From positions 97,092 through 161,091 of the forward strand of contig CANQQV010000002.1 of assembly GCA_947626095.1 (NCBI GenBank): DNA of 64,000 nucleotides, in the 5' to 3' direction. A program made the translations under genes and the position numbers. Below, in pieces: positions 1 through 64,000 of the stretch. The stretch comes from an uncultured Bacilli bacterium. GTDB taxonomy: Bacteria > Bacillota_I > Bacilli_A > RF39 > UBA660. How positions within the stretch are numbered: the stretch's first letter is position 1; every line of letters starts with the position of its first letter. The notes beneath the pieces are model-generated. The model saw only the letters and a program-made list of their open reading frames with translations, ran no database searches and had not been told where the DNA came from.

Positions 1-612
1 AATACCAGTACTTTTAGCAGTGTTTTCTAAGACAAAATCGTGATAATATTCTTTATTTTTTTCTCTTTTTTCCTCAATTAAACCAAGTGATGAATGAACA
101 ACTTTTAAGGAAGGAAATTTTTCTTTAAATAAATTTGGTAAAACTAACATACGATCATAGTTAGAACTTAAGATAACCATTTGATGAATTGGATTATCTT
201 TTAGTATTTGATTCAAATCAGTAAAATAGGTAGCAGGTTCATTGTTATAATGATATTCTTTTTGATTAATAAATCTTTTTTCTAAAGAATTTAAGATTAA
301 AGTTAAGTTATGGGTTTCACAATAATCATAAATTCCTTTAATTTCTTTTGGTGGAATTGGCTTGGAATAAATAGTTTCCTGAGTACGATAGTTGTATACT
401 TCAGCGCCATTAGAACTAATGATGTAATCACTTAGATTTGCTTCTTTACTTTTTAAAATACCATATTGAGCACTACGGCCTGTATTAACAACTACTTTGA
501 TTCCTTTGTCCTTTAACTTAGTCATTACTTCTTTAGTATAGTTAGATACTGGACTATTAGATTTATTTAATGTATCATCGATGTCAACAAAGACTATATC
601 ATATTTCTTCAT
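1..612 (-). CDS. Cof-type HAD-IIB hydrolase (runs off the window start)
   Basis: Not in the ORF track. Manual translation from ATG at 612 gives MKKYDIVFVDIDDTL (HAD motif I DxD), then NTGR and SSNGA motifs. Confidence 0.85.
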   Translation of the reverse strand, partial: MKKYDIVFVDIDDTLNKSNSPVSNYTKEVMTKLKDKGIKVVVNTGRSAQYGILKSKEANLSDYIISSNGAEVYNYRTQETIYSKPIPPKEIKGIYDYCETHNLTLILNSLEKRFINQKEYHYNNEPATYFTDLNQILKDNPIHQMVILSSNYDRMLVLPNLFKEKFPSLKVVHSSLGLIEEKREKNKEYYHDFVLENTAKSTGI

Positions 613-713
613 AAATTAACCACCATGTCTTACATATATTATTATGCCATAATATGTAAATGTATGTATATATTATGTTAAATATTTGACGTAAAGAAAA
701 AGATATAATTTAG

Positions 714-3233
714 TTATATCTTTCTTTTGTTTTCAATAAAAGTAACAATTCCTAGAGAAATAAAGCCGATTATTGATAAGCCAAGAGCCAACTCTTTTAA
801 TGGAGCCTTATATTCAATAGTAATATGGTGATGACCTTTATTGATTTTAAAGCCGGTAAAGGTTTCATTTACTTTTTCAATTTTTACTTTTTGATTATCG
901 ACTTTGATATTAAAGCCAATATCGTATGGAACACTCATGGTAAAGTAACCATTTTCACTGACGTCAATATCACCATTAATATAGTCTCCTTTAGTGTTTT
1001 TTTTATCAATAACTAAAGGATTAACTTTAGTAGATATTTTTTCAAGATTAGCATAATCTAAATAGAATAATTCAAAATCAGAAATATTATAAGTTCCTTC
1101 AGAAAAATAAATATTTAAATTTTCTTGATTATCAGAAGCTAAGATATAGTCAAAGGTTGTATTGCCATTATAGTATTTCCATTTTTTATTGGTTAATTTA
1201 TTTTTTACACGATTAATGGTAATGGCTAAATCTTTTTCCTCATCGCCCCTATTCATTTTAAAACGAATAAATAGGATCTTATTTTTATATTCTTCTGGTA
1301 ATTCATATTTTAACTTTAAGTTATCATCCGATTTAATAGTATATGAACCATCTTTTTCTTTAGTAATTTTTTTATTAGTAAATATTTGATCTAAATCTAA
1401 TTCCATAGGATGAACGTTGGAAATATAGTCATTAGATGTTTTAGCATCAGCAACGATAACATTTAATAAAGCTTCTTGTTTTTCTTCATCACTTAGTTTA
1501 TTAAAATCATCGTAACTCATAATATTGGAAGTAGCATAAGCAAATGGTAAGACTTGTTCATTTTTATAAACATAAATACCATCTTTTTCATTAATTTTTT
1601 CGTAACCGACTAAACCTGGACCATCAGATACATAGTATTTATTACCACTAAACATTAAATATAAAACATTTGGAGAAGTAACAGTTAAAGCACGATTACG
1701 TGAAGGAATGTTATTCATAGCTACATCATAGTAAAAACTATTATATTGTTGATTAGAGATAGATGAATAAATCGTCGAATTATAGTAATTAATATTATCA
1801 TAGATTTTATTAGGTGTTTCAGTACGAATAATATTATTTGCGATACGATACATATCTTGGTCTTCGTTGGTTATGGTACCAATTAAGTTTTTAACAATTT
1901 TTTCATTATGTCTTGTTGTATAACGTAGTTCTAAAGTATCATAATGGTTGTAAATATAACAAGTTGTAAATAGAAGTAGAAATAATGGTAAAGTAAGAAT
2001 TATTTTTTTATTGAATTTATGATAAAGAAGAACTAAAACTAATAAGATGATAATTTGAGAAAAATAAGCAACTAGATATGATTTCTTAATAAGAATGATT
2101 ATAGAAATAATAATTAAGACGGGAATAATGTGATGATATTTAACTTTCTTATTTATTATATCGTTAATAAAGTCAGCTAAGACTAAAATGTATAATGGTA
2201 AGAAAGGAATTAAAGACTTAGCATCAGTATACATTGTACCATTTAAAAGATAATTAAAAAGATTAAAAAGAACTAATAAAGATAAAATTAAAGCCAGAAT
2301 CTTTTTATTACGATCTTTAGTAAATAAATTAATAAGCGCAGGAATAATTAGCGCAGTTAAACCTAGACCATATGAATTAAAGATAAGATTTTTTAAAGAA
2401 AGACTAGGTAAAAATAATTTACCAAGTGTAATATTAGTATTTGAAGCAGCACGATTATGAATAATTGTTGCCATAGTTGGAACAGTAATAATTGCTGACA
2501 TGAAAATAGCGATAATAATTGGGCCTAAAACTTTAAAGAAAGTTTTAAGGAATGTTTTAAAGGTAACTTTTTTCATTTGTTTTAAATAACGATAAAAGCC
2601 ATAAATTAGTAAACAGACAATACCACCAACACTAAAGTAATAGCTAGTCATTATCATTAAAAAGGTCGAAATAGTAAGTAACCAACTACGCTTTTTATCA
2701 AAGATTTGATCAATACCAAATAAACCTAAGATAAGAAATGGCATATAGTTGATAAACATAATATGACGATGTGATTGGAAGGATATCGAAGATGAGAAAA
2801 TAAAAGCTAAACTGGCGATAAAGCAGACTTCACTACTATAGTTTTTCTTTTTTAAAAATAAATAAATTAGATTAGCACTAATAATAACAATAATAATAGT
2901 AGATATCATAATATATTTGATCATAGATAATTTAGGAAATAAATATGATACTAGGATGATAGGACTTAATAAACCATAATATGAGAAGTTATAGATATTT
3001 TGGCCACTACCGATATTTAACGCTAAATCAGGGAATAGATCATGAGTATCATAGAATAAAGTTCTTATATATTCGGCAATTGAAACATGCTCAGAATACC
3101 AATCTAAAGTAGAACCATAGTAACATGTTTTACCACAAAGAGCTAAGACAAAAACAATAAAAGAGATAGATATAATAGCCATGTAAATAAAATCTTTGGT
3201 GGTTAGTTTTTTGGCTTTAGTTTTCTTTTTCAT
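714..3233 (-). CDS. YfhO-family multi-pass membrane protein (GT-C type glycosyltransferase)
   Basis: GQNIYNFSYYGLLSP motif, many TM segments, C-terminal SVPYDIGF...VD; 839 aa. Confidence 0.85.
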   Translation of the reverse strand: MKKKTKAKKLTTKDFIYMAIISISFIVFVLALCGKTCYYGSTLDWYSEHVSIAEYIRTLFYDTHDLFPDLALNIGSGQNIYNFSYYGLLSPIILVSYLFPKLSMIKYIMISTIIIVIISANLIYLFLKKKNYSSEVCFIASLAFIFSSSISFQSHRHIMFINYMPFLILGLFGIDQIFDKKRSWLLTISTFLMIMTSYYFSVGGIVCLLIYGFYRYLKQMKKVTFKTFLKTFFKVLGPIIIAIFMSAIITVPTMATIIHNRAASNTNITLGKLFLPSLSLKNLIFNSYGLGLTALIIPALINLFTKDRNKKILALILSLLVLFNLFNYLLNGTMYTDAKSLIPFLPLYILVLADFINDIINKKVKYHHIIPVLIIISIIILIKKSYLVAYFSQIIILLVLVLLYHKFNKKIILTLPLFLLLFTTCYIYNHYDTLELRYTTRHNEKIVKNLIGTITNEDQDMYRIANNIIRTETPNKIYDNINYYNSTIYSSISNQQYNSFYYDVAMNNIPSRNRALTVTSPNVLYLMFSGNKYYVSDGPGLVGYEKINEKDGIYVYKNEQVLPFAYATSNIMSYDDFNKLSDEEKQEALLNVIVADAKTSNDYISNVHPMELDLDQIFTNKKITKEKDGSYTIKSDDNLKLKYELPEEYKNKILFIRFKMNRGDEEKDLAITINRVKNKLTNKKWKYYNGNTTFDYILASDNQENLNIYFSEGTYNISDFELFYLDYANLEKISTKVNPLVIDKKNTKGDYINGDIDVSENGYFTMSVPYDIGFNIKVDNQKVKIEKVNETFTGFKINKGHHHITIEYKAPLKELALGLSIIGFISLGIVTFIENKRKI

Positions 3234-4561
3234 TATGATTCACTCCATTCGCTATATTTTACCCAATTTTCATATGGTAACATGTGTCCCCAGACATCGT
3301 TTATCATATATTGACTAACATATATTTCATCAACTATTTTTTGCTTTTTCTTTAAATTTTTACTACTTACGCGTTTTAATTCTTTTTGATGTTTTTTGAT
3401 GTCTTTTTTATTTAGATAATAGTGACCAAAATAGTATAATTTGTCTTTATCTTCGACTAAGTTAGTCATCATTGTACTGGTCATTTTATGATGAATATGA
3501 CCATATTCACCATCAGGATTATGCGTAATAATAGTATCCCAATCTTTTAAAGAGATTATACTTTGTAAGTCGTTTTGAATATATTCACGCGAAGAATCCC
3601 AGTTATCTTTTTGACCATTAGTTAAATCAGGATAACCTAACATAATATATTGATCGTTAGTTTCTTTCATAGTACGTTCAAATTCTTTAACACGAACTGG
3701 ATTAACACCACAAGTTACACAAACAACTAAATAATTATCATTCATTAAATGAGAACCACCCCAAATAAGTTCATCATCGGGATGAGCAACGACCATTAAT
3801 TTATTAGTTTTACTTAAGTCTAATTTGGAATAATCATCAGGGACATGAAAACTAGGTTTGCCCCAATCATAATATGAAACCCAATCTTCATAAGGAAACA
3901 TTTGATCAAAGTAAGTTTGGATAAATGATTGACTTGGATAATAACTAATTAGTTTTTTCTTTTGACTTAGAAGACTATCATTTATAGGAGTCATTTCATT
4001 AAGATGATTAACAATATTGTTTTTACTATAATAATGACCAAAATAATATAATTTCTTTTTATCAGGAACAATACTAGTAGTAATTTGGCTAGTCATTTGA
4101 TGGTGAATATGACCATATTCGCCATCGGGATTATGCGTAACAATTGTCTGCCAATCTTTTAATTTAATAATAGCATCTAAATCTTTAGTTATATCATCTT
4201 TAACGGTATCCCAATTATCACGTTCACCATTAGTTTTATCAGGATAACCTAACATAATATATTTATCGTTAGTCGAATGCATGATATGATTAAATTCGTT
4301 AACACGAGTTTTATTAGAACCACAAGTTATACAGACAACTAAATAATTATCTTTAATTAAGTGAGCTCCACCCCAAAGAGTCTCATCATCGGGATGAGCT
4401 ACAATCATTAAATTATCAATGTCTTTTAAATCTATTTTCGTAAAGTCTTTATCTATTTTATATAAATTATGAAAATATAAATATATTCCCCCATTAATAA
4501 TAATTAGACAAATTAATAAGATTATTAATAAAATGTAATATTTTTTGATGAATTTTTTCAT
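3233..4561 (-). CDS. Membrane-anchored PIG-L/LmbE-family deacetylase with two tandem domains
   Basis: N-terminal TM, then two copies of VAHPDDE...THNPDGEYGHIHH. ATG at 4561 preferred over the track start at 4597. Confidence 0.85.
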   Translation of the reverse strand: MKKFIKKYYILLIILLICLIIINGGIYLYFHNLYKIDKDFTKIDLKDIDNLMIVAHPDDETLWGGAHLIKDNYLVVCITCGSNKTRVNEFNHIMHSTNDKYIMLGYPDKTNGERDNWDTVKDDITKDLDAIIKLKDWQTIVTHNPDGEYGHIHHQMTSQITTSIVPDKKKLYYFGHYYSKNNIVNHLNEMTPINDSLLSQKKKLISYYPSQSFIQTYFDQMFPYEDWVSYYDWGKPSFHVPDDYSKLDLSKTNKLMVVAHPDDELIWGGSHLMNDNYLVVCVTCGVNPVRVKEFERTMKETNDQYIMLGYPDLTNGQKDNWDSSREYIQNDLQSIISLKDWDTIITHNPDGEYGHIHHKMTSTMMTNLVEDKDKLYYFGHYYLNKKDIKKHQKELKRVSSKNLKKKQKIVDEIYVSQYMINDVWGHMLPYENWVKYSEWSES

Positions 4562-4759
4562 ACTCTTGCCTTCTTGTATACATATAAATTCTTGCACTCA
4601 AGTCAAATAATACTCTTTATAAAATAAATTGTCAATTACTACTTCAAAACAGGGACTTTTGACATAAATATGTTAATATTTTATACCCTATTTTAATAAA
4701 TTAATATTAATATTGATAATTTTTGTGTATAATATGGTCAAAGAAAAGGAGTTGATATT

Positions 4760-6109
4760 ATGAAAGCAGAAAGTTTAGAAGAAACTTTAAGAAAATTATT
4801 AGAAGAAAAGGATTATGCGAAGATTAAAAATCTTTTAAGTGATGAAAATGAATATGATATCGCTTCTTTAATAGAAGATTTACCTAGTGATGAGTTAATT
4901 AGGGTTTTTAGATTATTAAATAAAGATTTAGCTGTTGATGTTTTTGTTAATTTGGATGATGAAGTACAAAAAGAATTAATTGCTTCTTTAACAAAGAAAG
5001 AGTCTAAAGAGATTATTGAGAATATGTTTACTGATGATGCGGCGGACTTATTTGATGAAATGCCAGCAATGCTAGTTACTTCTCTTTTAAGTAATGTCGA
5101 TAAAGAAACAAGAAATGATATTAATAAATTACTTAAATATCCAGATAATAGTGCTGGTTCTTTAATGGCTATTGAATATATTCATTTGAAGAAGGGATTA
5201 ACAATTAAAGAATCAATTGCGCGAATTAGAAAACAAGCCGAAGATTTTGTATCATATGATTCTTGTTTTGTAACTGATGATAAACGTAAATTACTTGGTA
5301 AGGTATCAGTTAAAGATTTACTTGTTAATGATCCAGAAACTTTAATTGATGATGTTATGGAAGAATGTGAACATAAAATTAGTACTTTAATGGATCAAGA
5401 AGAAGTTGTTAGTATTTTCCAAGATTATGACTATAGTACTTTACCGGTTGTTGATTTAGAAGATCGATTAGTAGGAATTATTACCATTGATGATGTTGTT
5501 GATATTATGGAAGAAGAAGCAACAGAAGATATGGAGAAAATGGCAGCTATTGTACCAACAGAAAAATCTTATGATAAAACAAGTATATGGGAAACTTTTA
5601 AAGCGAGAATACCTTGGTTATTACTTTTGATGATATCAGCCACATTTACAGGTAAAATAATTCAAAACTTTGAAGCCCAGTTAGCAACTTGTGCAATATT
5701 AACCGCTTTTATTCCAATGCTAATGGATACAGGTGGTAATGCTGGTGGTCAAGCAAGTGTTAGTATTATAAGAGCTTTATCATTAAATGATATTGAGTTT
5801 AAAGATATTTTAAAAGTTGTGCTTAAAGAATCAGGCGTGGCAATATTATGTGCAATAGTTTTAGGAATATGTAATTTTGTTAAAATATTATTAATTGATA
5901 AAGTAACAATACCTATTGCGGCTTGTGTTTGTATTACCTTAGTTATTACGGTAATTATTGCGAAGATAATTGGTTGTACTCTACCAATGTTTGCCAAGAA
6001 AATTGGTTTTGATCCAGCAGTTATGGCTAGTCCATTTATTACAACTTTAGTTGATGCTTGTTCCCTACTCGTTTATTTTAAAGTAGCAACATTAATTTTA
6101 GGAATTTAA
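4760..6109 (+). CDS. mgtE: Magnesium transporter MgtE
   Basis: MgtE N-domain, CBS pair (LPVVD...GIITIDD), PMLMDTGGNAGGQ, DPAVMASPFITTLVD. Confidence 0.95.
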   Translation: MKAESLEETLRKLLEEKDYAKIKNLLSDENEYDIASLIEDLPSDELIRVFRLLNKDLAVDVFVNLDDEVQKELIASLTKKESKEIIENMFTDDAADLFDEMPAMLVTSLLSNVDKETRNDINKLLKYPDNSAGSLMAIEYIHLKKGLTIKESIARIRKQAEDFVSYDSCFVTDDKRKLLGKVSVKDLLVNDPETLIDDVMEECEHKISTLMDQEEVVSIFQDYDYSTLPVVDLEDRLVGIITIDDVVDIMEEEATEDMEKMAAIVPTEKSYDKTSIWETFKARIPWLLLLMISATFTGKIIQNFEAQLATCAILTAFIPMLMDTGGNAGGQASVSIIRALSLNDIEFKDILKVVLKESGVAILCAIVLGICNFVKILLIDKVTIPIAACVCITLVITVIIAKIIGCTLPMFAKKIGFDPAVMASPFITTLVDACSLLVYFKVATLILGI

Positions 6110-6135
6110 AAAAGGCATTTTATAAATGTCTTTTT
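6108..6135. terminator. Bidirectional intrinsic terminator
   Basis: AAAAAGGCATTT-TAT-AAATGTCTTTTT hairpin between convergent genes. Confidence 0.7.
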
Positions 6136-7098
6136 CTATGGATAAATAATTATCTTTTCATTACATAATGAGCTTTCATTTATATCTAAAGGATGATTAG
6201 CTAAAGGACTAGTATTAACTAGGACTTGTTTAGATTTAATCTCTTTAATAAAAGTATGAGCATGATCTTTATCATCCGTAAAGATAGCTGTACTATATAA
6301 GGAACCATTATTATTTATCATATAAATAGCTTCATCAAGATTATTAACAGGAATAGCATCGGCTAAATCAAGATTAAGATCTTCTTGATAATAGATAGTT
6401 ATATGGGGATTTAACTTAATAAATTCTTGGATAAAAGCAATGTTCTTTAAAGATTCAATATATAAATCAAAGTTGGCATAACCACTAGTTATTACTTTAT
6501 TATGAGTTTGTTTTAACACATTGTTTTGTAATTCACGATTACCAATACCAATGACTAAATCATAGCTAGTATAATATTTTAATACTTGATAAATATCATC
6601 AGCAATATAACTATTGATTTGATTAGCATCTAGTTTATTATGATTTAACACTTGTTTAATAAGTTCAATTAGATAGTTATTAGTACCATACATATAACCA
6701 TTGTAACTAATAATTAAGGAATTATTAACTAAAAGATTACGAATGATTAACTCTAATAAAGTATAAGGATTACCATCAAAGATAAGGCAGATGGTACCAA
6801 GACTTTCGATTTCTTTACCATAGTAATATTTTTTTTCATCATTTTTTAAATTATCTATTACTTTACCATAGGTTAAATCTTCTTTTAAACAATTATCAAT
6901 AATATTGTCAAAGACAGATAATTCAACTTTAAAGCCATTATTATTTTTAAGATCTATTTTGTTAGCTTCTTCTAAAACAGCAAATGTTTTATCGATTGTT
7001 TCTTTTATTTCATTTAAAATGTCTTTAATATTCAGATGATTGTCTTTAGTGGCATTTTGCGTTTGTAAGATAATACTTTCGATATTATTTTGCTCCAT
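6136..7098 (-). CDS. Degenerate aldehyde dehydrogenase/ProA-like protein
   Basis: LGTICLIFDGNP, DLVIGIG, AIYMINNNGS..STAIFT and VLVNTS resemble ProA; shortened (320 aa) with no obvious catalytic Cys motif. Confidence 0.6.
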   Translation of the reverse strand: MEQNNIESIILQTQNATKDNHLNIKDILNEIKETIDKTFAVLEEANKIDLKNNNGFKVELSVFDNIIDNCLKEDLTYGKVIDNLKNDEKKYYYGKEIESLGTICLIFDGNPYTLLELIIRNLLVNNSLIISYNGYMYGTNNYLIELIKQVLNHNKLDANQINSYIADDIYQVLKYYTSYDLVIGIGNRELQNNVLKQTHNKVITSGYANFDLYIESLKNIAFIQEFIKLNPHITIYYQEDLNLDLADAIPVNNLDEAIYMINNNGSLYSTAIFTDDKDHAHTFIKEIKSKQVLVNTSPLANHPLDINESSLCNEKIIIYP

Positions 7099-10000
7099 GA
7101 GAAATACCCCTTTCTTTAGTAAAATCAGTATTTAGCGAATCTATATCATTATATAAAGAAGTAACGTCGGTTAACATTCTTGATGTATCTATTTTTTTGC
7201 CTTTATTTAGTAATTGTAAGAAAGCTAATTTCATTTGGAGATATACTTCTTTAGAAACATCTTTAACTTCATTACTTAAATTTACTTGAGTATTAGCTAA
7301 TAAATCTAAGATATTAATATTGGTTGGAGTTTCTTCATAAATAATGGCAAAGTTCGGAGTGATAATTAATCTTAAGCCTTCTTCGCGAACTCCATAATTA
7401 TAAGCTAGTTCGCTAAAGGCGTTTTCTTCATCTTCAATATTACAATTTAATTGATAATTTTCGCGTTTAGATGAAGCTATCTCAAGATGTTTTAAAGTTT
7501 TGATAGCAGTATAATCGATATTGTCTTTATTATATTCTTCATATTCATCATAGTGAATACTTAGAGTTTCAGAATCAGTTGGTTTTATATGACCTTCTTT
7601 TTCGGATAGAATATATTGCATACGAGAATCAGTTAAATATAGTTCTTTCTTTAATGGAACAGGTGCTTCATACTTAGGTGGTAATTTTGGTTGAGCTTGA
7701 TCTTTGATAGCATTTTTATTAATAGCAGTTGCTATATCATTATGACCTAAACCAACGGTTATTTTGGAAAGTTTTAAACTATTATATTGTTCTTCCGTTA
7801 TTTTACCCTCTTCTAGTAATTGGCGATAAACTTGTTCATCAGCGGCGATTAATTCTTCAGCAGCTTTAACATAGATATCAAAAATAATTTGCGCAAATTG
7901 TTCTTTTGTTAAATGTTTTTCTTGAATAGCACGTTCGAAAGCTTTGTCAGGAACTTCGATGTTATCAAAACATAATAAGTTTTGATTACGCCATACCCAG
8001 CTTTGAGCTGCGATTTTACCATGTTCATCTCTAATAACAAATAAACGGCCATGTTTACTTGTCATACTATGTTCCATATCTAGTTCAGCCCAGTTATCAA
8101 TTTCTTGACAGCAATCAGATAAAGTACCAGCAGCTATTGGGAAGGCATCCATTAAACGAGGTATTTCATAAGTATATTCATCTTTGCTTGATGATATTCT
8201 TGGAATACTTGAGAAAGTTCTTAATTTACCATAATTAAAGATTTGTTGAAGAATATCAAATTCTGCTTGAGAATAACCAGCAATTGCTGAGACACGAGAT
8301 AAATCTTCATTACCAGTTTCAACATTAGAATATTTATTACTTTGAACATAATCAACAGCTAGTTTTAAAGTTAGGACACGATTACTATTATCGATTTTAA
8401 TACGATCAAATTGTTTTTGAATAGCAGCAACATAAGTCATATATTCGGGATTATCAAGAATTTCATCTAAATTTTTAAGTAAGAATTCACGAAAATCACG
8501 GTCATATTTTAATGTAAAACTACCAAATAAACTATGAGCTATTTGCGGTGTTATCATTCCTCTGACGTTATTGGCTTCCATGAAATTCCTAACCCATTTC
8601 GCCGTTTCAGGATATTGCTGTTCATTTAGAATTAAATGATATTGGTTATTTTCATTAGCTCTAAATATAAAAGGTAGGACTGGTTGATTTTCGGCGTTAC
8701 TAAAGCCTTCTTTTTGCATTACTTCACGAAGTTTTTTATACTCTGGTAAACCGATTAACATATTGTTTCTATTTTCTTCAGGATTAGTAAATGATTTGAG
8801 AATAGTTTCTTCCATTTGGAAAATAGTATTTTGGTCAGTTGAATTAAGATTACGAGGAAGATTACTAATTATTGATATTAATCTTTTTTCGGCTTGAGAA
8901 TCACCTTCAAAAATACCAAATGAGTAAGCTAGTTTAATTAAAGCATCGACACCTTCAGGAGTATTTCGATAGTTACCACTACGCATTAGTAGGGACCAAC
9001 TCTTACCATGAGCTAAGAACTTATCAGCATCAGCAAATGGTAAAGTTTCCATAACTACATAATCTGGGATAAATTTCTTACCTGTTTTTAAATACCATTT
9101 TTCTAATAAATCGAGTTTATTATGACTAATCATGTAATCAACATCTTTTGGCTTTTGTAAGCCTAATTTAAGGAATTGTTGTTCCCCACCAATATGATCA
9201 ATAAATTCAATAAGCTCTTTTTCGCGTATACGTGGAGTATTGTAATAGAATGGTAAAATACTTTTATTTTGTAAGAAAGGTAACCATTCAGGATGAGCTT
9301 TTAAAACAGTAAATGAAATTGAATAGTTAACATTTTTATAATAATATTTTTTTAAATCATCAGGGGCATTAGAAGCTAAGAACATATGAGGTATTTCTTG
9401 TTTAATAAATTGAGGGACATCTTCGTCATATGTTATTTGACCATTTTTAATAAGGTTTATAAGTTGATCTTTAATATTAAGGATTGTAGCTTGATCTAAA
9501 GTTTTAAGATCTTTAAGACTATCTAAAACTTTAGAATCTTCAGCAATATAGTTACCAAAGGTTGTAATCAATTGGTAAGCGATATCATCAGGAATAAAGT
9601 TTAAATAGTTATTAGTGATTCTTACACCTTTAAAAGCAAGAGAAAATTTAATATGCTGTAAATAAGTATAGTATTCAGGGTAATGATAAAAGTCACTGTA
9701 GTTTAAAGTTCTTGCATAGTATTTATCTTTTAATTCTTGAGGAGCATTAGATGAAAGGAAAATATCAGGATATTTTTGTTTAAATGATTCAGGGAAATCT
9801 TCCGCAAATGAGAAGGCATTGTTAACAATTACATTATATAATCCTTGTTCAATACTAGATTCGATTCCCTCTTTACTAGTATCTTTTAAGTCAACATTTA
9901 GTTTTTTAAATAAATTAATAACAGAAGAATATGGAAGTAAGAAATCTAAATAGGATTTTAAACCATAATTCTTAATATATATCTCTGTAAGATTGAAGTT

Positions 10001-12244
10001 GCTGTCAGGTAAGTTAGCAGAGGATTCACTATCGATAGCTGTAATGTTTTGGGGAATATCACGAATATTGAAAGCTGTTTTACCTTCAAGGTATGGAAGC
10101 CATTCTGGGTGGTTATTGATATTTTTTAGAGTTAAACTACCGGCATAAAAATAACTTTTTAAGTCACTTGGAGCATCAGAGCTTAAGAATAATTCAGGGT
10201 ATAGTTGTTTAAAGCTGGCTGGTAGATTTTCATCGTAAATAGAATCGAAAACACTCCAACTTTGTTTTAATTTTTCTATTAATGTATCATGAATCTTTTC
10301 TGTTATAAGATTATCTAATTCAGCAAGATTTAAATCATTAAAAGAATTAATATTTATTGAAAGGCCATTTAATAAATTTCCGTATGACAAAATATATTCA
10401 ATCATTTTATCTTTGGCACCGATAGAATATAAATAATCAGTTAAGTTCATATACTTGTCAGGTGTTGAAATTACTGGGCAGGCATTGGCAAATATATTGC
10501 GTAAATCAACATTTTTTAAATAATTTTGCCATTCAGGATTCATTCTCATTTGTTGAAATGATAAATTATTGGCATAGTAAAGGTTTTTTAAATCTTCTGG
10601 AGCATCAGAACTAAGGAATATTTCAGGATGTTCTTTTTTAAATAAATCAGGGACAGTTTCAATAGCTTTAACTTTATTATTATAATATTGAGTGCGAATA
10701 GATGTAATAAATAAGTTAGTTAAACGGTTAAGAAATTCTTCATATGTTGCTGGTGGTTCCTCAACATTATAAGTATAATAACGAGCAAAAACATTTAAGT
10801 TATCACCTAATGGACCATATTCTTTTGCAAAACGGATAAGATTTTTAAGACCTAGAGCTTCTATTAGACGTTTATCACTAACGTTTAGAAAGGTTTCAGA
10901 AGTTATTAAAGGGATATATTCATCGCTAAGAATGTTAGTAGACTCTAAATATATGCCAAGTTTTTGAAGCCATTCAGGGTATGATGCACTATCAAAGACA
11001 GAGGGATCATTAGTTTTAACAAAAGTTAAATTGTCGTTATTATAGTAACGTTGAACGATTGTTAAATAAAAAAGATCTTTTATGTTATAGATTTCGTTAT
11101 TTTCACGAGCACTATTTATCTTTTTATTTAATGAGCTGTAAAAGTCGAAATCTTGGCCAATATCAAAAGGTAAAAAATTATTTGTAAAAAGAAATGGCGC
11201 TTCATTAATGATGGCGAGAAAATTTTCAGCACCAATTAAATTTTTAATATCTTGTAATGAATGATTTAAATGATTAAGGAAGTTGCCTTTACCAAAAACA
11301 TTATAGTGATTGACATAGTCGGCCAACGTTAATTGGTTATGAGTAAATCTTTCATAAACATCTTCAGGTAATTCGTCTTTAGAAATAAACAAATTAGGAT
11401 ATTTATTTCTAAAACGATTACTAAAATTATAGATATCAAGATAAGATGTACTAGTTACTAATTGAGCAATATATTCATCTACCCTATCCATCATTAAAGG
11501 GATTGGCTCTATTTTTAGAATTTCCATTATTTGTTCTTTATTAATTTCTTGACCGAAATTACTATATTTTATATTATTAATAACAATTGATAGTTCGTTA
11601 ATATACTCAGGATTAATTTTATATACTTTGACGGATTTAGTTAAACCTAGATAATCAGAAATGTTGGTTAAAAGACGATTGTCATTGCTTTGATAATTTA
11701 AGATACTATTACGTTTTTTGGCAGATAATTCATTTAGTTGTTCATCACTTAAATTAAGTAAGTCACTGATTTCTAGGGTTGAAGTAACATATTTTTTTTC
11801 AAATTCGCGATCAAATAAAGAAGATAAGAAAAGATCAGGATGTTCTTTAACAATTTGTTCATCAAAGTTATCGCGAAGTAAGTTGGAATAGGCATATTCA
11901 ACATTACGAATATTGCAACCTTTAAGGTTAACTCCGTAAGGAGACTCAATACTATCAATTACTCTAAAGTCAATATTAGCATGAGTAGCTGATAAATCTA
12001 AAGGACTATCAAGAGAAACAAGGGAAACGTTTTCCCATTCTTCAAATGGAATATCACTTAAATCATAACTTATTAATTCTTGACAAATTTTTAAGACATC
12101 GGCACCATATTCTCTGATAAATTGTTCGTTATCACTTTCATATAATTCTTTGTGTTCTTCAGAACTAATTTCAAATTGTTTAATAGCTGCAAAATACTGT
12201 TCTTTTAACTCTCTAAATTTTGCTAAAGTTAGTTTTTCTCGCAT
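7085..12244 (-). CDS. Giant hypothetical protein (1719 aa) with six internal repeats and a C-terminal CCQ/WVWR/DNIE domain
   Basis: Long open frame with RBS AGAGGT; recurring FKxxYPxxFLSSxAPxxLK unit. Confidence 0.8.
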   Translation of the reverse strand: MREKLTLAKFRELKEQYFAAIKQFEISSEEHKELYESDNEQFIREYGADVLKICQELISYDLSDIPFEEWENVSLVSLDSPLDLSATHANIDFRVIDSIESPYGVNLKGCNIRNVEYAYSNLLRDNFDEQIVKEHPDLFLSSLFDREFEKKYVTSTLEISDLLNLSDEQLNELSAKKRNSILNYQSNDNRLLTNISDYLGLTKSVKVYKINPEYINELSIVINNIKYSNFGQEINKEQIMEILKIEPIPLMMDRVDEYIAQLVTSTSYLDIYNFSNRFRNKYPNLFISKDELPEDVYERFTHNQLTLADYVNHYNVFGKGNFLNHLNHSLQDIKNLIGAENFLAIINEAPFLFTNNFLPFDIGQDFDFYSSLNKKINSARENNEIYNIKDLFYLTIVQRYYNNDNLTFVKTNDPSVFDSASYPEWLQKLGIYLESTNILSDEYIPLITSETFLNVSDKRLIEALGLKNLIRFAKEYGPLGDNLNVFARYYTYNVEEPPATYEEFLNRLTNLFITSIRTQYYNNKVKAIETVPDLFKKEHPEIFLSSDAPEDLKNLYYANNLSFQQMRMNPEWQNYLKNVDLRNIFANACPVISTPDKYMNLTDYLYSIGAKDKMIEYILSYGNLLNGLSININSFNDLNLAELDNLITEKIHDTLIEKLKQSWSVFDSIYDENLPASFKQLYPELFLSSDAPSDLKSYFYAGSLTLKNINNHPEWLPYLEGKTAFNIRDIPQNITAIDSESSANLPDSNFNLTEIYIKNYGLKSYLDFLLPYSSVINLFKKLNVDLKDTSKEGIESSIEQGLYNVIVNNAFSFAEDFPESFKQKYPDIFLSSNAPQELKDKYYARTLNYSDFYHYPEYYTYLQHIKFSLAFKGVRITNNYLNFIPDDIAYQLITTFGNYIAEDSKVLDSLKDLKTLDQATILNIKDQLINLIKNGQITYDEDVPQFIKQEIPHMFLASNAPDDLKKYYYKNVNYSISFTVLKAHPEWLPFLQNKSILPFYYNTPRIREKELIEFIDHIGGEQQFLKLGLQKPKDVDYMISHNKLDLLEKWYLKTGKKFIPDYVVMETLPFADADKFLAHGKSWSLLMRSGNYRNTPEGVDALIKLAYSFGIFEGDSQAEKRLISIISNLPRNLNSTDQNTIFQMEETILKSFTNPEENRNNMLIGLPEYKKLREVMQKEGFSNAENQPVLPFIFRANENNQYHLILNEQQYPETAKWVRNFMEANNVRGMITPQIAHSLFGSFTLKYDRDFREFLLKNLDEILDNPEYMTYVAAIQKQFDRIKIDNSNRVLTLKLAVDYVQSNKYSNVETGNEDLSRVSAIAGYSQAEFDILQQIFNYGKLRTFSSIPRISSSKDEYTYEIPRLMDAFPIAAGTLSDCCQEIDNWAELDMEHSMTSKHGRLFVIRDEHGKIAAQSWVWRNQNLLCFDNIEVPDKAFERAIQEKHLTKEQFAQIIFDIYVKAAEELIAADEQVYRQLLEEGKITEEQYNSLKLSKITVGLGHNDIATAINKNAIKDQAQPKLPPKYEAPVPLKKELYLTDSRMQYILSEKEGHIKPTDSETLSIHYDEYEEYNKDNIDYTAIKTLKHLEIASSKRENYQLNCNIEDEENAFSELAYNYGVREEGLRLIITPNFAIIYEETPTNINILDLLANTQVNLSNEVKDVSKEVYLQMKLAFLQLLNKGKKIDTSRMLTDVTSLYNDIDSLNTDFTKERGISHGAK

Positions 12245-12316
12245 AATGAATACCTCTTCTACTCTATAATTAATTATAACATAAATAAAATAATATCTAA
12301 AAATTAAATAAGATAT

Positions 12317-12342
12317 TAAAAAAACTAGTAATTAACTAGTTT
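12317..12342. terminator. Intrinsic terminator after the transglutaminase gene
   Basis: AAAAACTAGT-AATTA-ACTAGTTTTT inverted repeat. Confidence 0.6.
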
Positions 12343-14502
12343 TTAGTGACCAAGTTTTGGTGAATCCTGATTGGGAGTACCAAAGGCTAATTTACCAGCA
12401 TATCCCATTGAATATAGAGGTTCTGGTAAAGATTTTTGTTTTGTAATACCTAAAGATTGTAAAAATAATTGATTAATAAATTGGACTTGATATGGAGTTC
12501 TAAATAAGGAAACAAGAATATCTTGATTATAGCTATAATGATGTAAATCATCAATATTTCTAAATAATCCAACGGTATCTATAACTCCCTTATCACGACA
12601 TTCCTTAATTAATTCTTGACAAATTATATTATATAAAGTTTCAGCTGATTTATTAAAAGCATAATTCATTCCAGGACGTTGATCAGAGTAATAATATTTA
12701 ATTCCAGCTGATGAAAGCCATAAGTTAGCAAATAAAGCTTTGGCAAAAAGTTTTTTATCAGTTACTATGTGTCCAGTTTTGATATCAGCTATTTTGTATT
12801 TAGAAGTATCAGTTTCTAGAGGGTCATCTGAATCAACATAAATCTCATATTTAGATGCTAAGTCTTTTAATTCAGCAAAAGTAGGGATATTAATTCTATT
12901 CTTTTTATTTTCTAGAACTTCAAGTTCAACTCGTTTATTTGTACTAAAGTAGTCAATTAAGTCAGGATCAACTACACGATAGCCATTTGCATCATAATAA
13001 CCAATATAGCCCCCAGATTCACCTACTTTACGATCGAGTCTTTCACGACTTAAATATTCATCTACCATATCTTGACGATTGTCATTAAAGAAGTTTCTTT
13101 CAGTATAAATAGTATTTCTTTTTAATACTTCATTGCTACCTTCTTTAACAAGTTCAAAAATGTCATAATGCATTACATCAACGCCACAAATTTTATATGG
13201 TTTATTTAACATTCTTTGAGCAATAAAGACACTGCCATCACTTCTTTTATATCTTCTAGTTGGATAAATAAACATCTTTTGTTTTTCTTGAGGCTTATCA
13301 ATTTCTTTGACACTAGTAACTAAATCTAGATTTTCATTTAAATCTTCATTAATAGTGTTTTTACTTGCTTTACCAATATAATAAGTTCTTTGAGCAAGTG
13401 AGTCTGCAATATTTTCTGGAGAAAATAAAATGTTAACAAGTGTATTTTCGAAATTTAAAGGAATATGTTCATTAAATCTTTGACGATTAATTAAATCAGT
13501 AACATTAGTTTCACTATATAGGATTAATGGTAATTCTCTCTTTCCATCTTTAGTTATATTTACGTAATAGTAACGATAATAATTTGTACCATCGAATGTA
13601 TTATTGCCAATTTGCGCTACAATAAATTTGGTACCATCTTTTCGTTTTCCATAATAGGTAGTATTTTTATAGTTTCTTGATCTATTGGCGCCAGTTTGAC
13701 TAAGAAGCATTTTAATTAGTTGAGGATCAAGTTGAGATAAGGTATGCTCATAATCTTGAGTTTTTTCGCCTGGAGCAGGATGATGGCAACGGCTAAATTT
13801 TTTAACGTCTTGACAAAGCCAGTCAAAACTATTATATTTTCCAGATCTAAAAGTTGTATTGTCCCATGTTAAATCAATTGGATATTTTTTACCGTCAATA
13901 GTTACAATATTCCAAGCATGACCTGATGTTTCTTGACTTTTAACTCCTCCTCTAGCATATTCACATTCAATATTATGGCGATCCATAAATTCTTTAAAAA
14001 TAACAGCATAACCAGCACAAACAGTTTGTCTAGTAATTAACCCTCTTAAACTTCTAATTTCACTAGAAGCTTTTTGTTCATATTTAGGATCATACATGAT
14101 TCCAGTCTTTAATCTATCATATATGTAGATTATTTTTTGAATGTCTGACCAATTTTTATTAATTCCTGACTCGATTTTTTCCATTTGCTCTAATATTTTT
14201 ATAGTTTCATTTCTGGTATAAATAACAGAATTATAATAATAATCTTCTAATGATTCGGTTTTAAAACTGCATCCTTTATATCTTTCAAGTCTATCCTTAT
14301 CATAGCTACCAGCAATTCTAATTGCGACATTTGGGTTTAACTGTCTTATCATAGAAGAAGTTATTCCTTTAGTATTTTGAATTTCAACTAAAATAGGCGA
14401 ATTGGGGTATTGACGACAAACATTATTAATACGGTTAATATCTAGGGGTTCATTTAAAGCAAATGTAATTTTATACAGATAATCATATTTCATTATACTC
14501 AC
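12343..14502 (-). CDS. Transglutaminase-like (Cys-His-Asp) domain protein
   Basis: VCAGYA, GHAWN and IDLTWD triad motifs; long uncharacterised C-terminus; no signal peptide evident. Confidence 0.8.
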   Translation of the reverse strand: MSIMKYDYLYKITFALNEPLDINRINNVCRQYPNSPILVEIQNTKGITSSMIRQLNPNVAIRIAGSYDKDRLERYKGCSFKTESLEDYYYNSVIYTRNETIKILEQMEKIESGINKNWSDIQKIIYIYDRLKTGIMYDPKYEQKASSEIRSLRGLITRQTVCAGYAVIFKEFMDRHNIECEYARGGVKSQETSGHAWNIVTIDGKKYPIDLTWDNTTFRSGKYNSFDWLCQDVKKFSRCHHPAPGEKTQDYEHTLSQLDPQLIKMLLSQTGANRSRNYKNTTYYGKRKDGTKFIVAQIGNNTFDGTNYYRYYYVNITKDGKRELPLILYSETNVTDLINRQRFNEHIPLNFENTLVNILFSPENIADSLAQRTYYIGKASKNTINEDLNENLDLVTSVKEIDKPQEKQKMFIYPTRRYKRSDGSVFIAQRMLNKPYKICGVDVMHYDIFELVKEGSNEVLKRNTIYTERNFFNDNRQDMVDEYLSRERLDRKVGESGGYIGYYDANGYRVVDPDLIDYFSTNKRVELEVLENKKNRINIPTFAELKDLASKYEIYVDSDDPLETDTSKYKIADIKTGHIVTDKKLFAKALFANLWLSSAGIKYYYSDQRPGMNYAFNKSAETLYNIICQELIKECRDKGVIDTVGLFRNIDDLHHYSYNQDILVSLFRTPYQVQFINQLFLQSLGITKQKSLPEPLYSMGYAGKLAFGTPNQDSPKLGH

Positions 14503-15184
14503 CAGCGAATTCTACCATATTTTCGTTTAAAACTAAAATATCTTTTTTTAGCAAATTATTAAATAATTCTTTGTTATTGTTATATTGTTTTTCATCGATA
14601 CTTAATCTTTTTAATTTTAATAAACTATTTAAGAAATTAAAATCATGAATATTAGTGTTATCGATATATAATTCTTCTAATGATTTAATATTTATATCAT
14701 CGCAATTGGTAATGTTAGAATAAGATAATTGTAGATATTTTAAATTGGTTAAAGAGTTGATTATAGCAATAGGTATTTCACCATTAATAATCGTTAGTTT
14801 TTCAAGATTTTTAAAAAGTTTTAAAAAAGAATAATTATTGATGCGACAATTAACAAGGGATAATGAATTTAATTTCAAAGATGCAATTAAGTCAGCATTT
14901 TCAAAATCACAGTTTTCAAAAGTAAAATCATTTAAAGAGTTTAATTTTAAAAAAATATTATAATTATCATTAAAAATATGACCATTTCTAATAGTGATAG
15001 TTGTTAAGTTAGGAAACTTTAATAATTCTTCTAAAAAATTAAGATCGCTTTCGTTATTATAATCAATTACTACTTCAGTTATTTTAGCTAGTTCTTCTTT
15101 GGTAAAACTATTATCTAGTTTATCTAGTTTAAACATTGCATAATCTGCTAAGTTAGAATTTTCAATACTAATTAAATCTTCCAT
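14483..15184 (-). CDS. Leucine-rich repeat protein
   Basis: Repeated LxxLxxLxL units (FPNLTTITI, LTNLKYLQL, LLKLKRLSI); overlaps the start of the transglutaminase gene. Confidence 0.8.
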   Translation of the reverse strand: MEDLISIENSNLADYAMFKLDKLDNSFTKEELAKITEVVIDYNNESDLNFLEELLKFPNLTTITIRNGHIFNDNYNIFLKLNSLNDFTFENCDFENADLIASLKLNSLSLVNCRINNYSFLKLFKNLEKLTIINGEIPIAIINSLTNLKYLQLSYSNITNCDDINIKSLEELYIDNTNIHDFNFLNSLLKLKRLSIDEKQYNNNKELFNNLLKKDILVLNENMVEFAGEYNEI

Positions 15185-15284
15185 ATTATCACTTCTCTCA
15201 ATATAAATATACTATAGATTATGGTATTTGAGGGGTTTTATTTAATGAGCTTTACATATAAAAAGATGACTTAATAGTCACCTT

Positions 15285-16790
15285 CTATTTAATTAGTGAA
15301 TTACCATTTATTTCGACTGGTATAGGTAGTTCTAGTAAACTTAACATGGTTGGAGCAATATCAGATAGTTTACCATCACTTTTTAGTTCAAGACCTTTTT
15401 TGGTAACAATAAACGGAACTTTATTAGTAGTATGAGTTGTATATGGTGAACCATCTTCATTAATCATAACATCACAGTTACCATGATCAGCAGTAATAAT
15501 TAGAGTTCCTTCTTTTTCTTCTACTTTCGCATATAATCTTTTTAAACAAGTATCTAAGAATTCAACAGCTTTAACAGCAGCATCATAAACGCCAGTATGA
15601 CCTACCATATCACCATTAGCATAGTTTAAGATAACAACATCTAAATAGTCTTTATCTAGTTCAGCTAATAGTTTATCAGTTACTTCTTCCGCACTCATTT
15701 CTGGTTTTAAATCATAAGTAGCGACTTTTGGTGAATTAACTAAAATACGTTTTGAATTTTTAAGTTCAATTTCTTTACCACCATCAAAGAAGTAAGTAAC
15801 ATGGGCATACTTTTCGGTTTCCGCAATACGTAATTGATTTAAACCTAAAGAGTCTATATAAGCACCAAATGGGTTATCTAAATTTTGATAAGCGAAAGCA
15901 GTTAAACCATGAACTGATTCATTTATTGCCATCATTGATACTAGTTTAATATTATTAAATTTAGTAACAGGCATTTCATTAAAGTCAGGATTAGTTAAAG
16001 CTGTACACATTTCACGTAGACGATCAGGGCGATAGTTAAAGACAATAATACCATCGTTTTCTTCAATCTTACCATCATTTAAAACAGTAGGAATTATAAA
16101 TTCATCAGTTACATCTTTAGCATAAGAATTAGTAAATAATTCTTCAGGCGTATTAGCATGTTCGCCAATACCATAGACAATAGCATCATAAGCAATCTTT
16201 AAGCGATCATAATTGTTATCACGATCCATACCATAATAACGACCACCAATTGTAATTATTTTACCAATGTTATCAGCTTTAATTTTATCTTCTAATTTTT
16301 TTACATAATCTTTACCACTATGGATATCAGTATCTCTTCCATCAGTAAATAAATGGAAATATAGTTCTTTAATACCATTTTCTTTACACATATCAATTAC
16401 AGCATTTAAGTGTCTAGTATGAGAGTGAATTCCCCCATCACTAATTAAACCCATAACGTGTAATTTAGAATTGTTTTCTTTGGTATGATTAATAACTTTT
16501 AAGATATTTTCATTAGAAAAGAATTCTTTAGTTTCAATAGCGTTATTAATTAGTTCTAATGGTTGGTAGACGATTCTTCCAGCACCAATATTCATGTGAC
16601 CAACTTCACTATTACCCATTTGGCCTTCTGGTAAACCAACTAATTTACCAGAAGCTTCTAAAATAGTATGAGGATAGTTATTCCATAAATAATCAAAGGT
16701 TTCTTTATGCGCATTTTTAAATGCATTACCTTTAGTTTCTTCTCTTAGACCACAACCATCTAAGATACATAAGACAAGAGGTTTTTTCAT
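15285..16790 (-). CDS. gpmI: 2,3-bisphosphoglycerate-independent phosphoglycerate mutase
   Basis: ILDG, GQMGNSEVGH, AETEKYAHVT, DMVGHTG, TADHGN. Confidence 0.97.
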   Translation of the reverse strand: MKKPLVLCILDGCGLREETKGNAFKNAHKETFDYLWNNYPHTILEASGKLVGLPEGQMGNSEVGHMNIGAGRIVYQPLELINNAIETKEFFSNENILKVINHTKENNSKLHVMGLISDGGIHSHTRHLNAVIDMCKENGIKELYFHLFTDGRDTDIHSGKDYVKKLEDKIKADNIGKIITIGGRYYGMDRDNNYDRLKIAYDAIVYGIGEHANTPEELFTNSYAKDVTDEFIIPTVLNDGKIEENDGIIVFNYRPDRLREMCTALTNPDFNEMPVTKFNNIKLVSMMAINESVHGLTAFAYQNLDNPFGAYIDSLGLNQLRIAETEKYAHVTYFFDGGKEIELKNSKRILVNSPKVATYDLKPEMSAEEVTDKLLAELDKDYLDVVILNYANGDMVGHTGVYDAAVKAVEFLDTCLKRLYAKVEEKEGTLIITADHGNCDVMINEDGSPYTTHTTNKVPFIVTKKGLELKSDGKLSDIAPTMLSLLELPIPVEINGNSLIK

Positions 16791-16804
16791 TTCAATTCTC
16801 CTTT

Positions 16805-17995
16805 TTATATTTCATCTAATTCTTTAGATATTTCTTCTTTAGATATACCTTTACCAATAAAGACTAATTTAACCATACGGTCACCATAGAATGGATCCCA
16901 GTCTTTTTGTAAATCGGGATTAGCAGCTAAAACTTCTTTTTGGAGTTTTGGAGATTCAGCCGCTAACCACAAACCAGCTTCGCCAATATTTTTTAAAGTA
17001 CCAGCTTGTTCAAACATATAGGACATATCTTTATCATCATCAAAGTATGTAATACCTTTAACTCTAATTATTTTTTTAGGCCAAGCTTTACCAGCATAGT
17101 CATAGAATTTTTTACGATTCATTGGTTCACGACGATAATAAACAAAGGTATTAATACCGTATTCTTCGACTTCACCATGGTCATGATCATGATGATGGTC
17201 GTGGTGATGTTCATGTTCTTCATGTTCATGGTGATGTTCATGTTCTTCGTGTTCTTCTTCATTATCATCTTTATCTAGTTCACTATACCATCCTGATGAA
17301 GTAGCCGCTTTTTCAAAATTAAATTTTTTGGTAGCTAAGATTTCTTTTAAATCAACTTTAGAATAATTAGTTTCGATAATATCAGCTTTAGGTTGTAAAG
17401 CTTTAATAACATCTTTAAGACTTGCTAAATCTTTTTTAGATACTTCATCAACTTTATTTAAGATAATAGTGTCACAGAATTCAATTTGATGAATTACTAA
17501 GTTTTCGATATCTTCATCATCGATATGATCGTTTAGTAAGTCACCACCAGCATTAAATTCATCACTCATACGTTTAGCATCAACAACGGAGACAATAGAA
17601 TCTAAGTAACATAGTTTGGGCATTTTATATTCATCATAAGCATCTTCTAAAGCACAAATAGTTTGGGCGATAGGAATAGGTTCACAAATACCACTAGCTT
17701 CGATAATAATATAGTCAAACTTTTTAGTTTCGATAATATCTTGAATTTGTTTTAATAAATCAGCATTTAAAGTACAACAGATACAGCCGTTTTGTAAAGC
17801 AACTAAAGAGTCATCTTTACCACTAACTACTCCACCCTTTTCAATTAGGTTGGCATCAATATTTACTTCTCCAATATCATTGACAATAACTGCTATTTTA
17901 TATCCTTCTTGGTTATTTAGAATATGATTTAAAAGGGTTGTTTTACCACTACCTAAATAACCAGTTAATAATGTAATAGGAATACTTTTTTGCAT
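16805..17995 (-). CDS. COG0523/CobW-family metallochaperone GTPase
   Basis: TGYLGSGKT, NDIGE, GCICC, EASG, NKVD and a His/Glu-rich insert. Start moved to MQKS. Confidence 0.92.
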   Translation of the reverse strand: MQKSIPITLLTGYLGSGKTTLLNHILNNQEGYKIAVIVNDIGEVNIDANLIEKGGVVSGKDDSLVALQNGCICCTLNADLLKQIQDIIETKKFDYIIIEASGICEPIPIAQTICALEDAYDEYKMPKLCYLDSIVSVVDAKRMSDEFNAGGDLLNDHIDDEDIENLVIHQIEFCDTIILNKVDEVSKKDLASLKDVIKALQPKADIIETNYSKVDLKEILATKKFNFEKAATSSGWYSELDKDDNEEEHEEHEHHHEHEEHEHHHDHHHDHDHGEVEEYGINTFVYYRREPMNRKKFYDYAGKAWPKKIIRVKGITYFDDDKDMSYMFEQAGTLKNIGEAGLWLAAESPKLQKEVLAANPDLQKDWDPFYGDRMVKLVFIGKGISKEEISKELDEI

Positions 17996-18081
17996 CTTAA
18001 TCACTCTTTTCTTCACTCACTTATTATATTATTTTTTACTTTTTTTGTACATAGAAAAATTAGAAAGCAATGTTTCTAATT

Positions 18082-18732
18082 TTAAGCATCTTGACAACGA
18101 CTATTAAGTTCTTCTTCTAAAGTACGATTAGTAGCTTTTAAGTTTTCTTTAATAAGCTTTTCAAGTTCTTTAGTAAGTTTTTTATTATATTTTTCTAAGT
18201 CGTCGGTATCAACAGTAAATGGTTTACCATATCTAATCATTAAGTTTTTACTACGGAATTTATAATCACCAGTTACGGCACAAGGTACAATTGTAGCTTT
18301 AGTTTTATGGGCCATAGAAACGGCACCGAATTTTAAATCTAATAATAAGACGTCGTTGGTTTTATTTCTTGTTCCTTCGGGGAATATACCAATCGCCCCA
18401 CCATTATTTAAAACATCTAAAGCAGCAGATTTAGCAGCTTCATCATGAATAGCACGATTAACGGGGATACAACCAACCATTTTAAAGAACCAAGCTAGTT
18501 TACCATCAAAGTATTCTTTTTTAGCCATATAATGAATTACTCTTTTAGTGGCCATGATAGTTAGACATTGATCAAATAAGTGTTTATGATTACTTGTAAT
18601 AAGAATAGCTCCTTCTTTAGGAATTAGTTCTTTATTAACGATTTGAGGATTATAGTATAAACGGAATAAAACACGCATGATTGGTGTTAATATTTTGTAA
18701 CCCGTTTCACCTTTAAACTTCTTTTTTGCCAT
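18082..18732 (-). CDS. plsC: 1-acyl-sn-glycerol-3-phosphate acyltransferase (PlsC family)
   Basis: NHKHLFD (HX4D) and FPEGTR. Confidence 0.88.
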   Translation of the reverse strand: MAKKKFKGETGYKILTPIMRVLFRLYYNPQIVNKELIPKEGAILITSNHKHLFDQCLTIMATKRVIHYMAKKEYFDGKLAWFFKMVGCIPVNRAIHDEAAKSAALDVLNNGGAIGIFPEGTRNKTNDVLLLDLKFGAVSMAHKTKATIVPCAVTGDYKFRSKNLMIRYGKPFTVDTDDLEKYNKKLTKELEKLIKENLKATNRTLEEELNSRCQDA

Positions 18733-20497
18733 TTTTTTCCTCCAGACGTTTTTCGATATTTTCTTGTTGTAGTTTTCTAAAGTCGACTTTACCTATCATG
18801 GTTTTAGGTAGACTTTTTCTAAATTCAAATTCTTTAGGTATTGAATAAGCTGCAAGATTCTTTTTACATAGTTCTAATAATTCTTCACGTAATTTAGGTG
18901 TATCTTTATATCCTTGTTTTAAGGCGATGTAAGCTTTAGCTACTTCAACTTTATAAGGATGTGGAATACCAATGACGGATGAGTCCATTACAGCTGGGTG
19001 TTGTTCTAGGACTTCTTCTATTTGGGATGGATAGACATTATAACCAGAGGTAACTATCATACGTTTAATACGTGATTTATAAGAGACGAAGCCATCTTTA
19101 TCCATAGAACCAATATCTCCACTATGCAACCAAACGTTGCCATCTTTATGAATATGAAGGGCATCGTTAGTTTCTTTTTCATTATTGTAGTAACCTAACA
19201 TAACAGTTGGACCACAAATACAGATTTCGCCTTCTTCCCCAATAGGAACTTCTTCATCTGTACCTGGTTTAGTAATTGAAACATAAGTACCTGGCCATGG
19301 AATACCAACAGTACCAGGACGTGAAGCAAATTTTAAGTCGAAAGTGATGGCCGCAACGGCCTCAGTCATACCATAACCTTGAGTTAAGTTAGTATTAGCA
19401 CCATGTTCATGTAAGAATTCATTTATCTTATTAACACGATCAGCGTTTAGGGTATCTCCACCAGCAATAACGTATTTTAAGTTAGATAAATCAACTTTAT
19501 CCATACGCGCATTAGTAGTTAAAGCTTCAAATAAGGTTGGTACGCCAACTAAAACACTAGGTTTATATTTAGTTAGTAGCTTATCAAATTCACTAGCTTT
19601 AAAAGTTGGAATTAAGATTACTTTAGCACCAACAGCAAAAGCATCAGTAATACTTACGGATAGACCAAAGCCATGGAAGATGGGCATGATAGCTAAGATA
19701 ATATCTTGTTTATCTAGATCAGGTAAAGCTCTTTCAGCTTGCATAGTAGCAGCATTAAAGTTACCGTTAGATAAGACGATACCCTTTGGCGTACCGGTAC
19801 TTCCGCCACTATGTAAAATAACTGCTGGAGTATCACGTTTAGTGTTTTCGGCGACTTTTTCAATTGTATAGTGTTCACCGTGTTTAATAAAGTCTTTCCA
19901 ATAGAGGAAGTCTTCACTCTTTTTAGGTTTTTCTACTTTATAACCTTGAGTTACTTCATAACCGATTTTCATTAAAGTAGACATAGAGTCTTTAGCCGAA
20001 ATAATAATTGTTTTGTATACTTCAGTTTCAGCTAATATATTTTTAATCTTACTATAAGTTATATCCATGGCAACTAACATAACGGTAGAATATCTTTTTA
20101 AAGCTTCTTTAATTTCATTTTCACTGGATAAAGGGTGAATCATGTTAGCGATGGCACCGATTTTATTAAGAGCATAGAAAGAGATAACAGCTTCAGGAAT
20201 ATTAGCTGATAAAACAGTGACAACATCGCCACGACGAATACCTTGACTTAAAAATGAACGAGCAACTAAATCAATATTTTGATAGAATTCATGATAAGTC
20301 ATTTTAGTACCAAAGTATTCAATAGCAATATGGTTTTTATAATTATTTTCTAAAGACTTATCTTTGATATATTTGTATATAGAAATATTTGGAACATCAA
20401 AATTCATTTGTTGTTTAGAATAGTATTTGCCCCATTTGGCTTTTGGTTTCTTCTTTAAACCAATAAAACTAAAAAACTTCATATCTAAAATTCCCAT
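18713..20497 (-). CDS. Long-chain fatty acid-CoA/ACP ligase (AMP-binding)
   Basis: HSGGSTGTPKG, GYGMTE, WLHSGD, SGYNVYP, LPKTMIGK. Confidence 0.9.
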   Translation of the reverse strand: MGILDMKFFSFIGLKKKPKAKWGKYYSKQQMNFDVPNISIYKYIKDKSLENNYKNHIAIEYFGTKMTYHEFYQNIDLVARSFLSQGIRRGDVVTVLSANIPEAVISFYALNKIGAIANMIHPLSSENEIKEALKRYSTVMLVAMDITYSKIKNILAETEVYKTIIISAKDSMSTLMKIGYEVTQGYKVEKPKKSEDFLYWKDFIKHGEHYTIEKVAENTKRDTPAVILHSGGSTGTPKGIVLSNGNFNAATMQAERALPDLDKQDIILAIMPIFHGFGLSVSITDAFAVGAKVILIPTFKASEFDKLLTKYKPSVLVGVPTLFEALTTNARMDKVDLSNLKYVIAGGDTLNADRVNKINEFLHEHGANTNLTQGYGMTEAVAAITFDLKFASRPGTVGIPWPGTYVSITKPGTDEEVPIGEEGEICICGPTVMLGYYNNEKETNDALHIHKDGNVWLHSGDIGSMDKDGFVSYKSRIKRMIVTSGYNVYPSQIEEVLEQHPAVMDSSVIGIPHPYKVEVAKAYIALKQGYKDTPKLREELLELCKKNLAAYSIPKEFEFRKSLPKTMIGKVDFRKLQQENIEKRLEEKNGKKEV

Positions 20498-20498
20498 A

Positions 20499-21080
20499 TT
20501 ATTTCCTCTTTTCTTCTAACTTTTCGCTAATTAATTGCATAAGTTTTTCATTTTCTTTAGTTAAATCATCAGATTTTATTTTATGTGGCTTTAAAAATTC
20601 AATTGTTAAATCATTTTTAAATAGTTTATATTTACCAGTAATAATAAATGGAATGATAGATGATTTAGTGTCATGAGCCATTTTGACAGCGCCGATTTTA
20701 AAAGGCATGACGATGTCTTTAGTACGATTGATTGTTCCTTCAGGAAAGATGCCAATTACTTTATTTTCTTTTAAAGCGTTAATGGCATTATCTAAAGCAC
20801 CTTTATCATGGATGGAACGATTAACAGGAATTATAGCCATGTTCTTAAAGATGATTTTTTTCCATCCTTTCATTAAAGAATCTTTAGCTAAAAAATGAAT
20901 AACATCTTTCGTACAATTAACTAAGAGTACACTATCAAAATTATTTGTGTGGTTGCCACATAAGACATATGGACCACCTTTTGGTATGTTTTCTAAACCA
21001 ATATATTTCGGATGAAAGAAGACTTTCATAAATATCTTTAGTAAGGGTCTTACTATTTTGTAAAATAATGGATCTTTCAT
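20499..21080 (-). CDS. plsC: Second PlsC-family lysophospholipid acyltransferase
   Basis: NHTNNFD (HX4D) and FPEGT. Confidence 0.85.
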   Translation of the reverse strand: MKDPLFYKIVRPLLKIFMKVFFHPKYIGLENIPKGGPYVLCGNHTNNFDSVLLVNCTKDVIHFLAKDSLMKGWKKIIFKNMAIIPVNRSIHDKGALDNAINALKENKVIGIFPEGTINRTKDIVMPFKIGAVKMAHDTKSSIIPFIITGKYKLFKNDLTIEFLKPHKIKSDDLTKENEKLMQLISEKLEEKRK

Positions 21081-21166
21081 TGAATCGCATCCTTAATAAT
21101 TAATGTATACATTTATTTTATCATATATTCAAAAGATATTCTATGCAAGAAAAAAAACAGATTTAA

Positions 21167-21865
21167 TTATCTGTTATTATATTTAGTTAAGTCGTAACGC
21201 AAATCAAGGGTTTTATTATAAGCGATGGCAGAATCGTCATTTTTAATGATTAATAAATACCACCATGATTCATTTTCTTTGATTTTAGTCGAAGTTAAGT
21301 CTTTTTCATTTTCAATAATAAGTGATGGGAAGATATTGATGGAATAAACATTTTCTAAAGCTATGTCATTACCAAAGGTTGTATAGAATTCTTCTTCCGT
21401 ATAACCCATTTCAGTTAAAGCATCTAAACCATTGGTATAGTTATAAGTACCATGATAATAGTTATCATTTAATTCGTTATAAGTATTATACCAGTAGAAG
21501 TTTTCGTCTTGAGAAAAGACAAATAATTCATTATTTTGCGAAGTCCACATACCTAACTTGCTTGGTTCAAATTGCTTTTCATTATCATGATCTAATTGGT
21601 CTTGAACTTTAGGAGTTGATAAAAAATTAGATAGTAAGACAAGGTTGACTAAGATTAAAGCAATTATTAAAAAGATGGAAATGGTATTAAAAGATAGATT
21701 AGAAGAAGGTTTCTTTTTAGCAGTACTGACTTTTTTGACTTTTAAAGGAACTTCTTTTAACTTAACGTCCTTAGGTAATTTATTTTTTAAGACTGTTTTT
21801 TGACAATTTGGACATTTAGATGCGCTCTTAGGAAGCTTTTTACCACATTTTGGACATTTAGCCAT
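21167..21865 (-). CDS. Zinc-ribbon, single-TM membrane protein
   Basis: CPKC...CPNC at the N-terminus, one TM, then an extracellular domain. Confidence 0.7.
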   Translation of the reverse strand: MAKCPKCGKKLPKSASKCPNCQKTVLKNKLPKDVKLKEVPLKVKKVSTAKKKPSSNLSFNTISIFLIIALILVNLVLLSNFLSTPKVQDQLDHDNEKQFEPSKLGMWTSQNNELFVFSQDENFYWYNTYNELNDNYYHGTYNYTNGLDALTEMGYTEEEFYTTFGNDIALENVYSINIFPSLIIENEKDLTSTKIKENESWWYLLIIKNDDSAIAYNKTLDLRYDLTKYNNR

Positions 21866-21915
21866 TTTTACCACCTTCTATTCTTTTTAATATTAACAAA
21901 TAATTGAGGAAAAGA

Positions 21916-22785
21916 CTACCCTTTTTCTACTAATTTATGACTTAAATTAATATCGATAAATTTAATATGGTATTTTAACTTTTTAATTTTATTACGTATT
22001 TCTGATTCAATAGTTAATAATTTGTAGACACGAATATTTTTTAAAATATCAATATATAGTTCTAAAGTATAATAATTACCATTTTTAACTAGTTCCATAT
22101 CTTTATAAGATACTTCTTCATATTTATTTAAAATTGATTTAATATGTGTTTCTATTTCATAGTTATCTTCGACTTCACCAATTAAAGATAAGATATTATC
22201 TTTGAAAAGACCTAAAGAAGTTTTAACAATTAGTAAACCAAGAATAACACCTCCGACTGTATCAGCATACTGCAAGATTTCAATTTGAGATGAAAACTGA
22301 GAAAGAATAATAATGATTACGACACCTAAAGAAGTTATCATATCATCTTCTGATTCTTTACTAGTAGTTATCAGAATTGGACTATTATGTTTTAGACCTT
22401 TCATCATTAAGAAACGCGAATTGATTAGTTTTAAAATAACAGTGAAGATAATAACTATTATCCATAAAACATTAATCGGATGAGAAGGATTAACAATACT
22501 ATTATAGATGGTATATATACCCATTAAAAGGATAACCGCCGCAATAAATAAGTCAACTAAATATTGGATACGGCCAAAGCCATCCGGATATTTTTTATTA
22601 GCTTTTTTATAACTTAATTTAGTACCAAAATAAGCGATTATATCTGTTATAAAACCAGATATAGAGTGAAAGCCATCAGCTATCATTGATTTACTTTCAC
22701 AATAAATACCAACAACTAATTTAGTAGATGAGCAAATAAAATTGATTAACATACTAAATAATAAAGGTTTACTTTCTTCTTTCAT
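21916..22785 (-). CDS. Cation diffusion facilitator (CDF) transporter
   Basis: SKSMIADGFHS and KYPDGFGR motifs, about 6 TM, C-terminal dimerisation domain. Confidence 0.88.
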   Translation of the reverse strand: MKEESKPLLFSMLINFICSSTKLVVGIYCESKSMIADGFHSISGFITDIIAYFGTKLSYKKANKKYPDGFGRIQYLVDLFIAAVILLMGIYTIYNSIVNPSHPINVLWIIVIIFTVILKLINSRFLMMKGLKHNSPILITTSKESEDDMITSLGVVIIIILSQFSSQIEILQYADTVGGVILGLLIVKTSLGLFKDNILSLIGEVEDNYEIETHIKSILNKYEEVSYKDMELVKNGNYYTLELYIDILKNIRVYKLLTIESEIRNKIKKLKYHIKFIDINLSHKLVEKG

Positions 22786-22813
22786 TTATATCACTTCCTA
22801 ATTTCTATTTAAT

Positions 22814-24118
22814 TTATGCACCAGCAAATTCTTGAACATAGTAGGTACGTCCATTTAAAGTATATTTGCCAATACCAATTTTGGTAAGGCGTGGATTAAT
22901 CATAGTGGCATAATGAGTACTAGAGTTATGCCATTGTTCACAAGCACGTAAGTCAGTACTTGAATTATAGGCAAGATTTTCAGCAAGAGCATTATATATA
23001 TTACCTAAAGTTTTTTGACCAAAATATTCATCGTGTAAAGTAAAACAACCTTTATTACCTGGTCGAATATGATCAAAATTATTAGAATAAGCCAATTCGA
23101 TAGCTTTAATAGTAGCTATAATACTTAAATCATAATCTAAAGTTAAAGCTGGAACATCAACATCAGCACGGAAACGATTAGTTTCTTCAAGAATAGTATT
23201 TCTTGAACTGCTTTGACTACTATATAAGCTTTTGGCTTCATTACTCATTTGTGACACAGTACCATTAAAAGTAGTGAAATTAATATCTTGTTCAGGAGCT
23301 GTTCGACTAGATTCGACTTTACTTCCATCGCTATATAATTTATATGTTACAGTATAATAGGTTTCTTTTTTGACGCCATATTTTATAGCTTCCGAAGCAA
23401 TAATGACTTTTTCTTGAACGTCTTTGACATATTTTTTAGTTGTAGTAGTTGTAGTAGGTTTTTTAGTGGTTACTATTGGCTTTTTATTAATAGTTAATTT
23501 GGTAATACCATCAGTACAGTTACCAGATTTGTCACAAACTTTTAACTTTATTTCATAATGGCCTTCTTTAGTTAAAGATGCTTTGCTTTCGTCTAAGTAA
23601 GTGGCGTTATATTCAGAATCATTACTATTATCATTATATTCTTGAATAAAGGAAGTAATATTATATTTATCGCCTTCAGTAATTGTTAGTTCTTGTAACT
23701 TAATTGTTGGTGGGGTTAAATCAATTACTTTTAATAGTGATTCATCTTGATCATTAATGACTACTTTATATTCATTTACCGCTTTTAAATAATATTTATT
23801 ATCTTTAATAGTAGTAATATCTTCTAATTTAACTTCTTGATCAGCTAAATAATATTTTATTTCTTCTTTATCTTGTTCTTCATAATTATCATAGTAATCA
23901 CTTATTTTGGGCAATTCACTACCTACTTCAAGACTTAATTCTTTTTTGACATTCATGAATATTTTAATTTCATTTTTAATGGGATATGATGCTGGTTGGT
24001 TATTATGTTGATTAGCAAAGATTTTATTATTAAGCAAAAGAGACAAACTAATGATAACTAAAGCAATGGTTACTATACTTAATATTAATATGGTTTTATT
24101 ATCATTTGTTTTCATCAT
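22814..24118 (-). CDS. Surface protein with Ig-like repeat, Thr/Lys linker and C-terminal CAP (SCP) domain
   Basis: N-terminal TM; DLTPPTI...DKSGN; TNRFRA, FDHIRP, AENLA, WHNSSTH, IGIG, YYVQEF. Confidence 0.82.
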   Translation of the reverse strand: MMKTNDNKTILILSIVTIALVIISLSLLLNNKIFANQHNNQPASYPIKNEIKIFMNVKKELSLEVGSELPKISDYYDNYEEQDKEEIKYYLADQEVKLEDITTIKDNKYYLKAVNEYKVVINDQDESLLKVIDLTPPTIKLQELTITEGDKYNITSFIQEYNDNSNDSEYNATYLDESKASLTKEGHYEIKLKVCDKSGNCTDGITKLTINKKPIVTTKKPTTTTTTKKYVKDVQEKVIIASEAIKYGVKKETYYTVTYKLYSDGSKVESSRTAPEQDINFTTFNGTVSQMSNEAKSLYSSQSSSRNTILEETNRFRADVDVPALTLDYDLSIIATIKAIELAYSNNFDHIRPGNKGCFTLHDEYFGQKTLGNIYNALAENLAYNSSTDLRACEQWHNSSTHYATMINPRLTKIGIGKYTLNGRTYYVQEFAGA

Positions 24119-24221
24119 ACCACCAACTATTTTATATTATATCAAATATTTGGGATTTAGTTAATTTACTTCTTATTTATCTCATGATATAATTTATTAG
24201 AATAATAAAAGGAGAATGGTT

Positions 24222-26579
24222 ATGAACGAGTATGATACTAGAGAATATTTAGAAAAGTTAAATAAATACTGGAATGCCGCGAATTATTTATCAGCTTGTC
24301 AACTTTACTTATTGGATAATCCATTATTAAAAAGAAGTTTAAGACGAGAAGATGTGAAGAAAAAGATTGTTGGTCACTGGGGAACAGTACCTGGTCAATC
24401 TTTTGTTTATACACATTTAAATCGTGTTATTAATAAATATGATTTAGATATGATATATGTTTCTGGTCCAGGTCATGGTGGAAATGCAGTGGTTAGTCAT
24501 GTATATCTTGAAGGAAGTTATAGTGAAGTATACCCTTCAGTTTCACAAGATGAAAGAGGTTTACAAAAATTATTTAAACAATTCTCTTTCCCAGGGGGAA
24601 TATCTTCCCATGTAGCACCAGAAACACCTGGTTCAATTAATGAAGGTGGTGAGTTAGGTTATTCATTAGCTCATGCTTTTGGAGCCGTTTTTGATAATCC
24701 AGATTTAATCGCCGCTGTAGTGGTTGGTGATGGTGAAGCAGAAACTGCCAGTTTAGCAACTTCATGGCAATCAAATAAGTTTTTAAATCCGAAAAATGAT
24801 GGAGCTGTCTTACCTATTCTACATTTAAATGGTTATAAAATTAGTAATCCAACGATTTTATCACGTATTAGTGAAGATGAATTAGTAAGTTTCTTCCATG
24901 GTTGTGGTTGGGAACCAATTATTGTTGCTGGTGATGATCCAATGACAATGCATAAAGAAATGGCAACAGCTTTAGATAAATGTATTGAAAAAATTAAAAA
25001 GATTCAAGAAAAAGCTCGTAATAGCGCAACATATAAAAGACCTTTCTGGCCAATGATTATATTAAGAACACCTAAAGGATGGACGGGTCCTAAAGTAGTT
25101 AATGGTAAACAAATTGAAGGATCATTTAGAGCTCACCAAGTACCTATTGATATGAGTGGTGAAAATGATTTAGATACATTAGAAAATTGGTTAAGAAGTT
25201 ATCATCCAGAAGAATTATTTGATGAGAATGGTCGTTTAATACCAGAGTTACAAGCTTTAAGTCCTAAAGGTACTAGAAGAATGGGAAGTAATCCTCATGC
25301 TAATGGTGGTAAAATACTTAAAGATTTAATCTTACCTGATTTTAGAAAATATGCTTTAGACATTAAGAAACCAGGTGAAGTTGAAGCACAAGATATGATT
25401 GAACTTGGTAATTATGTTAGAGATGTCTTTAAATTAAATAAAGAAAATAAGAATTTCCGTATCTTTGGTCCAGATGAAACAATGTCTAATAGATTGAATC
25501 ATAGTTTTGAAGCCGAAAATAGAAGCTGGATGGGTGAAATAAAAGATACAGATGAGTTCTTAGCTCAAGATGGTCGTATCATGGATGGAATGCTTTCAGA
25601 AAATATGTGTGAAGGATGGCTTGAAGGATATATCTTAACTGGTCGTCATGGATTCTTTGCTAGTTATGAAGCGTTTGTTAGAGTTATTGATTCAATGGCT
25701 AGTCAACATGCTAAATGGTTAAAGATAACTAAACCTATTCCATGGCGTGAAGAAATAGCTTCTTTAAACTATATTTTAACTAGTAATGTATGGCAACAAG
25801 ATCATAATGGTTATACACATCAAGACCCTGGATTCTTAGATCATATAGCGACAAAGAAAGCAGATATCGTTCGTATGTATTTGCCTCCAGATACTAACTG
25901 CTTATTATCTTGTTTTGAACACTGTTTAAAGAGTAAAGAATATATTAATGTTTTAGTTACATCTAAACATCCAAGACCTCAATGGTTAACAATGGAACAA
26001 GCTGTTAAACATTGTACCCAAGGTTTAGGTATTTGGGATTTTGCTAGTAATGATCAAGAACAAGAACCGGATTTAATAATGGCTTGTTGTGGTGAAACCC
26101 CTACTCTAGAAAGTTTAGCGGCGGTTTCAATTTTACGTGAACATTTACCTAAATTAAAAATAAGATTTATAAATGTTGTTGACTTATTTAAATTACAAAC
26201 GAAGAGTAAACATCCACATGGTTTAAGTGATGAAGATTATGATGCTTTATTTACAAAGAAAAAACCAATTATCTTTAACTTCCATGGCTATCCTACGCTA
26301 ATTCATGAATTATTATATGAAAGATTTAATCATAATATCGTAGTTAAAGGTTATATTGAAGAAGGTTCAATTACAACACCATTTGATATGAGAGTTCAAA
26401 ATGAAATCGATCGTTATCATTTAGTAATTGAAGCTTGTAAGATGGTACCTAATTTAGGTAGTAAAGGTGTTTACTTACAAAAGTTAATGAAAGAAAAATT
26501 AGTTGAACATAAAGAATTCATTCATGAGTTTGGTTATGATATGCCAGAAGTTAGTGAATGGAAATGGAAAAATGAATAA
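24222..26579 (+). CDS. xfp: Xylulose-5-P/fructose-6-P phosphoketolase
   Basis: GHWGT, EGGELGY, TPP motif [19 protein letters not shown]. Second ATG is better spaced from RBS AGGAGA. Confidence 0.96.
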
Positions 26580-26592
26580 TAAGAAAAACTCG

Positions 26593-27360
26593 TTAATAAT
26601 TATAACGAGTTTTTTTGTTTTTAATTAATTTAATAACTAAGTAAATAGCTAATAAGATAATGCCGATGATAAAGCTATAAATAGCGACATGATTTAAAAT
26701 ATTTTGTAAATAGTTAACGACATTAGCGACTATTTCATACTCGGCTATTTCAGCTTTTAATTTATATTTTAGGACAATACCTAGAGCATACATACCGACT
26801 GTATCCATGATAAAAATATAAGCTAAATCAGAAATGAGTTTTAAGATATTACGATTAATTAAGAAATAAATTATTAGAATGACAATAAAAGCTATAATAG
26901 CAATAATTGGGGTTGAATCAAGATTTAATAAGTAAAATATAACAGTCATATGATCTTTTTTTAATTGCATATTTTCTTTTAAGTTTTTATCTAAGGCTTC
27001 AATATTAGTGTTAATAAAGGAACGATCAATCTTAATATCTTTAGCTTGTTCGTAACTATCACAATATTTATTTAAAATGTTTGTTAATTCATCAAGCGAA
27101 GGTGTTTGTTTTAAAAGACCAATATTATATTGAAGATAATTACTTAGTAAATTACTATATACTTTATTTAATTCCTTTTGATCAATATAATCGTTAAAAT
27201 CAGGAAGACTATTTTCAATTATGACATTGTTATCGGTAAATAACATTTTTTCGATATTAGAACTAGATAAGAAGTTTTTTAAGATATAACTAGCTAAGAT
27301 AGTGGTTAAAGATAATAAAAGTAAAAGACTTAAAATGTAGTTAATAACTTTTTTTAACAT
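26593..27360 (-). CDS. Hypothetical multi-pass membrane protein
   Basis: About 4 hydrophobic segments; last gene of the 32084-26593 run. Confidence 0.65.
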   Translation of the reverse strand: MLKKVINYILSLLLLLSLTTILASYILKNFLSSSNIEKMLFTDNNVIIENSLPDFNDYIDQKELNKVYSNLLSNYLQYNIGLLKQTPSLDELTNILNKYCDSYEQAKDIKIDRSFINTNIEALDKNLKENMQLKKDHMTVIFYLLNLDSTPIIAIIAFIVILIIYFLINRNILKLISDLAYIFIMDTVGMYALGIVLKYKLKAEIAEYEIVANVVNYLQNILNHVAIYSFIIGIILLAIYLVIKLIKNKKTRYNY

Positions 27361-27362
27361 AA

Positions 27363-28394
27363 CTACTCTCTTACTAAGTACCATTCTTGTAAGTAGTTAT
27401 TAGGACTACCACAGTATTCACAAGTGTTTTTAGTAATATCAATAGATGCACCACAACTACGACATTTAATAATATTAACTTCTTTATCTAATTTAAGAGG
27501 AGAAACGTTATTTCTTTTAAAAGTAAAGTTTTCAATTTTTTCATCTTTAACTAGTTTATCATTAAGATAAGTTATGGTACGTAATTTGACTTTTACTTTA
27601 ACATATAAGTTTTTATTTTGGACATAATCATTAAATTCTAAGTAATCAATAATGTCATAATCGATGAGATTCGTATTTACTTGATCATCGAAATAATAAT
27701 TTTTTAATTCATAATTTAGATTGTTAAAGAAAGTATTTTTATTAACACCTTGTTCATTCATTCTGTTCCAAAAAGCTATTTGTTTTTGATTTTGTCTATC
27801 TTTATACATTTCCAAAGGTAAAATAACGATAAAAGCATCGATGATATAAAAAACATAATAGAATGCAACACCTAGGCAACCACCAATGATAAAGATTTTA
27901 GCAATATCATAAATATTGAAAGTACGACTACTAATTTTAACGTAAAAGTACATTAAGATAATACAGAAGATAATGTCAATAATGAAAGTAATAATAGAAT
28001 ATATATTACTATTTACAACTTGATCATAATGATACTTAGTACCTAGACTTTTATTACTATAATCCATATTGTAATATGTATGACAGTATGGGCAGCCATC
28101 TTTGAATTTTTTTACTTTATCAGTATAACCACAGTTTGGACAAGTTATCTTTTTATCACTACTATCAAAGACAAAGGTATAAGTTAGACGAGGATCAAAG
28201 TTATATGTTTTTAATAAAAGCTTTTGATCTTTATAGTAATCTTTTTCTAAGATAATACCATTAATGACATTATCGTTATGGGAATTGTTAGAGTTTCTTT
28301 CTAATCTTTTATTATCAGCTTTATAAATTGTTTTGATATTGATATTATACTTATCTAATCTTTTAGTATGTAATCTTTCCGTAATAAGAGTCAT
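27363..28394 (-). CDS. Membrane protein with two zinc ribbons
   Basis: CPNC..CPYC, two TM segments, C-terminal CRSCGA...CEYCG. Confidence 0.7.
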   Translation of the reverse strand: MTLITERLHTKRLDKYNINIKTIYKADNKRLERNSNNSHNDNVINGIILEKDYYKDQKLLLKTYNFDPRLTYTFVFDSSDKKITCPNCGYTDKVKKFKDGCPYCHTYYNMDYSNKSLGTKYHYDQVVNSNIYSIITFIIDIIFCIILMYFYVKISSRTFNIYDIAKIFIIGGCLGVAFYYVFYIIDAFIVILPLEMYKDRQNQKQIAFWNRMNEQGVNKNTFFNNLNYELKNYYFDDQVNTNLIDYDIIDYLEFNDYVQNKNLYVKVKVKLRTITYLNDKLVKDEKIENFTFKRNNVSPLKLDKEVNIIKCRSCGASIDITKNTCEYCGSPNNYLQEWYLVRE

Positions 28395-28406
28395 TTTAGT
28401 TCCCTC

Positions 28407-28769
28407 CTAATTATTATTGTTGTTATTATTGTTGTTATTGTTATTATTGTTGTTATTATTTGATGAAGAGCCACCACTATATGAACTACTACTAGGAGTA
28501 TAATGCGGATATAAAGTAAAGCCACTATTAGTTAATTTAAGACCATCAATAGAACTATCTTTAAGGGTGGTAGGAATATTTTTTAGAAGACTACCATTCG
28601 CCGTAATAAGAGAAATAATATTAGCGGTAGCTGTTAAGTAGTTGGCAGGATCATTATTCATAAAATCGTATATTTCATCAAGATTATCTTCAGATATAGA
28701 ATAACGTTTAGCTAAATCCATACATTGTTTGACTTTAACTAATTCATTATATGTTTCTGGTTCTTTCAT
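28407..28769 (-). CDS. Small hypothetical protein with a Ser/Gly-rich and poly-Asn tail
   Basis: Starts 2 nt after the radical SAM stop; ends in SSSSYSGGSSS followed by 17 Asn. Confidence 0.7.
   Translation of the reverse strand: MKEPETYNELVKVKQCMDLAKRYSISEDNLDEIYDFMNNDPANYLTATANIISLITANGSLLKNIPTTLKDSSIDGLKLTNSGFTLYPHYTPSSSSYSGGSSSNNNNNNNNNNNNNNNNN
28410..28460 (-). repeat. (AAY)17 coding trinucleotide repeat
   Basis: Mixed AAT/AAC codons immediately before the TAG stop. Confidence 0.9.
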
Positions 28770-28771
28770 AA

Positions 28772-30511
28772 CTAATCTTCTCCTTTTAAATAATAGAATT
28801 CAATATTTTGAAATGGTAAATTAATAGCAGCTATATGATAATAAGCATTATTCTTTTGTTTTAAGTAATGATAATCACGTAAGGCATTAGTCGTAAAGAA
28901 TAAGTTATTAGGATTATCTTGATCAAGATATTGACTATATTCTTTTATTAAGTTAGTAATATCATAACATAAGTAACCTTCTTTATTAGATTTATTACTT
29001 AATAAAACATCTTTATATATTTGGTGAGACATAATATGACGTTGTTTAGTACGGTTTTCATCACCATATGTTATTAAATCGCCACTTAATAACATGATAT
29101 ATAAGGAATTGTTCTGCGGATATGGACATTCCTCATCTAGTAAATTATCTTTAAGATATATTTTTATTTGACTTTGATTGGTTAGATAAATTATATCACG
29201 TTTGGTTTTAAGAATTTGGGATTCTAATTTATATTCATGACCATCAACGTCTAAGATAAAGCATTCACGATCATAGATGTATTTTAAGTGTTCATCTTTA
29301 CTAATTATTTCTTCTAAAGTTGGTGTACCATCGTTATTTACTTTAGCTGGGTAATATTTTTCACGAAGTTCAGGATGCATAATAGATAAATAGCGATATA
29401 ATGATTCTTCTTGATATTGATCTGGTTCATAGTTTCTTTTTTTATATAGTTCTTGTTGTAGTTTACATGTATATGATTTATTACTGTTGTAAACATTTTT
29501 GACAAATGGACAACCAGTTTTACAGATATATAAGTATGGACATTTACAACATTCTTCATTAAAGCCAAGTCTTTGATGATTATTAAATATTTTAAGATAA
29601 GCATTATTTAGGATGTCTTCAACACTATCTTTATAGATATTACCATAGTAAAAGTCTGGTTGTTTTTGACCTCTTACACAAGAGTATATGTCCCCACTAC
29701 GTTCAAGTAAGAAAAATTTTTCCCCACAGTTATCACAATTAGTACAATACTCAGGGCCAAATTCATTAAACCAAGCTCCATTAAGACCAGCATCTAATTT
29801 AGTATTAGCGAATTCTTTGTGCATACGATTAAAGAATTCTACTTGCTCGTCTTCAGTTAAGGGATGTAATAAATTATTAGAGTTATAAGCAAAGCCGATC
29901 ATAAAATTAAAATCATTCATATCTAAACAAGTATTTTCATCTAAATACTTAATATCTTTGATAATTTCATCGATATATTCATAATGTTCTTTAAAAATAG
30001 TAGCTGAAACCTTTTTCTTATTAGGTATATCTTTTAATAGCTCGATATTCTTAATAATGGTAGCCATAGTTTTTTGATTATTTTTCGTAACTCTAAATTT
30101 ATCATGTAAATGAAATGGTAAATCTAAGCTACCACTAATAGAAACATTAAACTCTTTAATAGTATCTAGATGTTTATCAAGATTATAGAGATTAGTTTTA
30201 ATATGAGGAGATCCTACTTTAAAACCGTTATCACTAATTAATTTAGCATTAGTATTATAGTAATCACTAATGTATTTGATTAAATCATGGAAATCTTCTT
30301 TACTTAAAGTAGTTACTTCACCACCATGTAAAGAGATATTAAAAGGAATTACGTTACTCTCTTTAAACTTTTTTATAGCATAAGCTAAAGTTTCAACAGG
30401 TTTATAAGGGGAATTTTCATCAACAGTATTATCTTCTAAATAGCAATATTTGCATCCCATATTACAGGCCATGGTTGGGACATAGAGTAAATGAATAAAA
30501 CGATTATTCAT
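28772..30511 (-). CDS. Radical SAM/SPASM-domain enzyme with C-terminal extension
   Basis: CNMGCKYC (CX3CX2C), HGGE, SPASM cysteines (C..GDIYSC...CKC..ICKTGC...C); RBS GGAGG before ATG at 30511. Confidence 0.88.
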   Translation of the reverse strand: MNNRFIHLLYVPTMACNMGCKYCYLEDNTVDENSPYKPVETLAYAIKKFKESNVIPFNISLHGGEVTTLSKEDFHDLIKYISDYYNTNAKLISDNGFKVGSPHIKTNLYNLDKHLDTIKEFNVSISGSLDLPFHLHDKFRVTKNNQKTMATIIKNIELLKDIPNKKKVSATIFKEHYEYIDEIIKDIKYLDENTCLDMNDFNFMIGFAYNSNNLLHPLTEDEQVEFFNRMHKEFANTKLDAGLNGAWFNEFGPEYCTNCDNCGEKFFLLERSGDIYSCVRGQKQPDFYYGNIYKDSVEDILNNAYLKIFNNHQRLGFNEECCKCPYLYICKTGCPFVKNVYNSNKSYTCKLQQELYKKRNYEPDQYQEESLYRYLSIMHPELREKYYPAKVNNDGTPTLEEIISKDEHLKYIYDRECFILDVDGHEYKLESQILKTKRDIIYLTNQSQIKIYLKDNLLDEECPYPQNNSLYIMLLSGDLITYGDENRTKQRHIMSHQIYKDVLLSNKSNKEGYLCYDITNLIKEYSQYLDQDNPNNLFFTTNALRDYHYLKQKNNAYYHIAAINLPFQNIEFYYLKGED

Positions 30512-32084
30512 AAATATCCTCCGCATAAGTTTGATTACCATTTCTTCTAGTTATAACGGTTGGGCTTTCTTTGAAAGCACGTGAATTAACTGACGTATTA
30601 GCTGGTATTTCAATCGTATATAGTGAACTACATTGTCTAAAGGCGGAACTACCTATATCATTTACAGAATCAGGAATAGTTACGCTACTTAGGGAAGAAC
30701 ATCCATAAAAGGCATGGCCACCTATTCTTGTAACACCTTCGGGAATATCAATACTCTTTAAAGAAGAACAATTTTCAAAAGTATTACCGTTTATTTCGGT
30801 TATCTTTGATGGTAAAGTTATTTTTTGAAGAGAAGTACAGTTAACAAATGTTTCACCATGAATAGAAGTTATATTATCATGTAAAATAATTTCTTCTAAA
30901 GATGAACAGTTTTTAAAAGTTTCACCATTAATTTCTGTAACACCTAAAGGAATGGTTATTTTCTTTAGGGAACTACAATTTTTAAAAGCACTACCACCTA
31001 AATACTTTAGATTTTTGGGGAGATTTATTTTTTCGAGAGTACGATCATTTAAGAAGGCATTACCTCTTATTTCTTCAATAGTATCAGGTAAAACAACTTC
31101 TTTTAAAGTAAGAATATTGGCAAAGACATTACCTCTTATAGATAAGACTTTACGACCGTTATGAGTTTCAGGTATTTCTGCTTTAGTATAATTAGCAAGG
31201 CCGATAGTATAGAATCTTACACCGTAACCATTTTCATAGTTTTCATAAAAGATATGAGGTTCAAAATAAATAATAATTGGCAAAATAAATGATGCAGCGA
31301 TGATAATTGTTTTAGTTAAATATAATTTACTACGGGGAACTTGTTCAGCAACTAAACTAGAAATAACGTCAGACATTTTTTCATCAGGACGGGCTTTAAT
31401 CTGTTTTTTAAGATAGCTAATAAGGTCAATTTTGCGACTAAAGATAATAAAAATAATAATATTTACGATTTCTAATAATAAGGTCCATAATGGTAAATGG
31501 AAGAAAATGAAGGAAAGACAAATAAAATTCAAAATAGCAAATAAAATACTTATAGCATATTTTCGGCGTTTAAGATATGGAATGATAGTTTTTTCGTTAG
31601 CATTATTTTTAGGTAATTCACTTTTAATTTTTTCTTCAAGTATATCATCAAGATCTTTTAAATAGATTGGATCGATTTCAACTTCTTTAATTGGTTCAGC
31701 AATATAAAGAACTGGTTGATTAATAAAAGTATATGTACTTGGATAAGAGACACTATTAGAAATAACAGCTTTAACTTTATTATATACGCGATTATTTCTC
31801 ACATATAAACTTTTAGTATGACCATCAACAGTACACTTAGTATCACTTATAACTATTTCACTAGCAAATCTTTTTTTAGTTTCTGGAATATTCGTAATAA
31901 TGTTGTTATTACTACTAAAAATTGTTTTGAAAATGATAAATATAAATATCATCAATCCAATAGGAAAAATAAAAGTAAATGAAAAAATTAGTTTACCACC
32001 AGACATATCGACAAAAATAGAAAGAATATATATAATAACAACAAAGTATACTATAAAGATAATTAGCTTTTTGGATTTATTCAT
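30504..32084 (-). CDS. Membrane protein with C-terminal BspA-type (LRR_5) repeats
   Basis: TM segments followed by repeated F.NCSSLxxIxIPxxVTxI units. Confidence 0.88.
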   Translation of the reverse strand: MNKSKKLIIFIVYFVVIIYILSIFVDMSGGKLIFSFTFIFPIGLMIFIFIIFKTIFSSNNNIITNIPETKKRFASEIVISDTKCTVDGHTKSLYVRNNRVYNKVKAVISNSVSYPSTYTFINQPVLYIAEPIKEVEIDPIYLKDLDDILEEKIKSELPKNNANEKTIIPYLKRRKYAISILFAILNFICLSFIFFHLPLWTLLLEIVNIIIFIIFSRKIDLISYLKKQIKARPDEKMSDVISSLVAEQVPRSKLYLTKTIIIAASFILPIIIYFEPHIFYENYENGYGVRFYTIGLANYTKAEIPETHNGRKVLSIRGNVFANILTLKEVVLPDTIEEIRGNAFLNDRTLEKINLPKNLKYLGGSAFKNCSSLKKITIPLGVTEINGETFKNCSSLEEIILHDNITSIHGETFVNCTSLQKITLPSKITEINGNTFENCSSLKSIDIPEGVTRIGGHAFYGCSSLSSVTIPDSVNDIGSSAFRQCSSLYTIEIPANTSVNSRAFKESPTVITRRNGNQTYAEDIYE

Positions 32085-32149
32085 ATACTACCACCATTAT
32101 AATTTTAACATATAACAATTAAAAATGTTATAATTTAGTTGGTGATTGT

Positions 32150-32872
32150 ATGGATAATATTGCACGTCTACAAAAGTGTATCGATGAATGTAATAATATT
32201 GTTTTCTTTGGTGGGGCTGGTGTTAGCACAGAATCAGGAATTAAGGATTTTCGTAGTGTAGATGGTTTATATAATGAAAAGTATGATTATCCACCAGAAG
32301 TTATATTAAGTAGATCGTTTTTTAATGAACATCCACATGAGTTTTATAAATTTTATAAAGATAAGTTAAATGCTTTAGATATCGAACCTAATATAACGCA
32401 TTATTTTTTAAAGAAGTTAGAAGATAAAGGAAAGTTAAAAGCAATTGTAACCCAGAATATTGATGGATTACATGAAAAAGCTGGAAGTAAAAATGTTTTG
32501 CTATTACACGGAACAACTTATCAAAATCATTGTATGATGTGTAATAAAGAGTATTCGGCTCATAAGGTCTTTAATAGTAAGGATTTACCTAAATGTAGTT
32601 GTGGTGGTTTAATAAAACCAGATGTTGTTTTATATGAAGAGCCATTAGATGAAGAAGTTATTGATAAGACAATTAAAGCTATAAGTGAATGTGAATTATT
32701 AATTGTAGCTGGAACTTCATTAGCTGTCTACCCTGCGGCTAGTTTTATACATTATTTTAGGGGCAAATACTTAGTAATTATTAATAAAGATGCTACTTCG
32801 TTTGATAATTTAGCAACGTTAGTTATTCATGATAAATTAGGGAATGTTTTTAGCAAATTAAAAGTTGATTAG
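32150..32872 (+). CDS. cobB: NAD-dependent protein deacylase (sirtuin)
   Basis: GAGVSTESGIKDFRS, TQNIDGLH, HG, zinc cysteines, GTS. Confidence 0.95.
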   Translation: MDNIARLQKCIDECNNIVFFGGAGVSTESGIKDFRSVDGLYNEKYDYPPEVILSRSFFNEHPHEFYKFYKDKLNALDIEPNITHYFLKKLEDKGKLKAIVTQNIDGLHEKAGSKNVLLLHGTTYQNHCMMCNKEYSAHKVFNSKDLPKCSCGGLIKPDVVLYEEPLDEEVIDKTIKAISECELLIVAGTSLAVYPAASFIHYFRGKYLVIINKDATSFDNLATLVIHDKLGNVFSKLKVD

Positions 32873-32875
32873 TAA

Positions 32876-33478
32876 TTAATCAACTTTTAGTTTGTCTTTC
32901 CAATCAGTATTAATAGTTTCACATTCATATAGAGTATCAGAGACATATTCAATAGCTTTATATAGATTTCTAGTTCCCTTTTTACTCTTTTCATAGTTAG
33001 CAATATTACTTGATTTTATACCAATAGTTTCTCCTTCAGCATATGAATCAATATTAGCACCAATATATAAGAATTCCCAATTAGAATGCTTAGCAATTAA
33101 TTTTTTTATTTTATCTTTAGTATATTCACATGAGGCGTTTTCTAAACCATCAGTCGTAATAATAAATAATACTTTATTATCTTTAACTTCTTTGGCAATA
33201 GTATTAATTGTTTTACCTATAGCATCATATAAAGCTGTGCAACCTCTAACATAGTATTCTTTGGCGGTTAAATTATGAACATCCTTAATATCTTGACGAT
33301 TAGTTAATAATTCATATTCGTTATCAAATAAAACTGTCGTTATTTTGGTATTATATTTGTTATGACGTTGTTTATCTAAATAACTGTTATAACCTCCTAT
33401 TGTATCTTTTTCACTGCCTTGCATTGATCCACTGCGATCAAGTAAAAAGACAACATCTAAACTTTTTTTCTTTGTCAT
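32876..33478 (-). CDS. von Willebrand factor A domain protein
   Basis: MIDAS motif DRSGS, TALYDA, ITTDGLEN. Confidence 0.9.
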   Translation of the reverse strand: MTKKKSLDVVFLLDRSGSMQGSEKDTIGGYNSYLDKQRHNKYNTKITTVLFDNEYELLTNRQDIKDVHNLTAKEYYVRGCTALYDAIGKTINTIAKEVKDNKVLFIITTDGLENASCEYTKDKIKKLIAKHSNWEFLYIGANIDSYAEGETIGIKSSNIANYEKSKKGTRNLYKAIEYVSDTLYECETINTDWKDKLKVD

Positions 33479-33528
33479 TTTAATTCCTTCTTTCTGCCTA
33501 CATAATAAACGATTTAAACTTTAAGAAG

Positions 33529-33545
33529 GTCTCTTTTAAAGCGAC
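33529..33545. promoter_or_regulatory. Palindromic putative operator upstream of the vWA gene
   Basis: GTCTCTTT-T-AAAGCGAC, 7 of 8 positions symmetric, in an AT-rich intergenic region. Confidence 0.5.
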
Positions 33546-33577
33546 AAATAAAAAGAATTAAAAACTTAATTTTAATT

Positions 33578-34237
33578 CTATTTTAATTTTTGATTAACAC
33601 TTACAAAATTAGGATTTGAACTATAGGTAACGTCCATAGTTTGGAACAATACACTACCATCATCGGCAACTTCAACATCAAAGGCATTTTTAAAACTAAC
33701 TTCACCATTTGAACTTACGTCACCAATTTGTTCTTGATAAACGCAATCACTACTTTTATCTTTACATAAGTATGTACCACTTATACTATATATTCTAGTA
33801 TTAGTATTTTTTATATAACCAACATAAGTTACTTCAGCTAAATTCCAACTTCTTAAATTATTAAAATCAACAGTTCTAAGAGCAACCATATATGATTTAT
33901 ATACTGATTTAATATTGGCAGCAGTTACTTCATTAGAAGTTACACATTCGGTTGAAGATGGTGTTGAATTATTGGTAGTTTGGTTATTTGAATGTTCATC
34001 TTTTTGATCTTCCTTTTGGTCTTCTTTTTGATCATTTTCTTGATTATTTTTATCATCTGTTGGTTCTTCTTCATTGTCATCTTTTTGGTTACTTACTTCT
34101 TTTTGCGGATCAGTACCACTATTTTGAAATTGAACTTCAGGCTTTTTGACTAAGCTATAGACATTAAAAGCTAAAGAACATACTAAGATAATTGAAATAA
34201 CTACTCCTATAAGATTATTACTTTTATTTTCTTCCAT
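33578..34237 (-). CDS. Membrane-anchored hypothetical protein with a low-complexity linker
   Basis: N-terminal TM; DQKE repeats. Confidence 0.7.
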   Translation of the reverse strand: MEENKSNNLIGVVISIILVCSLAFNVYSLVKKPEVQFQNSGTDPQKEVSNQKDDNEEEPTDDKNNQENDQKEDQKEDQKDEHSNNQTTNNSTPSSTECVTSNEVTAANIKSVYKSYMVALRTVDFNNLRSWNLAEVTYVGYIKNTNTRIYSISGTYLCKDKSSDCVYQEQIGDVSSNGEVSFKNAFDVEVADDGSVLFQTMDVTYSSNPNFVSVNQKLK

Positions 34238-34349
34238 TTTAATCACTACTTTCATTATTATTTTATACATTACATATTTATCTTGTCAATATGTTAAAAT
34301 ATTGGTTGGCATTTTCTTTCTATTTGATATAATACTATAAATAGTTGGG

Positions 34350-34865
34350 ATGATTATGATGAAAGATAAGTTAAGAGAATACATAAAGGATAATTTAGAA
34401 AATAAAGTTTTTGTTTCGTTTAGTAAGGCCCGTTATAACTTAGAAGATGCTTGTTGTTTGGAAACGGCTAAATTATATGATGAAGAAGAAATAAATATAA
34501 ATACTTATATTCATAACAATAAGGAAGAGAGCGAATTTCAAAAGGTTTTATTTGGATTTATTGATGAACGCCATTTAAAAGATAGTGATGTTTACAATAA
34601 GGTTCATCTAGATCGTCGTTTATTTTCGAAAATAAGAAGTAATGTTAATTATCATCCAAGTAAGGAGACAGTAATTTTATTAGGTTTAGCGCTTGAATTA
34701 AATGAACAAGAGATAGAGAAATTATTATTAAGTGCTTCTTATTCACTACCGAAAAATAATGAATATGATCTTATTATTAGATTTTGTTTTATAGAAGGAA
34801 TTTATAAAATAAGGGAAGTTAATGATTTATTAGATTTATATCAATGTAAGTTATTTGCATATTAA
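34350..34865 (+). CDS. XRE-like HTH DNA-binding protein
   Basis: DSDVYNKVHLDRRLFSKIR...YHPSKETVILLGLALEL, which resembles the HTH domain often fused to Macro domains in Bacillota. Confidence 0.65.
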   Translation: MIMMKDKLREYIKDNLENKVFVSFSKARYNLEDACCLETAKLYDEEEININTYIHNNKEESEFQKVLFGFIDERHLKDSDVYNKVHLDRRLFSKIRSNVNYHPSKETVILLGLALELNEQEIEKLLLSASYSLPKNNEYDLIIRFCFIEGIYKIREVNDLLDLYQCKLFAY

Positions 34866-34888
34866 AAGTAGGATTACTCCTACTCTTT

Positions 34889-36031
34889 TTAATTTTTTAA
34901 AATTAATTTATGGTTACTATCAATAATACTTAATAGTTGCTCATTATCAATTAAGTTAAATAAGGTATCTAGATGAATAGCACAGTAAAAATTAGTTACA
35001 TCTCCTTTAATAACAAAAGTGCGTAAGACAGGATTATTAAAGTAATTATTAATATCAACAGTATTACCTAAGAAACTCAACCATAAAGATTTTAAGAAAG
35101 TTGGATTATAGATACTATCTTGATGGGTTTTATCAAATAATTCAAATAGCAATTCCATTTCTTCTCTTTTTAAAGCATTAAGTCTTCTTCTTACCCTATT
35201 TAACATTTGGGAATCGGCAAATTCACTACCTACAGCTAAAGCTTCTTGGTATGATAACTGCTCGATTTTGTCTTTTACACGTTGATATTTTCTATTTATA
35301 TCAACTATTTCTTTATTATCAAAAGTTATTTTAGCAACCCCTATTTCATTTGACGGAATTGAAAGCCTTTCAAAAGGGAAATCAATTAAGTTTTGACCAT
35401 AACAAAATAAGGGAAATAAATTAAGATATGAAGCTAGTACTTGAAGTTCTTTATTAGATATTTTATCTAAAGAACCATTTAAATAATTGGTAACAACATA
35501 ATTAATAAAACGACGAAAACGATTGATAGTATTACTTATATATGGTTTAGTAATATCGTCAACACGAGTAGTATATTGAAAGACAAGTTCTCTTTCGCTC
35601 ATTTCATACATTGATAATTGACGGTAGTCATTAAAAGAATATACTTTACATTCATGGGGCGCTTTAGGTGGTGTTTTAGTATTTGCATTATCAGTAAAAA
35701 TTCTTTGTGGAAGGACAATACTTTGTTTTTTATAGGCTTCTAAGCTATTTATTAAGTTAATAAAGAATGATATATCATAAGTATTGTCGTTAGTATGAAG
35801 TTGAGTTCCTTCAATGTAGTAATCTGACCAACGGAAAAGATTACAAACAATTTCATATAAACTTAGATCATATTCTTTTAAAATGTTTTTATTAGCATTT
35901 AAATAAATAAAGATTAGTTCAAAAGTAATGTAGTCATTATTGTCTGGAGTTAAGTTGTGGTTTAGGGCATACGAAAAAGATTTATTGGCTTTAATTAGTT
36001 CACATAAAGTTTTAATCTTTTCCTCTTCCAT
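34889..36031 (-). CDS. Hypothetical protein
   Basis: 380-aa open frame with RBS GAGG; no recognisable motif. Confidence 0.7.
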   Translation of the reverse strand: MEEEKIKTLCELIKANKSFSYALNHNLTPDNNDYITFELIFIYLNANKNILKEYDLSLYEIVCNLFRWSDYYIEGTQLHTNDNTYDISFFINLINSLEAYKKQSIVLPQRIFTDNANTKTPPKAPHECKVYSFNDYRQLSMYEMSERELVFQYTTRVDDITKPYISNTINRFRRFINYVVTNYLNGSLDKISNKELQVLASYLNLFPLFCYGQNLIDFPFERLSIPSNEIGVAKITFDNKEIVDINRKYQRVKDKIEQLSYQEALAVGSEFADSQMLNRVRRRLNALKREEMELLFELFDKTHQDSIYNPTFLKSLWLSFLGNTVDINNYFNNPVLRTFVIKGDVTNFYCAIHLDTLFNLIDNEQLLSIIDSNHKLILKN

Positions 36032-36041
36032 TTTTTAGCCT

Positions 36042-36302
36042 CTATTGTAAGTTATATGTTACTTTTAACTTTTCTATTTCATTAATTATTTTTTGTTGTT
36101 CTTTCATAGTTTTAGCTAATTGTAAAGAATTAATCTTATTAATGATATTAGATTTTTCTTCAATATCAAGATTAGATTCTTTTACTTTGTGTTTTAAACT
36201 AGTATAGTCTGGTAATGGTTCTTCTTCAACATCTAAAGCAAAGAAGGAAGCTAAATTATCAGCTAGTTCATAATTATTTTTATTTTTTATTGTTAATCCC
36301 AT
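36042..36302 (-). CDS. Hypothetical protein
   Basis: RBS AGGTGA before ATG at 36302. Confidence 0.6.
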   Translation of the reverse strand: MGLTIKNKNNYELADNLASFFALDVEEEPLPDYTSLKHKVKESNLDIEEKSNIINKINSLQLAKTMKEQQKIINEIEKLKVTYNLQ

Positions 36303-36390
36303 ATGTATCACCTGTCCTTATTGTAGCAAATAATTGACAATTTAAAAAGAATAATTATTTTAGCAAAAAAAAAATAATCCGGGTTTTGGA

Positions 36391-36834
36391 TTACTTTTTA
36401 GAACTTTTTTTATTATCTTTTGGTTCTTCTAAGCTTTTAACTGTATCTTTTAGAACATCAATAGTTTTAAGTCTTAGATCCTCAACAGCTTTATGAATAG
36501 CTGGTGTTGCTTTTTCTTTAGCTTCTTCAACTAATTCATCCATTTTCTTTTTAATAGCAGCTGCTTTTTCTTTAGCTATTTCTAAAACTTTTTCTTTGTC
36601 TAAATCAGCTAAATCGCTTTTGATTTCATCAATCTTATTTAAGAATGATTCTCTGACTTCTTCTAAATCGATTTCTTTAACTTTTTTAACCATTTCATTA
36701 AATTTTTGTTTTAATTCTTTTCTTGTTTCTTTACCAGATTTTGGGGCGAATAGAATTCCTAATCCAGCTCCAATAGCAGCTCCAGCTAAAAACTTACCTA
36801 AGCCACTTTTTTTCTTTTCACTTTTTTCTTCCAT
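36391..36834 (-). CDS. ytxH: YtxH-domain protein
   Basis: FLAGAAIGAGLGILFAPKSGKETR signature. Confidence 0.9.
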   Translation of the reverse strand: MEEKSEKKKSGLGKFLAGAAIGAGLGILFAPKSGKETRKELKQKFNEMVKKVKEIDLEEVRESFLNKIDEIKSDLADLDKEKVLEIAKEKAAAIKKKMDELVEEAKEKATPAIHKAVEDLRLKTIDVLKDTVKSLEEPKDNKKSSKK

Positions 36835-36839
36835 ATTAA

Positions 36840-37133
36840 TTATTCCTCCTCTTCATCACTTTTTACATGTCTACGTTTAAAGATATGTCCAATAAGACCA
36901 CTGACTCCCTCAACAACGCGATCAGTAATTGATACTATTTTGTCAGTTGTAAAATCAATTAAATTAAAGAATCCATTTAATGATTGAACTTTGTCATTAA
37001 CATCATCAACAACTTTATCTACTTTATTTAGGGTCTGAATAGATCTTACACCTAATATTATGCCAATTATTAATAAAATTATTAGTAAGATATAAATTAT
37101 AATTGGTAAAATTGTTTGTAAAAAATTAATCAT
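36840..37133 (-). CDS. YtxG/DUF948-like membrane protein
   Basis: N-terminal TM plus amphipathic helix, directly upstream of ytxH. Confidence 0.6.
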   Translation of the reverse strand: MINFLQTILPIIIYILLIILLIIGIILGVRSIQTLNKVDKVVDDVNDKVQSLNGFFNLIDFTTDKIVSITDRVVEGVSGLIGHIFKRRHVKSDEEEE

Positions 37134-38400
37134 TTTCTTCCTCCTTTCCTTCTTCTTCATCTTGTTCATACATTGAATCTATTAAATTAAATAAATCATT
37201 TTCGAGAGTATCACTTTTTTCAAGATGCTCTCTCATTTCATCTTCTTCACTTTTTTCTTCTTCGGTTGTAATTGGTTTTATTGAATTTAATTCTTTTTCA
37301 ATGTCGTCAAGGATTTGTAAAGTATTGGTTTTTTCCATATCGTCTAAAGCTTTTGGCTTTGGCTTTTCTTCTTCTTTAATTGGAAATTTTTCTTCGATAT
37401 TTTCTTTTTCTTCACTTACATCTATAACATTAGTAACTTCGTATTCTTTATCGTCTAATTGTTCTTCAACGCTTGTTTCTGCAACTGGTACTGGTTCAAC
37501 TTTTACTTCTTCAATTGTGGTTTCTTCTTCTGGTTCTATCTCAATTGGTTCTTTTATTTTAACTTCTATTTTCTCAATTTCTTCTTTATGATTTTCTAGA
37601 GTATCAGTTGTAGCTTTTTTCTCTAATAGTTCTAGCCCACCATAAGCTTTTTTTCTAACAGAATCGATATCAACAGCGGGAATACTTTTTTCTTCATCTT
37701 CCTCAACACTATCTACTCTTGGTAGTATTGGTTTAACTATTTTTTCTCTTTTCATGCCATCTTTTTTATCAACTATCTCATCTTTTTTATAGTTACGATC
37801 TAAGATACCATAAACTGGTGAGATAACTGGAGATGGTTTAAATGGCTTACGTCCTGGTGTTGCACTGATTTTATATCTTTCAGGATCGTTTTCTTTTTTG
37901 GCTTGAGGGGCAGAAGTTGATGAAACATTGCTATTAGCTCTGCGAGCTTCCGTATATTGATTATTTTCACTTCTACTCTCTTTATTATATTCTCTATTAC
38001 CATCATTTCTGGTTTTGTTTTCGTTATTATTTATATAAGAATTAAGTCTTTCAAATTCGGCTTCATCAAAGGAAAGAAATGGAGATTTCTTTTCTTCTTT
38101 AGGTAGTTCTTCTCTTACTGGTTCTCTTTCTTCTTCCTCGTATGTTGGAGCAACTTCTTCAGCTCCATCGACTTCACCTAAAACATCGTCATCGAATGAC
38201 ATATCGATATCTCTTTTAACATTATTAAAATGTGAATCATTTGATGTGTTAATTGGATTTGGATCAAATGGAGCTTCAATATGTTCTTCTTCGATAGCTT
38301 TTTGTACTTCTTTTACATCTTCTTTAGTGTAAACTGGCATTTCACTAACTTCATCATCGTCTTCAAATAAAATATTTTTTATTTTACCAAACAATCCCAT
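37126..38400 (-). CDS. Acidic, largely disordered protein with an SftA N-terminal-like motif
   Basis: MGLFGKIKNILF start, PFKPSPVISPVYG, very E/D-rich; no ATPase motifs. Confidence 0.6.
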   Translation of the reverse strand: MGLFGKIKNILFEDDDEVSEMPVYTKEDVKEVQKAIEEEHIEAPFDPNPINTSNDSHFNNVKRDIDMSFDDDVLGEVDGAEEVAPTYEEEEREPVREELPKEEKKSPFLSFDEAEFERLNSYINNNENKTRNDGNREYNKESRSENNQYTEARRANSNVSSTSAPQAKKENDPERYKISATPGRKPFKPSPVISPVYGILDRNYKKDEIVDKKDGMKREKIVKPILPRVDSVEEDEEKSIPAVDIDSVRKKAYGGLELLEKKATTDTLENHKEEIEKIEVKIKEPIEIEPEEETTIEEVKVEPVPVAETSVEEQLDDKEYEVTNVIDVSEEKENIEEKFPIKEEEKPKPKALDDMEKTNTLQILDDIEKELNSIKPITTEEEKSEEDEMREHLEKSDTLENDLFNLIDSMYEQDEEEGKEEEND

Positions 38401-38413
38401 TTATAACACCGCC

Positions 38414-39064
38414 TTAATTTATTAAATCTGAATCGTGTATTTCTTCGTCTTCGTAAACATCGGAATCTACTGCATCCATATATTCACTATTATCATTTTG
38501 ACCATTGGTTTCAAATATATTAAATTCGTAATCTTTAAATTGTGATACTTCTTCATCTAGTAAAGTTTTAAGGATATTACTATCAAAGTTAATTGAACCT
38601 AAAACACTTAAAGAATAAGAGACAGCTAGGTTAATATCTTTTTCCTTTACTATTACCTCTATTTTAGCATAATTATACATAATTTCAATAAAATACTTAT
38701 CGTCATCTACTTGATTAATTTCGATATATCCGTATTTATCTTCATGGCTAATTTGCTTAGAAACATAAGATTTTTCATTTTCTTCATAAGTCTCAATTAC
38801 TTTATTATAGTAACTAACGGCATCAATATATAAATAGTATGTATAATCATTACCTTTTAATACTTCATTATATTCAGTATTATCAACGACTTTTAAACCT
38901 TTAGGGACGTTATATTTATATCCTTTACGGTATGTGTTATATACTTCAACTTTACGTTCAACACCATTTTTTATTATTTCATCTAGAGACATATCTTCAA
39001 TAGCTGTACAACCACATAAAATAAGACAGATAAAAACAGAAAGTATGATAAATTTTCTTTTCAT
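38414..39064 (-). CDS. Putative lipoprotein
   Basis: MKRK, hydrophobic stretch, then LCGC lipobox. Confidence 0.7.
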   Translation of the reverse strand: MKRKFIILSVFICLILCGCTAIEDMSLDEIIKNGVERKVEVYNTYRKGYKYNVPKGLKVVDNTEYNEVLKGNDYTYYLYIDAVSYYNKVIETYEENEKSYVSKQISHEDKYGYIEINQVDDDKYFIEIMYNYAKIEVIVKEKDINLAVSYSLSVLGSINFDSNILKTLLDEEVSQFKDYEFNIFETNGQNDNSEYMDAVDSDVYEDEEIHDSDLIN

Positions 39065-39107
39065 AATGCCTCCCATGTTTCTATAGATTATTATATCATT
39101 TCTAGCT

Positions 39108-39749
39108 TTAAATTAAAATATTATTTTTACGGGCCTTAAGATAATTTATCTTTATTCCTTGACTCATAAATTTACTTTCATATTCCGTTAAAGAGTTTTC
39201 AATTTCAGTATTAGCTAAATCTAAAGATATTTCTTCGATAATATAACCATGAGTACTTAAACTTATGATGGAACTTTCAAATAAACCAACATTATCAGTT
39301 TTTTGGATAATTACTTGATCATTAGCAAAAACTTGGTCATAAATATTTAAAAAGACTTCAGATGTTAAGCGTCTTTTAGCATGTCTTTTTTTAGGCCATG
39401 GATCACTAAAATTAAGATAGATAACAGCTATTTCATGATCAAAGATATTCGCTAAATTAAGAGCATCTTCACGAATAATTTTAACGTTAGGTAGATTAAG
39501 ATTAGCGAGTTTTTCTAAAGCACGACATAACACACTTTCATATTTTTCTAAACCAATGAAATTAATATCGGGATTTTTAATTGCTTTATCAATGATAAAG
39601 TTACCTTTACCCATCCCTATTTCTAAATGAATAGGATTATTATTACCAAATAACTCTTGATAATGACCTTTATACTTTTCAGGTTCTAATATAGTATATG
39701 AACTACTAGCAACTAGTTCTTTTGCATTTTTAACATTTCTAAGACGCAT
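39108..39749 (-). CDS. trmB: tRNA (guanine-N7)-methyltransferase
   Basis: MRLR, EIGMGKG, LNFSDPWPKKRHAKRRL, KTDN, TEYE. Confidence 0.97.
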   Translation of the reverse strand: MRLRNVKNAKELVASSSYTILEPEKYKGHYQELFGNNNPIHLEIGMGKGNFIIDKAIKNPDINFIGLEKYESVLCRALEKLANLNLPNVKIIREDALNLANIFDHEIAVIYLNFSDPWPKKRHAKRRLTSEVFLNIYDQVFANDQVIIQKTDNVGLFESSIISLSTHGYIIEEISLDLANTEIENSLTEYESKFMSQGIKINYLKARKNNILI

Positions 39750-39803
39750 TTACATCACCTTTTCTAAACTAAAACATATACTTTTAATAAGGAGGACTTT
39801 ATA

Positions 39804-40121
39804 ATGAGAAAAGATCGTAATACTTTCTTTACTAACTACAATGCCCAAACAGCTAGTTACATGCCTAATGTACCGAATATGCAGGCTATGCCAAATAATA
39901 ATTATGGTCCTTATCAGGCAGCACAAACTAATACAAGTTATTATGCAGGACCAGATATTGGTATGTCAAATGAAATAGATAATCGTTTATCGAAAATTGA
40001 AAGACAAATAAATCGTTTAGATAACCGAGTAACTAAATTAGAAAATAGTATACCAAATATTACAGGTAGTAATAATACGGAAATAAATGAGAATAACTAT
40101 TCTAATATGTATATGCTTTAA
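39804..40121 (+). CDS. Small N/Q/Y/P-rich protein with a coiled coil (spore-coat-like)
   Basis: Strong RBS AAGGAGG; RLSKIERQINRLDNRVTKLE heptads. Confidence 0.55.
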   Translation: MRKDRNTFFTNYNAQTASYMPNVPNMQAMPNNNYGPYQAAQTNTSYYAGPDIGMSNEIDNRLSKIERQINRLDNRVTKLENSIPNITGSNNTEINENNYSNMYML

Positions 40122-41758
40122 ATACTTATCTTACCAAAGGTAAGTTTTTTTATAATTTTGTTAACGTATTCTTTACCAAAGATACGATTAATAATACCCA
40201 TTTTGTAAGATATTACAATATATGTTATTGCTCCTACTAAAGCAATTATAGCTACATAGATAACACAAGATAAACGACTTAAGTAATTAATAGGAATAAT
40301 ATCTTTTAAAACAAGAACAATGATAATCATTATAATAGTAGGAATCATTATAAGACCTAATTCTTTAAAGGTCTTACCATATTTTAAGTTGCAGTCTTTC
40401 TTTAATGAGATTAAAGAAATCATAATACTTAGGGAATAACCAATAATACTAGCAGTTATAGCGCCTAAGTATGAAGGAATACCGATTTTATTAAATAAAA
40501 GCATTAAAGGAATATCTAGTAAAGCATTAGTAGCAAAACCAGCAATTGTGGTTATATAAACGGTTTTAAATTTATTTAAACCTTGTAAAGCAGATGAAGT
40601 TATCATAAAGAAATTAATACATAAGCCATTAAAGACATTTAAAGCAAGTATAATACTACCCTTGATACTATGGCCATAGAAAATACTCCATACAGATTCA
40701 CTTAGTAAGGATAAACCAACGGTCATAGGAATAGTTATAAATAGTAAGATTTGTAAAGCTTGATTAAATTTATTATTAACTTCATGCCAATTTTTTAAAG
40801 TATAAGCACTAACCATTGTCGGAATAAAACTAGTTGTCATTCCCATAGCAATAGAAGCTATTATCATGTTAATTTTAGGGGCCCATGTAGTAATAGAACT
40901 AGTAACAAATTCAACATCAGCAACATTTAGTTTTAAATAATCCATCGTTCTTAAAACTAAAGTCATATCGATAAAGTTATAGCAACTACTAACGATATTA
41001 ATAATAATAAATGGTATAGCATAACTGAATATTTTTTTTACTATTTCTTTGTTAGAAACATCATCTAGTTCATAGTTACCATCTTTATTTAATTCTTTTT
41101 TATTTTTTAAAGTATGATATTTGACAAAGGCGTAAGCAGCTAAACCAGCGATGAAAGCACCAAAGACAGATAAACCAACTGCTAAAGTTACGGAACCACC
41201 AAAGACTTTAATAATTAAATAAGAACCAAGTAATAAAACAGTTATTCTAACAATTTGTTCAATAACTTGACTGGCACTAGAGACATTAATAATCTTGTGG
41301 CCTTGTAAATACCCTTTTTCAACGCTTAAGAATGGGACAATTAAAATAGCAAATGAAACACAGCGGATAGCAAAAGCAACATCAGCTGGCGTATTACCAC
41401 CTTCTAATTCACCTAATAATAAATGAGCAATTTGCGGAGCGAAAATAAACATTGTTATAAAAATAGTAATCGCAAAGAAACTCATTATTTTTTTACTTAG
41501 GTGGTAAGCTCGTTCTTTAGCATCTAACATGCCTAAAGTATTATATTCATTAATTATTTTACTAACAGCAATTGGTAAACCAGCACTAGAAATATCTAAA
41601 AAGATACTATATATCATATAAGCATAAGCATATAAAGCACTACCTTGAACACCAATGATGGCATAAAAAGGTATAACGTAAAGCATACCTAAGATTTTAG
41701 TAATAACGATTGCTAAAGTAGCAATAATTGTTCCTTCAACAAATGAACTTTTTTTCAT
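40118..41758 (-). CDS. MOP-family flippase (YtgP/MurJ-like)
   Basis: KILGMLYVIPF, SSAGLPIAVSK, SQVIEQIVR; many TM segments; start at MKKSS. Confidence 0.88.
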   Translation of the reverse strand: MKKSSFVEGTIIATLAIVITKILGMLYVIPFYAIIGVQGSALYAYAYMIYSIFLDISSAGLPIAVSKIINEYNTLGMLDAKERAYHLSKKIMSFFAITIFITMFIFAPQIAHLLLGELEGGNTPADVAFAIRCVSFAILIVPFLSVEKGYLQGHKIINVSSASQVIEQIVRITVLLLGSYLIIKVFGGSVTLAVGLSVFGAFIAGLAAYAFVKYHTLKNKKELNKDGNYELDDVSNKEIVKKIFSYAIPFIIINIVSSCYNFIDMTLVLRTMDYLKLNVADVEFVTSSITTWAPKINMIIASIAMGMTTSFIPTMVSAYTLKNWHEVNNKFNQALQILLFITIPMTVGLSLLSESVWSIFYGHSIKGSIILALNVFNGLCINFFMITSSALQGLNKFKTVYITTIAGFATNALLDIPLMLLFNKIGIPSYLGAITASIIGYSLSIMISLISLKKDCNLKYGKTFKELGLIMIPTIIMIIIVLVLKDIIPINYLSRLSCVIYVAIIALVGAITYIVISYKMGIINRIFGKEYVNKIIKKLTFGKISI

Positions 41759-41768
41759 CTTTAACCAC

Positions 41769-41954
41769 TCATTTTTCTTCATAAATGACCATTGCAGAAA
41801 AGCAATATATCTGATCTTCACCGGACGTTGCAATTGCCACTTGATACTTGATATCAATTATATCACAATTGTTGTCTTTAAGAAATTCATTAATACTGTT
41901 TTCTAAATCCCTTTCATGATTTTCATCAAATAACTTGACACTCACTATTACCAC
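41769..41954 (-). CDS. cse60: Sporulation protein Cse60 (DUF2758)
   Basis: VKLFDENHERDLENSINEFL...IDIKYQV...YCFSAMVIY. Confidence 0.8.
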   Translation of the reverse strand: MVIVSVKLFDENHERDLENSINEFLKDNNCDIIDIKYQVAIATSGEDQIYCFSAMVIYEEK

Positions 41955-42039
41955 CTCTTAAGTTATCTTAGCAAGAAAGAGATGCGAATTATGTAGTAAA
42001 TAGACGAAATAAAAGGTATAATAAACTCAAGGTGGTTTT

Positions 42040-44298
42040 ATGGCAAGATTTAAAAAAGTTATTCCTTATTTAGTTAATATGTTATTAGTATTAGGAATAT
42101 TTATAGGAACGATGATTATCACGAAAACATATCCTTTTGGGGATTATATCTTGGGTAAATCAGATGCAATAGTACAATTTAAACCAATGCTATATAACTT
42201 TATTATGGCTTTAAAAACAGGGACAATTGGTGCTTTTTCTTTTAATAATGGACTTGGTAATCCATTTATCTTTGATTTTATTTATTATTTAGCTAGTCCA
42301 TTAAATTTAATTGCTATTTTCTTTAATAATCCGGATTATATGTATTTAAGCACTCTATTATTAAAGCTAGCTTTAACGGCTGTAACAATAACTTTTTATG
42401 CTAAGAAAAAAACAAATAATAACTTTTTAGCAACTATTATTTGCTTATCATATGTTTTTTCTAGTTGGTACTTTGCGTATTACTGTTACTTACCATATTT
42501 AGATATTTTTTTAATATTTCCGTTATATCAATATGGTTTAGAAAAATTATTAAATGAACATAAATACAATCTTTACATTTTTACACTAGCTTTTACACTT
42601 ATTTCTAACTTTTATTTAGCATTACCAATTCTTATTTACACTTTATTATACTTTGTAATAAGTGAATTAATATATAAAAAACAAACAGCAAAAGAAAAAA
42701 TTAATAACTTTAATTATCTTTTTATAAGTACCCTATTTACTTTTATTTTAATTAGTTTTTATCTATATATTCTTTATTCATCATTTATGAAATCGGGAAT
42801 AGAAACACTAGAAGTAATGAATAGTGATAATACTTTATCAATATTTAATTTTATTAAAACGTTAGTTTTAGGGAATATTAATGTTTTAATGAATACTGAA
42901 AAAACTATATATCCTACACTTTATTTAAATACTTTGATGATAGTAAGTTTCTTTTATTTCTTTGTTAATAGTAAAATAACGAAGAAAGATAAATTATTTA
43001 CAATAAGTTCAATATTATTATTTGGTATATTATTCTTTATATTCTTAAATCCAGTTCTAGATAGATTATTAAGCTCTTTTAATACTAATATTAATTGTTA
43101 TACATTTATTCTAATATTTTTAATAATCGTAATGTTTATAAAGAATGTTAATAACTTAGAAATAAAAGATTCTAAAAAGTTATATTTTATCTTTCTTTTA
43201 ATAGCTATTTTATTATTTATTAATTACAAAAATATTGAATTTAATATTTTAATATTTAATATCGTCTTTATTCTTAGTTTCTTTATCTTATTTATTTTTT
43301 ATAATAATACTAAGTTATATAAAGCTTTAATTGTCTTAGTTTTAATTGTTCAATCATTAGTAGCTAATTGTTTATATTTTTCGGATGAATTAAGTAAAGA
43401 TAATGAAATGATTGATGATATTGTTTATAAAACAGAAACAATTAAATATCGTTTAAATAATTTGGAAAATGACGATAATGATTACTTAAATAAAAATTTA
43501 TATTCCAATGATAAGATGACTTATCTTTTAAGTAACATGACTTATAATTCAGTATTTAGTTTAGATTTTAAATTAGGTTGTGCTACATCAGGTGGTAATT
43601 CTATTGCCTGTCCTAGTAATGGCGAAATATTTGATATGTTATTAAATGTAAAAAATGATCGTTATTTAGAGAAGTTATATGCAGTGAATAAAAATATCTT
43701 ATATATTGATTTAGATGAATATAGTGTTAAAAATTCACATGAATATATTATTGAAGCAATGACAGGTATTAAAGATATTTATGATAAAGAAGTAATAAAA
43801 GGAACTAAAATAAATGATAAATATTATTACCATGTTAAGAGTAATAACTATTTAATTGATTTTATTACGGAAGATAATAATGTTATTAATGAAATACAAA
43901 CTTATAAGAATTTTACTAGTGATTTACCATCATTTACAATATATACGGTAAATCAAGATAAACTTAATGAAGTATATCAACAGTTAGCAAAGAACCAAAT
44001 TAAATATACACATTATGAAGATAGTAAGATGGAAGGAACAATTACGGTGGATAAAGATCAAGTTATCTTCACTTCTCTTCCTTATGATTCTTCTTGGCAA
44101 GTTAAGATTGATGGAGAAAAAGTAGAACCATCAATAGCATTAGATTCATTAATAGTGATTGAATGTCCGGAAGGTGAACATACAATTAGCTTAGAATATA
44201 AAGATAATTATATATTACCAATTATTATTTCTTTAACTAGTTTAGTAATATATGTAGGTAATATTTTCTATCAAAGAAAAAGGAGTGTTAATAACTAA
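42040..44298 (+). CDS. YfhO-family membrane protein (second paralogue)
   Basis: GLGNPF...YYLASPLN; C-terminal TSLPYDSSWQVKIDG. Confidence 0.85.
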   Translation: MARFKKVIPYLVNMLLVLGIFIGTMIITKTYPFGDYILGKSDAIVQFKPMLYNFIMALKTGTIGAFSFNNGLGNPFIFDFIYYLASPLNLIAIFFNNPDYMYLSTLLLKLALTAVTITFYAKKKTNNNFLATIICLSYVFSSWYFAYYCYLPYLDIFLIFPLYQYGLEKLLNEHKYNLYIFTLAFTLISNFYLALPILIYTLLYFVISELIYKKQTAKEKINNFNYLFISTLFTFILISFYLYILYSSFMKSGIETLEVMNSDNTLSIFNFIKTLVLGNINVLMNTEKTIYPTLYLNTLMIVSFFYFFVNSKITKKDKLFTISSILLFGILFFIFLNPVLDRLLSSFNTNINCYTFILIFLIIVMFIKNVNNLEIKDSKKLYFIFLLIAILLFINYKNIEFNILIFNIVFILSFFILFIFYNNTKLYKALIVLVLIVQSLVANCLYFSDELSKDNEMIDDIVYKTETIKYRLNNLENDDNDYLNKNLYSNDKMTYLLSNMTYNSVFSLDFKLGCATSGGNSIACPSNGEIFDMLLNVKNDRYLEKLYAVNKNILYIDLDEYSVKNSHEYIIEAMTGIKDIYDKEVIKGTKINDKYYYHVKSNNYLIDFITEDNNVINEIQTYKNFTSDLPSFTIYTVNQDKLNEVYQQLAKNQIKYTHYEDSKMEGTITVDKDQVIFTSLPYDSSWQVKIDGEKVEPSIALDSLIVIECPEGEHTISLEYKDNYILPIIISLTSLVIYVGNIFYQRKRSVNN

Positions 44299-44882
44299 CA
44301 CTCTTCTTTTTGAGCTTGTTTTTTTAAAATCAAAATCTTTCGGGTTTCAACACTACCTCTTCTTTTTAGTAAGCAACGACCACATAAGGGAACATAGCCG
44401 GCATCACCAACTAAGACAGCGTCGGTTTTTTCACCTTCAAAGTAAGTATATGGGGCTTCTCTACCACAATCATAACAACTAGCTTTAATTACTTCAATTT
44501 CATCACTAATAGCTAAGATTTGCGGCATGATGAGAAATGGTTCTTGTTCAGAAGTTTGATTTAAACCACCAACGTATATATCCATATCATTAACAATTGA
44601 TAAGTAAGACAAAACACTAACATTACCTTGCATAAGTTGTGCTTCATCAACAAAGATTGTTGTAACAGAATCATCAACATAATCTAATATTTCATCAAAA
44701 GTATCAATACCAATAGATGGAACTCCATCACCATAATCTTTACTTTTCATAACACCGATATCACGGGTATCACAGTTAGGTTTAAAACACTTAACGTGTT
44801 CTTTATTCCATATTTTATTATAAGTAGCAATCATAGCAGCTGTTTTACCACTATGCATAGGGCCAGTAAATGTCTTAATCAT
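44295..44882 (-). CDS. tdk: Thymidine kinase family protein
   Basis: GPMHSGKT, FKPxxDTR, VDEAQ, zinc sites CYDC and CGRC. Confidence 0.8.
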   Translation of the reverse strand: MIKTFTGPMHSGKTAAMIATYNKIWNKEHVKCFKPNCDTRDIGVMKSKDYGDGVPSIGIDTFDEILDYVDDSVTTIFVDEAQLMQGNVSVLSYLSIVNDMDIYVGGLNQTSEQEPFLIMPQILAISDEIEVIKASCYDCGREAPYTYFEGEKTDAVLVGDAGYVPLCGRCLLKRRGSVETRKILILKKQAQKEEC

Positions 44883-45987
44883 GTTTTAACTCCTTCTTAG
44901 CAGCTGGTTTTATTAAAGCCATACTTTTATTAGAATATTTATTATCATTAGTAACTTGATCAATAACCGAAACAAAATCAGGAATTAAGACTTTTTCATC
45001 AGCAGAAACATTAATTTCTAAGATACCTAATTCTTGATCATTAGCAAAGATATCTAAGTAGAAATATTCACCTTGGTAACTAAAGTAATAACGTTTTTTA
45101 TGAACAGGACTATATCTTTCATCTTTAAATTCCATTAAACTATCATATACTTTACTATCAATTTGTTTTTCACTAACAATAACTTTAGTACCATCTGCTA
45201 AAGTTTTATAAACACTCATATAGTAAGTATAAGAATTACCCATTTGAACTTTTCTAATTCTTTTTTCAACATCTTCACTACTCTGTAAATATACTTGTTC
45301 GATATTAACACAAGAACTATTATTAGTAATATAAGCAATATCACTCTTAGTTAAATCGACTAAGTATTTTTCTTGTCTTTTAACTTGTTTTAAATTTAAT
45401 AACTTATTTATTTCATTTAAGACTTCTTTTATCTTATCGTCTAATTCATCTTTTGGAAGAATTATTTTTACTTTAGGATGTCCTAACCAAACTTTTAAGG
45501 TCTTTTTACCTAGTTCTAAAGCCGAAGTAACATCTTCACTACGAGCTTTATTATTTTCCGTAGTATAGAAATCTTCACGACTAACTAAGTTAATAACTAA
45601 ATCATATTTATTCATTAATTCAGAAATATTTTTAACATGGTTTAAACGAGTTAGTACTTCTTCAAATTCTTGTTCATTGATATAAGCACGATTGTCAATA
45701 GTACCACGATCATAAACGATAATAACATTTTCATTAGGTAACATATTAACAGCACGATCAAAGACTTCTTCTTTAGCTAGTTGCATACGCATTACTAGTT
45801 CTTGGAAATCAACTAAGTCAACTGCTCCTTCACCAAATGGTTTTATACCATGATTAATTAAATAAGATGCTGTTTCATCAATAATAATTACTTTATAACC
45901 TTGCGCTGTAAATACTTGATCAATTTTTTCTAAGACTGATGTTTTACCACTACCAGGACCACCAGTTAAAACAATCCTTTTTATCAT
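44875..45987 (-). CDS. AAA_28 (NadR/Ttd14-like) P-loop domain fused to a CYTH-like domain
   Basis: IVLTGGPGSGKT and YDRG; C-terminal IEQVYL, RIRK, KKRYYF, LDIF, ILEI. Confidence 0.8.
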   Translation of the reverse strand: MIKRIVLTGGPGSGKTSVLEKIDQVFTAQGYKVIIIDETASYLINHGIKPFGEGAVDLVDFQELVMRMQLAKEEVFDRAVNMLPNENVIIVYDRGTIDNRAYINEQEFEEVLTRLNHVKNISELMNKYDLVINLVSREDFYTTENNKARSEDVTSALELGKKTLKVWLGHPKVKIILPKDELDDKIKEVLNEINKLLNLKQVKRQEKYLVDLTKSDIAYITNNSSCVNIEQVYLQSSEDVEKRIRKVQMGNSYTYYMSVYKTLADGTKVIVSEKQIDSKVYDSLMEFKDERYSPVHKKRYYFSYQGEYFYLDIFANDQELGILEINVSADEKVLIPDFVSVIDQVTNDNKYSNKSMALIKPAAKKELKHD

Positions 45988-45993
45988 AAACCT

Positions 45994-46551
45994 CTACCTC
46001 ACCTTTTTTATTGTTCTATTTTCTATATCTAATTCATGGACAGATGCTGGTGTAACACCAAACTGTTTTTTATCCATATCAACATCACGATTATTTAAAA
46101 CGAAATAAATCATGTTAATAACTCCACGATGTGTAATAAGAAGAGTATCTTCTTGAAGAGTCATTAATTTTTCTAAATATTCTTTTATACGATTATATAA
46201 ATCTCTTAATGATTCACCTTCAGGATAAATAGTATCAACCGTAACATTACTTAATAAATCATGATATTCTTCTTCGGCTTTTTCTTGTAACATACCATTT
46301 AATAACCCTTTATTTTGTTCTCTTAATTCAGTACTTGGTAAATAAGCAAGCTTTAAGATATCACAAACGATATCAGCTGTTTGCATTGCTCTTTTAATAT
46401 CACTAGAAATTACTTTAGTAATATGTAAATTATCTTTTATCCATAAGGCAGTATCAATTACTTCCATCTTTCCTTCTTTTGTAAGACCGACCTTACTCCA
46501 GCCACCAATATAATTTTCATCATCTTGGCCATGGCGCATTAAATAAACCAC
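45994..46551 (-). CDS. Histidine phosphatase family protein
   Basis: RHG, SSDIKRA, LRE, GES, TH; GTG start after RBS GGAGGTG. Confidence 0.9.
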   Translation of the reverse strand: MVYLMRHGQDDENYIGGWSKVGLTKEGKMEVIDTALWIKDNLHITKVISSDIKRAMQTADIVCDILKLAYLPSTELREQNKGLLNGMLQEKAEEEYHDLLSNVTVDTIYPEGESLRDLYNRIKEYLEKLMTLQEDTLLITHRGVINMIYFVLNNRDVDMDKKQFGVTPASVHELDIENRTIKKVR

Positions 46552-46596
46552 TCTTTCACCTCCTTGATTTGGGAAAAATAAAAACATATTTTAGTT

Positions 46597-47271
46597 TTAA
46601 AATATATCTTTATCCACAATTTTATCTTTAAATTTATAAACTTTAGCTGGTTTGTTACCTTCAAAGCGATCGCTACGATTAGTATCTTCGATTAAATCTA
46701 AATTAAGTATTTTTTTACGAAAGTTACGACGATCAAATTTTTTATCTAAAATAGCTTCATAAGTTTTTTGTAATTCGGGCAACGTAACACCATCAGGGAA
46801 TAGACTTTTTAAAATATTACTTTTGACAATCTGTTTACGTAATTCTAAGATAGCATCATGTAAGATTTCTTCATGGTCATAACCTAAAGGCGGAATCTTA
46901 TCAATGGGGAACCAATCAGCATTAGAAGTATTCTTAGTTTCACGTAATAAGTTAACTCTTTTACTATCTAAGATACCAATAAAACCAATGGCAACCATAC
47001 GCATTACTGGGGAACGATCTACTTTACCGAAAGCTTTAAATTGATTAATTTTAACTTCAGTAATACCAGTTTTCTCTTTAATTTCTCTTAAGGCGCCATC
47101 TTCTAAGTTCTCATTATTATATAGGGCTCCACCGGTTAAAACCCAGTCACCAAGAAATGGCTCATTCTTACGTTTAATAAGTAAAACTTTAGTAATACCT
47201 TGTTCAACAGTAAATAAGGCTGTAATAACATGAATTCCTTGACCTTTATATAACTTGTTTTTGACTTCCAT
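46597..47271 (-). CDS. nrtR: NrtR-family Nudix/wHTH transcriptional regulator
   Basis: VLLIKR..PF..W..GG, REIKEKTG, then winged HTH (TLPELQ..YE..L...DRRNFRKK, PAKVY). Confidence 0.88.
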   Translation of the reverse strand: MEVKNKLYKGQGIHVITALFTVEQGITKVLLIKRKNEPFLGDWVLTGGALYNNENLEDGALREIKEKTGITEVKINQFKAFGKVDRSPVMRMVAIGFIGILDSKRVNLLRETKNTSNADWFPIDKIPPLGYDHEEILHDAILELRKQIVKSNILKSLFPDGVTLPELQKTYEAILDKKFDRRNFRKKILNLDLIEDTNRSDRFEGNKPAKVYKFKDKIVDKDIF

Positions 47272-47288
47272 ATCATCACCCTATAATT

Positions 47289-47318
47289 ATTATAATGCGT
47301 ACAAAATACACTTGTCAA
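47289..47318 (-). promoter_or_regulatory. SigA promoter with an NrtR-type operator in the spacer
   Basis: Minus strand TTGACA (47313-47318), 18 bp, TATAAT (47289-47294). GT-N7-AC core at 47299-47309 within ATGCGTACAAAATACACTT. Confidence 0.75.
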
Positions 47319-47369
47319 TATCTTATTCCTAAAATTATAAAATATGTTATAATTTAAACATAATAAAGG

Positions 47370-48002
47370 GTGAATAAAATGATTTTAGTAATATTAATTT
47401 TTTTAGTACTGGTTTGTTTAGTTAAAGTTAGTAATAACCATGATTTAATTAAAGCAAATTGTAAGACACCAGAAGCTACAGCTAATGTTAAGAATGCGAA
47501 GAAAGTATTTAATCGTGAAAAGTACTCTATTGCCTTCTTTGCTATAGGTGTTCTATTAATCATTTTTATTGTAATATGTCAGTTTACAACTTTAGATACG
47601 ATTATTATTAATTATTTTTCAGCAGATTTTTATACAGAAGACTTCTTTAATAGTTATCTTTACTATATTCCAGCTTTTATTTTAGTAAGTCGTAAGATCC
47701 TTGTGGAAGTTAAAATGTCAGAATTTTTACATAAGTATTTTGAAGTAGTTGAAGAAGAAATAAGTAGTGCTGAAGTTCTTAAGAGTATTTTATATAAAAA
47801 GAAACCGGCGGCTACTCCTCCTAGTGATGGTAAGGATGCGAAGAACGAGGATGCAGTTAAAGATGAGGGAGCAACTAAGGATGAAGCTAAAACTGCGGAT
47901 GTAAAAGAAGAGCAAAAAGATGAAGCGAAAGACGAAGTTAAGGAAGAAGTATTAACAACTAGTGAGGATAGTACGGAAGTTTTAAGCGAAGAAAAAAATT
48001 GA
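47370..48002 (+). CDS. Hypothetical membrane protein with an acidic tail
   Basis: Three hydrophobic segments; K/D/E/A-rich C-terminus. Confidence 0.65.
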   Translation: MNKMILVILIFLVLVCLVKVSNNHDLIKANCKTPEATANVKNAKKVFNREKYSIAFFAIGVLLIIFIVICQFTTLDTIIINYFSADFYTEDFFNSYLYYIPAFILVSRKILVEVKMSEFLHKYFEVVEEEISSAEVLKSILYKKKPAATPPSDGKDAKNEDAVKDEGATKDEAKTADVKEEQKDEAKDEVKEEVLTTSEDSTEVLSEEKN

Positions 48003-48149
48003 TGTTTTGGGGCATCAATTTTTGTTTGGGATAAGTGAATATTAGTTTTGGTTGGTTATAAATTGTAACCGACTGACTTATTTAGATTTTCGTTTGGCTT
48101 TTACGATCGCTTTCCTGAGTACAGGAAACTCTTATTATTAAGTATTTAT

Positions 48150-48248
48150 CTATATTAGCATTTGAGATAAATTTTTGATATTTTCAAATATAAATTCAAT
48201 TTTATCTAGTTTCTTTTCAGTATGATAATGTCCACAATACCATTTTCT
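48150..48248 (-). pseudogene. 3' remnant of a metallophosphoesterase gene
   Basis: Manual translation RKWYCGHYHTEKKLDKIEFIFEN...stop (GHxH motif V); no intact upstream frame. Confidence 0.55.
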
Positions 48249-48715
48249 TGTTTAATATCAAAATAATCCTATCCTAATGCTACTTTTTTCTGGAGTGCAT
48301 TCTAAACTATTAAATAACATGCAGATCTTGTTAAGTGATAACTTATAACATTTTAAATATTATCTTTTCCGCCTACTATCGTTTTCCTGACTTCAGGAAA
48401 ATGAATATTAAAACTATTATTACTAGTTACACTGGCAATCGGTGCACGTTTTACAACTTTATAATCATTCTCCATTTAATATGCTCTATTAAAGGCATTA
48501 ATTCTTTTTTTTACCAATATTCGTTTCCTTAATCATCGACATGCTTAATATCATTTAAAGTTTTTTCTGTATAATTTTCTATATTGTTCGTTTATTATCC
48601 CTTCTGTTGAATATTATATAAACTTTTTGTTATTGTTTTGGTAGCTGTATAAGTGGTTTGTCTATTTTTTTATGCATGCCATGTCGCAACCTTCTGAATT
48701 TATGTGATTACTTTT

Positions 48716-49619
48716 CTAAAAATCAGGCATCTCAAGTACTAACCTCTTAGGTTTATCTTGGTCTTCGGTGTACTTAAGCCATTTATCTTCTCTTACTCTA
48801 TCGATTGTATCTAAGTCATGTTGGTATTTAAGTAATGATATTTCTTTAGCATAAGAATCTTCTTTTTTACTAGTTCTTTCTTGACCTTTTAATAATAAAG
48901 ATCTATATCCATCACTTAATAATGAATTAGTATACTTCGTATATAGTTCATTGGAATCATCTAAGTCATTATTACCAATATCTATTTTATATACTTTAGA
49001 TAATAATTTAACTGTATCTTGATATGATAAACCTTCATATAACATAATATAACCTGTTATATTAAATGATTCACCACACGCAAAACAGCGACCTAGTCCA
49101 ACGCCATTACTAATACCTAGTGATGGACTTTTTTTCCCTATGAAACTGACAAGTAAATAAATATGAATCTAGAGAATATGGTTTTATTTTAGGATTAGTA
49201 TTATTAGTATATACTAAATGAGTTAATGAACATTCTTCTTGTAAGTATTGTTTTAATGTTTTAGGAACAATACTTTCTTCTAATAGTTTTAATAATTTAA
49301 TATAATCAGTTAATACTTGAGTTATTTCATCTAACCATGCTCTTTTATTATCTCTAGTAGTTATATATTCTTCTTTATCTTTTTCATTTCCTTTTTGTCT
49401 TAAGATATAACTATATAATCTTACATATTCATACCAGTCTAAATAAGCTCTTTTTTTCATAAGAACTACTTCTTTAATTACTTTTTTTATTACTTCATAA
49501 TCTTCTAAAGTTAAACCTGTACTATGTAAGTAATAATAGTATTTATTTAATTCTTGATTATACATTTCAAGTAATTCATAATCACTTATTTCATAATCTT
49601 TTTCTTCTAATATTTCCAT
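48716..49619 (-). pseudogene. CHC2 zinc-finger protein gene interrupted by one extra A in an A7 tract
   Basis: Removing one A at 49129-49135 joins the two track ORFs: CQFHREK/SPSLGISNGVGLGRCFACGESFN...YEGLSY (300 aa). Confidence 0.85.
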
Positions 49620-49754
49620 AATTAATATCCCCTGTAAATTTAATAATATTTATCTTACACTTTATATTAGATGAAGTCAAAAGAAAATTAGTTTAACTTT
49701 GAAGAGTATATTGTGAATTAATAAATTATTAGTGTTAGTGCTAATTACAACTTA

Positions 49755-49786
49755 AAAAGTCTTCCTTAAAATAAGAAAGACTTTTT
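49755..49786. terminator. Intrinsic terminator
   Basis: AAAAAGTCTTCCTTA...TAAGAAAGACTTTTT hairpin after the HipA-like gene. Confidence 0.6.
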
Positions 49787-49795
49787 AATTTAATA

Positions 49796-50983
49796 TTAAC
49801 GATTAATTAATTCTTTTAACTTATTAATTTGGTTATTTAATAAAATACATAATCTATTGATACGAGTATCAGAATATCCCGTTAAATGTTGATATTGATG
49901 TAGTAAATCGTCAAACCATTCTACTATTCCATCTAATTTACTGATATCTATTCTTTTGACATTTTTAACTACTTTAATTATTTCATCAAAAGGTTTTACT
50001 TCATAAAATAATCTTCCATTCCCCTCAATATGAATCTCTTCTTCATCGTAATATTCAATATTTAAACTTTGGCCATTATCAAATATAGGAGCTACATCTA
50101 TCCATTTTAAAGAATTAACATCTCTTATAATACCAAAGTTATTTAAATGTCTATCTTCATTCATAATAAGATAATCTAGAATATACATATTCTCTACTTT
50201 TTCTCTAGCATTTTCTATACCATTTTCTTCTAACTTTTTAATATATTCTTCATAATCTTTTGAATTATCATGTCTTGGCATATCATGTTTTATTTGAGAG
50301 CAGGTAATAAATTCAGTATCTTTAGTTATAAAACATGGACATTTAGATACTACCATATCTTTATATGTATCTATAGTATACTCTACATGATTAAATCCTA
50401 ACCTTTTACATATTTCACTTGCTAATACTTCATTAAATGGTTGTAATGTTTCATTTTTATATCCACCTTTTAATAAGTATCTTGTACCATTTTCTATTAT
50501 CCAAGCTTTTTTAAGCATTCCATCTGTAGTATTATTAGGAGTTCTTAAAGATGTTTCCTTTGTAATAGTTCTACTATTGGTGGATAAGGAAGCTTCCATA
50601 AATTCCGCATAATCAAAATCGTTGTCAAAAAAGTTGATATCATCATATGCAATATTACTTTCATAAGGTTTTAACCAATATTGATCTGATAGAGATAAAC
50701 CAAAAGCTTTATCTAAAAGTTCATAAGGAGCACTTATATTCAATCTATGTAATAGTAAATCTAATCTATCACGCCATGAGGGAATTCCTCTTCCTTTAAA
50801 CCATTCACTTAAATTTGTTATAAAAGAAGTACTATTAATATCATTTTCATTATATAAACTTTTTAAAATATATGGTGCATATTTGATGTTTTTGATTTCA
50901 TATATATAATCAAAGAATTTTGAATTTTCATTATATTCTGCAACCAATACTTCGATATTTTTATTCATTAATATACATTTCAT
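49796..50983 (-). CDS. HipA-like kinase domain protein
   Basis: DGMLKKAW, NEVLASEI, NEDRHLNNFG, APIFDNG. Confidence 0.82.
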   Translation of the reverse strand: MKCILMNKNIEVLVAEYNENSKFFDYIYEIKNIKYAPYILKSLYNENDINSTSFITNLSEWFKGRGIPSWRDRLDLLLHRLNISAPYELLDKAFGLSLSDQYWLKPYESNIAYDDINFFDNDFDYAEFMEASLSTNSRTITKETSLRTPNNTTDGMLKKAWIIENGTRYLLKGGYKNETLQPFNEVLASEICKRLGFNHVEYTIDTYKDMVVSKCPCFITKDTEFITCSQIKHDMPRHDNSKDYEEYIKKLEENGIENAREKVENMYILDYLIMNEDRHLNNFGIIRDVNSLKWIDVAPIFDNGQSLNIEYYDEEEIHIEGNGRLFYEVKPFDEIIKVVKNVKRIDISKLDGIVEWFDDLLHQYQHLTGYSDTRINRLCILLNNQINKLKELINR

Positions 50984-51062
50984 ATAAGCACCTCTTTGAA
51001 TATATTTATGTTATTATTATACCATTCTTAGTGGTATAAATAAACTCTATCCAAGTTATAGG

Positions 51063-51845
51063 TTATTTAATAGTTATACCAGTATTAGTTTGAAATTGCT
51101 TTTTATAAGATGTTAATAATTCGTTAGTACGATTTTGAATTGTTTCATTAGCACTTGTATCACCAGTTAATGAAACATATTCTTGGTGAATATCTAAGTA
51201 TCTTTGACGTTCTTTAAGAACTACTTGTTCTAGTTTAGATTTTATATAGATTAAAGTAGCTGGATCTTTAGCATATTTAGTTAAACGTATTAAAGCTTCG
51301 CTTTTACCCATATAAATATTATCTAGAGCTTTGCATTTAATAATAGCTTCAGCTAAAGACAAAGGTGATGTGAATAACTTAGGTAATGAGGAATAGCTTA
51401 TATAAAGTATAAAATGAATTTTTAAAGCTAAGTTATGACCATTTATTATAGTTTCTAAGTATTTAGTATATAAGTTATGAGATATTAAGTAATTTTTAAA
51501 TTCTAAAGCTTGTTCTTCAGTATATACTCTAAAACATAATATGTCTAAGACTCTTGTTCTTTGTTGTTCATCATTAGTAGCTATAAAGTATAAAGCATTT
51601 CTTGGTGTATTATAGGGATTTTTTAAAGCATTTTGACATAGTACTTTGTAGATAGGTCTTTTAAAAGTATAGGCATAATAAAGTTTGGTACGATAATCAA
51701 AGTTTTGATTATTTAGTAAAGCGTTATCAATAGTGTTATAGTCGATAGTATTAGTTTGATCTTTTAATACAGTATCTAATGATACTAAGAAGTTAGATAC
51801 ATCGTTATTAGTTATATAAGTACATAAGCGATTAGTAATATTCAT
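51063..51845 (-). CDS. Hypothetical protein
   Basis: Open frame; RBS GGAG before ATG at 51845. Confidence 0.65.
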   Translation of the reverse strand: MNITNRLCTYITNNDVSNFLVSLDTVLKDQTNTIDYNTIDNALLNNQNFDYRTKLYYAYTFKRPIYKVLCQNALKNPYNTPRNALYFIATNDEQQRTRVLDILCFRVYTEEQALEFKNYLISHNLYTKYLETIINGHNLALKIHFILYISYSSLPKLFTSPLSLAEAIIKCKALDNIYMGKSEALIRLTKYAKDPATLIYIKSKLEQVVLKERQRYLDIHQEYVSLTGDTSANETIQNRTNELLTSYKKQFQTNTGITIK

Positions 51846-51923
51846 AATATACACACTCCAAAACTTGGTTGTTATTATATTATTAATTAAGTAATTTAGC
51901 AAATCTTTAGGTATTAAAAAATG

Positions 51924-53030
51924 TCACGCATTAATAGTGACATTTTTACTATGTTTTTGAACTAGATCAAGAATCTTTTTTCTTTCAGTTTCATTAGCTA
52001 GTCGTGGACGATAATCATTTACTGGTTTAGGCGTTGATGATACCATTGCGGGAATAACTTCAATTTGGGAATCTGATAGTTTATGATCAGTAAATGTTAA
52101 GTTGGTATGGAAGACCATTGTTTCAAAGTAAGCAGGATTTTTATTACCACCAAAGGTAAAGTTACCTAAACTATAGACAATATATTTATCTTTGTATTTT
52201 TCAATACCTTGTAAACAATGAGTATGATGACCAATGATTAAATCGGCGCCATTATCGATAGCATAATGAGCTAGAGATTCTTGAGACTGACTTTGTTGGA
52301 ATGATAGTTCGATACCCTAGTGATATGTCATGATAATCATATCAACGTTTTGACTTTTTAAATAGTTAAGAGCTTTTAAAGTATCTGGTTTACAATCAGC
52401 TACTTCATCTTCAGCACAGTATAAACCAGCCATACCAATTTTTATACCTTTAACATCGAGAATAGAATAACTATCATTACCATAGAATGGTAGTTTAGCT
52501 TCACGTAAGTTATTTTTAGTATCTTCGTAACCTTTTTCGCCATAATCATGAGAATGGTTATTAGCAATGTTAACAACATCAACACCTGAACCAGTTAGAA
52601 TTTTTAATACTTTAGCTGGTGCTTTAAAGTTAAAGGCTTTAGGAACACGGTAGCTTTCGTCAGCATCAGTGATAGCTAGTTCAAGGTTAGCAATAGTTAA
52701 ATCATCTTTTTCAAACATATCTTTAAAGTTAGCTAGGAAGTAATCTGGTCCTTCTTTTTCTAAAACTTTATCATAACCTAAATCACCATAATAAAAATGA
52801 GTATCAACATTAAGCGTACAATCCCCTACAGCATGGATATCGATAGTTGTTTTAGTTGGTTCCAAAACAGGAGGTTTTTCTGTTGGATTATTTTCTGGTT
52901 CTTCCGGTGTAGCAAGATTTTGTTTTTGGGTTGTTTGATGAAATTGAGAAATAATTAAGACAACTAAGATACATCCAATTATTGTTAATAGAATAAGTGA
53001 TATATTTATTATTTTATTTCTTTGTTTCAT
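51924..53030 (-). pseudogene. CapA-family metallophosphatase-like gene with an in-frame amber stop
   Basis: GD, NLE and NNHSHDYG motifs, then YH-TAG-GIE at 52317-52319 where the family has HWG. The frame continues (IGHHTH, YSLGNF) to 51924. Confidence 0.88.
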
Positions 53031-53112
53031 AGTTAATATTCATTTCCTATTCTAATTTCATTATATATTAATAATTCGTTAAATACAATTTGTTTTTTTA
53101 AGGTATTTTAGG

Positions 53113-53118
53113 TATAAT
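53113..53118 (+). promoter_or_regulatory. -10 box of the host tRNA-Arg promoter
   Basis: TATAAT 15 nt upstream of the tRNA 5' half. Confidence 0.6.
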
Positions 53119-53133
53119 TAGTAGTAGATTTAG

Positions 53134-53173
53134 GTCCTCGTAGCTCAGTAGGATAGAGCGATCGCCTCCTAAG
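53134..53173 (+). pseudogene. 5' half of the host tRNA-Arg(CCT), interrupted at attL
   Basis: GTCCTCG TA GCTC-AGTAGGATA-GAGC G ATCGC CT CCT AA G, then non-tRNA sequence. Pairs with the 3' half at 62907-62952. Confidence 0.93.
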
Positions 53174-53248
53174 AGTGTGTTCATTTTTTAGAGGGTGTGA
53201 GGGCGAACATAAAACATACATTATCCCCTTATATTTAGGGGGATTCAT

Positions 53249-53328
53249 GTCTCCATAGCTCAGATGGATAGAGCGCAGACCTCCTAAGTCTGGTCATTGG
53301 CCGAGTTCGAGTCTCGGTGGGGACACCA
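53249..53328 (+). tRNA. Element-encoded complete tRNA-Arg(CCT) with an 8-nt variable region
   Basis: Acceptor GTCTCCA/TGGGGAC, D arm GCTC/GAGC with A20, anticodon arm CAGAC-CTCCTAA-GTCTG, T arm CCGAG-TTCGAGT-CTCGG, A73 and encoded CCA. Confidence 0.92.
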
Positions 53329-53338
53329 GGAGAATTAT

Positions 53339-53380
53339 ATGTCTTGAAATTAAAGGGTTTCAAGGCATTTTTTATTTTTT
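53339..53380 (+). terminator. Intrinsic terminator after the element tRNA
   Basis: ATGTCTTGAAA/TTTCAAGGCAT stem followed by a T tract. Confidence 0.75.
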
Positions 53381-53382
53381 AA

Positions 53383-53450
53383 AAAGTGATATAAAGTGAT
53401 ACAACATGATTTGGCATAATATTTGTTACGGCACTTTTTACGGCACCAAT
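53383..53450 (+). repeat. attL accessory repeats (putative Xis and integrase arm sites)
   Basis: AAAGTGATA x2 (53383, 53393); TTACGGCAC x2 (53426, 53438). Confidence 0.65.
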
Positions 53451-53539
53451 AAAAGATAACTTAACTATCGGTAAAATAAGGGATAAAACACAATCTTAAA
53501 AGTAGCTGCACTTTTAAAAAGTGTCAGAAAGGAAGAAAA

Positions 53540-53791
53540 ATGGAAGAAAATTTAAAAGAAATAGAAGATTTAAGATTCTATTTTACGGATGATATGAAAC
53601 AAACCTTATTTGATATGTTAACAATTCAAAATATGTTAAATAACGAGGATTTAAGTTATAAAGAAATACGACAACTTGAAAAAGAAAAAGAAAGACTCTT
53701 AGAGCACTTTAGAGAAGAACTTCATGCAAATAATCCAGTAGAAGTTGCAATTGTAAGAGAATTTCTGAACATGAAAAATGAAGAAAAGTAA
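53540..53791 (+). CDS. Hypothetical protein (element)
   Basis: 83 aa; RBS AAAGGAAG. Confidence 0.65.
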   Translation: MEENLKEIEDLRFYFTDDMKQTLFDMLTIQNMLNNEDLSYKEIRQLEKEKERLLEHFREELHANNPVEVAIVREFLNMKNEEK

Positions 53792-54037
53792 AGTATTAAG
53801 AATGAAAATACTAAGTGAAACAGTAACTATAATTAGATGGAATTTATACTTTTTTAGATTATTGATGGACTTATGTTTTAATTTATATTACTTTATCACA
53901 ATAAGTATAATTATAATTTATTGTATAGAGTAAAATTAAATTATTATTTTAATGTATATATAATTTAATACTATTTTTATAAATTTATTTATTAGTATAC
54001 AATTATTAAAAAAAATATAGAATGTTGTGGTTAAGTG

Positions 54038-54066
54038 TTGACCCGTATCAATTTTTAATGTATAAT
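54038..54066 (+). promoter_or_regulatory. SigA promoter of the methyltransferase pair
   Basis: TTGACC-17 bp-TATAAT, followed by RBS GGGAGG. Confidence 0.75.
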
Positions 54067-54088
54067 ATATTATGAAGGGAGGTTATAT

Positions 54089-54892
54089 ATGAAAACAAAT
54101 ATTATATATAATGAATCTAGTGAAACAATGCACCAAATAAATAATGAATCTATTGACATGATTGTGACCTCTCCGCCTTATAACATAAATATAAGTTATG
54201 GTAATAAAGTTTCCAAAGGAAAAATAATTCAAAGTAAAGGTGTTAAGTATAAAGATAATCTTCAAGAGGATAATTACAGATTAATGTTGGAAAAAGTATT
54301 TAGTGAATGTAAAAGAGTTTTGAAAAAAGATGGTTCAATTTTTATAAATATTAAAAATAGATATAATGATGGAACAATACTTTCACCATTTTGGATTCAG
54401 GATTATTTTAAAGATATGTTTTTAAAGAATATAATTATTTGGAATTTTGATTGGGGTGGTTCAACAAATAAAAGGTTTGCTCCTAGATATGAATATGTAT
54501 TTTGGTTTACAAAAGATAAAGAAAAATACAAATTTAATTTAGATTCTATTAAAATTCCTGCCTTAAATTATAGACCTGATAGATATAAATCACAATTAAA
54601 AAATCCTAGTGATGTATGGAAAATATCTATGGTTTCTGGGAATTTTGAAGAAAGAACAGAACATCCTGCGCAATATCCTGAAAGACTAATAGAAAGAATA
54701 ATTGGATGTTCAACATTTAAAAATGATATTGTGTTAGATCCATTTATGGGTTCTGGGACTACGGCAGCAGTTGCAAAAAAAATGAGCAGGAATTATATAG
54801 GATATGAAATAGTTCCTGAATATATAAAGATTTCAGAAGATAGATTAAAAAAATGTAAGAAAGGAGAATTATTAGATGAAAGAGACTGTTAA
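54089..54892 (+). CDS. DNA amino-methyltransferase, beta class (probably N4-cytosine), M1
   Basis: Motif IV TSPPY before motif I DPFMGSGTT; HPAQYP. Confidence 0.93.
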   Translation: MKTNIIYNESSETMHQINNESIDMIVTSPPYNINISYGNKVSKGKIIQSKGVKYKDNLQEDNYRLMLEKVFSECKRVLKKDGSIFINIKNRYNDGTILSPFWIQDYFKDMFLKNIIIWNFDWGGSTNKRFAPRYEYVFWFTKDKEKYKFNLDSIKIPALNYRPDRYKSQLKNPSDVWKISMVSGNFEERTEHPAQYPERLIERIIGCSTFKNDIVLDPFMGSGTTAAVAKKMSRNYIGYEIVPEYIKISEDRLKKCKKGELLDERDC

Positions 54893-55649
54893 GATTGAAT
54901 TTGGTGATTGCAGAGATTTATTAAAAAAAATTCCAGATGAGTCTGTAACTCTAGTTGTAACTTCTCCACCATATAATATTGGAAAACCCTATGGAAAATA
55001 CAAAGATAAAATACCTTTAGAAGAATGGAAAGAACTGATTGATGATGTTACAAAAGAAATTTATAGAATATTAAAACCTAATGGTAGTTTCTTTTTAAAT
55101 CTATCTCCAATACCCTATGGAAAAGATAAGGAGATATTACCATTACCTTATATTGGCTATGATATTATGAAAAAAAACAATTTTAAAATAAGAAATATCA
55201 TTACATGGACATTTAATAATATGCAAAATTGTACTAATAGATTGTCAGGAAGATATGAAAATATCATATGGGGTGTAAAAGACTTAAGTAATTATATATT
55301 TAATTTAGATGATATTAGAGTTCCTTATATTACTCAAAATGACAAAAGACTTACAGGTGTTGGAAGAAATCCTACTGATGTATGGTATTTTAATCGGGTA
55401 AATAATGTTACAAAAAAGAAATTAAATTTAACACATCCAACAATTTATCCATCAGATATGATTGAAAGAATAGTATTAATGGCATCGAATGAAAATGATG
55501 TTGTTCTTGACCCTTTTTTGGGAAGTGGAACTACTGTTGCTGTTGCATTAAAATTAAATAGAAAAGGAATTGGATTTGAACTTGATGAAAATTATAAAAA
55601 TGAAATTAACTTAAGACTTAAAAATGTTCAAATACAATTAAAGTTATAA
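54876..55649 (+). CDS. DNA amino-methyltransferase, beta class (probably N4-cytosine), M2
   Basis: TSPPY, HPTIYP, DPFLGSGTT; overlaps M1 by 17 nt. Confidence 0.93.
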   Translation: MKETVKIEFGDCRDLLKKIPDESVTLVVTSPPYNIGKPYGKYKDKIPLEEWKELIDDVTKEIYRILKPNGSFFLNLSPIPYGKDKEILPLPYIGYDIMKKNNFKIRNIITWTFNNMQNCTNRLSGRYENIIWGVKDLSNYIFNLDDIRVPYITQNDKRLTGVGRNPTDVWYFNRVNNVTKKKLNLTHPTIYPSDMIERIVLMASNENDVVLDPFLGSGTTVAVALKLNRKGIGFELDENYKNEINLRLKNVQIQLKL

Positions 55650-55673
55650 AAAGACATCAAATTGATGTCTTTT
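55648..55673. terminator. Bidirectional terminator between the MTase pair and the nuclease-TGT operon
   Basis: AAAAGACATCAA-A-TTGATGTCTTTT inverted repeat. Confidence 0.75.
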
Positions 55674-57018
55674 AATTAATATTATCGTGAATATATTTAA
55701 AAAAATCTATTGGAAATTTATTTATTAAATTTTCAAAACTTTCAAATTTTGATACTAATTTAGTTAATTTACAATGTTGCCATATTGAATGGCAATTCAT
55801 TATTTGTCTGGCATAATAATAGTATTCATCCGATATATATTTTTTAGAGTATAATTCTTTTAAATTGTTAGTATTATTTATTAACTTACAAGCAGGACAT
55901 CCACATAATTGGATATCATTATCTACTTCATTTATTTTATAATAGTCAAATTTATAATTATTATTTATTATTTCTAAATTGTTATCAATCATCCCAGGAA
56001 TAAATTTTGAAAAACTTTCTCTTGCTTGTTTGTCAAAAACAATAGATGATGATTCATTATTTCCATCATATGCTCGTCTTCCAGGTGTCTGGCAATCAAA
56101 AGAAGTAGCACCATTTAATACTAATGATGGTATATTATCTTTATTGCCACCACCTAATACATGTATTGGTTTTTCACCAACCACATTTTTTACAATCTTT
56201 AATGCTTTAGTAACTAAATGAGTATTTTTTAAATTACCTTTACAATCATCAAACCAAGAATCATCAGCATTTTTACTACTTGCAATGCCACCTAAGGCAT
56301 ATCCGAAGAAATTTAAATTATTATTTTTTTCTTTATTTACAATATAATTAATATATTCTTGATATTCATCAGGGGTTTTACCATGAACTGTTGCATAAAC
56401 TTTAGGATAGTAATTTTTATGCACTTTTAGATATTCAATTGTTTTATCTAAAAGTATTTTATTAAAATCATTTTCCATTAATCGATTTATTTCTGTTTTT
56501 AAATTTTCATCAGAACATTCAGAATCTTTAAAAGTGTATTTCCCACCCAAATCAAATCCTATTACAAAATCAAATTTATACTTTTGAGCAAAATCATAAT
56601 ATTCATACATTTTTTCAATCATTGTTTCTTCTACTGTGTTATGTAACTTTATTTTCCCTCTAATAATATCATTCAATATGTTTCTTGCTCCTGAATCTAG
56701 TAAATATATATTGTTATTATAATCATATTTTCCAGGAATATGTTCTTTGCAAATGTATTTTTCCTTATATATCATATCATTTCTGGTGAATTCTAAAAAC
56801 TCAGAAAAAGATTGATAATTATTTAATTTAGATAGCCATTTTGTAGCAAATTTTGGATATTTTAAATAGTAATAATTATATAATGTTGGAATTCCATTAT
56901 ATAAATCTAAATATACTGTTTCACGATATTTATCACTTCCGCCACCACCTAGGTTAGATATCCAAAAGAAACTAGGAACAACATATTTTTTGTTATTAAT
57001 CATCATTACTTGTTTCAT
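55672..57018 (-). CDS. tRNA-guanine transglycosylase (TGT)/DpdA-like protein
   Basis: TGT motifs in order: LLDSGA, IGFD, VHG, YALGG, PIHVLG, SFDC, and zinc site CGCPAC...H. Confidence 0.82.
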   Translation of the reverse strand: MKQVMMINNKKYVVPSFFWISNLGGGGSDKYRETVYLDLYNGIPTLYNYYYLKYPKFATKWLSKLNNYQSFSEFLEFTRNDMIYKEKYICKEHIPGKYDYNNNIYLLDSGARNILNDIIRGKIKLHNTVEETMIEKMYEYYDFAQKYKFDFVIGFDLGGKYTFKDSECSDENLKTEINRLMENDFNKILLDKTIEYLKVHKNYYPKVYATVHGKTPDEYQEYINYIVNKEKNNNLNFFGYALGGIASSKNADDSWFDDCKGNLKNTHLVTKALKIVKNVVGEKPIHVLGGGNKDNIPSLVLNGATSFDCQTPGRRAYDGNNESSSIVFDKQARESFSKFIPGMIDNNLEIINNNYKFDYYKINEVDNDIQLCGCPACKLINNTNNLKELYSKKYISDEYYYYARQIMNCHSIWQHCKLTKLVSKFESFENLINKFPIDFFKYIHDNIN

Positions 57019-57785
57019 TTTATCATGCTCCTAATGATCTCTACAAATTCCTCTAAGGTTCCCATTTCTAGAAGTTTTGAATATATCTTTTCTTTATATA
57101 TTGATTGAGGATTTTTTTCAAAATCTCCTTCGCGTTCTTGTCGTTGAAAAATTTTTTCGTTTATAAGAGCATTTTTTACTTGTTCACTTGTTTCAAAATA
57201 TATTCCTTTTAAACAAGGATAATCTATCCAGTGGATATAAAAGACCGGTCTTTCAATATCTGATTCGATAATTTCCAATTGCCTTTCTATCTTTTTGTAA
57301 TCTAATGTAGCACTACTTTCATAACAATATCTATTTATTTTGTTTATTGCTGAAATAAAAGGCGCACAATGATATTTTACTTCAAAATATGCAATTATTC
57401 CCTTATCTTTACCTAAAATCATACAATCAGGGTATTTTTTATTTGTTTTGTCCCCATGAACTGCTTTTATTTTTAAATGATTGGTAAAATAATCTATTAA
57501 TATTTCTTCAAATAATTGTCCCATAATTACATCATATTTAATATGGCTTTTGTTTCTGGGGTTCATGAAATACTGACCACATTTTTTACAAACATCTTTT
57601 AATTCAGGAATTTTTTCTTTTAAGACTTTAACTGGAAAAGGATTTTCATTTTGATTATTCTTAAACATATTATCAAAACAATCTTTATTGAATTCAGAAT
57701 ATAATAATTGATTTTCAAAAGTTGGTACATTCTTAAAAAAGTCTGTTAATTTATCTTTATACAATTCAAGTATTTCCTCATACAT
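57015..57785 (-). CDS. PD-(D/E)xK nuclease, putative restriction endonuclease
   Basis: GQLFEE...YPDC...YFEVK; 4-nt ATGA overlap with the TGT-like gene; lies next to two MTases. Confidence 0.72.
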   Translation of the reverse strand: MYEEILELYKDKLTDFFKNVPTFENQLLYSEFNKDCFDNMFKNNQNENPFPVKVLKEKIPELKDVCKKCGQYFMNPRNKSHIKYDVIMGQLFEEILIDYFTNHLKIKAVHGDKTNKKYPDCMILGKDKGIIAYFEVKYHCAPFISAINKINRYCYESSATLDYKKIERQLEIIESDIERPVFYIHWIDYPCLKGIYFETSEQVKNALINEKIFQRQEREGDFEKNPQSIYKEKIYSKLLEMGTLEEFVEIIRSMIK

Positions 57786-57805
57786 AATTTCACCTTCTCA
57801 GTAAA

Positions 57806-57814
57806 ATTATAGCA
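57806..57814 (-). promoter_or_regulatory. Extended -10 promoter of the nuclease-TGT operon
   Basis: TGCTATAAT on the minus strand, followed by RBS AAGGTG. Confidence 0.65.
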
Positions 57815-58088
57815 TAAATATCGTAAAAAAATAAATTTTAGCAAAAATTGTTGATTGATTTTTTTGTTTTATTATTAACAAAAATTGTATTTTTATGATT
57901 TCATCTCTACTATATAAGTAAATTAAAGGGGTATTTATTATATATAAATATAATATATAAAATATAAAAATTTATAGTATATAAGATAAACTATATATTA
58001 TTTTATCTTACAATAGGATTATAATATTATTTATCTTCCATCTGTAAAGTATATAATAAAAGAAAAGAATTAATCATACCCCTAACTT

Positions 58089-58127
58089 GTTTTACAATAT
58101 ATTCACTTCGTTCATATATTGTAAAAC
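58089..58127. repeat. Perfect 14-bp inverted repeat
   Basis: GTTTTACAATATAT-TCACTTCGTTC-ATATATTGTAAAAC. Confidence 0.85.
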
Positions 58128-58391
58128 CTTCCCCCTTTCTTGATAAGAAAAGAAAATGAGATTTGCTAAGTTCGGTTTGGTGTTACCATTGGTTTTTATG
58201 ATTACAAATTTCAATTTTTACTAAACCCATCCCTCTATTTAATAAAACACCAAATTCCGCTATCTCTCGGCTTCGAAAGATTCAGAATGAACAATTAGTC
58301 TAGGCAATTGTAAAAGTGCCTCAAAATCGATTTAAATGGGCAAAAAAAGGTATATTCAAGAACGAATGTTTGATAAGTTTTTAATCTAGTT

Positions 58392-58427
58392 TACTATGTA
58401 ACTACTATGTAGGTACTATATTACTAT
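58392..58427 (+). repeat. Four TACTAT direct repeats upstream of the excisionase-like gene
   Basis: Copies at 58392, 58403, 58414 and 58422 (spacing 11, 11, 8). Confidence 0.75.
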
Positions 58428-58480
58428 TTTTAGAGTTTTCTCTTCTAATAACTTCTATTATTATGAGGAGGATTGATAGT

Positions 58481-58663
58481 ATGAAAGAAAAACTATATAC
58501 ATTAATTGAAATTTCAAATTGGACAAAGACACCAGTTCTATATCTAAGAAGAATGATTAAAGAGGGAAAACTTGAAGCAAGTAAGATTGGAAGAAATTAT
58601 AAGGTAAGAGAATCAGAGGTTGAAAGATTCATTGATTCTTGTAGGTACAAAAATGTCAGATAA
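58481..58663 (+). CDS. Excisionase-like HTH_17 DNA-binding protein
   Basis: LYTLIEIS...LRRMIKEGKLEASKIGRNYKV; RBS GAGGAGG before ATG at 58481. Confidence 0.85.
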   Translation: MKEKLYTLIEISNWTKTPVLYLRRMIKEGKLEASKIGRNYKVRESEVERFIDSCRYKNVR

Positions 58664-59003
58664 GGATTTACTTAAGGCATTAGGCCTTGATAATAGGACA
58701 ATTACTATTGGACTTAATGATGAGTATGCTCAAATGATGATCGAAAAGAAAATTGATAGTTATCTTAAAAAGTTAGATGAAGAAAAAAAGAAAGAAGATT
58801 TCATTGACCGATTGAAAAATAGTTACGATGAGTATAAAGAAAAACAACAATTAGTAGAAATGCTAAAAAGTAAGTATGTATATGGTGCAATTAAGGATAT
58901 GCTAATTAGAGATGGTTTTAGTTTTCGTTGCCCAACATGTATTGATTTATCCGGTCAATATGGTATAGCAATTCAGAACTATCCAAAGTATAATAAAAAA
59001 TAA
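58653..59003 (+). CDS. Hypothetical protein (element)
   Basis: Overlaps the end of the HTH gene; coiled coil and a CPTC motif. Confidence 0.6.
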   Translation: MSDKDLLKALGLDNRTITIGLNDEYAQMMIEKKIDSYLKKLDEEKKKEDFIDRLKNSYDEYKEKQQLVEMLKSKYVYGAIKDMLIRDGFSFRCPTCIDLSGQYGIAIQNYPKYNKK

Positions 59004-59011
59004 GAGATGGT

Positions 59012-60103
59012 TTAGGTCATCTCTTTATTTTTTAACTTATATTTTGTCTGTTTACTTTTATCATAAACAAACATATTTAACAAATTTGTTTCTTCTATAA
59101 TATTTTGAATATACCATATAGCATTGATAATTCTTAAAGTATCAATTTGTTTATTTGAATACTTTGAACCATGTGAAATTAAATTTCTATTAATTATATT
59201 AGATTGAGGATTTTTTAATTGCTCATTATTCTTATATAATTTATCATAAAAGTTTTTTAAAATTTCTATTTTCAAAAACATTTGATATGTATCATGACTT
59301 AAATAATAATCATGTAGTGAATCAACTACTAGATGTGATGTGTGTTGCTTAGTTGAATTGTCATCTATCAATTGCAAGGTTAAACTATCAACATAAGTAA
59401 TTAGTGAGGCCAAACATATAGAATAATTGCCTAAAAAATAATTTTGTTTTATTTGCCTTAATATTTGTTTTTTATCTTTCCTTTCTTCTCGTTTTATACA
59501 TTCAGAAAAAATTCTATTTATCCTAGATTTTGTAAAATGTTTTATCATCTTTTTTTCAAAATCATTTTTGTTAAGTTTTGTTAAAGAATTTATATTTTTA
59601 TACTCATATTCATAAGGAATTACCCAAAATCTTTTGTTTAAATATTCAGTTTCATATCCAGATAAATCTCCTATGTGTAGTGATGTGATTGTTTTAGATA
59701 ATCCATCCATAATACTTTGTAATTTAGAGGAAACTGCAATATTAATAAGATTACTAAAATCATAAGAATCAATAATTGATTTAAATGTTTCAGATAATTT
59801 TGAAGTAGTTTCAATACTATTTTTTATTACATTAGGCATAATAATCTTTTGATAATCTGCAATAATTTTTGCTGTTTTATTAAGTGATGAACTTAGTTCC
59901 ATATTTTGTTGTAATGCATTTGGAATTATTGATGTATGCATATCAATTAAAGATTTTGATAATTGACTTAGTGTTGATGACATTCCTTTAATGCTATTCA
60001 TATATTCTGCTGATTTTAATTTTTCTTGAATTTCAGACAAACTTGTTTCATTATGGCTGTCTAGTGATTTAATAATATTTTTTTTGTCATTATTTTCTTT
60101 CAT
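59012..60103 (-). CDS. Protein with a C-terminal HEPN-like Rx4H motif
   Basis: Helical N-terminus; NRNLISHG at 59168-59191 near the C-terminus. Confidence 0.55.
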   Translation of the reverse strand: MKENNDKKNIIKSLDSHNETSLSEIQEKLKSAEYMNSIKGMSSTLSQLSKSLIDMHTSIIPNALQQNMELSSSLNKTAKIIADYQKIIMPNVIKNSIETTSKLSETFKSIIDSYDFSNLINIAVSSKLQSIMDGLSKTITSLHIGDLSGYETEYLNKRFWVIPYEYEYKNINSLTKLNKNDFEKKMIKHFTKSRINRIFSECIKREERKDKKQILRQIKQNYFLGNYSICLASLITYVDSLTLQLIDDNSTKQHTSHLVVDSLHDYYLSHDTYQMFLKIEILKNFYDKLYKNNEQLKNPQSNIINRNLISHGSKYSNKQIDTLRIINAIWYIQNIIEETNLLNMFVYDKSKQTKYKLKNKEMT

Positions 60104-60181
60104 GTTTTCACCTCAAGAAATATTATATCATCATTTTTGCTGTATTTATGCTATAATAGTCAATCAAAAGGAAGTGATGTC

Positions 60182-60631
60182 ATGATTCTATATAATACTA
60201 GAACAGATAAGTTACCTTTAAGTACAGAGTTTTATAATAATCATGCAAATGGTCTTAAAATGTTTAGGTATAATGAAACTCTTATGAATAATTGTGGAGA
60301 TTATAAGATTCAAGAACAAATTACTTCTGATGTTTATTACACTTACAATGCCTTAGTAAAATTCAATAATACTTTAGACAAAGAGGTTATCAATGCTTTT
60401 AATATATTAGATAAGTTTTTACAAGAACATAAAGAAGTTAAAAATAGTAAGGATAACAAGTGCAAAAACTATTATGAAAAAATTCTTTATTGGAATAATA
60501 AATATAAAAAAGATTCATCAGATAGTAGTGTCCAAATAATTATATCTGATGTGCAAGATTTAATGAGATTCTTAGCAAAACAAGAAATAATAAAAGAATC
60601 CGGATGTAATTTAAAAAGAAATTATTTTTAG
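60182..60631 (+). CDS. Hypothetical protein (element)
   Basis: TGCTATAAT promoter and RBS-like AAGGAAGTGA before ATG at 60182. Confidence 0.6.
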   Translation: MILYNTRTDKLPLSTEFYNNHANGLKMFRYNETLMNNCGDYKIQEQITSDVYYTYNALVKFNNTLDKEVINAFNILDKFLQEHKEVKNSKDNKCKNYYEKILYWNNKYKKDSSDSSVQIIISDVQDLMRFLAKQEIIKESGCNLKRNYF

Positions 60632-60820
60632 AGGACAAAATTGCCCTCTTATTTTTTTTGTTTTCTTTTAGATACCGAACACAAATCGAACATCAAAACA
60701 ACAAAAAACTCATTCTAAGGGGCAGACATGAGGTTATTAATAATAATAAAATGGAATCAACAAGAGAAAAAACACACTCTTGATTGGCCAATAAAATTTG
60801 TGTTATTAGGAGGAGATTAA

Positions 60821-61330
60821 ATGAGTTTTTTAGATTATATTAATGAGAATACAGAGGGGTTGGCTTTAATTGATAGATTAAGAAATGCAATAAAAAATTT
60901 ATGTCATGATGACATTAAAAATGAGTTTAAAGAAGTTACAGAGGATGATATTGATAAACTGACTCTTTTTATTGAAAATAGTCTTATAGAATGCTTAAAG
61001 AATTATGATGGAGATTTTGATACTATTTCATTAGAATATGTAACGAATACAATTGGGGGTTTAGTAGGTTTTCATCGTTTGCTTAATGGTATTGATAAAA
61101 ATAGAAGAGAATCTTATTTAGAAATATTATGGGATGTAATATGTGAGTCATTTTCTAGTGTTGATGATATAGATAAATTATGTGAATTATCTTATGTAGT
61201 CAATAAGTATGTAATGATTAATGCCGGAGAATATGATGGAGATTATTCAGATTGTCTTTGTGAAAAAGACATGCAAGAGTGTTTATCAGAAATATATAAA
61301 TACATACTTAAAGATAAATTGGATTTCTAG
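60821..61330 (+). CDS. Hypothetical acidic protein (element)
   Basis: Strong RBS AGGAGG; 169 aa. Confidence 0.7.
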   Translation: MSFLDYINENTEGLALIDRLRNAIKNLCHDDIKNEFKEVTEDDIDKLTLFIENSLIECLKNYDGDFDTISLEYVTNTIGGLVGFHRLLNGIDKNRRESYLEILWDVICESFSSVDDIDKLCELSYVVNKYVMINAGEYDGDYSDCLCEKDMQECLSEIYKYILKDKLDF

Positions 61331-61335
61331 GGGTA

Positions 61336-61539
61336 TTGGCTTTGACTAAAGAGATGTGTGATTTAAAGACAATATCAGAATATCTAGATTTATCAATACC
61401 ATATATCAGAAAGTTAGTCAGAGCCAAAATGATACCTTATTATAAATTTGGTAACAGACTAAAATTTGATATAAAAGAAATCAATGAATGGATAGAATTA
61501 CATCGCCAAGAAGAACGAAAAAGTGTCCTTTTCTTCTAG
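61336..61539 (+). CDS. Excisionase-like HTH_17 protein adjacent to the integrase
   Basis: ISEYLDLSIPYIRKLV...IPYYKFGNRLKFD..EINEW. Confidence 0.85.
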   Translation: MALTKEMCDLKTISEYLDLSIPYIRKLVRAKMIPYYKFGNRLKFDIKEINEWIELHRQEERKSVLFF

Positions 61540-61619
61540 GAAAAAATGCCGTTTTATGGTATAATATTTATAGATAGTTAAGTATGTGTTCTATCCCATA
61601 AGTTATGAAAGGAGAACTT

Positions 61620-62765
61620 ATGGCAATTAAAAAAATAGATGTGAACAAATACAAAATAACTATTGAACTCGGTTATGATATATTAGGTAATCGGAAACGA
61701 AAGACAATCAATTTTACTGGTACTAAGTCAGAGGCAATTAAAAGAGAGGCCGAACTAAAAACAGAATATTATCACATGGGAGAATCCAAACGAATAACAG
61801 ATTTGACTTTCAAAGATTTATCAGAAATATTCATTGAAAAATATTGTAAGCCAAATATTTCATTGGTTACAACAAATGGATATAAAAAGTCTCTTAAAAG
61901 AATACTTCCAATCATAGGAAATAGAAAGTTAAAAGATATAACACCTTTTGTCTTAGATAATATGTATCAAAAATTGAGAATTGGTAAGAATGGTCAAGAG
62001 TTAGGATATCATTCAAATTATAATTTATATAAAGTTGTAAATGTTATGTTTAATCAAGCAATTAGATGGGAGATTATGGATAAGAATCCTAACTTAAAAG
62101 CAAGTAAGCCAAAGAAAGAACATAAGGAAAAGAACTTCTATGATGTTTATCAAGTTAAGAAGTTGTTAGATGTTCTTGAAAATGAATCTATCAAATATAA
62201 AATGTTAATTGTACTTGCCTTAGATTCCGGTGCAAGAAGAAGTGAGATTTGTGCTTTAAGATGGTCAGACATTGACTTAGATACAAGAATGGTAAGCATA
62301 ACAAAATCACTTAAAGTTGTTGAGGGTGTCATTGATGAAAAAACAACAAAGACAGAATCATCCATCAGAACAATTAAATTGAGTGAAGCGACTATCAATC
62401 TTATTAAGGAATATAAGAAATGGCAAGATGCCTATAAGTTAGTTAACAAGCAAAGATGGATTGGAAAAGATGACAGAGTTTTTACCTCTTTAAATGGTTC
62501 ATACATGTTCCCGGGTACTTGTGACCATATATTGAGAAAGATTGTTAAGAAATACAATTTAGACCCAATATGTTTTCATGAGTTAAGGCATACATGTGCA
62601 AGTCTTTTAATTAATTCTGGTGTTGACCCTAAGACTGTCAGTAAGAGATTAGGCCATTCAGATACATCAATCACGATGGAAATATATACTCATTCATTCG
62701 AAGAAAGTAAAAATGCATGTGCAGACAGATTTGATGAAATGATGAAAAAGTTAGAAATGGCATAA
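61620..62765 (+). CDS. int: Tyrosine recombinase/integrase
   Basis: SGARRSE (R), TKT (K), FHELRHT (HxxR), RLGH and IYTH (Y); RBS AAAGGAG before ATG at 61620. Confidence 0.96.
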   Translation: MAIKKIDVNKYKITIELGYDILGNRKRKTINFTGTKSEAIKREAELKTEYYHMGESKRITDLTFKDLSEIFIEKYCKPNISLVTTNGYKKSLKRILPIIGNRKLKDITPFVLDNMYQKLRIGKNGQELGYHSNYNLYKVVNVMFNQAIRWEIMDKNPNLKASKPKKEHKEKNFYDVYQVKKLLDVLENESIKYKMLIVLALDSGARRSEICALRWSDIDLDTRMVSITKSLKVVEGVIDEKTTKTESSIRTIKLSEATINLIKEYKKWQDAYKLVNKQRWIGKDDRVFTSLNGSYMFPGTCDHILRKIVKKYNLDPICFHELRHTCASLLINSGVDPKTVSKRLGHSDTSITMEIYTHSFEESKNACADRFDEMMKKLEMA

Positions 62766-62775
62766 AATCATAGCA

Positions 62776-62797
62776 TTATGGCACCAATTCACGGCAC
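62776..62797 (+). repeat. attR arm-type repeats
   Basis: TTATGGCAC (62776) and TCACGGCAC (62789) match TTACGGCAC at attL. Confidence 0.65.
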
Positions 62798-62906
62798 CTT
62801 AATGAAAAACGAGTTCAAAGAAAAATAAGTAAAATTAAAAGAAACCCTTTATTTATAAGGATTTCTTGATGTATAATATTGGTGTCCGAGGGATGAGGAA
62901 CAGCCC

Positions 62907-62952
62907 CCTCCTAAGCGATAGGTCGGCAGTTCGATTCTGCCTGGGGACGCCA
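62907..62952 (+). pseudogene. 3' half of the host tRNA-Arg(CCT) at attR
   Basis: C CT CCT AA GCGAT AGGTC GGCAG-TTCGATT-CTGCC TGGGGAC G CCA. GCGAT pairs with ATCGC and TGGGGAC with GTCCTCG of the 5' half. Confidence 0.93.
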
Positions 62953-62956
62953 TATA

Positions 62957-62989
62957 AAAAATAAAGCCTGTTGAGGCTTTTTTTATTTG
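62957..62989. terminator. Terminator after the tRNA 3' half and the convergent VanZ gene
   Basis: AAAGCCT-GTTG-AGGCTTT followed by a T tract. Confidence 0.7.
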
Positions 62990-63456
62990 ACACTTTTATT
63001 TGTAAAATTGAAATACTTTTGATGAAGAAGATAGAAGATGATTGTGGAGATAGATGCACCGCAAGTATCAATTAAGACGTCTAGTAGTTCACCAGAACGA
63101 CCACTTATAAACAGTTGATGACATTCATCACTACAAGCATAGATTAAACAGAGGATGATAGTATATATAATGGTTTTAGGAGTTAGATGATAGATTTTGT
63201 AGTATAGACGGAAGACAAGGAAACCAAGGATGAAGTAAGCCGTAAAATGAGCTGTTTTACGGACTATTTTGGAATAAGTTGAAGTTATTTTTTGTTGTTC
63301 TATAGGACTTAGTTCTTTGGAGGTTATAGTATTAATAACATTGATAATAAAGTTATTACTAGTTTCTTTGGAAGCAACGCCAGTTTGACTAGAGAAATGA
63401 AAAATTATAAACATCCAAAGAATAATTAAGATGATATTAAAGATATATTTTTTCAT
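62983..63456 (-). CDS. VanZ-family membrane protein
   Basis: IFHFSSQ, VRKTAHFTAY, YACSDECHQLFISGRSG...DVLID. Confidence 0.9.
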   Translation of the reverse strand: MKKYIFNIILIILWMFIIFHFSSQTGVASKETSNNFIINVINTITSKELSPIEQQKITSTYSKIVRKTAHFTAYFILGFLVFRLYYKIYHLTPKTIIYTIILCLIYACSDECHQLFISGRSGELLDVLIDTCGASISTIIFYLLHQKYFNFTNKSVK

Positions 63457-63527
63457 GTTGATCAATCCTTACTTATTAATAGTAACAATTATTAACAGGC
63501 ATTTCAATATATTAAAAAAAGACTTTA

Positions 63528-63731
63528 TTAAGCCTTATTTTCTTCGGGAATAATTTTTATGTAGAAAGAACTATCTTTTTGTTCGAGAAGAAATTCTATT
63601 TCTTGGTTTTCTTCTAATGAATAGTTCTTTTTAGCTGTTTTATCTAAGTGCGCAAAGATGCTTTCATGACTATTGTATTCGATAAAACCGCAACTTTTTT
63701 CTTTACTCCACCATTTAACTCTTCCTTTCAT
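63528..63731 (-). CDS. Divergent cold-shock domain protein
   Basis: MKGRVKWW..EKSCGFI...IFAH (RNP1/RNP2-like). Confidence 0.75.
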   Translation of the reverse strand: MKGRVKWWSKEKSCGFIEYNSHESIFAHLDKTAKKNYSLEENQEIEFLLEQKDSSFYIKIIPEENKA

Positions 63732-63823
63732 TTACTCTACCCTTTCTTAACTATGATTATCTTATCATACAATTGTTTGTATATCAAGATATTTTTGCAT
63801 ATATTTTTAGTATATTTACATTA

Positions 63824-63855
63824 AAAAAAAATATACCGTTAAAGGGTATATTTTT
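63824..63855 (-). terminator. Terminator downstream of the 5S rRNA
   Basis: AAAAATATACC...GGTATATTTTT hairpin with a T tract on the minus strand. Confidence 0.65.
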
Positions 63856-63868
63856 GAGCCAAAAAAAA

Positions 63869-63972
63869 ATCGGCGACTTCCTATTTTTGCTTGCGCTATC
63901 TTCGGCGTTTAAGTGCTTAACTGCTCTGTTCGGGATGGGAAGAGGTGTTGCCACTTAGCTATCGTCACCAAC
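63869..63972 (-). rRNA. rrf: 5S rRNA (short form)
   Basis: Minus strand TTGGTGACGATAGC...ACACCTCTTCCCATCCCGAACAGAGCAGTTAAGC...CGCCGAAGATAG...AATAGGAAGTCGCCGA; helix I ends pair. Ends are approximate. Confidence 0.93.
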
Positions 63973-64000
63973 AAAGGAATTATGTCCTTTAAAAACTAGA

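Follow-up and report, generated by a model that had tools for sequence, protein, structure and literature searches.

How does a genome fare when a mobile element breaks one of its tRNA genes and rebuilds it at neither end, and what then supplies the tRNA? The question is posed by a 9,742-bp insert in the 64,000-nt stretch of DNA analysed here (the window), which interrupts the tRNA-Arg(CCT) gene of an uncultured Bacilli bacterium and carries a complete tRNA-Arg(CCT) gene of its own.

Split tRNA gene, junctions and empty site

The junction features, in window coordinates, are:

53113-53118, + strand: TATAAT, presumed -10 box of the host tRNA promoter, 15 nt 5' of the orphan 5' half, found by eye
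53134-53173, + strand: 5' half of the split host tRNA-Arg(CCT) gene, an orphan; its last 9 nt (53165-53173) are the attL core CCTCCTAAG
53174-53248, + strand: island spacer of 75 nt from crossover to island tRNA, with a hairpin at about 53223-53244, 4 nt before the tRNA (MFE fold)
53249-53328, + strand: complete island tRNA-Arg(CCT), 80 nt, 8-nt variable loop, CCA encoded (ARAGORN; Rfam RF00005)
53339-53378, + strand: intrinsic-terminator-like hairpin and T-run directly after the island tRNA
53385-53447, + strand: candidate protein-binding repeats of the P' arm, AGTGATA twice (53385-53391, 53395-53401) and a GGCAC pair (53430, 53442)
62780-62798, + strand: GGCAC pair of the P arm (copies at 62780 and 62793), candidate arm-type integrase sites
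62872-62906, + strand: island right end, with TATAAT (62872-62877) and TGGTGTCC (62880-62887), about 19 nt from the core
62907-62952, + strand: 3' half of the split host gene, likewise an orphan, with the attR core CCTCCTAAG (62907-62915)
62963-62980: host terminator, downstream of the orphan 3' half

The only repeat common to the two halves is the 9-bp CCTCCTAAG, and the 5' half shows 100% identity to nucleotides 1-40 of this tRNA as it stands intact in two sister species (G005 and G019). As an earlier note on this DNA had proposed, the halves rejoin into a regular cloverleaf: joined in silico by their coordinates, they form a tRNA-Arg(cct) of 77 nt that matches the intact gene of the same two species (loci L002 and L005, respectively) without a mismatch and that of nine further relatives of the genus with 1-10 mismatches. 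Looking among relatives for an intact attB, as the note had suggested, proved productive, with an intact 77-nt gene in all 11 of the relatives' loci examined. That of G005 is a syntenic empty site, in which the left and right window flanks align to one unbroken locus (L002, 1193-2345 and 2337-3344) and the two alignments overlap by exactly 9 bp.

The note's further claim, that the halves share only this core and neither junction rebuilds a tRNA, agrees with two programs, as neither ARAGORN across the 64-kb window nor Infernal/Rfam across 52900-63100 finds a tRNA at attL or attR. Each reports a single tRNA, the tRNA-Arg(cct) at 53249-53328, which Infernal scores at 51.8 bits (gathering score 29). 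This anatomy suggests recombination of attP with an attB in the anticodon loop of tRNA-Arg(CCT); neither an excised attP nor a restored attB form was seen, and the attR cores in about 40 contigs all precede a host 3' half.

The whole tRNA with the same anticodon was confirmed 75 nt inside attL. All 21 of its 21 stem pairs are formed, every stem differs from that of the host tRNA and its variable loop is longer, while the anticodon loop is identical. A variable loop of 8 nt is unusual in a class I tRNA. No second tRNA-Arg(CCT) is present among the 22 tRNAs found in the source assembly (34 contigs, metagenome-style, 91% complete, 7.9% contamination), and the island gene is the sole copy found; as the assembly is incomplete, a further copy might lie on unassembled DNA. 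The note had also placed the island tRNA between a host promoter and a terminator. The terminator-like hairpin is there, and a similar hairpin and T-run follow the tRNA in relatives' downstream sequences, judged by eye rather than by a scan. The promoter is represented by the TATAAT box at 53113-53118, but a consensus promoter scan called no promoter at this box or in the 75-nt spacer, and a look through sequencing runs turned up no RNA run that contains the stretch. TATAAT-like boxes lie 10-20 nt before the host 5' halves at other loci too, and the presumed host tRNA promoter would now drive the spacer and the island tRNA.

Gene content and attachment-site arms of the island

Between the two junctions the island encodes:

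54089-54892 and 54876-55649, + strand: two overlapping N6/N4 DNA methyltransferases, type II-like, adenine-type (PF01555, E-values 8e-63 and 6e-53; PADLOC MTase_II; NCBIfam)
55672-57018, - strand: 448-aa protein with a weak TGT-fold match
57015-57785, - strand: 256-aa protein with a sub-threshold HSDR_N hint
58463-58663, + strand: excisionase-family HTH protein (PF12728, TIGR01764), conserved with the element of the relative G018
Overlapping this HTH gene, + strand: 127-aa ORF, conserved with the G018 element (the pair spans 58463-59003)
59012-60103 (- strand), 60137-60631 (+ strand, conserved with the G018 element) and 60821-61330 (+ strand): ORFs without a match in Pfam, PHROGs, PADLOC or NCBIfam
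61336-61539, + strand: excisionase-family HTH protein immediately 5' of int, candidate directionality factor (PF12728; TIGR01764, 36.6 bits against a cut-off of 28.8)
61605-62765, + strand: tyrosine integrase, 386 aa, open frame (PF00589, E 4e-34; PF14659; phrog_1, E 1e-77)

No restriction endonuclease family was matched, the TGT-fold and HSDR_N hints lying at or below curated cut-offs; from their adjacent position, the 448-aa and 256-aa proteins may be a restriction partner of the methyltransferases. The 58463-59003 backbone has 68.5% DNA similarity to L015, and the integrase is 73% identical to that of G018 and 95-96% identical to those of L016, L017, L023 and L063.

PHROGs yields no phage structural or packaging family, its hits being to methyltransferase, excisionase/HTH and integrase families, save that the 67-aa HTH protein hits a small-terminase family weakly (phrog_57, E 1e-05). 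Phage collections hold no close relative of the integrase (best identities 34% and 27%). A temperate phage was rejected on this content, on the 9.7-kb size of the insert and on the integrase comparison. A phage-inducible chromosomal island or satellite was likewise set aside, since its hallmark families were not found: Pfam, PHROGs and NCBIfam show no primase/replicase, packaging or capsid-redirection gene beyond that weak terminase hit, with four ORFs left without assignment, and the integrases of streptococcal satellites reach just about 30% identity.

On its + strand the window contains 10 copies of GGCAC, 4 of them in the two att-proximal patches, and six of the seven other elements printed carry GGCAC pairs at both ends; the left end of the G018 element has one exact copy. 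At the island right end, TGGTGTCC is the reverse complement of a tRNA 3' end, and nearly all of the printed attR sites keep a GGTGTYC/GCGTCC motif there. In L022 and L063, though not in the window, ARAGORN reads the attR hybrid as a 71-nt tRNA of poor quality. The right end has the look of a degenerate 5' half of a tRNA that lacks a D arm.

Recurrence in relatives, proposed mechanism and alternatives

A survey of integrase homologues for the same layout, also put forward in the note, found it repeatedly. Among relatives with both ends in reach, a split gene with a whole tRNA occurs at 15 loci (window included) and a classical-looking arrangement at 2, a ratio that is not a frequency, as 31 of the 54 relatives' loci are unclassified with attL beyond the available sequence. 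One classical case is G018, repaired through a 46-bp repeat. In four host MAGs (G043, G044, G045 and G047) the host-type tRNA is present only as halves, beside the island's whole copy. In the integrase tree, loci with the split layout occur on either side of the midpoint root, and integrases at least 95% identical adjoin eight different host 3' halves (window, L016, L017, L023, L047, L048, L049 and L063).

At all 15 loci the orphan halves pair with each other without a mismatch in the acceptor and anticodon stems, and at 14 of the 15 a hybrid of host 5' half and island 3' half would have 1-5 stem mismatches. Nine island tRNAs contain 0 non-pairs in 189 stem cells although 17 of 21 pairs vary; compensatory changes keep their cloverleaves perfect. 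The whole tRNA is retained in relatives with integrase identity down to about 57-60%, and perfect stems with compensatory changes across such divergent integrases argue for selection on tRNA function. The tRNA is also swapped as an exact cassette between flanks otherwise 96-97% identical: in its spacer the window's island shares 96% identity with L063 and L023, but its tRNA is 96% identical to that of L057 and only 70% identical to theirs. Across the family the tRNA is part of attP and is separated from the crossover by 42-79 nt, with spacer lengths in classes about 11 bp apart; the MFE fold of 14 of the 15 spacers has a hairpin, of differing sequence, 4-8 nt before the tRNA (L034 folds otherwise). 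The L016/L033 locus is nested, with the host 5' half followed by 54 nt, a second orphan 5' half (39 nt, the 5' part of an L027-type island tRNA), a spacer and the whole tRNA. Finally, the DNA 3' of the window's tRNA is homologous to that 3' of the attL tRNA in the classical G018 element.

We consider it highly probable that this 9,742-bp non-phage island splits tRNA-Arg(CCT) and compensates with its own complete tRNA-Arg(CCT), the strategy of tRNA-dependent lysogeny. The island would have recombined with the chromosomal gene in its anticodon loop (7 nt, together with the closing pair). Because attP-attB homology is confined to CCTCCTAAG, attL and attR each hold a dead half, and the self-contained island gene would stand in for the lost host tRNA. 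Within attP the island tRNA has the crossover on one side and the P'-arm repeats on the other, a position that after integration sets it 75 nt downstream of the orphan 5' half, with the presumed host promoter farther upstream, and it has a terminator of its own. A likely gain for the island is that the near-universal anticodon loop of the isoacceptor suffices and the host's stems need not match, so that it could enter hosts with divergent tRNA-Arg(CCT) without forming a defective hybrid. What the earlier note called replacement instead of repair thereby holds as a description (integration without rebuilding, a cognate tRNA brought along, conservation in the family), but not as a new principle, which has already been published (PMC10865867).

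More tentatively, and in our estimate with somewhat less than an even chance, the complete tRNA may be an obligatory, phased attP module between the crossover and the P'-arm sites, and the spacer classes would then reflect a helical-phase constraint on an unusually long attP. Were this so, three consequences, for host range, stacking and allele replacement, would follow. The island would be able to enter every host in which the anticodon loop of tRNA-Arg(CCT) is conserved; the tRNA of each integrated island would be a new portable attB, on which relatives stack and leave nested orphan halves; and, as islands trade tRNA cassettes, many species of gut Bacilli would decode AGG with an allele that a mobile element has supplied.

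The note had further suggested that losing the left end would be costly. This idea is probably weak, because the orphan halves are undecayed and precise excision would restore the host gene, because AGG is rare in the genome (479 among the 376,975 codons of 810 long ORFs, 1.27 per 1000) and because tRNA-Arg(tct) is present in the assembly. tRNA-Arg(tct) can often read AGG by wobble. Dependence on the island tRNA may therefore be weak and the essentiality of the host tRNA-Arg(CCT) is doubtful; as host-5'/island-3' hybrids would be mismatched at 14 of 15 loci, independence from the host's stems appears to fit better than a costly loss.

It could instead be that the ancestral island was repaired classically with a 3' half and that the whole tRNA and spacer are harmless leftovers of accretion, islands having entered each other's tRNAs or excised via an outer site. 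The layered orphan halves at L016/L033, the homology with G018 downstream of the tRNA and the right end that resembles a decayed 5' half all fit such a history, but leftovers would not be expected to keep perfect stems through many compensatory changes, nor to be exchanged as an exact cassette between near-identical flanks. We judge this account unlikely; moreover, it concerns origin and is compatible with present-day complementation.

That the swapped allele brings a function in its own right, whether altered AGG decoding, service to AGG-richer island genes, escape from anticodon nucleases or addiction, is in our view very unlikely. AGG is about four times commoner in island genes (13 of 2,665 codons) than in the host, the island tRNA departs from the host's in every stem and in its variable loop, and counter-defence against tRNA-degrading systems is raised as a possibility in the discussion of PMC10865867. 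Against this, an anticodon loop identical to the host's makes nuclease escape not obvious, intact host halves from which precise excision restores the gene imply no strict addiction, and the very different cassettes of close relatives suggest that any working tRNA-Arg(CCT) suffices. As for a chimeric contig joining an island to tRNA halves, the metagenome-style, 34-contig assembly and its contamination invite the thought, but the same junctions are seen again in 14 further contigs, which come from different assemblies and hosts and carry their own matching host halves, and four sequencing runs (from one study, which may include the source sample) contain 79-91% of the stretch's sampled words; we give an artefact almost no credence. 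Compensation by the island's own tRNA is the reading carried forward.

Significance and comparison with known systems

On this reading, the strategy of destroying a tRNA gene and bringing one's own extends beyond temperate actinobacteriophages, and a split gene with a whole tRNA is the prevailing state seen in this small cargo-carrying island family of uncultured gut Bacilli. Tools built on Islander logic (regenerated tRNA plus displaced fragment) would miss or mis-delimit such islands, and tRNA annotation may list a mobile allele as the host AGG decoder in such genomes. With a conserved target of 7-9 bp, the int-xis-attP-tRNA module could be a broad-host integration tool for low-GC Firmicutes, a use also proposed for mycobacterial phages in PMC10865867.

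A classical Islander-type island was considered and rejected, only 9 bp being repeated and no tRNA standing at the junctions. Williams reportedly described tRNA-gene-targeting genomic islands with an anticodon-loop crossover in 2002. Islander-type islands (PMC4383910) share with the present one a terminal tyrosine integrase, the anticodon-loop crossover and a displaced tRNA fragment at the far end, but regenerate the split gene from island sequence, which this island does not. Units of restriction-modification genes and an integrase (Furuta, Abe & Kobayashi 2010, PMC2853133) are, like this island, small and placed in a tRNA gene. There, long direct repeats matching the tRNA 3' end effect classical repair, in contrast to the 9 bp here, and the present island pairs two clear methyltransferases with no matched restriction enzyme family.

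In the Lj965 prophage of Lactobacillus johnsonii, according to the discussion of PMC10865867, the tRNA is not rebuilt at the junction and a cognate tRNA is encoded. Like the island it is an element of a Firmicute (PMC10865867, PMC3714127); unlike it, Lj965 is a complete prophage and has four tRNA genes (PMC3714127).

The nearest match is tRNA-dependent lysogeny, described for the actinobacteriophages Fionnbharth/K4, cluster L, Cain/K6, Gaia/X and Gordonia CQ2/DL (Guerrero-Bustamante & Hatfull, mBio 2024, PMC10865867). The island layout matches its two defining features, and the principle is not new. Both systems use a tyrosine integrase and an attB in a host tRNA gene; the shared core spans 8-17 bp there and 9 here, and no tRNA is rebuilt at attL or attR in either. 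The cognate tRNA on the present element is the tRNA-Arg(cct) at 53249-53328, and the same is found in 14 related elements. Close relatives with related integrases repair classically in both systems, here G018 at 73% identity. The published elements are phages of Actinobacteria, whereas ours is a 9.7-kb island without a PHROG phage structural or packaging family, hence without lysogeny, in low-GC uncultured gut Bacilli. In Fionnbharth attP lies just upstream of int, and the tRNA is separate from it, on the strand opposite to gene 37, which it overlaps; here the tRNA lies inside attP. M. smegmatis has a single essential tRNA-Lys(TTT), whereas tRNA-Arg(CCT) is probably dispensable here, and the need for the element tRNA is experimental in the actinobacteriophages, the island being known from its sequence. 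Points of difference from the published account are the non-phage island, the tRNA inside attP, the nested orphan halves at one locus and the swapping of tRNA cassettes.

The host tRNA gene and its putative replacement

The island separates two halves of a host tRNA-Arg(CCT) gene, the orphan 5′ half in attL (53134-53173) and the 3′ half in attR (62907-62952), which have CCTCCTAAG in common. When joined by coordinates, these halves adopt a regular 77-nt tRNA-Arg(cct) fold, as an earlier note made from the sequence alone had claimed, and the rejoined gene is identical to the tRNA of two genomes from other species of the genus, G005 and G019. An intact 77-nt tRNA-Arg(cct) is present in all 11 loci examined from other species of the genus, with 1-10 differing positions in the remaining nine. 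In G005, both flanks of the window align to one unbroken locus, where they share precisely the 9 bp of the core; therefore, the insert measures 9,742 bp and occupies a genuine chromosomal attB, of the kind that the earlier note had proposed seeking in relatives.

The only tRNA that ARAGORN detects across the whole window is an 80-nt tRNA-Arg(cct) on the plus strand (53249-53328), and Infernal with Rfam recovers the same single tRNA from 52900-63100 (51.8 bits vs a gathering score of 29), with nothing tRNA-like at the attL or attR junction. Two further claims of the earlier note, that a whole tRNA with the same anticodon lies inside attL and that the short core rebuilds no tRNA at either junction, are thereby borne out. 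The assembly that contains the window (1.6 Mb, 28% G+C, 34 contigs, 91% completeness) holds one copy of tRNA-Arg(tct) and no second tRNA-Arg(cct) among the 22 tRNAs found in it, and four related MAGs contain the host-type tRNA as halves only, alongside the island's whole copy. The split tRNA with the whole island-borne copy is a real and well-supported feature.

Distribution, exchange and stacking of island tRNAs

Alignment scans with two integrases returned 17 loci in genome contigs and 37 in metagenome contigs, here numbered with an L; L024 is genome G018 again and L073 duplicates L030. Within the genus, only one of 26 other genomes (G018) carries a related integrase, 73% identical, and its element is classical-looking: the tRNA at attL is intact, and attR has an identical repeat of core plus 3′ half, 46 bp in length. 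The earlier note had suggested surveying integrase homologues for the split layout, and a split plus a whole tRNA is found at 15 loci (the window, L016, L017, L018, L019, L023, L025, L027, L030, L057, L063, L065, L066, L068 and L082), classical-looking loci being L024/G018 and the decayed L031. This 15:2 is a tally of visible loci, with attL in reach or fetched, rather than a frequency, because the other 31 of 54 loci are unclassified, their contigs ending too early or their attL lying more than 10 kb upstream. When the integrases are placed on a maximum-likelihood tree of 48 rows, rooted at its midpoint, split elements turn up to either side of the root and extend to integrases of about 57-60% identity, and the classical G018 falls within an otherwise split starred clade. 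Such a topology fits an early presence of the whole tRNA in the integrase family, the midpoint root not being established as the true one.

At attR, the loop CTCCTAA followed by the tRNA 3′ half is present in nearly all loci with DNA downstream of the integrase gene, and this site is absent after the gene in L028 and in the clade of 52-54% identity (L075, L077-L080). The integrases of these six loci are 52-59% identical, which suggests a target switch within the family, presumably to another target. In L023, the integrase match (10001-11157) covers 1,157 nt, a length not divisible by three, and its straight translation has 9 stops; the element is 95% identical otherwise, which points to a frameshift in the integrase gene or to faulty assembly.

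Nine island tRNAs have no non-pairs in 189 stem cells, while 17 of 21 stem pairs vary, with up to four pair types at one position; their anticodon stems come in five versions, all fully paired. The orphan 5′ and 3′ halves pair without mismatch in the acceptor and anticodon stems at every one of the 15 loci. Judged by this pairing, the island tRNAs look functional and the host halves look fresh. Eight different host 3′ halves adjoin integrases that are at least 95% identical (window, L016, L017, L023, L047, L048, L049 and L063), and therefore the elements have moved recently among hosts with differing tRNA stems.

The tRNA gene and its surroundings have different closest relatives. Across window positions 53174-53428, L063 and L023 match the spacer between core and tRNA and the downstream DNA at 96-97% identity but the tRNA at only 70%; conversely, L057 has a tRNA of 96% identity within flanks that reach only 74-75%. 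The tRNA gene, therefore, is a cassette that has been exchanged. A donor for the 80-nt tRNA was not found among 399 scored genomes of the class, where just two other genomes match spacer plus tRNA from end to end (83-85% identity) and elsewhere the tRNA is matched only in part (73-85%). An origin of the whole tRNA as a host/island hybrid left by a classical event was rejected, as its 5′ half differs from that of the host, which is still there as an orphan. In L016 and L033, 54 nt separate the host 5′ half from a second orphan 5′ half, beyond which come a spacer, 76 nt long in L033, and the whole tRNA (nested scars at 1346-1634 of L033, G043:C17, in reverse-complement coordinates). This second orphan half equals the first 39 nt of an L027-type island tRNA, an arrangement indicating that island tRNAs are themselves attachment sites for islands of the family and that the fragments travel on.

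Attachment-site anatomy and cargo

Pairs of GGCAC(Y) lie just after the integrase gene (62780, 62793) and about 100 nt past the island tRNA (53430, 53442), GGCAC occurring only 10 times on the plus strand of the window. Such pairs stand at both ends in six of seven other elements printed, the left end of G018 having one exact copy, and we regard them as candidate arm-type sites with a putative function. The stretch from the tRNA terminator to the left GGCAC pair holds AGTGATA-like repeats; with both kinds of repeat beyond it, the whole tRNA would thus be placed between the crossover and the P′ arm. The spacers at the 15 loci (53174-53248 in the window) fall into length classes of 42, 53-55, 65 and 75-79 nt, with steps of about 11 nt, roughly one helical turn. 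A need to keep the core and the P′-arm sites in helical phase may underlie these classes, a lead drawn from only four or five independent lineages. In minimum-free-energy folds, 14 of 15 spacers form a hairpin 4-8 nt upstream of the tRNA despite their differing sequence, L034 folding differently.

The right end (62872-62906) carries a -10-like box and then GGTGTYC or GCGTCC, about 26 nt before the loop, and the motif recurs at that place in nearly all attR sites among L016-L031 and L047-L082. Read in reverse complement, it is a tRNA 3′ end with its CCA. The right end resembles a tRNA 5′ half that has decayed and lacks a D arm; in L022 and L063, the attR hybrid is even scored by ARAGORN as a 71-nt tRNA, though a poor one. 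This end may be a relic of an ancestral attP within a whole tRNA gene, or a protein-binding site.

On the minus strand, a strong promoter-like site, TTGAAA-18-TATAAT (53363-53334, 11/12), overlaps the tRNA terminator and reads antisense through the tRNA. Of 17 element loci, 7 have a properly spaced version, L018 being the only one of these outside the close clade; at that position it is seen in none of 11 native tRNA loci, one of which (L011) has a weak match 34 nt further. Given these counts, the site is probably a by-product of the hairpin.

The recognizable genes of the island are as follows.

54089-55649: two type II-like adenine DNA methyltransferases (cargo)
Minus strand: two cargo genes with weak TGT-fold and HSDR_N hints only
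58463-58663: second excisionase-family HTH protein
61336-61539: excisionase-family HTH protein, just upstream of the integrase
61605-62765: tyrosine integrase, 386 aa, at the right end of the island

Beside the two methyltransferases, a 448-aa cargo protein (55672-57018, minus strand) weakly matches the tRNA-guanine-transglycosylase fold (PF01702, 26.8 bits, cut-off 26.3), and may represent either a restriction component that went unrecognised or an enzyme that modifies DNA in the manner of DpdA. Four ORFs have no match, including in PHROGs and in Pfam at relaxed thresholds, and a single Atlas look-up was uninformative. The PHROGs search found no structural, packaging or lysis family in the insert, bar one weak small-terminase match (phrog_57, E 1e-05) on a 67-aa HTH protein, and viral contigs and a phage collection hold no close relative of the integrase, the best phage-borne relatives being 34% identical. 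The gene content is not that of a temperate phage; we read the element as a small integrative island, which may be a carrier of restriction-modification or defence.

Proposed mechanism, benefit and known systems

The common identity narrows to the 7-nt loop where the island tRNA or the host has another closing pair (L025, L027 and the nested L033), and the integrase would exchange strands inside the anticodon loop. Both junctions would then be dead, because attP has no usable 3′ half beside the core, and the island tRNA, which lies 42-79 nt inside attL with its own terminator at its end, would stand in for the host gene. Of the host promoter that the earlier note had placed ahead of the island tRNA, a TATAAT (53113-53118) is present, but the consensus scan recognizes a promoter neither ahead of the orphan half nor within the spacer nor at the right end. 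Transcription would probably start from this host tRNA promoter, with normal tRNA processing freeing the island tRNA. Sequencing runs matching the stretch comprise 12 DNA rows from 4 studies, 4 of them with at least half of the words, and no RNA run is listed among those searched; expression, charging, excision and dependence are what we infer from the layout.

The benefit we favour is independence from the host tRNA sequence, because a hypothetical hybrid of host 5′ half and island 3′ half would carry 1-5 mismatches, mostly in the anticodon stem, in 14 of 15 loci. The earlier note had proposed that imprecise loss of the left end would be costly, a form of addiction. This reading is weaker than host independence, because precise excision would restore the host gene, tRNA-Arg(tct) is present and AGG is rare in the genome (479 of 376,975 codons). 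Island genes use AGG about four times as often as the host (13 of 2,665 codons), which may add a selfish reason for carrying its decoder.

The principle of bringing one's own tRNA is already known. In actinobacteriophages, tRNA-dependent lysogeny is defined by a short core that does not rebuild the host tRNA and a same-isotype phage tRNA required for viable lysogens (PMC10865867, Guerrero-Bustamante and Hatfull, mBio 2024); it describes cores of 8-17 bp and close relatives with classical repair, and points to Lj965 of Lactobacillus johnsonii. The window has both structural hallmarks, a short core and a whole tRNA of the same isotype, in an element that is not a temperate phage. Units joining restriction-modification to an integrase in tRNA genes are known in classical form (PMC2853133). 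Beyond the phage paper, the literature searched, subscription journals lying outside it, yielded no account of this layout in a non-phage island. What this case adds is a non-phage island, a tRNA embedded in attP, stacked orphan halves and the exchange of tRNA cassettes.

What the first reader, a model, noticed from the sequence alone, without database searches (positions are those of the whole stretch)
54089..57785. Candidate new defence system: two amino-methyltransferases plus a PD-(D/E)xK nuclease coupled to a TGT/DpdA-like transglycosylase
Seen: two convergent operons sharing one terminator, M1-M2 (both TSPPY, beta class) and nuclease-TGT (ATGA overlap). The TGT-like protein keeps both catalytic Asp motifs (DSG, FDC), the base-pocket Asp and the CxCxxC..H zinc site, and has HG and HxLG variants closer to DpdA/archaeal TGT than to the bacterial queuine Tgt. 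No dpdB/C, queC/D/E, folE or CD-NTase is in the element. Known: TGT-fold proteins act in defence in Dpd (7-deazaguanine DNA modification) and type IV CBASS; paired MTases typify asymmetric-site type II R-M. I do not know a described system with this four-gene combination. Because the TGT is on the restriction side, inferred models are: (a) it removes or exchanges 7-deazaguanines in modified phage DNA so the nuclease can cut; (b) it acts as a base-excising restriction partner; (c) it adds a second self mark or modifies tRNA.
Basis: partly seen in the sequence, partly recalled or inferred. Interest (0 to 1): 0.9.

Follow-up and report, generated by a model that had tools for sequence, protein, structure and literature searches.

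The report
Restriction-modification module with TGT-fold enzyme
A mobile four-gene restriction-modification cassette found in many unrelated bacteria always pairs its DNA-cutting enzyme with an undescribed relative of the enzymes that swap guanine bases in tRNA and DNA, which suggests a kind of restriction chemistry that nobody has characterised.

Summary
The region 54089-57785 holds four intact genes:
- M1 and M2, two beta-class N6_N4 methyltransferases, both with an SPPY motif (predicted m4C);
- N, a 256-aa PD-(D/E)xK nuclease;
- T, a 448-aa TGT-fold protein with both catalytic Asp, the base-binding Asp, a DpdA-like His and the CxCxxC..H zinc site.

T is not the housekeeping Tgt, because the genome has its own Tgt elsewhere.

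The combination recurs. All four genes occur in 24 of 29 T-anchored genome loci, and N, T or T', M1 and M2 occur in 40 of 59 N-anchored metagenome loci. Nearly all the shortfalls are contig ends. The loci span Bacillota, Bacteroidota, Pseudomonadota, Elusimicrobiota and others.

Three points are new:
- The T slot is a swappable cassette. In 14 loci a 380-aa zinc-less paralogue (T') replaces T exactly.
- One clade adds a catalytically degenerate nuclease paralogue (N').
- N and T/T' are almost always 27 bp or less apart.

Every source names T, T' and N "hypothetical", PADLOC gives no hit for T or T' (N: one non-significant hit), and my paper searches found no description.

The mechanism is inferred, not shown. 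T most likely acts on DNA guanine in the restriction arm. The rival readings are a second self-mark, removal of phage deazaguanine, a tRNA target, or a Cap10-like regulator.

The parts
54089..54892 (+). M1: beta-class amino-methyltransferase, 267 aa, motif IV TSPPY (predicted N4-cytosine)
   Evidence: PF01555 at E 7.8e-63. PADLOC MTase_II at 1e-59. The best solved relative is the SPPY N4-cytosine methyltransferase N4CMT, 8S9M, at 4e-28. Orthologues are 64-85% identical in related loci.
54876..55649 (+). M2: second beta-class amino-methyltransferase, 257 aa, TSPPY, about 35% identical to M1
   Evidence: PF01555 at E 5.7e-53. The best solved relatives are M.RsrI and M.MboIIA. SPPY is present in 131 of 131 full-length M1/M2 ORFs across the loci.
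55649..55673 (.). Hairpin between the two convergent stop codons, a likely bidirectional terminator
   Evidence: Terminator-like site with an 11-bp stem. Sequence read.
55672..57018 (-). T: 448-aa TGT-superfamily protein with an intact active site and zinc site, from an undescribed family
   Evidence: Invariant residues: D108, D156, H212, D308, C372/C374/C377/H410.
57015..57785 (-). N: 256-aa PD-(D/E)xK nuclease (D120, E135-x-K137). Its stop overlaps the T start (ATGA).
   Evidence: The PDC...E[VLI]K[YF]H motif is kept in 74 of 74 full-length N ORFs.
53249..53328 (+). tRNA-Arg(CCT) at the left edge of the low-GC island that carries the module (context)
   Evidence: ARAGORN.
61605..62765 (+). 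Tyrosine recombinase or integrase at the right side of the island (context)
   Evidence: PF00589 at E 4e-34.

Best explanation
The four ORFs are one horizontally mobile, type II-like restriction-modification module.

Shown or directly predicted from sequence:
- Two strand-partner beta-class SPPY methyltransferases, predicted to make m4C on the two strands of an asymmetric site, form the modification arm.
- A PD-(D/E)xK nuclease (N) is obligatorily accompanied by a catalytically intact enzyme of the tRNA-guanine-transglycosylase superfamily. This is T, or in other loci its zinc-less paralogue T'. It belongs to none of the described Tgt, arcTGT, DpdA or Cap10 families.

Inferred mechanism:
- T works on DNA in the restriction arm.
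- It flips a guanine of an unmethylated site into its guanine-type pocket (D156, H212).
- It attacks C1' with D308, with D108 as acid/base. This excises or exchanges the base, or leaves a covalent or abasic lesion.
- N, usually translated from the same message, turns the lesion or flipped site into a strand break.
- m4C on the partner cytosines made by M1/M2 prevents this on host DNA.

The T slot is a hot spot of cassette exchange, which suggests that T is the component under diversifying pressure from phages.
For: - Linkage from the T side: all four genes occur in 24 of 29 genome loci. Of the 5 others, 4 are cut by contig ends or are a fragment, and L014 lacks M2.
- Linkage from the N side: 59 loci were examined. 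T or T' is a full ORF in 46, a partial copy at a contig end in 4 more, and decayed fragments in 1. Seven others lack room, and L085 is the one possible exception.
- No locus with room showed N plus methyltransferases without T/T'.
- N to T/T' spacing is -23 to +27 bp in 53 of 54 adjacent same-strand pairs, with ATGA overlap in the window.
- Active-site motifs are kept in 58 of 59 full-length T ORFs. T' keeps the three Asp invariant.
- T and T' are homologous (hhalign 97.9%). They replace each other exactly between the N stop and the M2 stop while the flanks stay 90-92% identical. This needs at least 7 switches on the N tree.
- Two loci have a frameshifted T beside an intact N (L027, L056). That is tolerable for a restriction component but not for an essential self-mark.
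- The host has its own Tgt and QueA but no QueC or QueF. Full-length QueC is present in only 4 of 11 host genomes.
- The roles assigned to the Asp and His residues follow DpdA biochemistry (passages of PMC10164549).
- Methyl-inhibited base-excising restriction enzymes exist (R.PabI family; PMC10273834 abstract in the listing and passages).
Against: - There are no biochemical data, and no methylome.
- Every characterised TGT-fold enzyme exchanges bases. None is a hydrolytic glycosylase, and with free guanine available the reaction could simply reseal.
- In the N' clade, T is transcribed apart from N, or even first in one operon with the methyltransferases (L014, L025).
- Pairwise identity of T tracks M1/M2 (Spearman 0.59-0.65) better than N (0.26).
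- Exchange of T for a paralogue only about 22% identical, beside near-identical N and methyltransferase genes, means T cannot be finely co-adapted to the recognition sequence.
- Cap10 shows that a TGT-fold protein in a defence system can bind and hold an effector protein rather than act on nucleic acid (10.1101/2025.04.06.647259, abstract and section 5).
- The frameshifts in L027 and L056 may be assembly errors.
Confidence: 0.42

Rival explanations
1. T is a DpdA-like modification enzyme. It inserts a 7-deazaguanine (salvaged preQ0 or preQ1) or another base into host DNA as a second self-mark beside m4C, and N restricts DNA that lacks the marks.
For: T has a DpdA-type active site, including the His that replaces the Gln of tRNA TGTs. 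Dpd is a precedent for a TGT-fold enzyme on the modification side (PMC10164549). T identity correlates with M1/M2 more than with N. In L014 and L025, T heads the operon with the methyltransferases. The host has Tgt and QueA without QueC or QueF, so it must import a precursor.
Against: No DpdB/DpdC-like partner or preQ0 genes are conserved in the loci. Full-length QueC is absent from 7 of 11 host genomes, although MAGs are incomplete. There is no hit to the PADLOC DpdA model and none to phage DpdA by hhalign. In most loci T is translationally coupled to the nuclease rather than to the methyltransferases. T pseudogenes sit beside an intact N in 2 loci. Two dedicated methyltransferases already suffice for self-marking.
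Confidence: 0.2
2. T is an anti-counter-defence accessory. It removes or exchanges 7-deazaguanine derivatives in modified phage DNA so that the ordinary N/M1/M2 type II system can still cut.
For: The T slot is hypervariable and swapped as a cassette. T and T' need at least 7 switches on the N tree. In 16 of 67 locus pairs with N at least 75% identical, T is below 50% identical. This fits an arms race with the many phage deazaguanine variants. Defence glycosylases that excise 7-deazaguanines from phage DNA exist, with other folds (10.1101/2025.10.29.685425, passages).
Against: An accessory should often be missing, yet no locus with room has N and the methyltransferases without T/T'. From recall, removal of 7-deazaguanine by a TGT-type mechanism has no precedent, because TGT insertion of preQ1 is regarded as irreversible. 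The pocket residues are those for guanine recognition.
Confidence: 0.13
3. T targets tRNA as an abortive-infection back-up embedded in a restriction-modification locus. The analogy (recalled) is the PrrC anticodon nuclease inside the EcoprrI type I system. T would excise G34 or queuosine-position bases when the restriction complex is attacked by a phage.
For: tRNA is the substrate of the canonical family. hhalign links the T family to the host Tgt (90%) and not to phage DpdA. T keeps the zinc subdomain that contributes to nucleic-acid binding in QTRT1 (section 5 of 10.1101/2025.04.06.647259).
Against: T' lacks the zinc subdomain yet is interchangeable with T. The base-binding His is the DpdA (DNA) variant. 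No sensor or activator is evident. This is analogy only.
Confidence: 0.08
4. T/T' is mainly a Cap10-like regulatory or tethering partner. It binds N, or a nucleobase-tagged part of it, and controls the nuclease, with little or no catalysis on nucleic acid.
For: Cap10 is a TGT-fold, zinc-less protein that forms an essential complex with its effector CdnD and holds it inactive (10.1101/2025.04.06.647259). N and T are translationally coupled. T' is zinc-less.
Against: No Cap9/QueC-like conjugating enzyme is in the loci. All three catalytic or base-binding Asp are invariant in both T and T', which argues for retained chemistry, although Cap10 also keeps nucleobase-binding residues and a catalytic Asp. 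In the N' clade, T is not adjacent to N.
Confidence: 0.1

Closest known systems
Dpd system (DpdA/B/C with DpdD-K), Salmonella Montevideo and others
   Same: It is a restriction-modification-type defence that contains a TGT-fold enzyme acting on DNA guanine. The two catalytic Asp, the base-binding Asp and the base-binding His correspond (DpdA Asp95/Asp130/His181/Asp256 to T D108/D156/H212/D308).
   Different: There is no DpdB ATPase, no DpdC, no preQ0 genes and no DpdD-K. T does not hit the PADLOC DpdA model. The module has two ordinary type II methyltransferases and a small PD-(D/E)xK nuclease instead. In most loci T is coupled to the nuclease, not to the modification genes.
Type II restriction-modification systems for asymmetric sites with two strand-specific amino-methyltransferases (for example BfiI with two m4C methyltransferases; recalled, not checked here)
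   Same: Two paralogous beta-class SPPY methyltransferases next to a nuclease, a convergent or co-linear compact operon, a Cro/C1-type controller-like HTH in 5 of the 29 genome loci (Pfam run on two of them), and mobile, patchy distribution.
   Different: A fourth, obligate TGT-fold gene. One clade has an additional inactive nuclease paralogue. I know of no type II system described with such a component. REBASE could not be queried.
Restriction glycosylases (R.PabI family)
   Same: They are a functional analogy for the favoured model: base excision in the recognition site, inhibited by methylation, followed by strand breakage (PMC10273834 abstract in the listing and passages; references listed in PMC12707154).
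   Different: The fold differs (half-pipe, recalled, against a TIM-barrel TGT). R.PabI excises adenine and needs no partner nuclease. Glycosylase activity of T is not shown.
Cap10 of type IV CBASS
   Same: A TGT-fold protein recruited into an anti-phage system that binds its effector partner. Like T', it lacks the zinc site.
   Different: Cap10 works with Cap9 (QueC-like) and a CD-NTase, and neither is present here. T keeps the zinc site.
TGT homologues in the predicted BREX-related capture (BRC) systems
   Same: Another recently predicted defence context for TGT homologues (PMC12839542, passages).
   Different: The partners are entirely different (PglZ, BrxC-like, STAND NTPase, HerA/FtsK, GNAT). 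There, TGT is proposed to act as a modifier.

Membership tests
TGT superfamily (PF01702 fold) | TIM-barrel TGT fold | tested here: met
   The model has pLDDT 93. The 50 best Foldseek PDB hits are all TGT or arcTGT chains (E from 4e-9, TMq 0.50-0.56). Pfam TGT scores 26.8 bits against a 26.3-bit cut-off.
TGT superfamily (PF01702 fold) | Catalytic Asp pair, base-binding Asp and Cys3-His zinc site | tested here: met
   D108, D156, D308, C372/C374/C377/H410 are invariant in 20 sequences. hhalign places GG, FDC, CxCxxC and H on the host Tgt motifs. For T' the three Asp are kept but the zinc site is absent.
Bacterial queuine/preQ1 tRNA-guanine transglycosylase Tgt (TIGR00430) | Score above the equivalog cut-off, and being the genome's only Tgt | tested here: not met
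   T scores 24.2 bits against a cut-off of 306.75. The genome has a separate Tgt scoring 517 bits on contig 21.
DpdA (Dpd system) | Match to a DpdA profile | tested here: not met
   T and T' give no PADLOC hit at E up to 1. Caveat: phage 9g DpdA itself hits that model only at E 0.02. hhalign of T and of T' against 9g DpdA gives under 1% probability.
DpdA (Dpd system) | Partner genes dpdB/dpdC and a preQ0 supply | tested here: not met
   No further conserved genes occur in the 29 genome loci plus the window. A full-length QueC is present in 4 of 11 host genomes, and MAG incompleteness applies.
DpdA (Dpd system) | His in place of the TGT Gln at the base-binding position | tested here: met
   H212-G213 is invariant. 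DpdA His181 is described as base-binding (PMC10164549). The correspondence rests on motif position, not on a superposition.
Type II restriction-modification system | DNA methyltransferase(s) with catalytic and SAM motifs next to an endonuclease with a catalytic motif | tested here: met
   PF01555 twice, with SPPY. N has the PD-(D/E)xK fold and motif.
Type II restriction-modification system | Sequence-specific methylation and cleavage blocked by that methylation | not testable with these tools
   This needs a methylome and enzyme assays. The recognition sequence is unknown, and REBASE is not available here.
Type IV CBASS Cap10 | Operon with a CD-NTase and a Cap9 (QueC-like) protein | tested here: not met
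   Neither was found among the conserved neighbours, nor in the flanks of the module in the window (Pfam on 10 flanking ORFs).
Restriction glycosylase (R.PabI family) | Half-pipe fold and adenine excision at GTAC (recalled) | tested here: not met
   T has the TGT fold. The link is a functional analogy only.

The most novel reading that the evidence does not exclude
T and T' are 'restriction transglycosylases'. This would be a new enzymatic class of restriction effector that uses the covalent Asp-ribosyl chemistry of the TGT superfamily to excise or exchange guanine opposite unmethylated cytosine in foreign DNA. A small PD-(D/E)xK nuclease would convert the lesion to a break, and m4C would be the protective mark. 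It would be the first TGT-fold enzyme acting as an effector rather than a modifier, and a second, independent origin of base-excision restriction.
Probability: 0.35. Interest if true: 0.9.

Novelty: new variant of a known kind. Interest (0 to 1): 0.8.

Why it matters
TGT-fold enzymes are so far known as tRNA modifiers, as the DNA modifier DpdA, and as the protein-directed Cap10. Here a separate and sizeable family is locked into an otherwise textbook type II restriction-modification cassette across at least five phyla. There are 197 T and 238 T' homologues, and every one that carries a name is called hypothetical.

If T acts on DNA in the restriction arm, this is a new restriction chemistry and a new source of sequence-directed base-excising or base-exchanging enzymes, which would interest DNA-editing work. 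If T marks DNA, this is a minimal Dpd-like system without DpdB/C.

Either way the system is directly testable with four small genes. The cassette-like exchange of T and T' beside constant partners is an unusual evolutionary pattern for a restriction-modification system.

Tried and rejected
- Housekeeping Tgt: rejected.
- Phage or plasmid carriage: tblastn of T found nothing in 72,556 plasmid records or 50,697 phage records, and an IMG/VR scan found no relative.
- Sequence-level links to solved structures: neither a single-sequence nor a profile search gave a significant TGT hit. N gave none. Only fold comparison worked.
- Complex prediction on T+N (alignments A1 and A2): verdict 'no answer' (score 0.00, controls not run). 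This is evidence neither for nor against binding.
- ESM Atlas: N sits among unnamed clusters. T's nearest named clusters are TGT families. These are leads only.
- att repeats for the island: none found.
- Recognition sequence: I considered k-mer depletion in the host genome and dropped it as uninformative with one genome and several possible systems.
- A deep phylogeny against Tgt, arcTGT, DpdA and Cap10 was not built. Pairwise profile comparisons already show too little alignable sequence, and I held no Cap10 or bacterial DpdA sequence.
- Not in print: the searches (PMC open subset plus bioRxiv) found no paper describing methyltransferase, methyltransferase, PD-(D/E)xK and TGT together. The 2025 restriction-modification review PMC12707154 mentions transglycosylases only for DpdA and PUA domains. 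Supplements were closed and REBASE could not be queried, so a REBASE-only entry cannot be excluded.

Full report
**What is in the window.**
- M1 (267 aa) and M2 (257 aa) lie on the + strand and overlap by 17 nt.
- T (448 aa) and N (256 aa) lie on the - strand. The stop of N and the start of T share ATGA.
- The two units converge on an 11-bp-stem hairpin at 55649-55673.
- The genes sit in a low-GC stretch (about 23-27%) between a tRNA-Arg (53249-53328) and a tyrosine recombinase (61605-62765), so they lie on an integrative island.

**The methyltransferases.**
- Both are PF01555 N6_N4 enzymes (E 8e-63 and 6e-53), with PADLOC type II methyltransferase hits near 1e-60.
- Both carry TSPPY. SPPY is present in 131 of 131 full-length M1/M2 orthologues collected.
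- SPPY is the motif shared by most bacterial N4-cytosine methyltransferases, while N6-adenine enzymes have DPPY (PMC8885841, passage).
- The best solved relative of M1 is the SPPY m4C enzyme N4CMT, 8S9M.
- I therefore predict m4C on each strand of an asymmetric site. This is a prediction, not a measurement.

**The nuclease N.**
- Pfam, NCBIfam and PADLOC give nothing significant.
- D120, E135 and K137 (YPDC...FEVKYH) are invariant in 20 homologues. A PDC...E[VLI]K[YF]H motif is present in 74 of 74 full-length N ORFs.
- The AlphaFold model (pLDDT 82) matches Hjc resolvases, D212, the SPARDA DREN domain, DpnI and SwaI.
- N is a PD-(D/E)xK nuclease. 251 homologues were found, and every one that carries a name is called hypothetical.

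**The TGT-like protein T.**
- Pfam TGT is met only marginally and only over residues 199-391. TIGR00430 is far below its cut-off.
- The model (pLDDT 93, pTM 0.92) finds only TGT and archaeosine-TGT chains among the 50 best PDB matches. In BFVD it finds phage TGT/DpdA-like proteins with lower TM scores.
- Invariant in 20 homologues: D108 (LLDSG), D156, H212-G213, G243-G244, H286, D308 (SFD), R314-R315, C372/C374/C377 and H410.
- hhalign puts the GG, FDC, CxCxxC and His motifs on those of the host's own Tgt (90% probability, C-terminal half only).
- In Salmonella DpdA, Asp95 is the acid/base, Asp256 the nucleophile, and Asp130 plus His181 bind the base edge (PMC10164549, passages). By motif position these are T D108, D308, D156 and H212.
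At the sequence level, however, the T family is not detectably related to phage 9g DpdA (0.8%) or to the PADLOC DpdA model.
- An exhaustive HMMER scan of 1.84 billion representatives returned only 70 proteins at E up to 0.001, essentially the family itself.
- T is a separate, compact family of the TGT superfamily. 197 homologues were found, and every one that carries a name is called hypothetical.

**Not the housekeeping enzyme.** The 1.6-Mb genome (91% complete) has a canonical Tgt (517 bits) and QueA, but no QueC or QueF.

**Recurrence, anchored on T.** A scan of one genome per species gave 29 loci. By tblastn, N is present in 27 of 29, at least one methyltransferase in 25 of 29, and all four genes in 24 of 29. 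The five misses are:
- L009, L010 and L021, which are cut by contig ends;
- L029, which is a 71-residue fragment;
- L014, which lacks M2.

Hosts include Elusimicrobia, Rummeliibacillus, Ruminococcus, many Clostridia, Selenomonadaceae, Alphaproteobacteria (including Inordinaticella), Bacteroides/Bacteroidaceae and Candidatus Scatousia. Named homologues also come from Staphylococcus, Clostridium perfringens, Turicibacter, Robertmurraya and Aliarcobacter.

**Recurrence, anchored on N.** A metagenome scan with the N profile gave 59 loci. Some are the same contigs as in the first set, so the two sets are not independent.
- 40 have N, T or T', M1 and M2 as full ORFs. 46 have T or T' as a full ORF (32 T, 14 T').
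- 4 more have a partial T or T' at a contig end (L051, L057, L060, L083).
- L092 is a decayed copy of the whole module.
- L048, L061, L080, L084, L087 and L089 have no room. L088 is a deletion remnant.
- L085 has N followed by an unrelated 133-aa ORF 680 bp before the contig end. It is the one possible exception.
- Clustering all ORFs of the 29 genome loci plus the window found no other recurrent gene except a small HTH. The other clusters were antisense shadows of the four genes.

**New finding 1: a second cassette, T'.**
- In 14 loci the slot between N and M2 holds a 380-aa protein (P0309) with no tblastn similarity to T.
- It is nevertheless homologous (hhalign 97.9%, E 4e-13, 274 columns).
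- It keeps the glycine-rich N-terminal motif, LLDSG, FD, HFLGCGG and SVD with all three Asp invariant. It has no CxCxxC..H and no conserved His at the H212 position.
- It has 238 homologues, and every one that carries a name is called hypothetical.
- On a maximum-likelihood tree of N (57 rows), T and T' are interspersed. The tree needs 9-10 changes, at least 7 of them forced by well-supported branches.
- L027 (T) and L053 (T') are 90-92% identical in DNA up to the N stop and again from the M2 stop, with the gene between replaced cleanly.
- Within T the same pattern appears. In 16 of 67 locus pairs with N at least 75% identical, T is below 50% identical, while M1 and M2 stay at 65% or above. 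All 16 pairs trace to one split, the window's clade against the L022-type clade.
- The T slot is therefore exchanged as a cassette.

**New finding 2: N'.**
- One well-supported N clade (16 rows, support 100/99) carries a roughly 180-aa paralogue directly after N.
- In 15 parsed copies, none keeps D together with (D/E)xK. It is probably an inactive partner subunit.
- In these loci T is convergent to, or upstream of, an M1-M2-N-N' operon.
- A small ORF recurs in 5 loci: upstream of M1 in L003, L006, L019 and L026, and upstream of T in L011. Pfam, run on the L003 and L006 copies, calls it a Cro/C1-type HTH, as in controller-regulated type II systems.

**Coupling and distribution.**
- N and T/T' are -23 to +27 bp apart in 53 of 54 adjacent same-strand pairs.
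- T was found in 1 of 60 relatives of the host and in 0 of 26 genomes of the same genus, and in no plasmid, phage or viral contig searched.
- It is a sporadic, horizontally moving chromosomal island gene set.

**Mechanism: what is shown.** Shown are the gene set, the folds, the conserved catalytic residues, the obligate linkage, the tight coupling and the cassette exchange. Everything in the next two paragraphs is inferred.

**Mechanism: the favoured reading.** I favour T acting on DNA guanine in the restriction arm, for four reasons:
1. N never appears without T/T' where this can be judged, so N+M1+M2 seems not to be a sufficient system.
2. T is usually made from the nuclease message.
3. T's chemistry-bearing residues are invariant.
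4. T pseudogenes beside an intact N occur in L027 and L056, and most hosts lack preQ0 synthesis. Full-length QueC is present in 4 of 11 host genomes, with the caveat that MAGs are incomplete.

m4C pairs with guanine, so methylation of the partner cytosine is a natural way to block a guanine-flipping enzyme. This last step is speculation.

**Mechanism: what counts against it.**
- Known TGT enzymes exchange bases rather than excise them.
- T tracks the methyltransferases more than N in pairwise identity.
- T heads the methyltransferase operon in L014 and L025.
- Cap10 shows that a TGT fold can serve protein binding in defence.
- The rivals are a self-mark, removal of phage deazaguanines (defence glycosylases with other folds do this), a tRNA target, and a Cap10-like regulator. 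They are listed with their tests.

**Comparison with what is known, and novelty.**
- The module works like a type II restriction-modification system and passes its sequence-level criteria.
- T is a member of the TGT superfamily but fails the tests for Tgt, DpdA and Cap10.
- The six paper searches named above, and the passages read in the 2025 restriction-modification review, the BREX/BRC paper and the base-excision restriction review, turned up no description.
- REBASE and paper supplements could not be consulted.
- I rate it a new variant of a known kind. It would be a categorically new restriction chemistry if the favoured mechanism holds.

Noticed in passing
L052:6817-7959 and 13 further loci (L044, L045, L047, L053, L059, L062-L065, L067, L069, L070, L090): T': a 380-aa zinc-less paralogue of the TGT-like protein. 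It occupies exactly the T slot beside near-identical N and methyltransferase genes.
   Followed up: yes
for example L028:7417-7959(-), L003:2320-2853(-), L020:5543-5992(+): N': a nuclease paralogue of about 180 aa with a degenerate PD-(D/E)xK motif, directly after N in one clade. It is probably an inactive partner subunit.
   Followed up: partly
L003:5236-5484(-), L006:10322-10582(-), L011:5615-5866(+), L019, L026: A small ORF recurs upstream of M1, or upstream of T in L011. Pfam, run on the L003 and L006 copies only, calls it a Cro/C1-type HTH (PF13443, E 1e-17), which looks like a restriction-modification controller protein.
   Followed up: partly
L092:6000-9900: A fully decayed copy of the whole N-T-M2-M1 module. 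It gives fragmentary tblastn hits and has no ORF of 80 aa or more except one T fragment.
   Followed up: partly
L027:5992-7352 and L056:2249-3624: T is split by a frameshift while N is intact. In L027, M2 is split as well. This could be real inactivation or an assembly error.
   Followed up: no
window 57015-57785 (N protein): Six cysteines are invariant across 20 N homologues (C36, C66, C69, C121, C154, C191), which suggests a possible metal or Fe-S site. Residues 143-156 are the only low-confidence stretch of the model.
   Followed up: no
window 49796-50983(-): A HipA-like kinase (HipA_C, E 8e-9) lies just outside the island, among unannotated ORFs. It may be a toxin-antitoxin or defence neighbour.
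   Followed up: no
window 52317-53030(-): A PGA_cap-family ORF of only 237 aa matches profile positions 14-139 of 255. It looks truncated, and it sits next to the tRNA-Arg that borders the island.
   Followed up: no
window 58463-61539: Several ORFs between N and the integrase (127, 363, 164 and 169 aa) have no Pfam match. They may be further cargo of the island.
   Followed up: no
L014:5986-9542: This is the only evaluable locus with a single methyltransferase, arranged T-M1-N-N'. M2 is absent.
   Followed up: no
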